Below, piece after piece: positions 1 to 32,574 of a DNA stretch of 32,574 bases. Origin of the DNA: a virus (taxonomy: Duplodnaviria; Caudoviricetes); the IMG/VR virus record IMGVR_UViG_3300030708_001735, positions 1 through 32,574 of that record. One strand, given 5' to 3'. A program made the translations under genes and the position numbers. Numbering within the stretch: the first letter of the stretch is position 1; each line of letters begins with the position of its first letter. The notes beneath the pieces are model-generated. The model saw only the letters and a program-made list of their open reading frames with translations. It had not been told where the DNA came from and made no database searches.

Positions 1-169
1 TAAAAGTATCAGAAAAAGGGGGTGGGGGCAACCCAATGAAAATACCTCCAAATAAATTTATCAAACTAGCATTTTATGTGTGTACTATGCAAAGGCCCGC
101 CCGATTTCGGGGGTATGGCCTAAAATATTTTATAAATGTCATAATGAAAATGGCAAAGTTACCCGCAAT

Positions 170-203
170 AAAAAAGGCGGGAAATAATCCCGCCTTAATT
201 TTT
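170..203. terminator. Intrinsic terminator, probably bidirectional, ending the leftward early operon
   Basis: Stem AAGGCGGGA (174-182), loop AATAA, TCCCGCCTT (188-196). A-run on the left (U-tract for the minus strand) and T-run on the right; just downstream of the ORF ending at 219. Confidence 0.8.
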
Positions 204-218
204 CTACGATCGTAAAGT

Positions 219-482
219 TTAATCGTGATAAGTTTTGAACCAGTCTTTTTCTGCATTAATTAAATGGCCATATTTAAGAATGTCATTCTTATACATATCT
301 CCATATTCCCAGCTATCATAAGTCATCGGAGATTTTGCCGCAGTAAACCAAATATCATATTGGCTAGTTTCATTACTAGCCATTTTATATGTCTTAAGTA
401 TTCTATAAGTAATACTACCAGCCTGATATTCTGCGTATGGTTTATCTAAGTTTCTGGTTTTACCAAATAAGTTTTTAGTCAT
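219..482 (-). CDS. Phage hypothetical protein (87 aa)
   Basis: GGAGG SD upstream; TAATG coupling to the previous ORF; NLFGKTR..DKPYA..ILKTY..KSPMTY.SWEYGD pattern recalled from phage early proteins. Confidence 0.75.
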   Translation of the reverse strand: MTKNLFGKTRNLDKPYAEYQAGSITYRILKTYKMASNETSQYDIWFTAAKSPMTYDSWEYGDMYKNDILKYGHLINAEKDWFKTYHD

Positions 483-652
483 TATTTAACCTCCATTACT
501 GGCCATATATGTAATAGTTTAATTTCAAAAGGCATTGAATGCAGAAAATAACTTACTGCATCCCTTGCCTCTTGTTCATTTTCTGCATCGATCGAATAAA
601 ATAATTTTCCGTCTACGCCTTCTATAGTTATTTCAAATTTATATTCTTTCAT
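482..652 (-). CDS. Hypothetical protein (56 aa, MKEYKFEITIEG...WPVMEVK), not in the ORF track
   Basis: Translated by hand. GGAG SD at 661-664 (minus); exactly fills the gap between neighbours, with TAATG overlap. Confidence 0.75.
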   Translation of the reverse strand: MKEYKFEITIEGVDGKLFYSIDAENEQEARDAVSYFLHSMPFEIKLLHIWPVMEVK

Positions 653-653
653 T

Positions 654-932
654 TTATTTACTCCATATAGTTTTAGTTATTTCATATTCGTAAGCAGGTA
701 CTTTCCTATATTGGCCAGTACCTACCTTTTCAACAATGCCTTTATTTTCTGCATTCTTAAAATGAGATTTTTTTAAGCTGTTGAATTTATTAAAAACCTT
801 ACTAATTAAAGTATGGTTTTTCTCATTAAGTGGAATGTTTTCCACGTTAATACTTTCAATAGTTTTCACCAATTGAGATAGTGAAACTTTTTTAGTCTTA
901 TATTTAGTAATAGTTATTACTTTATTTTCCAT
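654..932 (-). CDS. Basic hypothetical protein, first gene of the leftward early operon; possibly DNA-binding
   Basis: GGAG SD; Lys-rich; GIVEKVGTGQYR resembles a winged-helix wing (weak inference). Confidence 0.7.
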   Translation of the reverse strand: MENKVITITKYKTKKVSLSQLVKTIESINVENIPLNEKNHTLISKVFNKFNSLKKSHFKNAENKGIVEKVGTGQYRKVPAYEYEITKTIWSK

Positions 933-958
933 AATGTTTTACTCCATTGTAATTGTCT

Positions 959-980
959 TATGTAGTCTTAAGACTACATA
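959..980. promoter_or_regulatory. 22-bp perfect palindrome, operator-like
   Basis: TATGTAGTCTTAAGACTACATA is its own reverse complement. It carries two copies of a motif that recurs at the other early promoters. Confidence 0.7.
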
Positions 981-1014
981 GGAAATAAGGCATAAATAAG
1001 GCAAGTTATAACTT

Positions 1015-1046
1015 TTTTATAGCTGGTTTTTATAGCTGGTTTTTAT
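1015..1046. repeat. 13-bp tandem repeat (TTTTATAGCTGGT, about 2.5 copies)
   Basis: Read directly; a 14-bp palindrome ATAGCTGCAGCTAT follows at 1099-1112. Confidence 0.75.
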
Positions 1047-1118
1047 TTCCAGCAGCTTAAATTATTAATAATATATTGATTATATATGTTAGTTATATAT
1101 AGCTGCAGCTATCCAAGG

Positions 1119-1269
1119 CCCGAAATCCCGAAATCCCGAAATCCCGAAATTTTAAGGCCTGGGGCCTGGTGTAATTTTAAAGAATATATTATTATATTAC
1201 ATTATATTATATTTAGGCCTGGCACCCGAAACCCGAACCCGAACCCGAATCCGAACCCGAACCCGAAAT
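1119..1269 (+). repeat. Two CCCGAA arrays flanking an AT-rich core
   Basis: CCCGAAAT x4 (1119-1150) and seven (C/T)CCGAA units (1225-1267). The AT-rich core at about 1172-1214 is bracketed by AGGCCTGG on both sides. Confidence 0.9.
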
Positions 1270-1285
1270 AAATATTATTAAAAGT

Positions 1286-1314
1286 TTGCATTATATAACA
1301 ATATCGATTAGACT
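1286..1314 (+). promoter_or_regulatory. sigma70-like promoter of early operon 2
   Basis: TTGCAT-17 bp-TAGACT; predicted start near 1321 (GACAATTACATGAGG). Confidence 0.6.
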
Positions 1315-1343
1315 ATATAGGACAATTACATGAGGTATTTAAA

Positions 1344-2009
1344 ATGCTAACAACTACAAAATATAAAAAATCTATTCATGATTTAAATAATTATGATCAT
1401 GACATAGTCAAAAATAGTACAAATATTAAAATTGGAAAAAAAGTAACTAAAGGCCAATATTTAAATTACTTGTTTAAAACTGTTACTTTAATTGAGCGGG
1501 AAACATGCCCGCCTGATTGCGTGCATTGGAATGATTGCTATGGCAATAATATGCCATTCGCACATCGTATTAGTCATAAAGATCAAAATTTATTACAAAA
1601 AAGAATTTATAACGAATTATTAAATTCAACTAATAAATTATTATTAATTCGCTTGCACGTCCTGGGCGATTTTTTCAATGTTAAATATGTTAAATTCTGG
1701 TCTATAATGTTAAATACATTCAAGAATATTGCTATTTATGGGTATACAGCAAATAATATTAATTCAAATTTTAAAATTTCCAGGGATATTGCAAAGGCCA
1801 TTATTAAACTAAATTATAATAAACATTCACATATAAGATTTAGTAATGATTTAACAAATAATTTTTCCGCAAATTCTTATGACATAGTAAAACCAATAAA
1901 AGGTAAATCTATATTGTGTCCAGTACAAGAAAATAAAACCGCAAATTGTGGAACATGCGGTTTATGTTGGAATCAAAAAAATCAATCAATAATATTTAAA
2001 ACTCATTAA
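1344..2009 (+). CDS. Gp88-like Cys-rich phage protein (possible Fe-S / radical-SAM-like)
   Basis: TCPPDC.....CYG, IRLHVLGDFF, YGYT, IRFS, CP.Q.....CGTCGLCW and terminal F..H motifs. Confidence 0.65.
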   Translation: MLTTTKYKKSIHDLNNYDHDIVKNSTNIKIGKKVTKGQYLNYLFKTVTLIERETCPPDCVHWNDCYGNNMPFAHRISHKDQNLLQKRIYNELLNSTNKLLLIRLHVLGDFFNVKYVKFWSIMLNTFKNIAIYGYTANNINSNFKISRDIAKAIIKLNYNKHSHIRFSNDLTNNFSANSYDIVKPIKGKSILCPVQENKTANCGTCGLCWNQKNQSIIFKTH

Positions 2010-2023
2010 AGAAAGGTAAAACA

Positions 2024-2227
2024 ATGGCATTTACTAATTACAAATATAAAAAAATGACATTTAAGGACGCAGAACAAATTATTGCAAATGTTGTAGAATC
2101 TGCTTTTTTAAATGCCAGGGATATTGACGAAGAAGAGGCCAAGGAAATTGACCAGGCCTCGGAAATTTATTTTGAGAAAGTAAACAATCTTTTAAATAAG
2201 GAAATAGACAATGACAAAACCAAGTAA
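2024..2227 (+). CDS. Hypothetical protein
   Basis: AAGG SD; operon position. Confidence 0.7.
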   Translation: MAFTNYKYKKMTFKDAEQIIANVVESAFLNARDIDEEEAKEIDQASEIYFEKVNNLLNKEIDNDKTK

Positions 2228-2465
2228 AAAAGATTTAGAACAAATTAAAACAGCGTTAGAAGATAACGCTGCAGATATTACTGTTCATGAATTATTTGAT
2301 CGGGTTATTAATGATTGGAAACTTACAAATTTATTTCCTCATGATAACCCCGAACAAGGCGACAAAGATTTATTAGAAAAAATTTATGTTGAATATCTTA
2401 TGAAAGATTTAAGTAAACTATCAAAAGAAGAATTAATTGCTGAAAGGTGGATATATGAAGAATAA
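2211..2465 (+). CDS. Hypothetical protein
   Basis: AAGGA SD; overlaps its neighbours. Confidence 0.7.
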   Translation: MTKPSKKDLEQIKTALEDNAADITVHELFDRVINDWKLTNLFPHDNPEQGDKDLLEKIYVEYLMKDLSKLSKEELIAERWIYEE

Positions 2466-2679
2466 ATTAGGTGAAGACATTTTAACAGATGAAGAAATAG
2501 AAGAGTTAAAAGAATTAGGAAAGGCAATCGAGGGTACCCTGGTGTTTGGTGATCCTGGCGGGGATGGATACCCAAGCAGAACAAATAGATTTGAATTATT
2601 AAAAATGTTTAAAAGATATTTAGAAATTCATGATTATAAAATAGTTAAAGATAAACCACCTTATGATATGTTAGAATAG
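2455..2679 (+). CDS. Hypothetical protein
   Basis: Start moved to ATG 2455 after AAGGTGG; ends at the terminator. Confidence 0.65.
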   Translation: MKNKLGEDILTDEEIEELKELGKAIEGTLVFGDPGGDGYPSRTNRFELLKMFKRYLEIHDYKIVKDKPPYDMLE

Positions 2680-2697
2680 GCCTCAGGCCTATTTTTT
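2675..2697 (+). terminator. Intrinsic terminator
   Basis: AATAGGCC-TCA-GGCCTATT followed by a T-run, between convergent genes. Confidence 0.7.
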
Positions 2698-2710
2698 ATT
2701 ATTCCAACAT

Positions 2711-3145
2711 TCATTGTCCATTATCATTATGAGCTAGTGTTATTGATTCCAGGTGCTTGATCCCCGACTCCCGAATCGCCCCGAAAATGTCCCCGAATCC
2801 CGAACCCGAAACCTTGATTATAGGCTCCATGGTTAGTCCATCTACGGCCAATTGCCGAGCATCCTCGCCCCGAAATAAAAATAGGCTACCCTCCCCGACC
2901 CGTTGAACCAAGATGTACGATAACCCTTTTTTGAGCCAATGCTTAGTATTCCAGGCTATTTGATTTGAAGATAACTTGATTTTGTTAGCCTTGGTTATCT
3001 TAAGTTCTAGCCAAAAAGCTAGTCCATCCCATATAATATAGACATCAGGCACACCACTAGCTATTCGATTTTCAATTCTTGTAGCATAACAATCGTTAGG
3101 TAAATTTTTTTTAACTCTTAGCCAAAGATTTTTTTCGGTCGTCAT
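2711..3145 (-). CDS. PD-(D/E)XK nuclease, VRR-NUC / Holliday-junction-resolvase-like
   Basis: E..LW...K, RIEN....GVPDV, WLELK and LSSNQIAW motifs. Start reassigned to MTTEKNLW (3145), overlapping the end of terS. Confidence 0.8.
   Translation of the reverse strand: MTTEKNLWLRVKKNLPNDCYATRIENRIASGVPDVYIIWDGLAFWLELKITKANKIKLSSNQIAWNTKHWLKKGLSYILVQRVGEGSLFLFRGEDARQLAVDGLTMEPIIKVSGSGFGDIFGAIRESGIKHLESITLAHNDNGQ
2763..2810 (+). repeat. CCCGAA cluster embedded in coding sequence
   Basis: Five CCCGAA and one CCCGAC in 48 bp, on the same strand as the arrays at 1119-1269. Confidence 0.8.
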
Positions 3146-3632
3146 CTGTAACTGTTTTATAATCGCCCTCGATAAACACCTGGGGATATTGTTTTTGTAA
3201 ATCAACAAGTCGAGCTACAATCTCATCCCTGGACAAGTTATCAAGAGTATGGACATTTTCTCTTCGATCAGTAGTCAAACCACCTAATGCACTTCGAATT
3301 TTTTCTGCATTGACGGATGCACTATATTGACCTTGTTGCTCTGCTCCATGACTTAATTCATGAAACCTTTTAAGCTGACCCATCAATGTGACACCATATT
3401 TTCTTTCTCGTAGTTGTCTTAACTCTTCAATATATTCGACAACATGAGGATATTCTCTTGCATTTAACATCCTGGATGCATGAACTTTAGCAGATCTTTC
3501 ATTGTATCCGCTACGAATAGCACATTCTTTATTGGTATAAATGCCCTCGACATATAGCTCTGCAAAGGTTTTCTGTCTGTTGGTCAAAAGTCTGTTATGA
3601 TTTTTTTCAATTTTAAGAATAGTTTTCTGCAT
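3111..3632 (-). CDS. terS: Terminase small subunit
   Basis: LTNRQKTFAELY...ECAIRSGY..RSAKVHASRML...P.V..YI.EL, the typical N-terminal HTH of TerS. Confidence 0.85.
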   Translation of the reverse strand: MQKTILKIEKNHNRLLTNRQKTFAELYVEGIYTNKECAIRSGYNERSAKVHASRMLNAREYPHVVEYIEELRQLRERKYGVTLMGQLKRFHELSHGAEQQGQYSASVNAEKIRSALGGLTTDRRENVHTLDNLSRDEIVARLVDLQKQYPQVFIEGDYKTVTDDDRKKSLAKS

Positions 3633-3703
3633 GAGTTTATTTATAGAATAATTTTGAAAGATTTGTAAAACAAAAAAAACAAAAACGTCATTGCGTCACA
3701 TTG

Positions 3704-3858
3704 AAGTGTTATAAACGTTATAAATTAAGAGAGAAGTGTTATATAAATATTTGACTGTATATATACGTTATAGATTAATTTGTAACACTTATAACACTTA
3801 TAACACTTAATTTGAAACTTTTTTTATAAAAGTGAAATCTTTCTGAGTAGTGTTATAA
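3704..3858. repeat. Cluster of direct and inverted (AAGT)GTTATA repeats upstream of terS
   Basis: AAGTGTTATA at 3704 and 3734; ACGTTATA at 3715 and 3765; inverted TAACACTTA x3 in tandem (3783-3809); AGTGTTATAA at 3849. Confidence 0.85.
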
Positions 3859-3877
3859 GTAACTCAAATATTATTAC

Positions 3878-3906
3878 TTGTGTCCTATGTAGTATTATGG
3901 TAGGTT
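3878..3906 (+). promoter_or_regulatory. sigma70-like promoter of early operon 3
   Basis: TTGTGT-17 bp-TAGGTT with extended TGn; the operator-like GTCCTATGTAGT (3882-3893) overlaps the -35 end and the spacer. Confidence 0.55.
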
Positions 3907-3935
3907 TAATTAAATTTAACCACATGGAGATTAAT

Positions 3936-4238
3936 ATGACGTTTTACTCTACACATCCATCAATTAATATTGATGTTAAAATTCCTGGAGATTGGGATAA
4001 CATATCTTATCATCATGATATTTGTCCTAGTTTCAAGGTCAAAGATTTACAGATCTTTGTTATGGATGATCAGACTCGTGACGAAGAAGAATTTGATCAC
4101 AAATATACGATTATGTCTGAAGAGAATTATGGCGATGACAAACCGCCTTTTCTAGCTACAAATTCCTGGGACGAAGTATTAACATTCGTATCTTTATATA
4201 AATCTTTAACTAAGGGGAAAGACAATGCAGATAAATAA
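3936..4238 (+). CDS. Hypothetical protein
   Basis: Start moved to ATG 3936 after GGAG; W.NISYHHD.CPSF motif. Confidence 0.75.
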   Translation: MTFYSTHPSINIDVKIPGDWDNISYHHDICPSFKVKDLQIFVMDDQTRDEEEFDHKYTIMSEENYGDDKPPFLATNSWDEVLTFVSLYKSLTKGKDNADK

Positions 4239-4743
4239 ATTAGAACTTAAAAACATTACTTACTATAAACAAGGATCTGAAGAAACACCTTGTTATAATG
4301 CAGTTGTTTATGTGAATGGTAAAAAGGCCATGCATGTAGGCAATGATGGTCGAGGTGGATGTGATCGTCAACTTCATGAATATCCTACTTTTGATCATAC
4401 ATTAATTAATAAACTAAATGAGTATTGTGTTAAGACATTTGGTGTTAGAAAATATGATTGGGGTCAAGTTGACATTGATCTTGAACATTGGTGCCATGAT
4501 AGACTATACGAATTTCTTGATAAAAAAATACTTAAGAAAGAACTTCAGAAAAAATATCTTTGTGTCATGCAAGACGATTATAAGGACGAAAGATTTTTAG
4601 TTTCCTGGAAAAGAAGAGGTAAGGATTTTGATGAATCTTTTCAAAAGTATTTAGTTGCTAAGGAGCCTGACCTGGTAGGTAAATGTTTAAACTTTTTACC
4701 ATTCGATAAGGCCTGGAAAATTTATGAAGAGGTAACATCATGA
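4225..4743 (+). CDS. Phage hypothetical protein
   Basis: LKNI.....SEET.C..A..YVNGK.....NDG.GG pattern recalled from phage early proteins; AAGGGG SD. Confidence 0.8.
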   Translation: MQINKLELKNITYYKQGSEETPCYNAVVYVNGKKAMHVGNDGRGGCDRQLHEYPTFDHTLINKLNEYCVKTFGVRKYDWGQVDIDLEHWCHDRLYEFLDKKILKKELQKKYLCVMQDDYKDERFLVSWKRRGKDFDESFQKYLVAKEPDLVGKCLNFLPFDKAWKIYEEVTS

Positions 4744-4931
4744 AAGAGATAGACTATTATTACTATGACCATGTTTATGGAGAGGGTGGCCGTTTAGGAA
4801 ATTTTGGAAAGTTGATGGATTTTATCGACAATGCTTATGACAAAGATAGACACACGATTCAAGATTCCTGGGAAAGTCACATACAAGTTTGCGAAGAAAA
4901 TGATAATCCAATTGAAGAGGTAACATTATGA
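4740..4931 (+). CDS. Acidic hypothetical protein
   Basis: GAGG SD; ATGA coupling. Confidence 0.7.
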   Translation: MKEIDYYYYDHVYGEGGRLGNFGKLMDFIDNAYDKDRHTIQDSWESHIQVCEENDNPIEEVTL

Positions 4932-5122
4932 ATAGAATAGATAAATTAGTTGAGATTTATAATAAGTGGGGACATGCTAATGGCATCTCCCCATTGCCTA
5001 GTGCCGATGATCTAAGGTTCGATGGTCTAAATGGTCGCAGAAATTTGACCAACATACAAATTCAATGGCTCGACAGATTCTGCCGAGCTTGGGACATAAC
5101 TCAATGCAGAGGGGATAAGTAA
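4928..5122 (+). CDS. Hypothetical protein
   Basis: GAGG SD; ATGA coupling. Confidence 0.7.
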   Translation: MNRIDKLVEIYNKWGHANGISPLPSADDLRFDGLNGRRNLTNIQIQWLDRFCRAWDITQCRGDK

Positions 5123-5265
5123 TGAAATATTTTATTTATGATTTTAATGGAGTTTTATTATTTAAAAAAGGTTTTAACACTTATCAACAAGCATTTGATT
5201 TTTGTTTAGATAAATTCAAATTCGATGAAGAAATGGATGAGATAATAATCAAAGGAGAAAAGTAA
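5122..5265 (+). CDS. Hypothetical protein (47 aa, MKYFIYDFNG...IIKGEK), not in the ORF track
   Basis: GAGGGG SD; TAATG overlaps at both ends. Confidence 0.7.
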   Translation: MKYFIYDFNGVLLFKKGFNTYQQAFDFCLDKFKFDEEMDEIIIKGEK

Positions 5266-5480
5266 TGGGTAAAGTAAAGCAAATGATGATGGATCAAGAA
5301 GTTGAGTTTTGGGACAAGGCCTTATCAACTATGTTGGAATCCGAAACTCGAAACGAATTTGTATCAAAGATGATGCCACACTTTCATTTAATGCGACCGA
5401 TGTCAGATCAAGATATCATGGGAGAATTGTCTGATGGCTGGGATGATCATCAATCTAATTATGCAGAGGAGAATAAATAA
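5265..5480 (+). CDS. Hypothetical protein
   Basis: AGGAG SD; TAATG coupling. Confidence 0.75.
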   Translation: MGKVKQMMMDQEVEFWDKALSTMLESETRNEFVSKMMPHFHLMRPMSDQDIMGELSDGWDDHQSNYAEENK

Positions 5481-5761
5481 TGAAGTATTATCATGCAACT
5501 ATAGAAGAGCATCATGGAGAATTTGTTACTCATGAATCAATATTGATTGCTACTGAAAAAGATGGTTATCAAAGACATGAAGAGATTACTAAAGATTGGT
5601 ATGGTATAGACGTTGATGAAGACCCTGACAAAAAGGGTGTTTATTGGAATGATTGCATGACCTATCAAAGTGGTTATTTTAGTGAAATTTCTAAAAAATG
5701 TTTTGAAGAGTTAAACAAAAAAACCTCTATTACGGCTTTCTTTGATGAAGAGGAGAGTTGA
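5480..5761 (+). CDS. Acidic hypothetical protein
   Basis: GAGGAG SD; TAATG coupling. Confidence 0.75.
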   Translation: MKYYHATIEEHHGEFVTHESILIATEKDGYQRHEEITKDWYGIDVDEDPDKKGVYWNDCMTYQSGYFSEISKKCFEELNKKTSITAFFDEEES

Positions 5762-5970
5762 TAATGTTGACAATCAGAAGATTAATTAATGAATTAAAAG
5801 ATTATCCAAGTGATACAAGAATAGATTTTATACTCCTGAATAAAAATTGGGAAGATAGCACTAAGGATACTTATTTAAATGTTAAAGGTGTCGTAGGTAG
5901 TGGCGAAGCTGAAGACGGAAGAGAATACGTTGAATTAGGATTAATGTTGTTTAAGGAGAATAAAAGATGA
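5758..5970 (+). CDS. Hypothetical protein
   Basis: GAGGAG SD; start is either TTG 5758 or ATG 5764. Confidence 0.7.
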   Translation: MIMLTIRRLINELKDYPSDTRIDFILLNKNWEDSTKDTYLNVKGVVGSGEAEDGREYVELGLMLFKENKR

Positions 5971-6122
5971 AAAACACCTGGGCATATATTTATGGGGATG
6001 AATGTGATGATTTATGGGATCATTTCGGAATGTCAGATCGTAACAATAATGATCGTATGAAAATTAAGTTTGTTGAGTTTGAATCTGAAGAGGAGCAAAA
6101 GGAGAATCATAATGAAACTTGA
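5967..6122 (+). CDS. Hypothetical protein (51 aa, MKNTWAYIYG...ENHNET), not in the ORF track
   Basis: AGGAG SD; ATGA coupling; translated by hand. Confidence 0.7.
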   Translation: MKNTWAYIYGDECDDLWDHFGMSDRNNNDRMKIKFVEFESEEEQKENHNET

Positions 6123-6393
6123 TGAGTTATGGCAAAAGCCTGATTTTAGAAAAGTAGCACTTAAATACTATCATAAATATTTGAAAGACAGAATCCAGGC
6201 TGACGATAGGCATGATACATGGGGGTCTTTTCAATATAAAAATTGGTGGTATGATTTGAATCTTTTTATCGATGAAGATGATTCTGCGGTTCGAGATTGT
6301 ATTTATAACGTAGAGATAAACAGTAATGGCGATCTACAAACGGGCGAAGATTATCTTGTAATAACTGAACCTGATGGAAAAATTATTACATGA
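6112..6393 (+). CDS. Hypothetical protein
   Basis: Start moved to ATG 6112 after AGGAG. Confidence 0.75.
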   Translation: MKLDELWQKPDFRKVALKYYHKYLKDRIQADDRHDTWGSFQYKNWWYDLNLFIDEDDSAVRDCIYNVEINSNGDLQTGEDYLVITEPDGKIIT

Positions 6394-6394
6394 C

Positions 6395-6423
6395 TTGACC
6401 AACAAATTTATAGTCAATATAAC
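6395..6423 (+). promoter_or_regulatory. sigma70-like promoter of the putative small RNA
   Basis: TTGACC-17 bp-TATAAC; also contains the inverted repeat TTGAC-N13-GTCAA. Confidence 0.55.
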
Positions 6424-6427
6424 TATT

Positions 6428-6515
6428 ACCATCTGCATATCTCCATGTAATTGTCAGTACATTATGCAGTTTTGGTTAGGAAAAAGAGCTAGGATAATTT
6501 CTTAGCTCTTTTTTT
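6428..6515 (+). ncRNA. Putative trans-acting antisense small RNA (~85 nt) targeting early-operon leaders
   Basis: Own promoter and terminator, and no credible plus-strand ORF. Stems CUGCAUA/UAUGCAG and AUGUA/UACAU. 10-15 nt complementarity to the leaders of the genes starting at 932(-), 1344, 3936 and 6611. Confidence 0.6.
6481..6515 (+). terminator. Strong intrinsic terminator, possibly bidirectional
   Basis: AAAAAGAGCTAGGA-TAATT-TCTTAGCTCTTTTTTT. Confidence 0.85.
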
Positions 6516-6524
6516 ATTTTCTTG

Positions 6525-6553
6525 TTGAAATTCATTTAAATAAATATTACATT
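6525..6553 (+). promoter_or_regulatory. sigma70-like promoter of early operon 4
   Basis: TTGAAA-17 bp-TACATT, followed by operator-like ACTACATGGGAC (6556-6567). Confidence 0.6.
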
Positions 6554-6610
6554 AAACTACATGGGACTAAACAATTAGTCTTTAACTAACCTAACCAAAA
6601 GGAGAAAATC

Positions 6611-7051
6611 ATGGGTTTAGATATGTACTTAGTCGGTCATCATTATCATACTGCTTATAAGGATGATACTCCAAGACCAAAATTAGATAATAAATATAAT
6701 ATAGAGTCGATGAAAATTGACCTGGGTTATTGGCGAAAGCATGCAGATCTGCATGGTTATATTGTGGATACCTTTGCTAATGGCGAGGATAACTGCATGG
6801 AAATAGATCTAACTGAAGCTGATTTAGATCAAATTATTTTAGCGATTCAAAATGATGATTTAAAAAAAGATCATTCGGGATTTTTCTTTGGTAATTCAAC
6901 CGAGTTTGGATATTATAAAAAGGAAGAAAAAGATCGTGCAATTGCATTATTTCAAAGAGCAAAAACCTTTTTGCAAGAGGGTGCTAAGATGTGGAAAGAT
7001 TCAGATTTATTTATGAATCCAAGGCATGTAACTTATAGAGCATCATGGTAA
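6611..7051 (+). CDS. Phage hypothetical protein (MGLDMY...YWRK family)
   Basis: MGLDMYL, YWRKHADLHGY, GFFFG and terminal Y.ASW motifs; AGGAG SD. Confidence 0.85.
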   Translation: MGLDMYLVGHHYHTAYKDDTPRPKLDNKYNIESMKIDLGYWRKHADLHGYIVDTFANGEDNCMEIDLTEADLDQIILAIQNDDLKKDHSGFFFGNSTEFGYYKKEEKDRAIALFQRAKTFLQEGAKMWKDSDLFMNPRHVTYRASW

Positions 7052-7272
7052 GTTCAATGAAAGTAATATTTGAAACTGAAGATGCAAGGTTCGTGATCCC
7101 TAGTGGAAAAGAGCCTTACATCGAAGTTCGGTGTTATGAGTGTGGGGGTCATGGATATACTCCCACACAAAACGACTTACTGAACTGTAAGACTTGCAAT
7201 GGCAATGGATCAATATTTTACAATGACAATGGAGATGTAAATGAATCAAGTTATAGAGTTACAATCGTATAA
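7045..7272 (+). CDS. Small zinc-finger protein (DnaJ-type CxxCxGxG x2)
   Basis: CYECGGHG...CKTCNGNG; start may be 7057. Confidence 0.7.
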   Translation: MVSSMKVIFETEDARFVIPSGKEPYIEVRCYECGGHGYTPTQNDLLNCKTCNGNGSIFYNDNGDVNESSYRVTIV

Positions 7273-7708
7273 TTACGTACCAATCCAACAAACATATGAC
7301 AGAAATGCGGTGCTGAACAAAATGGTCGGCACTCATTTTTTTGGATCTATTGATGGTATATCTTTAGAAGAGCTATCTGAAATATTTGGCACACCGATAT
7401 ATAGTGATGACAATAAAACCAATGTGCAATGGTTAATAGAATTTGAAGATGGATTATTAGCTACCATCTACGATTACAACCAGGACATCAAAGACATCAA
7501 AAGTGAAAAAGTAATTTGGTGTGTAGGTGGCCATGATATAAGGGTTATGGATCGTGTTTATAAGCTGACAAAGATAGATCATAAAATGACTTATCACCAG
7601 GCATTAGTAACGATAGAAAAAGCGATGCTAATGATGAAAAGCCGTAACGTCCCGTTTAACTATGACCGACTAAATTTAGCCTGGTCAAAGATTCAGCGAG
7701 GTGTGTGA
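7241..7708 (+). CDS. Phage hypothetical protein
   Basis: GGAG SD; KT.VQW...F.DG..ATIYD....W.VGG motif. Confidence 0.8.
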   Translation: MNQVIELQSYNYVPIQQTYDRNAVLNKMVGTHFFGSIDGISLEELSEIFGTPIYSDDNKTNVQWLIEFEDGLLATIYDYNQDIKDIKSEKVIWCVGGHDIRVMDRVYKLTKIDHKMTYHQALVTIEKAMLMMKSRNVPFNYDRLNLAWSKIQRGV

Positions 7709-7881
7709 TGTCAGAACAAGATTTAATTAATTTTAAAGATGGGACTTATGATGCTTTGATGTATGGCATCAGAAGTGAAACCAATAAATCACATTATTAT
7801 AAACAAGGATATGACTTTGGATTAGTTTTGTATAATGATCAAATAAATGAGGTGCAAGATGACATTTCAAAAAAGAATTAA
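7708..7881 (+). CDS. Hypothetical protein (57 aa, MSEQDLINFKDG...ISKKN), not in the ORF track
   Basis: GAGGTG SD; TGATG coupling; YYKQGYDFG motif. Confidence 0.7.
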   Translation: MSEQDLINFKDGTYDALMYGIRSETNKSHYYKQGYDFGLVLYNDQINEVQDDISKKN

Positions 7882-8074
7882 TCATTTACGATGCTTGTAT
7901 GAAGAGCATGACAGATTAACAAATACATCCAAGGACAAGATTGCAGATGCCGAGTATCGTGGTGTGATGTTAGGTCTTGATATGGCCATGGATCTATCCG
8001 AATCAATAAAGGAATTTGAAGCTGACATTAAAAAAATCAGGGGCAAAGGTTCCAGGAGTTGGTGGCATGTTTAA
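7859..8074 (+). CDS. Hypothetical protein
   Basis: Start moved to ATG 7859 after GAGGTG. Confidence 0.65.
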   Translation: MTFQKRINHLRCLYEEHDRLTNTSKDKIADAEYRGVMLGLDMAMDLSESIKEFEADIKKIRGKGSRSWWHV

Positions 8075-8267
8075 AGCGATGGCTCTTATTTGTAGTGTTT
8101 GGATTGTAAATGGCAAAGCTGAACAACAATGCTTTACACACATGTTTAAATGGGAATTTGAATCACAAAAAGAATGTGAATTAAAGTTAGTTCGTTACAG
8201 AATTTACGAGCTACCCAAAAATCAAAAAATAATTTTAGATGATTGTATTAGGGTAAAAAAGTCCTGA
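8067..8267 (+). CDS. Small Cys-containing protein with hydrophobic N-terminus
   Basis: Start moved to ATG 8067 (MFKAMALICSVW) after AGGAG; four Cys. Confidence 0.65.
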   Translation: MFKAMALICSVWIVNGKAEQQCFTHMFKWEFESQKECELKLVRYRIYELPKNQKIILDDCIRVKKS

Positions 8268-8288
8268 TTTCCAGGTACAATCATACAC

Positions 8289-8338
8289 GGGGGTAGTTTT
8301 ACCCCCACTCTAAGGCTCTTAAATCGAGCCTTTTTTTT
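8289..8338 (+). terminator. Tandem hairpins / intrinsic terminator at the early-modification convergence
   Basis: GGGGGTA-GTTT-TACCCCC (8289-8306), then AAGGCTC-TTAAATC-GAGCCTT with a T8 run (8312-8338). Confidence 0.7.
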
Positions 8339-8795
8339 CCATTATCCAACAAAATTTAGGTTCAATAGATGCAGATTGGAATTCTCGTCCTGGTCTAGTT
8401 AGCCATCCTTTATGTTTATTTATTTCTACTTCATGCAATATTTTCCACCCCGAACCCCGAAGACTTGAACCACTTTCTGATTTCAAGGTATAAGTTATAA
8501 TTTTACGACCACCCATTGCTCTCCAAGCTCGCCAGGCACTAGCATATAAAAAACTATTTGTTCCTTTAGGTGCTGATTCCAGAATACAACATCTAGTAAC
8601 TTCAGCAGTAAACCCATCTTCTTTATGTCTTGATATTGGTCTACCTACGATAACAACACCGATAAGCTGATCTCCATCCGAGCAGCCAATACAAAATTTA
8701 CAACCTTGCACGGGTTTGTTATGTCTGTGGTAAGTTGATACAAACTCATTTGCATGAGCAAGTGTTATAGGTACGGCTTGTATTTTAGTCATCAA
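8319..8795 (-). CDS. XF1762-type / Mom-like GNAT-fold protein (putative DNA-base acyltransferase)
   Basis: PITL..AN.FV..YHRH.KPV, GV.IVGRP.SR..EDG.T.EVTR, SFLY..AWRA.RAMG..KIITYTL.SESG.SLR.SGW. Confidence 0.7.
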   Translation of the reverse strand: MMTKIQAVPITLAHANEFVSTYHRHNKPVQGCKFCIGCSDGDQLIGVVIVGRPISRHKEDGFTAEVTRCCILESAPKGTNSFLYASAWRAWRAMGGRKIITYTLKSESGSSLRGSGWKILHEVEINKHKGWLTRPGREFQSASIEPKFCWIMEKKGSI

Positions 8796-9471
8796 TCAAA
8801 CTCAACTGTTTTGTTTTTCTTTCATTCCAACGAATAGGACATTGAACTGAATCTATTTCTCTCGCCATTTTTTCAGGACATCTTTTACTGCTTTTATAGT
8901 TTCGAGATACATTGACCGAATCAGCAGATGCAAATGGATAATGTTTGCCTGTCATGTTTAACCCTCTCAACATATGTATCCAGGGCAGAGTTTTAAATTT
9001 TCTATCCAACATATTAAAAGCCTCATTGACTCGCTCTTCCCAGGATCTAGACCCGACTTGCCAATATTGTCCGCTGCTCCCGAAACAAACCTTTGGATAA
9101 TTTTCACACAAATACACTAGGTAATCCAGACCAAGATGCAAATGCCAGACGGGTACCCCAAAGTAATTAGGATATGGCCAGGTATTTAAAAATTCTTTAT
9201 TTTGTTTTTCGTCACCCCCGATAACATCTGGTATAACTGCCCAATGTGGATGACCAAGTTTATCTTGTAACCAATCGTAATATGCCTGATGATCAAACAC
9301 CTTACCACTTGTATAGGTAGTAAAAGCACCATTGTCCCACATGACACTTTGTCCTATTTCCAAGCATATTTTTGCATCCCTAGAATCAGCAAAGGAAACA
9401 CAAAAGTGTTTCCCTGCCATTTTGTATAGGTTCTCCTTTGGTGTCAAAGGTGTGCCATGATAGTGTATCAT
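8785..9471 (-). CDS. dpdA: TGT-fold DpdA-like 7-deazaguanine DNA transglycosylase (divergent, 228 aa)
   Basis: Ordered motifs DNGAF, PDVIG, PVWH, IHMLRG and SADS parallel the TGT/DpdA DSGAF..D..PVxH..H..G..SxDS series; adjacent to yhhQ and QueF-like genes. Confidence 0.7.
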   Translation of the reverse strand: MIHYHGTPLTPKENLYKMAGKHFCVSFADSRDAKICLEIGQSVMWDNGAFTTYTSGKVFDHQAYYDWLQDKLGHPHWAVIPDVIGGDEKQNKEFLNTWPYPNYFGVPVWHLHLGLDYLVYLCENYPKVCFGSSGQYWQVGSRSWEERVNEAFNMLDRKFKTLPWIHMLRGLNMTGKHYPFASADSVNVSRNYKSSKRCPEKMAREIDSVQCPIRWNERKTKQLSLIDD

Positions 9472-9704
9472 TTAGATATAACCTTAACCCCCAAATGATC
9501 TGATGTTAATTTAACAGAATCGAATCTTGACTTTAATATTTCAAATAAATCCTCTTGAAACATTAGTTGGTTGTAAATTCTTTTTTGAATTTTAACAAAC
9601 TCTTCGACTTCGATTATTGCATCTGAATTTATTTCAACATCATAAATATTTACAGATTCATCATTTGGACATCGACACACTAACTTAAACTGATAAAGGT
9701 GCAT
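9468..9704 (-). CDS. Minimal QueF-like (QueF-L-type) T-fold protein, 78 aa
   Basis: CP near the N-terminus, IEVEEF, FQED and C-terminal GV.V strand match the QueF/QueF-L layout from memory; the NADPH-binding E(S/L)K(S/A)hK motif is absent. Confidence 0.6.
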   Translation of the reverse strand: MHLYQFKLVCRCPNDESVNIYDVEINSDAIIEVEEFVKIQKRIYNQLMFQEDLFEILKSRFDSVKLTSDHLGVKVISK

Positions 9705-10176
9705 TTCTATTCCTTAAATAATAGTAGATAACAACTGCAGCTAACATCTTGCTAATAAACATTGTCGCACAAGCAAGTATACTAAACTGTCCAATCATGG
9801 CTAAAAATACTGCACTATCAATTGGTGTAGATACTAATGAACTTATAAGGATTCGTTGATGCAGAGGCTTACCTGTAAATGTGTACACACCCCAATCTGT
9901 AAGTTCTGAAATCATAAATGCTACAAATGATGCAACGGCAATAAATGGATTGGCCATAACATAACTTAGTATGGCACCTATAACCATAGCTCCTATTACT
10001 TTGTGTCCTATCTCTCGTTGTGCATAATCCCGAAGTATAAATATTACACCCACGATAATACTCATTGGTGGATACATGGTATCATAAAAAGGTATTAGTG
10101 GTACGTAAACAAATCCTACGTTAATTAATACCACAGATAAAATATAAGCGATCGTAAATTTATATTGATTTAACAT
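9685..10176 (-). CDS. yhhQ: VUT/YhhQ-family queuosine-precursor (preQ0/preQ1) transporter
   Basis: Multiple TM segments; F.LRD..QR..G, IAVASFVAF.ISEL.D..VY, R...S..VSTPIDS.VF. Confidence 0.85.
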   Translation of the reverse strand: MLNQYKFTIAYILSVVLINVGFVYVPLIPFYDTMYPPMSIIVGVIFILRDYAQREIGHKVIGAMVIGAILSYVMANPFIAVASFVAFMISELTDWGVYTFTGKPLHQRILISSLVSTPIDSAVFLAMIGQFSILACATMFISKMLAAVVIYYYLRNRNAPLSV

Positions 10177-10193
10177 TGTATTCTCCTTTGTTA

Positions 10194-10343
10194 TTATTCG
10201 TCTTCTTCAAATTCAAATTCGATAAAGAATTCATCATCGTCATCTTCAAGCACATTTGTAGATGGTTTGATGTTTTTTAATTTTTGTTTGGCCTGGTTAA
10301 AATTTATAACATTGTCTTCTGTTTTGGGTCTATTTTCAGCCAT
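10194..10343 (-). CDS. Small protein with very acidic tail (49 aa), not in the ORF track
   Basis: GGAGAGGAGG SD inside the 3' end of the helicase gene; MAENRPKTEDNVINFNQAK...LEDDDDEFFIEFEFEEDE. Confidence 0.7.
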   Translation of the reverse strand: MAENRPKTEDNVINFNQAKQKLKNIKPSTNVLEDDDDEFFIEFEFEEDE

Positions 10344-11785
10344 TGTCTTGCCTCCTCTCCTAATACTTTAGCACCAATGTCAATCTTATTTTTCAGAGCC
10401 TTGACAATCTTTTCGTCAATTGTGCTCTCAGTAATAAGATCTATATATGTTACCTTGTTGGTCTGACCGATACGATGACATCGATCTTCAGACTGCATTC
10501 TAGTTTCAAGATTAAAATCATTTGCATAGTAAACAACAGTATTCGCCTGGTTCAAAGTAATACCATAACCAGCGGTCGATGGATTACCCACAAAGAATCT
10601 CATAGGATTATCTGGATCTTCAAAGGCCTCGATAACTCGAACTCTTTCGTCCTGGGGTGTGTCGCCATAGTATGTCCCGACTGTTTCTTTGCCATATAAA
10701 GTTTCAAGTTTATTTTTTATTGTAACTATATCGTATCGGAATCTGGAGTAGATAAGTATCTTACCTGACACTTCATCACATATGTTTAGTAATTCAGTTA
10801 ACCTATTAGTTTTAAACTCTATTGTGTTACCCTCATCTGTTTTAAGATGTCCTGATAATATCTGCTGCAATCGTAACATTTGTGTTATGATCATGGGTGC
10901 AGTTACAGTTGAAGCTACGTCAAGTAACAAGATAGCTTCTTTTTGTATCTTGCTATACATTTTCTTTTGATCATCGGTAAGTTCAATAAAACGTGTTGTG
11001 TAAATTTTATCAGGTAAGTCAATACAATCTTTTTTCAACACTCTGTATATATATGGATCTATCTTATTAAGTAATTCGTCTAATCTTTTGTATCCAACAA
11101 TCTGCTGAAAGGTATGAGATCCAAGACTCCTTTTTAAAATGTTTGCATGACGATTAAGAAAAGCATAGTAACTTTTAAAATTTAAGATCCCTGGGTCAAG
11201 GAACTCGAACTGTGACCAGAGGTCCAATGGCGATTTGGTTACAGGTGATCCTGTAAGTAAACGTTTATATGCAAACCCCCGACCTATTTTTATCAGTGAT
11301 TTAGTTCGTTTAGCTTTATGATTCTTAATTGTTGTTGACTCATCTATGGCTATAAGTCCCCGACCTCCGAACTTCTTAGCCATCCAATTACCCGCTTTGA
11401 TCCCACGTGCACTAGAAAAAGCCTCAACATTCATAACAAATATTCTCATGGCCGTTGTTGAGATTTTAAAAAATTCATTTAATTTTTTTTCATACATTTT
11501 ATTTGTATTTGACTGCCAATAAAGTAATTTATGTTCTATATTATCTGACAGATGTGTAGGTATTTCTTTTTGCACCCAGTTACGATAAACACCTTTTGGA
11601 GCTAGTATTAATACAAAATTTATTTTTTTTTCATGCCGCAACCAGGCAATATTATCAATAAGCACTTTAGATTTACCTGTACCCATTTCCATAAAAAACC
11701 CAAAGAGTCCCATGTCTTTCGCTTTATCCAATGCATCTAATTGATGTTTATATGGTTTAGTTTTAATTATGTGGTTGACATTCAT
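10304..11785 (-). CDS. SNF2-family (SF2) helicase
   Basis: EMGTGKS, DES, LTGSP, GITL and QSEDRCHRIGQ motifs. Confidence 0.92.
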   Translation of the reverse strand: MNVNHIIKTKPYKHQLDALDKAKDMGLFGFFMEMGTGKSKVLIDNIAWLRHEKKINFVLILAPKGVYRNWVQKEIPTHLSDNIEHKLLYWQSNTNKMYEKKLNEFFKISTTAMRIFVMNVEAFSSARGIKAGNWMAKKFGGRGLIAIDESTTIKNHKAKRTKSLIKIGRGFAYKRLLTGSPVTKSPLDLWSQFEFLDPGILNFKSYYAFLNRHANILKRSLGSHTFQQIVGYKRLDELLNKIDPYIYRVLKKDCIDLPDKIYTTRFIELTDDQKKMYSKIQKEAILLLDVASTVTAPMIITQMLRLQQILSGHLKTDEGNTIEFKTNRLTELLNICDEVSGKILIYSRFRYDIVTIKNKLETLYGKETVGTYYGDTPQDERVRVIEAFEDPDNPMRFFVGNPSTAGYGITLNQANTVVYYANDFNLETRMQSEDRCHRIGQTNKVTYIDLITESTIDEKIVKALKNKIDIGAKVLGEEARQWLKIDPKQKTML

Positions 11786-11803
11786 TAATCACTCCTATAT
11801 CTT
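11775..11803 (+). promoter_or_regulatory. sigma70-like promoter of the replication operon
   Basis: TTGACA-17 bp-TATCTT, overlying the helicase start codon and SD. Confidence 0.65.
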
Positions 11804-11805
11804 CC

Positions 11806-11833
11806 AATATAAACATAAATAAAATAATTTCAA
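11806..11833 (-). promoter_or_regulatory. Possible promoter of the helicase/modification operon
   Basis: TTGAAA-16 bp-TATATT on the minus strand. Confidence 0.4.
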
Positions 11834-11861
11834 CCTAAAACCTGAAGAGGAGATACTTTAA

Positions 11862-12419
11862 ATGGCTGAAGAAATTTTTGAAGAAATGTTTGATGATACA
11901 ACGCTTGATAAAATTGAGGAAAATACAATGAAAAGTTTGTCTTCCTTAGTTAAAGAAGTTGATCAGCTTACAACTGAAATAAATGAAAAAGAACAAGAAT
12001 TGAAAAAACTTAAAACTGCTAAGTTGAAAATGTCCACTGAACAAATACCTAGTTTAATGGATGAGATGGGTATTCAACGTTTAGATGTAGAAAATTTAAG
12101 TGTGAGTTTAAAACCATTTGTTAATGCAAGTATACCACCGCATAGAAAAGAAGAAGCCTACAGATGGTTAAGAGATAATGATCTTGATGATATTATAAAA
12201 AATGATGTCATCATTTCATTTGGTAAGGGAGAGGATAACATGGCTGGGGACATTATGTATGATCTTGAGCAACGTGGTATGCATCCCGAGAAAAAGACAC
12301 ACATTCACTCAATGACACTAAAAGCATTCATTAGGGAACGTGTTGAGAAAGGTTTACCAATAGATCTTGATTTGTTTGGTGCCTTTGTAGCAAGAACCAC
12401 TGACATTAAAAGGAGTTAA
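11862..12419 (+). CDS. Replication-module protein of unknown function (N-terminal coiled coil)
   Basis: IP.LM.EMG, WLR.N...DIIKN and H..TLKAF.RE motifs, recalled as typical upstream of SSB-like genes in such phages. Confidence 0.75.
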   Translation: MAEEIFEEMFDDTTLDKIEENTMKSLSSLVKEVDQLTTEINEKEQELKKLKTAKLKMSTEQIPSLMDEMGIQRLDVENLSVSLKPFVNASIPPHRKEEAYRWLRDNDLDDIIKNDVIISFGKGEDNMAGDIMYDLEQRGMHPEKKTHIHSMTLKAFIRERVEKGLPIDLDLFGAFVARTTDIKRS

Positions 12420-12421
12420 TT

Positions 12422-13204
12422 ATGTCAAAAGCAGTAACAAAAAAAGAGGACAATCTTCCCTCTGCAATAGAAGATGAAATTTTTGAGACCGCTGGCGATG
12501 GCATTGATTACGATACATCGGAATTACAAATACCATTCCTACGTTTAGTACAAGCCATGTCTCCACAGTTAAAAAAGACTGACCCTAAATTCATAAATGG
12601 GTGCTCTCAAGGAGACATGTTCAATACTGTGACAGGACAGTTTTGGGATGGAGAAGAAGGTGTAACAGTGATACCTTGTTTTCAAGAAACAAAATATCTT
12701 GAGTTTATACCACGTGACCAAGGTGGAGGATTTGTTGGCGAGATAGCTCCTGATAATCCTGCAATTAAACAAGCAAAACGTGAAGGTAATAAAGAAATAT
12801 TATCTAATGGTAATGAACTTGTTAAATCTGATCAGCACTATTGCATTGTGCTTGATGGGGATATTCCGCAGTTAGCTATTATGGATATGAAAGTATCACA
12901 ACTTAAAGTTAGTAGACGATGGAAAACTCAAATAGCCATGCAAAAGGTCAAGGACAAAAAAGGACAACTACGTGTGCCTGCAGTTTATGCTACCATGTGG
13001 AAGTTTAAGTCTGTTGAAGAAAGTAACGATCAAGGCACATTCTTTAATTGGACTTTTGACAGAGTAGGTTTTGTCCAGGACAAAGGCTTATTTGAAGAGG
13101 CCAAGAAGTTTAGAGAGTCTGTTATGAAAGGCGAGGCAAAGGCTAGAGCCGAAGACATAGTAGACCAACCAATAGCAACTAAAGAAGATGATGAACCATT
13201 TTAA
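12422..13204 (+). CDS. Putative single-stranded DNA-binding protein
   Basis: IPFL...Q.MSPQ motif; acidic C-terminus EDDEPF; position in the replication operon. Confidence 0.6.
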   Translation: MSKAVTKKEDNLPSAIEDEIFETAGDGIDYDTSELQIPFLRLVQAMSPQLKKTDPKFINGCSQGDMFNTVTGQFWDGEEGVTVIPCFQETKYLEFIPRDQGGGFVGEIAPDNPAIKQAKREGNKEILSNGNELVKSDQHYCIVLDGDIPQLAIMDMKVSQLKVSRRWKTQIAMQKVKDKKGQLRVPAVYATMWKFKSVEESNDQGTFFNWTFDRVGFVQDKGLFEEAKKFRESVMKGEAKARAEDIVDQPIATKEDDEPF

Positions 13205-14739
13205 TGGATCTGCATCAAAAGTTCATGGCAGTGTTTGAGGGATCAAGCACTGCACATGGACAAACCACTATTGGTAACGTTAGAAAAAATGGTAAGACCG
13301 ATGCTAAGAGTTTCATCGTTAAGGAACCTTTGACTATTGATTTAATTAAAGGTCACCTGGACGGGACAACAGGCATTGGATCAATACCTATCACACACGA
13401 AAACAAGTGCAAGTTTGGTGTCTTGGATATAGACACATATCCGATAGATCATGCAGACATAGCGAAGAGATGTAAGACTATGAAACTGCCTTTTGTTGTA
13501 TGCAGAAGTAAGTCGGGTGGTGCACACTTATTTTTGTTTTTAAAAGAATATTACCCTGCAGTAGACATAAGAGATTATTTAGGAGAGATGGCCGCAGCAT
13601 TAGGTCATTCTAATTGTGAGATATTTCCAAAGCAAGATCAGATTCTCGTAGATCGAGGAGATGTAGGAAACTTTATTAATCTTCCATACTTTGATGCAGA
13701 GAATAGCTTAAGGTATGCAGTTGATGAAAAGGGTAAAGAGATGACCCTTGAGACATTTTTAGAAGTTGTAGAAAAGAAAACAATAACGTTAGAAGATTTA
13801 GCTAAACTTAATCTTGGCAATAATAAAAAAGAATTTGATGATGCACCCTGGTGCTTACGTATATTTTTTAATCTTGGTATACCAGAGGGTCAAAGAAACA
13901 AGGTTATGTTTCATGCGGGTAAATATGCAATTAAGAAGTTTCCAGAAAGTTGGAAACAAATGCTTGAGACATGGAATCAAAAGTACTGCTCACCACCACT
14001 GCCTGCATCTGAGATAGTAACAATCCAACAACAACATGAGAAAAAAGATTATGAGTATCTGTGTAGGGACGAACCTATGCAGAGTCATTGTGATAAGAAG
14101 GCATGTAAACAAGCAAAGTATGGAATCGGTGGCCATGATACGTTGCCCGAGATTGGTGGACTAACGATATTAAAATCAGAGCCAAGATTATTTTTTCTTG
14201 ATGTAGATGGTAAGAGACTCGAGCTATCTACAGAACAATTACAAATGCCTATACAGTTTCAACGTGCATGCATAGAACAAATAGATTTTATGCCTCCGTT
14301 GTTTAAACCAGGGGATTGGCAAGTTTTGGTAAATAACTTGTTGTCCACTGCAACATCAATAGAAGCTTCTGAAGAATTGACTATAACAGGACAATTTAAA
14401 GAGCTCGTAGAAACCTACTGCACTAGCCGCATTCGGGCAAAGTCACCCGAAGAAATGACCATGGGTAAACCATGGACAGAAGATGACTTAACATATTTTA
14501 CCATGAAAGGGTTGCAGGAGTTTTTGAAACAAAGGGGATTTACTACCTTTAACAGACCACAGATCCAACAAAGATTAAAAGATTTGAACAATGACACCAA
14601 ATGTAATGGCATGAAACAAATCAAAATGGATGATGGTAAATGGACTAACTTGAGGGTTTGGTGGGTTCCTAAATTTGAAACTACTGAAGTGGATTTATCT
14701 ACAAACAAGGAGACAAACGATGACGAAATCCCATTCTAA
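13204..14739 (+). CDS. AEP-superfamily primase(-polymerase) with Cys-rich accessory domain
   Basis: GVLDID, SKSGGAHLFLF, EIFPKQ and GNFINLPY motifs; no Walker A. Confidence 0.85.
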   Translation: MDLHQKFMAVFEGSSTAHGQTTIGNVRKNGKTDAKSFIVKEPLTIDLIKGHLDGTTGIGSIPITHENKCKFGVLDIDTYPIDHADIAKRCKTMKLPFVVCRSKSGGAHLFLFLKEYYPAVDIRDYLGEMAAALGHSNCEIFPKQDQILVDRGDVGNFINLPYFDAENSLRYAVDEKGKEMTLETFLEVVEKKTITLEDLAKLNLGNNKKEFDDAPWCLRIFFNLGIPEGQRNKVMFHAGKYAIKKFPESWKQMLETWNQKYCSPPLPASEIVTIQQQHEKKDYEYLCRDEPMQSHCDKKACKQAKYGIGGHDTLPEIGGLTILKSEPRLFFLDVDGKRLELSTEQLQMPIQFQRACIEQIDFMPPLFKPGDWQVLVNNLLSTATSIEASEELTITGQFKELVETYCTSRIRAKSPEEMTMGKPWTEDDLTYFTMKGLQEFLKQRGFTTFNRPQIQQRLKDLNNDTKCNGMKQIKMDDGKWTNLRVWWVPKFETTEVDLSTNKETNDDEIPF

Positions 14740-14959
14740 TGAAAAACAGATGGATAGGAGCACTACGTTTTTGAGAGGACCCGAGGTATGTTCTTGGCTT
14801 AAAATATCTAAGTCAACATTATATCTTTGGGTACAAAAAGGTATTTTTCCTAAACCTGTAATTCTTGGTTTACCCGAAAAGAACGGAACATCCAGATGGA
14901 TAGAAAGTGAAGTTCAAGAGTGGTTAGATAATAGACCAAGAGAAAAGACCGATGGATGA
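14720..14959 (+). CDS. AlpA / excisionase-like HTH protein
   Basis: LR..EV...L.ISKSTLY.WV..G.FPKP..LG.....RW..SEV.EWL; start moved to ATG 14720 after AGGAG. Confidence 0.85.
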   Translation: MTKSHSNEKQMDRSTTFLRGPEVCSWLKISKSTLYLWVQKGIFPKPVILGLPEKNGTSRWIESEVQEWLDNRPREKTDG

Positions 14960-16469
14960 AGAACTAATATTCGGACCACCAGGATGTGGTAAGACATATA
15001 CTTTGATTGATATAGTTAAAGAAGAGTTAGGCAGAGGCACACCGCCAGATAAGATTGCATTTGTGTCCTTTTCTAAAAAATCTATAGAAGAGGCCAAAGA
15101 TCGTATATCTGAACAAACTAAATTATCACTCAAAGATGTTCCATGGTTCAAGACTCTACATTCAACTGGCTATCATTGGTTAGGTCTTAATGATTCTAAC
15201 ATGTTAACTCGTGCAGACTTTACTAAGTTGGGCGAGGAACTTGGAGTTATATTTGATGGTAATACTGCAAGATCTAATAGTGATGGTGTGCTTCTGCAAT
15301 CTTTTAATAAAGGTAATCAGTATCTAGAACTTATTGGTAGGGCAACTATGAGAGAAGTATCCCTGGATCAAGAATACAATGACAATGGCGATTATCAACT
15401 AAGCTATTCTTTTTTGAAAAAAGTAAACAAGGTATACAAAGAATATAAGAAAGAATACGACAAGCGAGACTTTACAGACATGATACAAGATTTTGTGTAT
15501 CAAGATACTGCACCATCAATTGATGTGTTGATAGTTGATGAAGCACAAGATTTAACAAAGCTTCAATGGTCAATGATCGATGTCCTAAAAAAATCAGCCA
15601 AACGTGTATGGTATGCAGGAGATGATGACCAGGCAATACATGCATGGAATGGTGTTGATGTAAAAAATTTTATGAACTCATGCTCTAACATAAGAATCTT
15701 GGATCAGAGCTACAGAGTTCCGATGTCCGTGCATGGCATAGCAGATAAGATTGTAAAAAGAATTAATGTAAGACAACGAAAAGACTGGAATCCAACAACA
15801 CATGATGGATTGGTGGATTATCACATGAATTGGTATGATGTAGATATAGACGAGGGGTCATGGACTATCATGGCAAGAACTAACAAGATCGTTAGTAAGA
15901 TAGAAACAAGTTTACGTGATAGTGGTTATTTATATGAGCGGTATGGTCAGATATCATTTGATAATCAGTACACACAGTTCATAAAAATGTGGGAAGATTT
16001 ACGTGAAGACAAACCTATAGCCTTGGATATGATCAAGCAGTTTTATGGGTTTGTACCAAAGCAAGGCAAGAATCAAGTGGTTAAGAGAGGATCGGCTAAA
16101 ACATTAGATTATTTAGATCCACAAAGTAGTTTAACATATAACGAACTTGTGGCTAATCATGGATTGGTTGCAGCTAAGTCTATGAGATCTGAGGATGTTG
16201 TAAACATGTCAGAAGATGATCAGACATATAGGGCAGCCATATTACGAAGGGGAGAGGATCTAGATAAGCCTCGTATTAAACTATCGACAATACATCAGAT
16301 GAAAGGCGGAGAGGATGACAATGTAATATTGTTATCTGAGTCATGCTATCCTGCAGTCAATGCACCTAATCAAGATGATGAACATCGTGTGTTTTATACG
16401 GGGGTTACTAGAGCAAAGCATAACTTACACATAGTAGATTCATTTGGAAAGTATAGGTACATGATATGA
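14952..16469 (+). CDS. UvrD/Rep-like SF1 helicase
   Basis: GPPGCGKT, DEAQD, GDDDQAI, QSYR, STIH..KG.E and YTGVTRAK motifs. Confidence 0.92.
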   Translation: MDEELIFGPPGCGKTYTLIDIVKEELGRGTPPDKIAFVSFSKKSIEEAKDRISEQTKLSLKDVPWFKTLHSTGYHWLGLNDSNMLTRADFTKLGEELGVIFDGNTARSNSDGVLLQSFNKGNQYLELIGRATMREVSLDQEYNDNGDYQLSYSFLKKVNKVYKEYKKEYDKRDFTDMIQDFVYQDTAPSIDVLIVDEAQDLTKLQWSMIDVLKKSAKRVWYAGDDDQAIHAWNGVDVKNFMNSCSNIRILDQSYRVPMSVHGIADKIVKRINVRQRKDWNPTTHDGLVDYHMNWYDVDIDEGSWTIMARTNKIVSKIETSLRDSGYLYERYGQISFDNQYTQFIKMWEDLREDKPIALDMIKQFYGFVPKQGKNQVVKRGSAKTLDYLDPQSSLTYNELVANHGLVAAKSMRSEDVVNMSEDDQTYRAAILRRGEDLDKPRIKLSTIHQMKGGEDDNVILLSESCYPAVNAPNQDDEHRVFYTGVTRAKHNLHIVDSFGKYRYMI

Positions 16470-16732
16470 AAAGAGAGAACGTATTAGCTAAGGCGGGACA
16501 ACTTATCACGGGCGATAGAGCAAGGGATTATGGGGATGCCTATGAAAATCATGAAAGAGTTGCTACTATGTGGTCAGCAATATTAGGTATTAAAGTTTCT
16601 GTAAGAATGGTGTATCTTTGTTTATTGGCATTGAAGATTTCACGTTTAGTGAAAACACCTGGTCATACAGATTCGTGGGTCGATATCTGTGGATATGGTG
16701 CACTTGGAGCAGAAGAGAAGGACGATAAGTGA
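16466..16732 (+). CDS. DUF6378-like protein
   Basis: I.GDR..DYG, MWS..LG, LK.SR and DSWVD.CGY motifs. Confidence 0.8.
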   Translation: MKRENVLAKAGQLITGDRARDYGDAYENHERVATMWSAILGIKVSVRMVYLCLLALKISRLVKTPGHTDSWVDICGYGALGAEEKDDK

Positions 16733-18618
16733 AAGATAAAAACACAATAAGTTTCTTAGAACGTATGGAAATGAATACGTTAGAAAAAGAATGGACAGTG
16801 CCTCAATCCTTTCCAGACCTTACTAACTCTAAATATATAGCCATCGACTTAGAAACATGTGATCCAAACTTAATTGAACTTGGCCCAGGATGGACACGTA
16901 ACGATGGGTTTATCGTGGGAGTAGCTGTCGCAGCGGGGGATTTCGTGGGATATTATCCCTTTCGGCACAAAGGTGGTGGGAATATACCAGAAGAAAAAGT
17001 TTTTACCTGGCTTAGAAAACAGATGGATACACCACATATACCTAAGATTATGCACAATGCAATGTATGATGCAGGATGGCTTAAGTGGGCAAATGTGGAT
17101 GTAAAAGGCAAGATTATTGATACAATGATTGCTGCTCCACTTATTAATGAAAACAGATTTAGTTTTGCCTTGAATGCCTTGGGTCGTGACTATCTTGGCG
17201 AACGTAAAGATGAAAAGGTATTGAAGTCTGCGGCCAAAGACTTTGGTTTAGATCCAAAAAAAGAATTATGGAAACTACCATCACAGTTTGTAGGCACTTA
17301 TGCAGAACAAGATGCAGCTTTGACACTTAGATTATGGAATCACTTTGAGCCACTAATCAATAAAGAAGAACTATCAAGTATATTCGAATTAGAAACAAGT
17401 CTTATACCTTGTGTATTTGAGATGAGAAGTAAAGGTGTACGTGTAGACTTAGATAAGGCAGAGCAGATTAAAACTAAATTACTTACTATGAAGAAACAAA
17501 TACTCAAAGAAATAAAAGATGATACCAACATAGATGTGGAACCATGGGTGGCGACAAGTGTAGCTAAAGTATTTGACTATCATAATATTCATTACGATGA
17601 GACGGATAAGAGCAAACAAGCATCATTTACAAAAGCCTGGTTACAAAATTGTCCACATCCTATTGCCGCTAAGGTATTAAGACTACGTGAACTAGACAAA
17701 GCACATAATACATTCATTGATAGTATATTGAAACATAGTTACAAAGGCCGAATACATTGTGAGTTGCATCAACTGCGTAATGACGATGGTGGCACAGTGA
17801 CAGGTAGGTTTAGTTCGTCTAATCCTAATCTTCAGCAAATACCATCAAGAGATCCAGAGATTAAGAAAATGATTCGGGGTCTGTTTATACCTGAAGAGGG
17901 CGAGAAGTGGGGCAGCTTTGATTATAGTAGCCAAGAGCCAAGGTTATTGGTCCACTATTGTGGGGTCGTGAACAAAGGTAATCCTACTGTGGATAACATT
18001 ATAGAACAGTATCAACAAGACGATGTTGACTTTCATCAAATGGTTGCAGATATGGCAAACATATCTAGAAAAGAGGCTAAGACAGTTAATCTTGGTATTA
18101 TGTATGGTATGGGCAAACAGAAACTTGCCAACACTTTAGATATTAAATTAGAAGAGGCTAACGAACTACTAGATACTTATCATCGTAAAGTTCCATTTGT
18201 TAAACAACTTGCAGATCAAGTAATGTCACGTGCACAAAAGATGGGTAGGGTACGAACTGTATTAGGCAGATCATGTAGGTTTGATATGTGGGAGCCAAAG
18301 ACATTTGGTTATAATCAACCCTATAAGTTTGAAGAAGCTGAAAAGAAATATGGTCCAGGTATTAGACGAGCATTTACCTATAAGGCCCTAAATAGATTGA
18401 TACAAGGCAGTGCAGCAGATCAAACAAAGAAAGCCATGGTTGACTGTTACAAAGAGGGTTTAGTGCCTTTGCTTACAGTACATGACGAACTTTGTTTTAG
18501 TATAAGTTCACAAAAGCAAGCAGATAAGATTACTGAGATCATGGAACAAGGTCTTGAACTAAATGTCCCAAGTAAAGTTGACCAAGAGTTAGGTAATGAT
18601 TGGGGCGAGGTTGGTTAA
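16729..18618 (+). CDS. polA: Family A DNA polymerase with 3'-5' exonuclease (Leu762 type)
   Basis: DLET exonuclease I, HNAMYD, TGRFSS.NPNLQQIP, DYSSQEPR, AKTVNLGIMYG, IQGSAAD and VHDEL; GTG start. Confidence 0.95.
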   Translation: MKDKNTISFLERMEMNTLEKEWTVPQSFPDLTNSKYIAIDLETCDPNLIELGPGWTRNDGFIVGVAVAAGDFVGYYPFRHKGGGNIPEEKVFTWLRKQMDTPHIPKIMHNAMYDAGWLKWANVDVKGKIIDTMIAAPLINENRFSFALNALGRDYLGERKDEKVLKSAAKDFGLDPKKELWKLPSQFVGTYAEQDAALTLRLWNHFEPLINKEELSSIFELETSLIPCVFEMRSKGVRVDLDKAEQIKTKLLTMKKQILKEIKDDTNIDVEPWVATSVAKVFDYHNIHYDETDKSKQASFTKAWLQNCPHPIAAKVLRLRELDKAHNTFIDSILKHSYKGRIHCELHQLRNDDGGTVTGRFSSSNPNLQQIPSRDPEIKKMIRGLFIPEEGEKWGSFDYSSQEPRLLVHYCGVVNKGNPTVDNIIEQYQQDDVDFHQMVADMANISRKEAKTVNLGIMYGMGKQKLANTLDIKLEEANELLDTYHRKVPFVKQLADQVMSRAQKMGRVRTVLGRSCRFDMWEPKTFGYNQPYKFEEAEKKYGPGIRRAFTYKALNRLIQGSAADQTKKAMVDCYKEGLVPLLTVHDELCFSISSQKQADKITEIMEQGLELNVPSKVDQELGNDWGEVG

Positions 18619-19061
18619 GTAGATATGTTCTCCATACGATTAACTAACCTTTCTGCACGTTTGGTTACTTGATTGTACCACTTGGAGGAACGCATCTCAG
18701 ATGCAGCGGCTTTCCAGTCGCCCTTGTTAACATTTTCACGCATACGGATAAATTTAGATAAACGAGGTCGTCCAAGATTAAACATCATATTAGCAATAAT
18801 TAATTGTGCTTCTTCTGGTAAATCGTCAAAGTTGTCATACAATACTTTGCACTCATCCAATGTTACTTGTATGTCCTTATCAAACAATTCATTAACACGT
18901 TCTTCTGATACTGGTGTGCCAACTGGCTTACCATGTTCTTCATCCCACTCAGTGACAAGATGTCCTATACCAATTGTGGGTAAATTTAAATGATCGAGAT
19001 ATATGGCATTAACACATCCCTCATCTCTTTTAAGTTCTTCTCTTAATTGTTCTATGTTCAT
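18615..19061 (-). CDS. T4-type lysozyme (GH24)
   Basis: Catalytic E-x8-D-x5-T in DEGCVNAIYLDHLNLPTIGIGH; NMMFNLG; SKWY.QV..RA.RL. Confidence 0.92.
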   Translation of the reverse strand: MNIEQLREELKRDEGCVNAIYLDHLNLPTIGIGHLVTEWDEEHGKPVGTPVSEERVNELFDKDIQVTLDECKVLYDNFDDLPEEAQLIIANMMFNLGRPRLSKFIRMRENVNKGDWKAAASEMRSSKWYNQVTKRAERLVNRMENIST

Positions 19062-22000
19062 TGACTTCCTACTGTTGCTCTAGTTACGGGGTTTGGTACT
19101 AATATTGGATTGACACCACCCGTAGATCCTACATTAGCGGGTGGCTGAATGTTAGGTATATTTATATTCTGTATGTTAGTTATCGCTTTATTAACTTGTG
19201 GTTGTAATCTTTGTTTTTGTAAATTTAATAAAGGTCTAGCCTCTTCTTCGGCTTGTGTTGTGCTTAGTTGTCCACCACGGATGGTAGCAGCAGAAGTTAA
19301 AGCTAACATGGTCTGAAAACCTTGAGCTATTGGATCATTAGCTTTGAATTTACCAGATAAAAATTCTTTAACTGTATTTGGTTTTCTACTTGCCATCATC
19401 ATTTTAAGAACTGTTGGGTTACGTAAAGCTTTAGACATTATTGCATAACCAGCAGCGGTTGAAGCAGTAGCAAGCGGATTCATAATAAAAGCAATAGACG
19501 ATAAAGCTAGAGCAATTTGTGGTGCAGCAAGTCCACCTTTTCCAGTTATACTAGCATTAGATACCTTCACCATTTGTTCAGCTAAAGCATTAAGACCTTC
19601 ATTAGCACCTTTTCCAAACATTTCATCGATAGTTTCTGGACCATAAGTTCTTAAAACATTTTGAAATTTTGTGCCTAACCTACCAGATTTAAATGCATCA
19701 AGAAAATCATCCGTCATTTTTACTGCACCTTGATCATCAACTGTAGCACCTATTTGTTTAAGTATTCTACCCATTGCAGCATCTTGTACATTTTGAAATG
19801 TATTTGGATTTAACACTCTTTTTGCTCTTCTTATACTAGCTACGTCACTAAAGACATTAGCTGCTAACACATCTGGATTATTTGTAGTTTGTAATAATTG
19901 AGTAAACTGATCTTTATTTCTCTTCGCTAAAGATCTTTGTATATCTTTCAATCTCAATAAAGATTGTCCTAAAGGTAATTGTCTTAAATTAGCAATTGCT
20001 TGTGGAGCAAGATTCGCTTTACCTACTTCCAAGGCTTTTAATGTATCTTCTAACTGTTTAAACTCTTTTCTAAATAGTCTATCAACTGTGGTGCCTTTTT
20101 GTCTAATGTTCGCTGCTAATTTAACAGAATCTACAATACGTAATCCTGTTGCAGGATCAACAGATAAAGACTCATTTACCATTTTTTCTAAATATTTTTT
20201 TCCTAATGTTTGTCTTACTTGATCAGCTATTTCAGCACCAGATCCTCTAATTGTTGCTACTTCTGCTGCTTCTCTTTCTAAAATGCCCGCTCTTCTTAAA
20301 ACATCTTTTCTAACACTGTTACTTTGTGGCAAATCAGCGACATCGTTCAAAGCTTGTTTCGCTGATCTACCTCCTAACTGTCTCTTGGCTAAAAAATTTG
20401 CACCTTCATCAAGATCCGTAATACCAGTAATTCTTCCTAAAGCTTTACCTGTTGGTGCTCCTCGTATAGCTCTCATTAATTGTCCAAAAGCTTCTGGATT
20501 GTCTTTTAAAACTATTTCGTTAAATATAAAGTCAGTATTAAGTTGACCTCTATTTGCTTGCTCTATTATTTCAGATACCACAACGTTATCAAATCTTTTT
20601 GTAGCACTTTTGTAAAACTTATTTGTTCTTGACAAAAGTCCTAAGGCCTCTGCTGCTTGTCCTGCGGTAATATCTAGTTTTGGTGCTGCTGATATAAAAG
20701 CCATGCTACCAGGATCTGTAGCTAAAGGTATACCTTTACTCATATTAGATAATGTTAACATAGAATCATCTATTGCATCATCTATAGATTTTTTCAAAGT
20801 TTGTAGTGCACCAACATTTATATCGTTTAATAAAGCAGGATTTTTTGTTGCTTCAAGTAATCCAGTTCTAATCTTAGTGACATCACGTATTGTCGCAAAC
20901 TCTGAACCTTTACCTAAGTCTCTTACCATTCGTGCAAATTTTGTGGTACCAATATCTGCAATGGTATTTTTTTCTAAAGTATTTAAAGCTTGCTTAATAC
21001 CACCAACGGGGACAAATTTTTGTCCACCAAGTGTATCATGTATTTTGGTATATAATTTATCAATATCTTCATCGAACTGACGTTTTCTCATTCTAATCAT
21101 ATCACCAAGATCTTTTGGTATTTGTTTACCAGTTCTAAGATTACCTATAATTTTTTCTATTTCTTTGGTTGTTTCATTATTAAATTTTGCTTGCATGTTT
21201 GCTAATGTTTTATTACCAGACGTATAAAAATCAGAAATATCTTTTCTAACAATTTCACCTAAGTTTTTTACCTGTGCATTATCTGTTATTCCAAAACCTT
21301 GGAGATCTCTTAAAATTAAATTTAAATTTTGTTTTGCAACTTCTTCATTTGGAAAAATACCTTCGTAAACAGCTTGTAATCTATTTAAAATAGGCCTAAA
21401 AGATTCACTCGTTGCACCTGCTACTGTTGGCCTATAATTATTTTCAATATATTCTCTTGCATTTTTCCTTAATATTTCATTTGCTTCTCCACCTGGACCT
21501 TTAATTATGCGGCCAAATAATTTAGACAATCCACGTCCAATGCCTTCACCAGCAAATCCAAATACTCCCTCTATAGCTGAATCTCTGGCAACATCTCCAA
21601 AGCTTTGTTTTTGCAAACCCTCAGCGTACTCAATACCTTCATCAAGCAACTTACCACCCGCAGTTGCTGCACCCACAATCAACATACCTGGTACAAAACC
21701 AACACCAGATGCGGCAATTGTAGCTCCTATACCAGAAACTATTGGAAGTGCAGTTGCACCTGCAAACTCTTTTACATCGTTAAAAGTAAAACCTTCTTCA
21801 TCAATAGCAAGTTCTTTACCCTCTCCTAAACCAAGTTTATTACGTCCATCTTTTGTTAAAATAAATCGTCCTAGGGCATCTGTTCTAAAACCAGTATCAC
21901 CCACTACAGATTGTAAGTATCCTGCCTTTTCTTGATCAGTATCCATTCTGCCAAACTGAAATCTAGAAAATCCTCCAATTGAATCAAGACCAGTATCATA

Positions 22001-22282
22001 ATCAACATCAACTTCTTTATATTCAGCTATAAAGTCTTCATCAGAAATTTTTTCACCAGTCTTGGGATCAACACCAGCAGCAATTAGTTGTTTTCTATAT
22101 TCTTGTATTTCTTCTAATGACGCTGAACCAAAATCTATTTCTGCTACTTTATCGTCAAAACCAGATTCTTGTTGAAAAAAAGACATCACCTCATCTAGTT
22201 GCTCATCTGTAGGATTATCAGTGTCAAGTTCAACTTGTTCTACTTTTTTTGTAAAAGGATTTTCTATTTGAAAAACTGGCAT
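19058..22282 (-). CDS. Large internal virion / DNA-ejection protein (1074 aa)
   Basis: Size, helical composition, Gly/Ala-rich hydrophobic segments and position at the end of the structural operon. Confidence 0.6.
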   Translation of the reverse strand: MPVFQIENPFTKKVEQVELDTDNPTDEQLDEVMSFFQQESGFDDKVAEIDFGSASLEEIQEYRKQLIAAGVDPKTGEKISDEDFIAEYKEVDVDYDTGLDSIGGFSRFQFGRMDTDQEKAGYLQSVVGDTGFRTDALGRFILTKDGRNKLGLGEGKELAIDEEGFTFNDVKEFAGATALPIVSGIGATIAASGVGFVPGMLIVGAATAGGKLLDEGIEYAEGLQKQSFGDVARDSAIEGVFGFAGEGIGRGLSKLFGRIIKGPGGEANEILRKNAREYIENNYRPTVAGATSESFRPILNRLQAVYEGIFPNEEVAKQNLNLILRDLQGFGITDNAQVKNLGEIVRKDISDFYTSGNKTLANMQAKFNNETTKEIEKIIGNLRTGKQIPKDLGDMIRMRKRQFDEDIDKLYTKIHDTLGGQKFVPVGGIKQALNTLEKNTIADIGTTKFARMVRDLGKGSEFATIRDVTKIRTGLLEATKNPALLNDINVGALQTLKKSIDDAIDDSMLTLSNMSKGIPLATDPGSMAFISAAPKLDITAGQAAEALGLLSRTNKFYKSATKRFDNVVVSEIIEQANRGQLNTDFIFNEIVLKDNPEAFGQLMRAIRGAPTGKALGRITGITDLDEGANFLAKRQLGGRSAKQALNDVADLPQSNSVRKDVLRRAGILEREAAEVATIRGSGAEIADQVRQTLGKKYLEKMVNESLSVDPATGLRIVDSVKLAANIRQKGTTVDRLFRKEFKQLEDTLKALEVGKANLAPQAIANLRQLPLGQSLLRLKDIQRSLAKRNKDQFTQLLQTTNNPDVLAANVFSDVASIRRAKRVLNPNTFQNVQDAAMGRILKQIGATVDDQGAVKMTDDFLDAFKSGRLGTKFQNVLRTYGPETIDEMFGKGANEGLNALAEQMVKVSNASITGKGGLAAPQIALALSSIAFIMNPLATASTAAGYAIMSKALRNPTVLKMMMASRKPNTVKEFLSGKFKANDPIAQGFQTMLALTSAATIRGGQLSTTQAEEEARPLLNLQKQRLQPQVNKAITNIQNINIPNIQPPANVGSTGGVNPILVPNPVTRATVGSQ

Positions 22283-24199
22283 TTAATTATCCTTGACTGT
22301 AACAAGTTTAATTACACCATCTTCTCCACGTGAGTATTTTTGACCTTTTTTAAATGTTGGGAGATCTTTACCTAATCTTTTTCTTTCGCTTTCAACTAAA
22401 GTTCCAATTGATTTACCACTTGGAAGAATAAATTCTTGTGCTTGTGCATCGTATGCATTTAGCTTTGATGCATTTTCTATTTGAGCAGTTTGAAATCTCT
22501 CAATAATTTTTCTGCCCTTATCAAGTAATAATTCTTTTGGCATCGCTGTTAAAGCAAAAACTCCACCTTGCATAACTTCCTTGGTAACAAATGCGTCAGC
22601 TAAAAATGATACATCTCTATCAGATATTGAGTTAGCAGATTGATCTCTACCTAATGTAAGTGGAATTAATTGTTGAAATACTTTTTTCATATCAGCAACT
22701 GCAACATCTCTATCAGTATAGCTTTTAGGTGCGTCTTTACCTAAAACTGCTGATGCTCTTGACCATAAACTTTGAAAGGCTGGATTAAATCCAGTAACTT
22801 TCCCACCTGCAACATCTAACATAAATCCCTTTGTTAATTTAATACCATTACTTGCTTCTAACATGCCAGTTGTTGCTTTACTGTAATTTTCAATATATTT
22901 ATCTGTCTTTGCAAGATCTTTAACAGTCATATTTTCTCTAGCTTTTCGAAAAGCTTTAGTATTTGCTGCTTGTTTTTCTAATAAAGCTTTGGCAAATGAT
23001 GTGCTGGTCAAACCAGGAGGAGTGCCATTTTCAGCTAAAAAGGCCTTACTAATAGTGACTTCGTCACCCTCGGCATATGTATTACCTCTCTCATCAGTAA
23101 AACCTTCTGGACCAACAATATACTTTTCAAAATCAAATTGTTTGTTAAAAGTTGATAAAGCTTTTTGTCTTTCGAAAGCTTTATTCTTACCTATTTCACC
23201 TAGGCCATACTGAAGAGCAGATAATTGAACTTGTCTATTAAACTCATCTTTTTTTGCTTTATCCTTTATAAAAGCATCAGCACCTTTTTCTAAACCTTTA
23301 GCTATGTTAGTGACTGCGTCTGGACTGTCACCTGCTGCAACAGAGAAAAACATTTTTGCCAAAGCAAGGTTTTTATCCATGCCTTCATACTTTGGTGCAT
23401 TCTGTGTAAACTCTTGCATTAATTGTTTGAGTTCCGCTTGTTGTTCCTCTGGCGTTCCTTCTTTAACTATCTTTTTAACTTCTTCTTCGTTTTTTATACT
23501 AATTGTACCAAGCTGACCCTCTTGTCTTCTTTTTTGATCATCTAATATTTTTTGTTGTTCTTCAGTTATTGTTGGCTTTACTGGGTCTGGTTTAATTATT
23601 TTTTTCTTATCTGGATCATCACCTGCTATTAAGTTTTCTTCTTCAGCAACGTCTCTTTGTTCTTGTAACACTGGACTTATTTGTCCTTGTTGCATTCTTT
23701 CTTGATCTTTTAAAGTATCTAAAGGATTAGGAGCACCGCTTATTTGTTTAAAGACATCTAACAATTTATCTTGTGAGGGTGCACCTACTGGACTTCCAGT
23801 AACTGCTTGTTGAAATCCTGGTGAGACACCAGTGCTTAATGGACTACCACCCATCATCGATTGTGCTTGTGCAGATTGAAGTGTAGATTCTGGTTGAAAG
23901 ATATTTTCCATTACACCTTGTGGTCTTAAAGGCATTTCTTTAAGACTTAAGCCAGATATTCCACCACCTCTACCTGGTGCCCTAGGTCTTGTTATGCCTA
24001 ATAAATTTATTAATTCTGGATTTATATCTTGTACTGCACCAATTCCAGATGTTGGAATACCTCTGGATCCTCTTGATTTAGTCAAAGGGTTTGTTGCCAT
24101 TAGTGGACTGCCACCTAGTTGAAAACTAGCTACACCACCCATGGCGTTTAATTTGTTACGGGCGTTGCGATTAAACATTTTACGATTCATAAAACTCAT
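22283..24199 (-). CDS. Internal virion / ejection protein (638 aa)
   Basis: Low-complexity N-terminus, coiled coils; second of three consecutive ejection-type genes. Confidence 0.55.
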   Translation of the reverse strand: MSFMNRKMFNRNARNKLNAMGGVASFQLGGSPLMATNPLTKSRGSRGIPTSGIGAVQDINPELINLLGITRPRAPGRGGGISGLSLKEMPLRPQGVMENIFQPESTLQSAQAQSMMGGSPLSTGVSPGFQQAVTGSPVGAPSQDKLLDVFKQISGAPNPLDTLKDQERMQQGQISPVLQEQRDVAEEENLIAGDDPDKKKIIKPDPVKPTITEEQQKILDDQKRRQEGQLGTISIKNEEEVKKIVKEGTPEEQQAELKQLMQEFTQNAPKYEGMDKNLALAKMFFSVAAGDSPDAVTNIAKGLEKGADAFIKDKAKKDEFNRQVQLSALQYGLGEIGKNKAFERQKALSTFNKQFDFEKYIVGPEGFTDERGNTYAEGDEVTISKAFLAENGTPPGLTSTSFAKALLEKQAANTKAFRKARENMTVKDLAKTDKYIENYSKATTGMLEASNGIKLTKGFMLDVAGGKVTGFNPAFQSLWSRASAVLGKDAPKSYTDRDVAVADMKKVFQQLIPLTLGRDQSANSISDRDVSFLADAFVTKEVMQGGVFALTAMPKELLLDKGRKIIERFQTAQIENASKLNAYDAQAQEFILPSGKSIGTLVESERKRLGKDLPTFKKGQKYSRGEDGVIKLVTVKDN

Positions 24200-25074
24200 T
24201 TGCCGAATAATCCACCTAGTAATCCACCAAGGCCACCGCCTCCACCACCGAAGGCTCCTGCAAGACTGGCTACACCACCTAGTAATCCACCAACCTGTGA
24301 TAGTCTACTTGGATCGGGTGTTGTGGTAGTAGTTAATTGAGTTTGTGTTGATGGCACACCTCTAAATATATCTGACATAAATGATAATCTTTGATATGGC
24401 TCAAACTGTCTTTGCGTGGATGTAGCTCGTAGAGCATCTAACTCACTTTGTTGTTGTGCTTGCTCTTGTCCGCCTAATGAGGACAATAACTGAATGTCTC
24501 TTAAGTTTGCTGCTTGTTGTGCTTCACCTAAACCAGCAGTTGCAATACCAGCCTTTGTAAATAATTCAGATGCTTTTTGTGCTCTATCCTGTGCAGACTC
24601 AAATGCTTGTGCACGAAGGCCAGCAGATTGTCTTGCAAATGTATCAGCTAAGTTTCTTTGTAATTCTTGTTCAGCTACTGCTTGTCTTGAACCACCAAAC
24701 GCACCTTGTTGCACTGCTCGACTACCAATTTGTTGTCTTGCAATGTCACCTTGTCTTGTGATATCTGCAAGGTTCTGATCAATTACATTTTCTATAAATG
24801 GATTCATAAAAGCTTGCTGTGATCCTGGTTGTAATGCAGATACGCCCATACCAACAATATCAGCACCACTTTGTAGCATTGGTTGAAACGCACCGATGCC
24901 CCCTACGCCACGTTCTATAGCATCTCTTTGTATAGGGGTTAGTCCTGCTATTTGTATCTCTGGAAACTCAACAGGTTGCGTTGCTGTGTCCCTAACATCT
25001 GTTAAAAGTTTTTCAAGAAAATCCCTTTGATAATCTGGTAAGACTGTTTTTTGTTCAACTGTTGAAACTGCCAT
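24196..25074 (-). CDS. Internal virion / ejection (pilot-like) protein
   Basis: Gln/Ala-rich; FMNPF...V, GAFGGSR and Gly-rich hydrophobic C-terminus. Confidence 0.65.
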   Translation of the reverse strand: MAVSTVEQKTVLPDYQRDFLEKLLTDVRDTATQPVEFPEIQIAGLTPIQRDAIERGVGGIGAFQPMLQSGADIVGMGVSALQPGSQQAFMNPFIENVIDQNLADITRQGDIARQQIGSRAVQQGAFGGSRQAVAEQELQRNLADTFARQSAGLRAQAFESAQDRAQKASELFTKAGIATAGLGEAQQAANLRDIQLLSSLGGQEQAQQQSELDALRATSTQRQFEPYQRLSFMSDIFRGVPSTQTQLTTTTTPDPSRLSQVGGLLGGVASLAGAFGGGGGGLGGLLGGLFGK

Positions 25075-25448
25075 TATGCCATTCCTTCAAACTTGTCCAT
25101 TAAATCATACATAGTTGCTATGCCTTTGTCTATGTTTCCATTACCTGCACCCTTTACAGCCTTTTCTGTAAAAACAAACTCGTTATTAGACAATGCTGCA
25201 CGTTGCACTGGTTTACCATCTTGATATATCATCCCTGGTATACTGTCCGAGGTCCCAGTTCCAGGGCCCTTTAATATACCACCAAACTCTGGAGATCCAC
25301 CTTCCATTAGTGCACGAATACCACCACTATTAGTTGGCGGGTTCTTTTTGGCCATGATTGCATCTTCTAGTTCTTCAATAGAACTATAACCTATACCAGT
25401 ATTTGGATCGTTAAAATTTAATAAACTACTTATACCAGATTCCATCAT
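25074..25448 (-). CDS. Virion-associated hypothetical protein
   Basis: GPGTGTSDSIP...LS..EFV....AV motif. Confidence 0.7.
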   Translation of the reverse strand: MMESGISSLLNFNDPNTGIGYSSIEELEDAIMAKKNPPTNSGGIRALMEGGSPEFGGILKGPGTGTSDSIPGMIYQDGKPVQRAALSNNEFVFTEKAVKGAGNGNIDKGIATMYDLMDKFEGMA

Positions 25449-25484
25449 GTCACAACTCTATCAAAAAAAATAATAATCGTCTAT

Positions 25485-25874
25485 TTATATTCGAGATATC
25501 GCACTCGTTGTCACCCTTGTTTTAGATAACTCTTGTATACTTGCAACGACATGCAGTCTATCTGCTGTCGCAGCTTGAACCTTCAATACTTCACCACTTT
25601 GCAATATTAAATCTTTTGTTAACAATTCTATTGTAGTATTAGCTCCTACTGCTTTGACGTTAAATAAAACAAATGTATCACTTCCACTAACAAGTTGTAC
25701 TGTAATTGTATCAGCGTTACCGCTATCTTCTGCTACTAGAATAGAATTTACTATTGCTGCATTGAAATCGGCATCACTAGGAACTGTAAACAAAGTTGTA
25801 AGATTGGTTGTGGTAAGATCTAACTTTGCGTTTGTAACACCTTGAATATACTGAGGAATACTGGTTATAAGCAT
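25485..25874 (-). CDS. Small tail-associated protein
   Basis: Beta-rich; TAATG-coupled to the upstream tail gene. Confidence 0.7.
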   Translation of the reverse strand: MLITSIPQYIQGVTNAKLDLTTTNLTTLFTVPSDADFNAAIVNSILVAEDSGNADTITVQLVSGSDTFVLFNVKAVGANTTIELLTKDLILQSGEVLKVQAATADRLHVVASIQELSKTRVTTSAISRI

Positions 25875-28024
25875 TAGCGTCTACCATCCTCTCGTATATC
25901 AACTCTAGGTGTACCAAGTTTATATTTTGTTCCTAGTGATGTGGAATCTATTCTTAAAGCAAAAGATCTACCTCGTAAACGATAATTTAACTTTTCTGTA
26001 AACTGCTCTACTGGACTAGTTGCAGACCTTTGTGTTGTATTTTGAGTTGTTTCATTAAAATCGGCACCAGGGTTATTTCTTGATTTCATAGTAAATGATA
26101 CATCTGGATTAACACTTGTAGATCCATTGAAAGTAATATCTGGTATGACTTGTTTGATAGATAAAAATTTATCACCATCTCCAATATCAATGGCCGATGA
26201 TTCAATAAACGATGTCATAGCAGATCCATCATCATCAAACCCTACTTCATGATTATAGAGATATTGATTACCAGTGGCTTGTGGTAGATTCCTAATACCT
26301 CTATCTAGCCATGCATCTCTTGCTAATGTTCCGTAATACCAAACTTTTTCTAAATAATTATATGCAACATATTTATCTATTTGTGTACCTGCAGACGATG
26401 GGTAAAACCACAATATCTCACTAAACTCAGAATTAAGTCCCACATGTACTTTATCACGCTCTTCAAAGTTAAAATCTAGAAATACTTTATCTTTAACAGT
26501 GCATGGTAGTTGTATTGTTTGACCACCAGAATAAACGTAGAAAGTATCCACACCCATCCAGAACACTGCATCCTCAACTGCTATTGCAGAAAAGGGACTC
26601 ATAATAGTTATGTTTTTCGATAGTTCTTGCAGACCAAAAGTAAATGGTGGACCTATGAACTTCATGGCGTGTAGTGTTTTGTTAGTAAAGACTAATATCT
26701 GTTGTTTTGTTTCAACAGCTTGTACGAAGGTAGATCCACCACCTAATCTCAAATCACCTGCAGTATTTGTAGCAGTTGGAAAGAAGTCTACTGGATTTTC
26801 TTGTGAGGAAAAACGAATCAACAATGGATCTTGTACCCCGTTCCCTTGTGTAGCAGACGAGTTTGCACCTAATCCATCACAACCAAACACGATAACGTGT
26901 CGGTCTTGGTCTGACACAAGAACTTGTTTAGCAATTGTAGGCACACTTGTTTCTCCAGAGTATGTGCTTGTTGCACTAAGTTCTATTGCTCTGTTACCCA
27001 AACCATTTGTTTTATCCCAGTAAAATATACCACCATCTCTTGCGTTTATGATTATATCTTCACCAAAATTGTCATGTGACCATAATCTTATTTGTGCACC
27101 AGGGACAGTAACACTTGCTGCATTACCCCACCCAACAAAATCATTAGCAGAATCTGCATTTCCAGTTGCTAATCTAACAAGAGTATTATCTGCATGTGTT
27201 GCTGCATCTGTCCCACTTGCACCTCTGGTTGATGGTCCACCACCAGTTCCTAATGTATTAGAACTTATTGTGCCAACAGTTATAAGTTCTTCTTCTATTA
27301 ATATTAAATCACCTGCGGTAATTCCAGTAGCACTATCTACATCTATTGCAGTTTCACTTGCGTCTAGAGCTTCTGCTAGTTGTGTTGCCAAAGCACCAGA
27401 TGTTGTACCACTCCACTGACCAGCACCCCAGCCAGTTCCGCCAACTGTCACATCTAATCCAACATTTATTTGATATGCACCCACAACACTACTACCACCA
27501 TTACCAGTGTCAGATGAATTAGCTGCTACACTTGATGTGATTGTGTAGGCATTAGAGCTTATGATAGATGCAATCTGAAACTCTGCATTAAGTATTGTAG
27601 CTGTAATTGTGCCACCTAAAGTTGCTGCACCAGAGAATGTTACAAAGTCTTTTTCATTAGCACCATGTGCTGGATCTGTAACAGTTATAGTTGTTGATCC
27701 ATTTGTGGCAGCAAAAGTTATATCACCTGCACCTGTAGTATTTCTAATCGGTGTAATGTCATTAAACGTCTGACCCTCTTCTATGTAGTATTTAAGATGT
27801 GTGCCAATACCCATAAAGTCAGAACCATCAAGAGCTACCCAATTGTGCAGTCTTCTAGCACTACCTAGATACTGATTAGCACTATATTTCTCCCAACCAC
27901 CAAACTTTTCTGGAAAACCAAACCTAAATCTTACTTTATCTCCATCAACAAAGCCACCTTCATTACTATAAGATGTAATATCAGATACGATACCAGGTTT
28001 AAATTTTAAAGCTGTCATAGGCAT
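25874..28024 (-). CDS. Podovirus tail nozzle / stabilisation protein (P22 gp10 / tail tubular B-like)
   Basis: F.PGI, DKVRFR.G.PEK.GGW, WS.DNFGED, DPLLIRFS.QE, LPC.V.D.VF, RLRGR and PR.DI..DGRR. Confidence 0.7.
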   Translation of the reverse strand: MPMTALKFKPGIVSDITSYSNEGGFVDGDKVRFRFGFPEKFGGWEKYSANQYLGSARRLHNWVALDGSDFMGIGTHLKYYIEEGQTFNDITPIRNTTGAGDITFAATNGSTTITVTDPAHGANEKDFVTFSGAATLGGTITATILNAEFQIASIISSNAYTITSSVAANSSDTGNGGSSVVGAYQINVGLDVTVGGTGWGAGQWSGTTSGALATQLAEALDASETAIDVDSATGITAGDLILIEEELITVGTISSNTLGTGGGPSTRGASGTDAATHADNTLVRLATGNADSANDFVGWGNAASVTVPGAQIRLWSHDNFGEDIIINARDGGIFYWDKTNGLGNRAIELSATSTYSGETSVPTIAKQVLVSDQDRHVIVFGCDGLGANSSATQGNGVQDPLLIRFSSQENPVDFFPTATNTAGDLRLGGGSTFVQAVETKQQILVFTNKTLHAMKFIGPPFTFGLQELSKNITIMSPFSAIAVEDAVFWMGVDTFYVYSGGQTIQLPCTVKDKVFLDFNFEERDKVHVGLNSEFSEILWFYPSSAGTQIDKYVAYNYLEKVWYYGTLARDAWLDRGIRNLPQATGNQYLYNHEVGFDDDGSAMTSFIESSAIDIGDGDKFLSIKQVIPDITFNGSTSVNPDVSFTMKSRNNPGADFNETTQNTTQRSATSPVEQFTEKLNYRLRGRSFALRIDSTSLGTKYKLGTPRVDIREDGRR

Positions 28025-29181
28025 TAGAACGCACTCACTGATTTAGTTCCTGTGTAAGCGTCTTCATTAACGCTACCACTTCCATCATTAATATCTTTCA
28101 AAGCAAAAGGTCTACTACTGCCATCACTACCAGATATTGTACCAGTTAAACTAAAAGAACCATCTGTTGAATCTCTGTCCACAGTATTAGTAGCACCAGC
28201 AGAAACTGTTGCACTAAATGGATCACTGCCAGATAAGACACATGATATTGCTAAATTGTTTGTAAATATAAATCGTCTGCCTGCTGTCGGACCTACAACA
28301 TCTACGTTTTTAATTTGGTTAAAGGCTCCACGACCACCTGCTCCAAGTATAATTTCAACTACAGCTTTTCCAGTATTCACATCAATATACATGGCGATGC
28401 CCATTGTTCCAGAATTGCCATTATTAACACCAACTAAAGCACTATTCCACTGCATATATCTATAAGTATCACTTCCAACAGTATGAGTTGTATTTGTATC
28501 TGGTTGACTTGCTGAAACGCCATCAAAGGTACTTGGACCACTAGGACCTACGATAGCACCACTTATAGGTGTGCCATCCTCTAAAAAAGCGTGTGTAAAA
28601 GACATGGCAAAATCAGATCTATTTATATTTGTAAGTCCCTTACCTCCAAAAGCAGTAGCAGAGCTTGTGTTATAGTATGTAGGGTTAGCACTTCGAGTTG
28701 AATTACTACTATCTTGTGGTCTTTTCACTGTTCTAGGAGAATCTGTAAAAGAAACACCAGAACCAGCACTTCTATTATCATCAACTAATGCTGTATCAAA
28801 AGTATGTGTATCAGTCTGCACAACAACTGTAGAATTATCTGCTTCACTTATTGTAGTTGTTCCTGAGTTACTTGTTGAACTTTCTGATGATGTAAATGTT
28901 TTTAATGTAGACTGTACATTACCACTGCCTTTTAATTCTAGTGTTGTACTAGAATTAGTTGTTAAAGGTGAACCAGATGAGTTTGTAATGTTATTACCAT
29001 TTGTATCAAGTATTATTTTTTTATGTGCAGAGTTATTATCTAAACTTAAATTACCACTTATATTATCTGAAAGCTTAAAAAACTGTACTGGAAGTTTTGT
29101 CTTATCACCAGCTTTGGTATTCAAACTACCACTTGAACTAACTTCAGTAAATCCTACATTTGTTATTAATGGTATTGCCAT
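28024..29181 (-). CDS. Ser/Thr/Gly-rich tail fibre/spike-like protein
   Basis: Composition and position only. Confidence 0.5.
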   Translation of the reverse strand: MAIPLITNVGFTEVSSSGSLNTKAGDKTKLPVQFFKLSDNISGNLSLDNNSAHKKIILDTNGNNITNSSGSPLTTNSSTTLELKGSGNVQSTLKTFTSSESSTSNSGTTTISEADNSTVVVQTDTHTFDTALVDDNRSAGSGVSFTDSPRTVKRPQDSSNSTRSANPTYYNTSSATAFGGKGLTNINRSDFAMSFTHAFLEDGTPISGAIVGPSGPSTFDGVSASQPDTNTTHTVGSDTYRYMQWNSALVGVNNGNSGTMGIAMYIDVNTGKAVVEIILGAGGRGAFNQIKNVDVVGPTAGRRFIFTNNLAISCVLSGSDPFSATVSAGATNTVDRDSTDGSFSLTGTISGSDGSSRPFALKDINDGSGSVNEDAYTGTKSVSAF

Positions 29182-29188
29182 ACATCAC

Positions 29189-30073
29189 CTAATATTTAAT
29201 TGATTCTACAAAAGTAAATATGCTTCCATTTTGATTTATTGCTATTGCAAAAGATACAGAACTACCAAGACTTACACCTTGTGAGTTAGACGGATAACTT
29301 AAAGTTAATGTATTAGATGAACTTGTTTTATCCACAATTATATACTGGCCTATTGCCAAACTACCTATCGCTAAAGTTAAAGCTACGTTATTACTTGATG
29401 TATCAACCTTTTGATATATTGATTGAGCAGAAGATGGTGTAAGCGTGGCTGATGAAGATGTTATAGCACTTGGCACTGTTACAAGATTTGCATTGAAGTA
29501 TGTAGAAAATGTAGCGGCAGTGGTCTGTCTCATTGTGCCACCATCATTCGTTACAATACCATCTCCATCTGCAACTGCGGTTGTTCCAGCACTTGTGCCA
29601 CCATCCATGAGATTTAGTTCTGATGCTGTTGCAGTTAATTTAGTACCACCAAAAGTTAAGCTATCTAATAAGTCTACAACCGCTGCACCAGATCCTGCAC
29701 CATCTGCATATATTAAGGCTTTTGCACCAGCAGGCACATTCACATTACCACCAGATCCTTGTGTAAATGTAGCAGTTTGACTTGTGCTATTGTGAACAAA
29801 GAACATTTTATCTTGATCATTTGGAGATATAGTAATTGTGTTTGTACCAGACGGAGATCCACCTAATACTAAAACTTTATTGCCACCTTCGGATAATGTA
29901 CCATCACTAGTTGTTAATGTGTGACTTGTACCAGATAAGGTTATAGCTCCTACACCATTAATGGCTCTATCTAGTATATCTAAGTTGTTGTTGGTCGTTG
30001 TACCCCATGTACCAGCTTGTTCACCAGCACCTATCTTTTCAACTCCTATGTTTGATGTATATGTACTTGCCAT
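29189..30073 (-). CDS. Tail fibre protein
   Basis: MASTYT....GEQAGTWG..TN.N N-terminus; ATASELN.MDG repeat-type motif. Confidence 0.65.
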   Translation of the reverse strand: MASTYTSNIGVEKIGAGEQAGTWGTTTNNNLDILDRAINGVGAITLSGTSHTLTTSDGTLSEGGNKVLVLGGSPSGTNTITISPNDQDKMFFVHNSTSQTATFTQGSGGNVNVPAGAKALIYADGAGSGAAVVDLLDSLTFGGTKLTATASELNLMDGGTSAGTTAVADGDGIVTNDGGTMRQTTAATFSTYFNANLVTVPSAITSSSATLTPSSAQSIYQKVDTSSNNVALTLAIGSLAIGQYIIVDKTSSSNTLTLSYPSNSQGVSLGSSVSFAIAINQNGSIFTFVESIKY

Positions 30074-30075
30074 GC

Positions 30076-30561
30076 TTACCTCACTATTTCTGTATATGTC
30101 TCTGTGCCACTAGGCGTAATCTCTGTCCATGTCTCTGTGCCACTCGGTGTTATTTCTGTATATGTTTCTGTTGTGGCATCTGTTACAACATCTACAAACA
30201 GTATATCTCCAGATGATGTTTTTGTAAAATTCAAATCTTGAGAAGATATACCTGCAAGTATAGCAATACCATCTGCTGTCTGTGTAAACGCACTACTCAT
30301 GGTTACATCAGTAAAGTTAACTATTTTTATATCTTCTGTGGTTTGTGTAAAACTAGAACTAACTTCTGCGTTTACACTACCAGTTATAAATATACCAGCA
30401 GTCGTTTGTGTAAAGTTACCACTTAAAGATGAAACGCCTACGAGTGTTCCAGATCCTATACTAGAGCTTGAGGCAAGAGCGTTCATCTCTGCTGTTGCTA
30501 CTTGTAATACGCCACCTACATCAGCAAGAGCAGCTTCGGCTATGGCAGCGTGACCCAACAT
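30076..30561 (-). CDS. Tail-associated protein with C-terminal TET(Y/W)TEI(TPSG) repeats
   Basis: Three 11-aa repeats (33-bp DNA period at about 30085-30171). Confidence 0.7.
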   Translation of the reverse strand: MLGHAAIAEAALADVGGVLQVATAEMNALASSSSIGSGTLVGVSSLSGNFTQTTAGIFITGSVNAEVSSSFTQTTEDIKIVNFTDVTMSSAFTQTADGIAILAGISSQDLNFTKTSSGDILFVDVVTDATTETYTEITPSGTETWTEITPSGTETYTEIVR

Positions 30562-30731
30562 TAGTCGGCATCCTCTATCTTGTTGCCTTTAGCTACCCAT
30601 TCTTGAATTGCTTGGTAGTGTCTGTTGTCAGAGTTTATAGGTATACATACTTTTTTTCCATCTAGCTCTGCTGTTATACTAGCTTGATTGTTTCCTAAAA
30701 AAGATATGTATTTTGCTTTTGTAAAATTCAT
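30561..30731 (-). CDS. Small tail-fibre-associated protein (56 aa), not in the ORF track
   Basis: AGGAG SD; IP...DNRHYQAIQEWVA.GN.I..AD motif, recalled as common after marine phage fibre genes. Confidence 0.8.
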   Translation of the reverse strand: MNFTKAKYISFLGNNQASITAELDGKKVCIPINSDNRHYQAIQEWVAKGNKIEDAD

Positions 30732-30739
30732 ATTATCTC

Positions 30740-31846
30740 CTATAATTCTGCATCAGCTTCAAGAAATCCTGAAGTACCATTTATTATTCTAAGAACAATT
30801 CCTTCACCGATTGTGTCACTAGCACAATCTGATAGATTTAAACCAGTACTATATGTTGATGGGTCATTAATTGCATCCAAAGTAACTGAGTTATCAACAA
30901 CATTAGCTCTTAAAATACCAAGTCCTGAATCTAAAGTTGTAACAGTAGGAATACTTCTCATAATAACGGGAAAAGTAACAACTACTCTAGTAGTGGTTGC
31001 TGTCACGTAATATCCATTACCAATCTGTATAGCGTCAGAACCATTATCATTAATTCTAAAACAATACCTTTGACACAAAGCTAGTTCTTCCCCAAATGAC
31101 CTATGCTCAAATGGTGTGGCTACAGAGCCTACTTCTAGTTGTATTCCTGTAATTTCTAGTGTATTGTCTGTTGACGCAAATATGCTTCCTATTCCTACTG
31201 CTCTATTAGCATTTGTTATAGAATCTAAAGCATCGTCATTTAATGTACCACCTGTATAAGTGCTTCCTCCATGAATCCAAAAATTAATTTGCATTTCATC
31301 TGAATTATCATTATCTATTTGTGTGCTTGAAGCAGCAGGAACAGTCATTGTATATCTTGCCCATGATGTTCCTATAGTATGTAATTTACTTATTTGTCTA
31401 TTTGTACCATTAGTAAGATTTATTTCTGAAACGATTGCCCTACTCTCATTAGACTTTGCATAAAAAGAAAGTGTAAAGGCTCTTGTAGATGTACTTGTTG
31501 CTTTAAGTTGTTGTACATTAAACCCCTCAATATGTTGTTGAATAATTAATGCTTCACCTGCTGCAATAGATGTATCTGCTGTTGTGCAATCAATTTTCAA
31601 TGCGTTTGAAAAACCCTCTAAATCTGTAACAGTAGATTGTGACATTGTATATCTACCTGCTGAAGTAGCACCATGTGTCATATCATATCTATCTAATGTA
31701 AAATAACCATCTGCATCACCTTTACCTGTTGCTGATGTTGCTCTTTGAGATATTTGCATTGCACCATTAATTACGATATTTTTCCTACCAATCTGACTGT
31801 TGTCTAGGACTTCACCCATCTTTGCTAATTCTGCTGCTTTGGTCAT
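30740..31846 (-). CDS. Tail fibre / receptor-binding protein with carbohydrate-binding-like domain
   Basis: KN..INGAMQISQR, FTLSFYAK and QLEVGSVATPFEHRSFGEELALCQRY. Confidence 0.75.
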   Translation of the reverse strand: MTKAAELAKMGEVLDNSQIGRKNIVINGAMQISQRATSATGKGDADGYFTLDRYDMTHGATSAGRYTMSQSTVTDLEGFSNALKIDCTTADTSIAAGEALIIQQHIEGFNVQQLKATSTSTRAFTLSFYAKSNESRAIVSEINLTNGTNRQISKLHTIGTSWARYTMTVPAASSTQIDNDNSDEMQINFWIHGGSTYTGGTLNDDALDSITNANRAVGIGSIFASTDNTLEITGIQLEVGSVATPFEHRSFGEELALCQRYCFRINDNGSDAIQIGNGYYVTATTTRVVVTFPVIMRSIPTVTTLDSGLGILRANVVDNSVTLDAINDPSTYSTGLNLSDCASDTIGEGIVLRIINGTSGFLEADAEL

Positions 31847-32205
31847 GCTAAATCTCCGTGTAAAGTGGCACTGTGAGCACAGTCATCATTACTAGCAGAT
31901 GAGTTAAACACTTCAAGAGTAAAGCTACCTGTAGCTCTTCCTGATGTGTTAGCACCTCTATCTGTACCTGAATTTGCCGTCACAGTTTGTGATGAGTCAT
32001 CATTTGAAAAAGCATTTGTAAAAGTATAAGTGTAGTTTCCTGTACTATTGTCTGTGCTAGATGCTATGTTAGTGCTATCACTTAAAGCTGCATCACTAGC
32101 ACCAAAAAGCCAAGCCTTTGCAACTCCTTGATTAATCACAGACATAGCAGTAGAATTATTACTACTTGCATCTGTTAATGTGTTTACTCTTAATATACTA
32201 GCCAT
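31843..32205 (-). CDS. Small tail-fibre tip-like protein
   Basis: QG.AKAW, S.N..S.TD..TG.Y...F and terminal HGDLA. Confidence 0.7.
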   Translation of the reverse strand: MASILRVNTLTDASSNNSTAMSVINQGVAKAWLFGASDAALSDSTNIASSTDNSTGNYTYTFTNAFSNDDSSQTVTANSGTDRGANTSGRATGSFTLEVFNSSASNDDCAHSATLHGDLA

Positions 32206-32574
32206 TATGCGAGGTCTCCGTGTGCTGAATGTCCAAAACTAGTTGTATCAACTTGGTTTCCATTTTCTTTGTGCAATATTACATATGAACCTGTTGCGTG
32301 AGACTCAACTTGATTGGCAACATTATCATTACTAGTAACATTATCAGCAGCATCAGTTACAGTATAGTTAGCGTTTCCCATGTCATTATTTATAGTAATA
32401 GTGAAATGACCTGTTCCCTCATCTGTAATACTACTTATATTTAAACTGTCTGTATTTGCAGCAGTTGACATATTAGTTCTTGCCCAAACTTTACACAACC
32501 CTTGTTGCAGATTAGTTGTTGTACTATTGCCTTCACCTGTAACATCAATAGAACCTGCTGTGGTTACACCTGTA
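32205..32574 (-). CDS. Paralogue of the preceding protein, 5'-truncated by the window edge
   Basis: The frame is open to the window end (TGVTTAGSIDVTGEGNSTTTNLQQGLCKVW...HGDLA). Confidence 0.75.
   Translation of the reverse strand, partial: TGVTTAGSIDVTGEGNSTTTNLQQGLCKVWARTNMSTAANTDSLNISSITDEGTGHFTITINNDMGNANYTVTDAADNVTSNDNVANQVESHATGSYVILHKENGNQVDTTSFGHSAHGDLA

Follow-up and report, generated by a model that had tools for sequence, protein, structure and literature searches.

Genome context and layout of the locus

The DNA analysed here (hereafter the window, 32,574 nucleotides) is a linear virus record of 32.6 kb that is 56% complete and has a G+C content of 35%. It encodes a small terminase, SNF2 and UvrD helicases, a primase, and a family A polymerase, together with a queuine transglycosylase-like gene, a lysozyme, and podovirus virion genes. 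The nearest cultured or complete records are 023Pt_psg01, DSL-LC04, HTVC023P, and HTVC027P, whose polymerases are 47–55% identical to that of the window (41% for the next record), and the same four rank first in a search with the small terminase. Based on the polymerase identity, we assign the phage to the HTVC023P-type marine phages; its family A polymerase, primase, helicase, and terminase are all closest to those of HTVC023P/HTVC027P. This type has been reported as the most abundant pelagiphage group, and HTVC027P is described as obligately lytic and devoid of an RNA polymerase of its own (PMC12753301). The genome collections checked for a host contained two binned contigs, whose bins belong to different phyla or classes, and thus yielded no usable host.

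The recombinase search of relatives, which covered tyrosine integrases (PF00589), found none in four of four related contigs, two of them 92% and 100% complete, and was positive for 14 of 14 controls. No antirepressor, repressor, or integrase was seen among the 51 proteins of the window, itself 56% complete.

Four runs of small genes flank the small terminase gene, namely, 932–219 on the minus strand, 1344–2679, 3936–6393, and 6611–8267. Their gene size, position, and host-type promoters suggest that all four are early. No function was found for the proteins encoded by the candidate target genes described below, except for a GP88-like match of gene 1344.

The element under study starts directly behind the stop codon of the third run (Table 1). 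The preliminary description had placed a promoter, TTGACC-17-TATAAC, and a strong terminator here, and both are recovered at these positions. Consensus promoter matches mean little by themselves, as 75 promoter-like sites were found in the window against 76 expected, and the site at 6395–6423 misses the last-T rule of that scan; the support for this promoter is therefore its conservation. TTGACC precedes 24 of 24 family matches, although the search pattern did not contain it, and its distance to the RNA start is 26–27 nt across 18 distinct upstream contexts with differing upstream genes. No terminator is predicted between the 3936–6393 operon and the RNA. Judged by conservation, the element has its own promoter, an intrinsic terminator, and no conserved open reading frame, as trans-encoded small RNAs do.

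Two side observations concern this promoter. None of the four types of the RNA described below has the last T of the −10 box, and the promoters of early genes differ in this respect; the RNA's promoter may thus be weaker or factor-dependent. Such a −10 box may point to an alphaproteobacterial host. An inverted repeat overlaps the promoter (6395–6417), with 5 bp in the window and 7 bp in the related loci L076 and L049, and is confined to type A.

The predicted fold of the candidate RNA has a z-score of −6.3, a value reached by none of 200 shuffles. As had been proposed, the bulged UCUCC and the loop AUUGUCAG are unpaired in this fold. The claim that the second complementary segment (seed 2) is single-stranded does not hold if the RNA starts at A6428, as positions 6473–6476 then pair with 6428–6431. 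In two metatranscriptomes with small shares (0.07 and 0.05), the assemblies, which drop short RNAs, cover short pieces of positions 1–12000 and none of 6001–6800.

Table 1. Predicted features of the candidate RNA locus, its candidate targets, and related elements. Coordinates refer to the window unless a locus is named.
Feature	Coordinates	Strand	Evidence or remarks
Predicted sigma-70-type promoter TTGACC-17-TATAAC	6395..6423	+	−35 at 6395–6400, 17-nt spacer, −10 at 6418–6423; the upstream gene's stop codon directly precedes it
Candidate small RNA, 88 nt	6428..6515	+	start inferred from the conserved basal stem; 11 distinct homologues
Anti-Shine-Dalgarno (anti-SD) segment, UCUCC bulged	6439..6445	+	unpaired probability about 0.9
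Apical loop, putative specificity seed	6450..6457	+	complements GACAA that opens early leaders; changed jointly with leaders in type D
Seed 2 / linker	6470..6480	+	complements the 6611 leader in types A–C only
Predicted intrinsic terminator	6479..6515	+	also the first predicted terminator past the 3936–6393 operon
Candidate target, leader of gene 932(-), first of leftward operon 932–219	942..957	-	complementarity, leader ranking
Candidate target, leader of gene 1344 (GP88-like), first of operon 1344–2679	1321..1332	+	complementarity, covariation
Candidate target, leader of gene 3936, first of operon 3936–6393	3922..3931	+	complementarity, covariation
Candidate seed-2 target, leader of gene 6611, first of operon 6611–8267	6590..6600	+	complementarity
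Likely secondary target, ribosome site AUGGAGAU of internal gene 7241	7229..7236	+	leader ranking, AUGGAG survey
Possible secondary target, AUGGAG ribosome site of internal gene 652(-)	661..666	-	AUGGAG survey
AUGGAG ribosome site of gene 482(-)	491..496	-	predicted binding weak
Promoter-proximal DNA motif ACTAYATRDGAC, copy 1	1312..1323	+	also in relatives
Promoter-proximal DNA motif ACTAYATRDGAC, copy 2	955..966	-	forms half of a perfect palindrome of 20 nt at the promoter of gene 932
Promoter-proximal DNA motif ACTAYATRDGAC, copy 3	3882..3893	-	in inverted orientation within the predicted promoter of gene 3936
Promoter-proximal DNA motif ACTAYATRDGAC, copy 4	6556..6567	+	one of four copies in the window
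Compact anti-SD elements of sister phages	L116:233-283, L125:679-730, L123:804-862, L404:2449-2502(-), L435-L446		no Rfam match

Homologues and conservation of the fold

Pattern and protein searches returned 60 locus entries, many of them repeat entries of a contig, which comprise 11 distinct RNAs of four types, A–D; one pattern search found 9 relatives among the 100 loci listed, and in two further searches most matches were due to chance. In the terminase tree, the carriers of the RNA form one supported clade (97/99), with type D sister to types A–C and type A nested.

All types share a basal stem, an anti-SD bulge of 5–6 nt, a short inner stem, a loop containing UUGUC, and the terminator. 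The anti-SD core CUCCAUGUAA shows no change in 11 of 11 distinct RNAs, while position 6440 is U in the RNA of the window and C in the other types. In an alignment fitted to the proposed structure, 242 of 242 cells are paired and 4 of 22 pairs have changed at both positions; one of these belongs to the 5′ stem, the others to the terminator (3 of its 11 stem pairs); plain RNAalifold on an unfitted sequence alignment missed the 5′ stem. The covariation score of the fold is 0.217, compared to 0.03–0.05 with slid partners, whereas the pair count by itself is not significant (54 of 500 shuffles). The four basal pairs, which lie outside the model, add one more double change, from ACCA/UGGU to ACUA/UAGU in type D. 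The plus strand folds better than the minus strand in 11 of 11 variants and has 2–4 G-U pairs. Taken together, these comparisons make a conserved structured non-coding RNA element at this locus well supported.

The preliminary description did not recognise the RNA as a member of a described family, and indeed Rfam gave no match at the locus in the window up to an E-value of 5, nor at two type D and three compact-form loci up to an E-value of 1. A model of the long form (R1), a model of the compact form described below (R2), and a blind search for similar elements found no homologue in the first 30 kb of HTVC023P, HTVC027P, and 023Pt_psg01 or in the first 45 kb of DSL-LC04; the best R1 match in these stretches (E 0.03) is terminator-like. 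Nor did R1 find a long-form homologue among 70 terminase loci at 59–68% identity, many of them short.

Complementarity to the leaders of early operons

Each of the four pairings that had been claimed is present in the sequence. The complement is 12/12 nt for the leader of gene 1344, 10/10 for that of gene 3936, and 11/11 between seed 2 and the leader of gene 6611; for gene 932(-) it comprises 10 contiguous nucleotides at 948–957(-), or 15 with one bulge. The length of these complements alone is unexceptional, as the longest in the window (13 nt) falls in a late coding region (29699–29711) and two further 11-mers sit in coding sequence. It is their placement at leaders that is exceptional. When 51 gene starts are ranked by the longest perfect run, the four named leaders occupy ranks 1–4 (12, 11, 10, and 10 nt), followed by a run of 8 nt. 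Their summed run of 43 was reached by none of 2000 dinucleotide shuffles and by none of 2000 shuffles that kept the anti-SD segment; the corresponding counts for the summed energy are 0 of 2000 and 1 of 2000. Among all 63,798 segments of 55 nt on both strands, the RNA locus scores best with 43, the next separate locus has 35, and the mean is 22.7. The ranks by duplex energy are less clean (1, 3, 7, and 31 of 51), and the net co-fold gains of the four leaders are modest, from −5.3 to −9.7 kcal/mol.

A search for anti-SD elements linked to a terminator, made blind to their sequence, returned the RNA in the window and in the related loci L052, L137, and L313, with four leader matches of 9–14 nt in each of them. 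The complementarity ends close to the predicted start site, and the ACTACA of the promoter lies outside it. Thus the element has, as is typical of small regulatory RNAs, a short, exposed, and conserved seed complementary to several unlinked mRNAs.

Gene 11862, a replication gene proposed as a further, weaker target, was rejected. Its match is a run of 7 nt with a co-fold gain of −2.9 kcal/mol, compared to the range given above for the four leaders, and it is probably not a target.

A putative sequence tag on early genes

The preliminary description had noted that every strong target is the first gene of an operon; the set of targets seems broader than that, as internal early genes also match the RNA through AUGGAG. 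In a survey of ribosome sites, for which genes were called by a simple script and the boundaries of the early region were drawn by hand, AUGGAG precedes 5 of 25 early-region genes of the window and 0 of 26 others (p 0.02), and in the near-complete genome of the relative G001 8 of 20 and 0 of 59, respectively (p 5e-6). The 16S rRNA tail reads CCUCCUU. The AU ahead of GGAG fits the CUCCAU of the RNA and not this tail, and replication and virion genes lack AU before GGAG. Since AUGGAG is enriched at early genes and matches the invariant CUCCAU, internal early genes are likely targets too. In most relatives of types B/C, gene 7241 has AUGGAGGU as its ribosome site.

The GAC of the seed target is at the same time the end of the motif ACTAYATRDGAC common to the four promoters. 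This motif is possibly the operator of a regulator or a start-site motif, and may form a control layer parallel to the RNA.

A separate arrangement was observed in L125 (795–830) and in L078 and L130–L135 (leftward operon), where the fold of some early leaders places AUGGAGG in a hairpin loop just ahead of the start codon. Such leaders would permit loop-loop kissing with the anti-SD RNA.

Joint change of the RNA and the leaders

The preliminary description had named compensatory change between the RNA and its leaders as a check, and such change is found in type D, where it is complete for the orthologues of gene 1344. The type D seed is lengthened from AAUUGUC to AAAAUUUUGUCUUA, and the promoter-proximal leaders of type D open with UAAGACAAAA instead of GACAAU. 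The leaders of gene 1344 orthologues in types A–C pair over 11–13 nt with their own seed and over 6–7 nt with the D seed (6 of 6 leaders), and those of type D over 12 nt with the D seed versus 5–6 nt (2 of 2). Over all leaders, 9 of 9 distinct ones of type D pair better with the D seed and only 19 of 26 of types A–C prefer their own, a comparison that tilts to the D seed because this was tested in a longer version (25 versus 21–22 nt). The 932 leader of one type B genome does not differ from a type D leader. As the covariation of RNA and leaders comes from two branches of the terminase tree, the leaders, though many, do not represent independent events.

A finer correspondence involves position 6440. 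In four genes picked after inspection of 13 (4225, 5265, 6611, and 7241), U at this position (type A) is accompanied by GGAGA in 6 of 6 distinct leaders, and C (types B/C) by GGAGG in 15 of 22. For gene 3936, 7 of 8 leaders have GGAGA irrespective of the type of RNA; for gene 5265, GGAGG occurs in none of the 6 leaders from type D.

Between seed 2 and the leader that follows it, the complement spans 8–11 nt in 7 of 7 type A–C pairs and 6 nt in 3 of 3 type D pairs; in type D, both seed 2 and its matching leader sequence are gone. The orthologue of gene 6611 was not found in L137. On the basis of these pairings, we regard seed 2 as a lineage-specific extra and not a part of the core. As a side observation, the 6611 orthologue of L052 (10159–10583) seems to be frameshifted, being covered by two tblastn pieces.

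A compact element in the sister clade

Sister phages, whose small terminases are about 60–64% identical, carry a different, compact element of approximately 55 nt, in which a hairpin that exposes CCUCCA in its loop precedes a strong GC-rich terminator (Table 1). It always lies immediately ahead of CCCGAA repeats, and the one loop is held by three unrelated stems. In genome G002, AUGGAG precedes 5 of 16 early genes and 4 of 70 other genes (p 0.01). Model R2 has no match in the window, L137, or L313, leaving the homology of the long and compact forms unproven; since neither model finds the other form, the compact one may be convergent.

Several compact elements have palindromes upstream. L123 contains a second candidate (150–235), a stem around UUCUCCAU followed by a terminator, with a weak match to the long-form model (E 0.08–0.25). 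In L369, a variant hairpin with a UUCUCCAAU loop occupies the corresponding syntenic position (approximately 10846–10950, minus strand).

Proposed role and alternative explanations

The preliminary description interpreted the locus as a trans-acting RNA antisense to the early leaders, with immunity, lysis-lysogeny, or an early-to-late switch as possible roles. Conservation, strand-specific structure, covariation, and the loss of the rival reading frame speak for such an RNA. A lysis-lysogeny role was rejected: it is unlikely because no tyrosine integrase was found in the four relatives, and the cultured relative HTVC027P is described as obligately lytic (PMC12753301).

We consider it reasonably probable, from the sequence comparisons, that an RNA with a promoter of its own starts to pair with early mRNAs at their 5′ end and ribosome site and blocks initiation, resulting in a delayed shut-off. 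The host polymerase would transcribe the 88-nt RNA from this promoter; the 3′ end of the upstream operon transcript may be a second source of it. Two contacts would form, one between the exposed UUGUC of the loop and the GACAA with which early mRNAs are predicted to begin, the other between the bulged UCUCC and the GGAG ribosome site; the pairing could then zip through the weak inner stem into a duplex of 10–17 bp. Such a duplex would block ribosome entry, and early protein synthesis would be wound down. A stable RNA made beside the early mRNAs would accumulate with a lag, turning early translation into a pulse, and selectivity would come from the AU before GGAG, which favours the RNA over the 16S tail.

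The same RNA and the same pairing might instead serve to shut off the early genes of a related, co-infecting phage (superinfection exclusion) or to keep starved hosts in a quiet carrier state, and not to time the lytic cycle. This would suit the divergence of seed and leaders between types as lock and key; moreover, C4 of P1/P7 belongs to an immunity system in which a 4-nt change in the specificity region matters (PMC5320573), and the transcripts of HTVC027P are reported to rise only after about 3 h (PMC12753301). We nevertheless regard it as unlikely, since types A–C cross-pair nearly equally, no tyrosine integrase was found in the four relatives, and the RNA, lying among early genes with a similar promoter type, would therefore be made in every infection. 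Very unlikely, in our estimate, is that the pairing is real but not trans-repressive, with the RNA either shielding the 5′ ends of early mRNAs from decay or acting mainly in cis, as the 3′ end of the 3936–6393 transcript that folds back on its own leader. The complement does extend to the predicted mRNA 5′ end, and no terminator is predicted between the operon and the RNA; however, the invariant core spans the ribosome site itself, the best targets are on other transcripts and on the other strand, and the element has a conserved promoter of its own.

Two further explanations dispense with RNA pairing. The locus could be a DNA site bound by a protein, or a promoter-leader cassette copied in inverted orientation, with an ordinary terminator beside it; recombination or a shared DNA-binding regulator would keep it similar to the other copies. 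The ACTAYATRDGAC motif is indeed common to all four promoters, and the minus strand of types A–C resembles a leader in that 8 nt separate GGAG from ATG, a hint that the locus arose by inversion. On the other hand, the RNA locus has no ACTACA, the upstream part of the motif, which argues against a mere DNA copy; the conserved stem places exactly the complementary bases in the bulge and the loop in all types; the G-U pairs favour the plus strand; the plus-strand promoter keeps a fixed distance behind different upstream genes; and the sister clade also exposes CCUCCAU, in a different fold. We therefore consider this explanation highly improbable. The same minus-strand GGAG and ATG could also belong to one more early-leader copy that leads into the gene of a small protein. 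The frame, which had been given as 28 codons, is actually 34 codons long in the window, and it is not conserved across types: it has 34–38 codons in type A, 6 in type B, and 18 in type C, while type D lacks the ATG. Furthermore, the terminator stem cuts it off from upstream minus-strand transcription. This largely refutes a minus-strand protein and leaves it a negligible probability.

Relation to known systems

The P4 CI RNA and the C4 RNA of P1 were the analogues named initially. In C4 of P1/P7, one segment occludes the ribosome site and the other binds upstream for specificity (PMC5320573). The likeness to C4 stands for this predicted mode of action, whereas the structure, model, and context of that family are not found here. 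Like C4, which acts in trans on mRNA of its own phage (PMC5320573), the candidate would be a phage RNA of approximately 80 nt with two exposed segments; according to prediction and covariation, its bulge and loop pair with GGAG and the upstream GACAA. Unlike C4, the candidate does not match the Rfam covariance model. C4 has three stem-loops (P1–P3), whereas the candidate is one bulged stem-loop plus a terminator. C4 is processed by RNase P from a longer transcript and has a GG 5′ end; the predicted start of the candidate is ACYA, behind its own promoter. C4 controls an antirepressor in temperate-phage immunity, while no antirepressor, repressor, or integrase was found among the proteins of the 56% complete window. 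The candidate RNA would target several operons and a class of genes, in a phage that is probably lytic.

In T4, the RegB nuclease shuts off early mRNAs by cutting GGAG ribosome sites and spares late ones (PMC3014915). RegB is a protein with S1 as a cofactor, whereas here an RNA would discriminate the class by base pairing. The start-associated sequences SAS/ESAS of cluster K mycobacteriophages are an extended ribosome-site motif before non-structural genes, for which 16S pairing gives no explanation and whose authors left open an RNA or protein partner (PMC3203893). As here, a DNA repeat lies upstream of SAS/ESAS, and one copy is in reverse orientation (PMC3203893). Sequence and host group differ from the present case, in which the reverse copy is combined with a predicted promoter and terminator, a fold that is conserved, and covariation. 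The cuckoo RNAs of Alphaproteobacteria expose a CU-rich anti-SD-like sequence on hairpins with variable stems (PMC4615179) and are closest in shape to the compact sister-clade element. They are host-encoded and consist of 2–4 adjacent hairpins with CCUCCUCCC loops, while the candidate has one bulged CUCCAU and a second seed; neither the 2–4 CCUCCUCCC hairpins nor an Rfam match was found.

Known phage RNAs control single phage genes in temperate switches, or host genes (PMC12197685). Titles and opening lines of abstracts from literature searches describe neither the candidate RNA nor a phage RNA that silences the early genes of its own phage as a class; the same applies to the part of the 2025 review considered here, which separately tabulates 38 uncharacterised phage RNAs (PMC12197685), and the accessible part of PMC9599517 does not mention a small RNA.

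A broader proposal, which we put forward tentatively and rate somewhat below an even chance, is an early-to-late switch of a lytic phage by an RNA that mimics the 16S tail. It would read a tag of AUGGAG and GACAA that the ribosome does not need, coevolve with this tag as lock and key, and silence the whole class; with the neighbouring clade doing likewise through another hairpin, it could represent a recurring, RNA-only counterpart of RegB within a marine phage group that ranks among the most abundant. To our knowledge, the shut-off of early genes in lytic phages without an RNA polymerase or sigma factor of their own is mostly unexplained. If true, timing control in phages of the HTVC023P type would gain a new layer, in which a single RNA recognises early mRNAs by a shared tag, and the unexplained mycobacteriophage start-associated sequences would have a concrete model. 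The natural RNA-leader pairs of types A and D form a ready-made compensatory set, so the proposal could be tested with reporters without culturing the phage.

Other features of the region

Tandem CCCGAA repeats form clusters at 1119–1267 and 2770–2810, on either side of the 1344 operon, and are retained in relatives down to approximately 60% protein identity. An AT-rich non-coding stretch at 3690–3860, with repeated AAGTGTTATAA/TTATAACACTT units, adjoins the small terminase gene at a position conserved in relatives and is a candidate packaging site or origin. On the minus strand, positions 8319–10176 hold a DNA-modification cluster with a Mom-like protein, a queuine tRNA-ribosyltransferase-like protein, and a Vut_1 transporter; several relatives have methyltransferase-like genes in its place.
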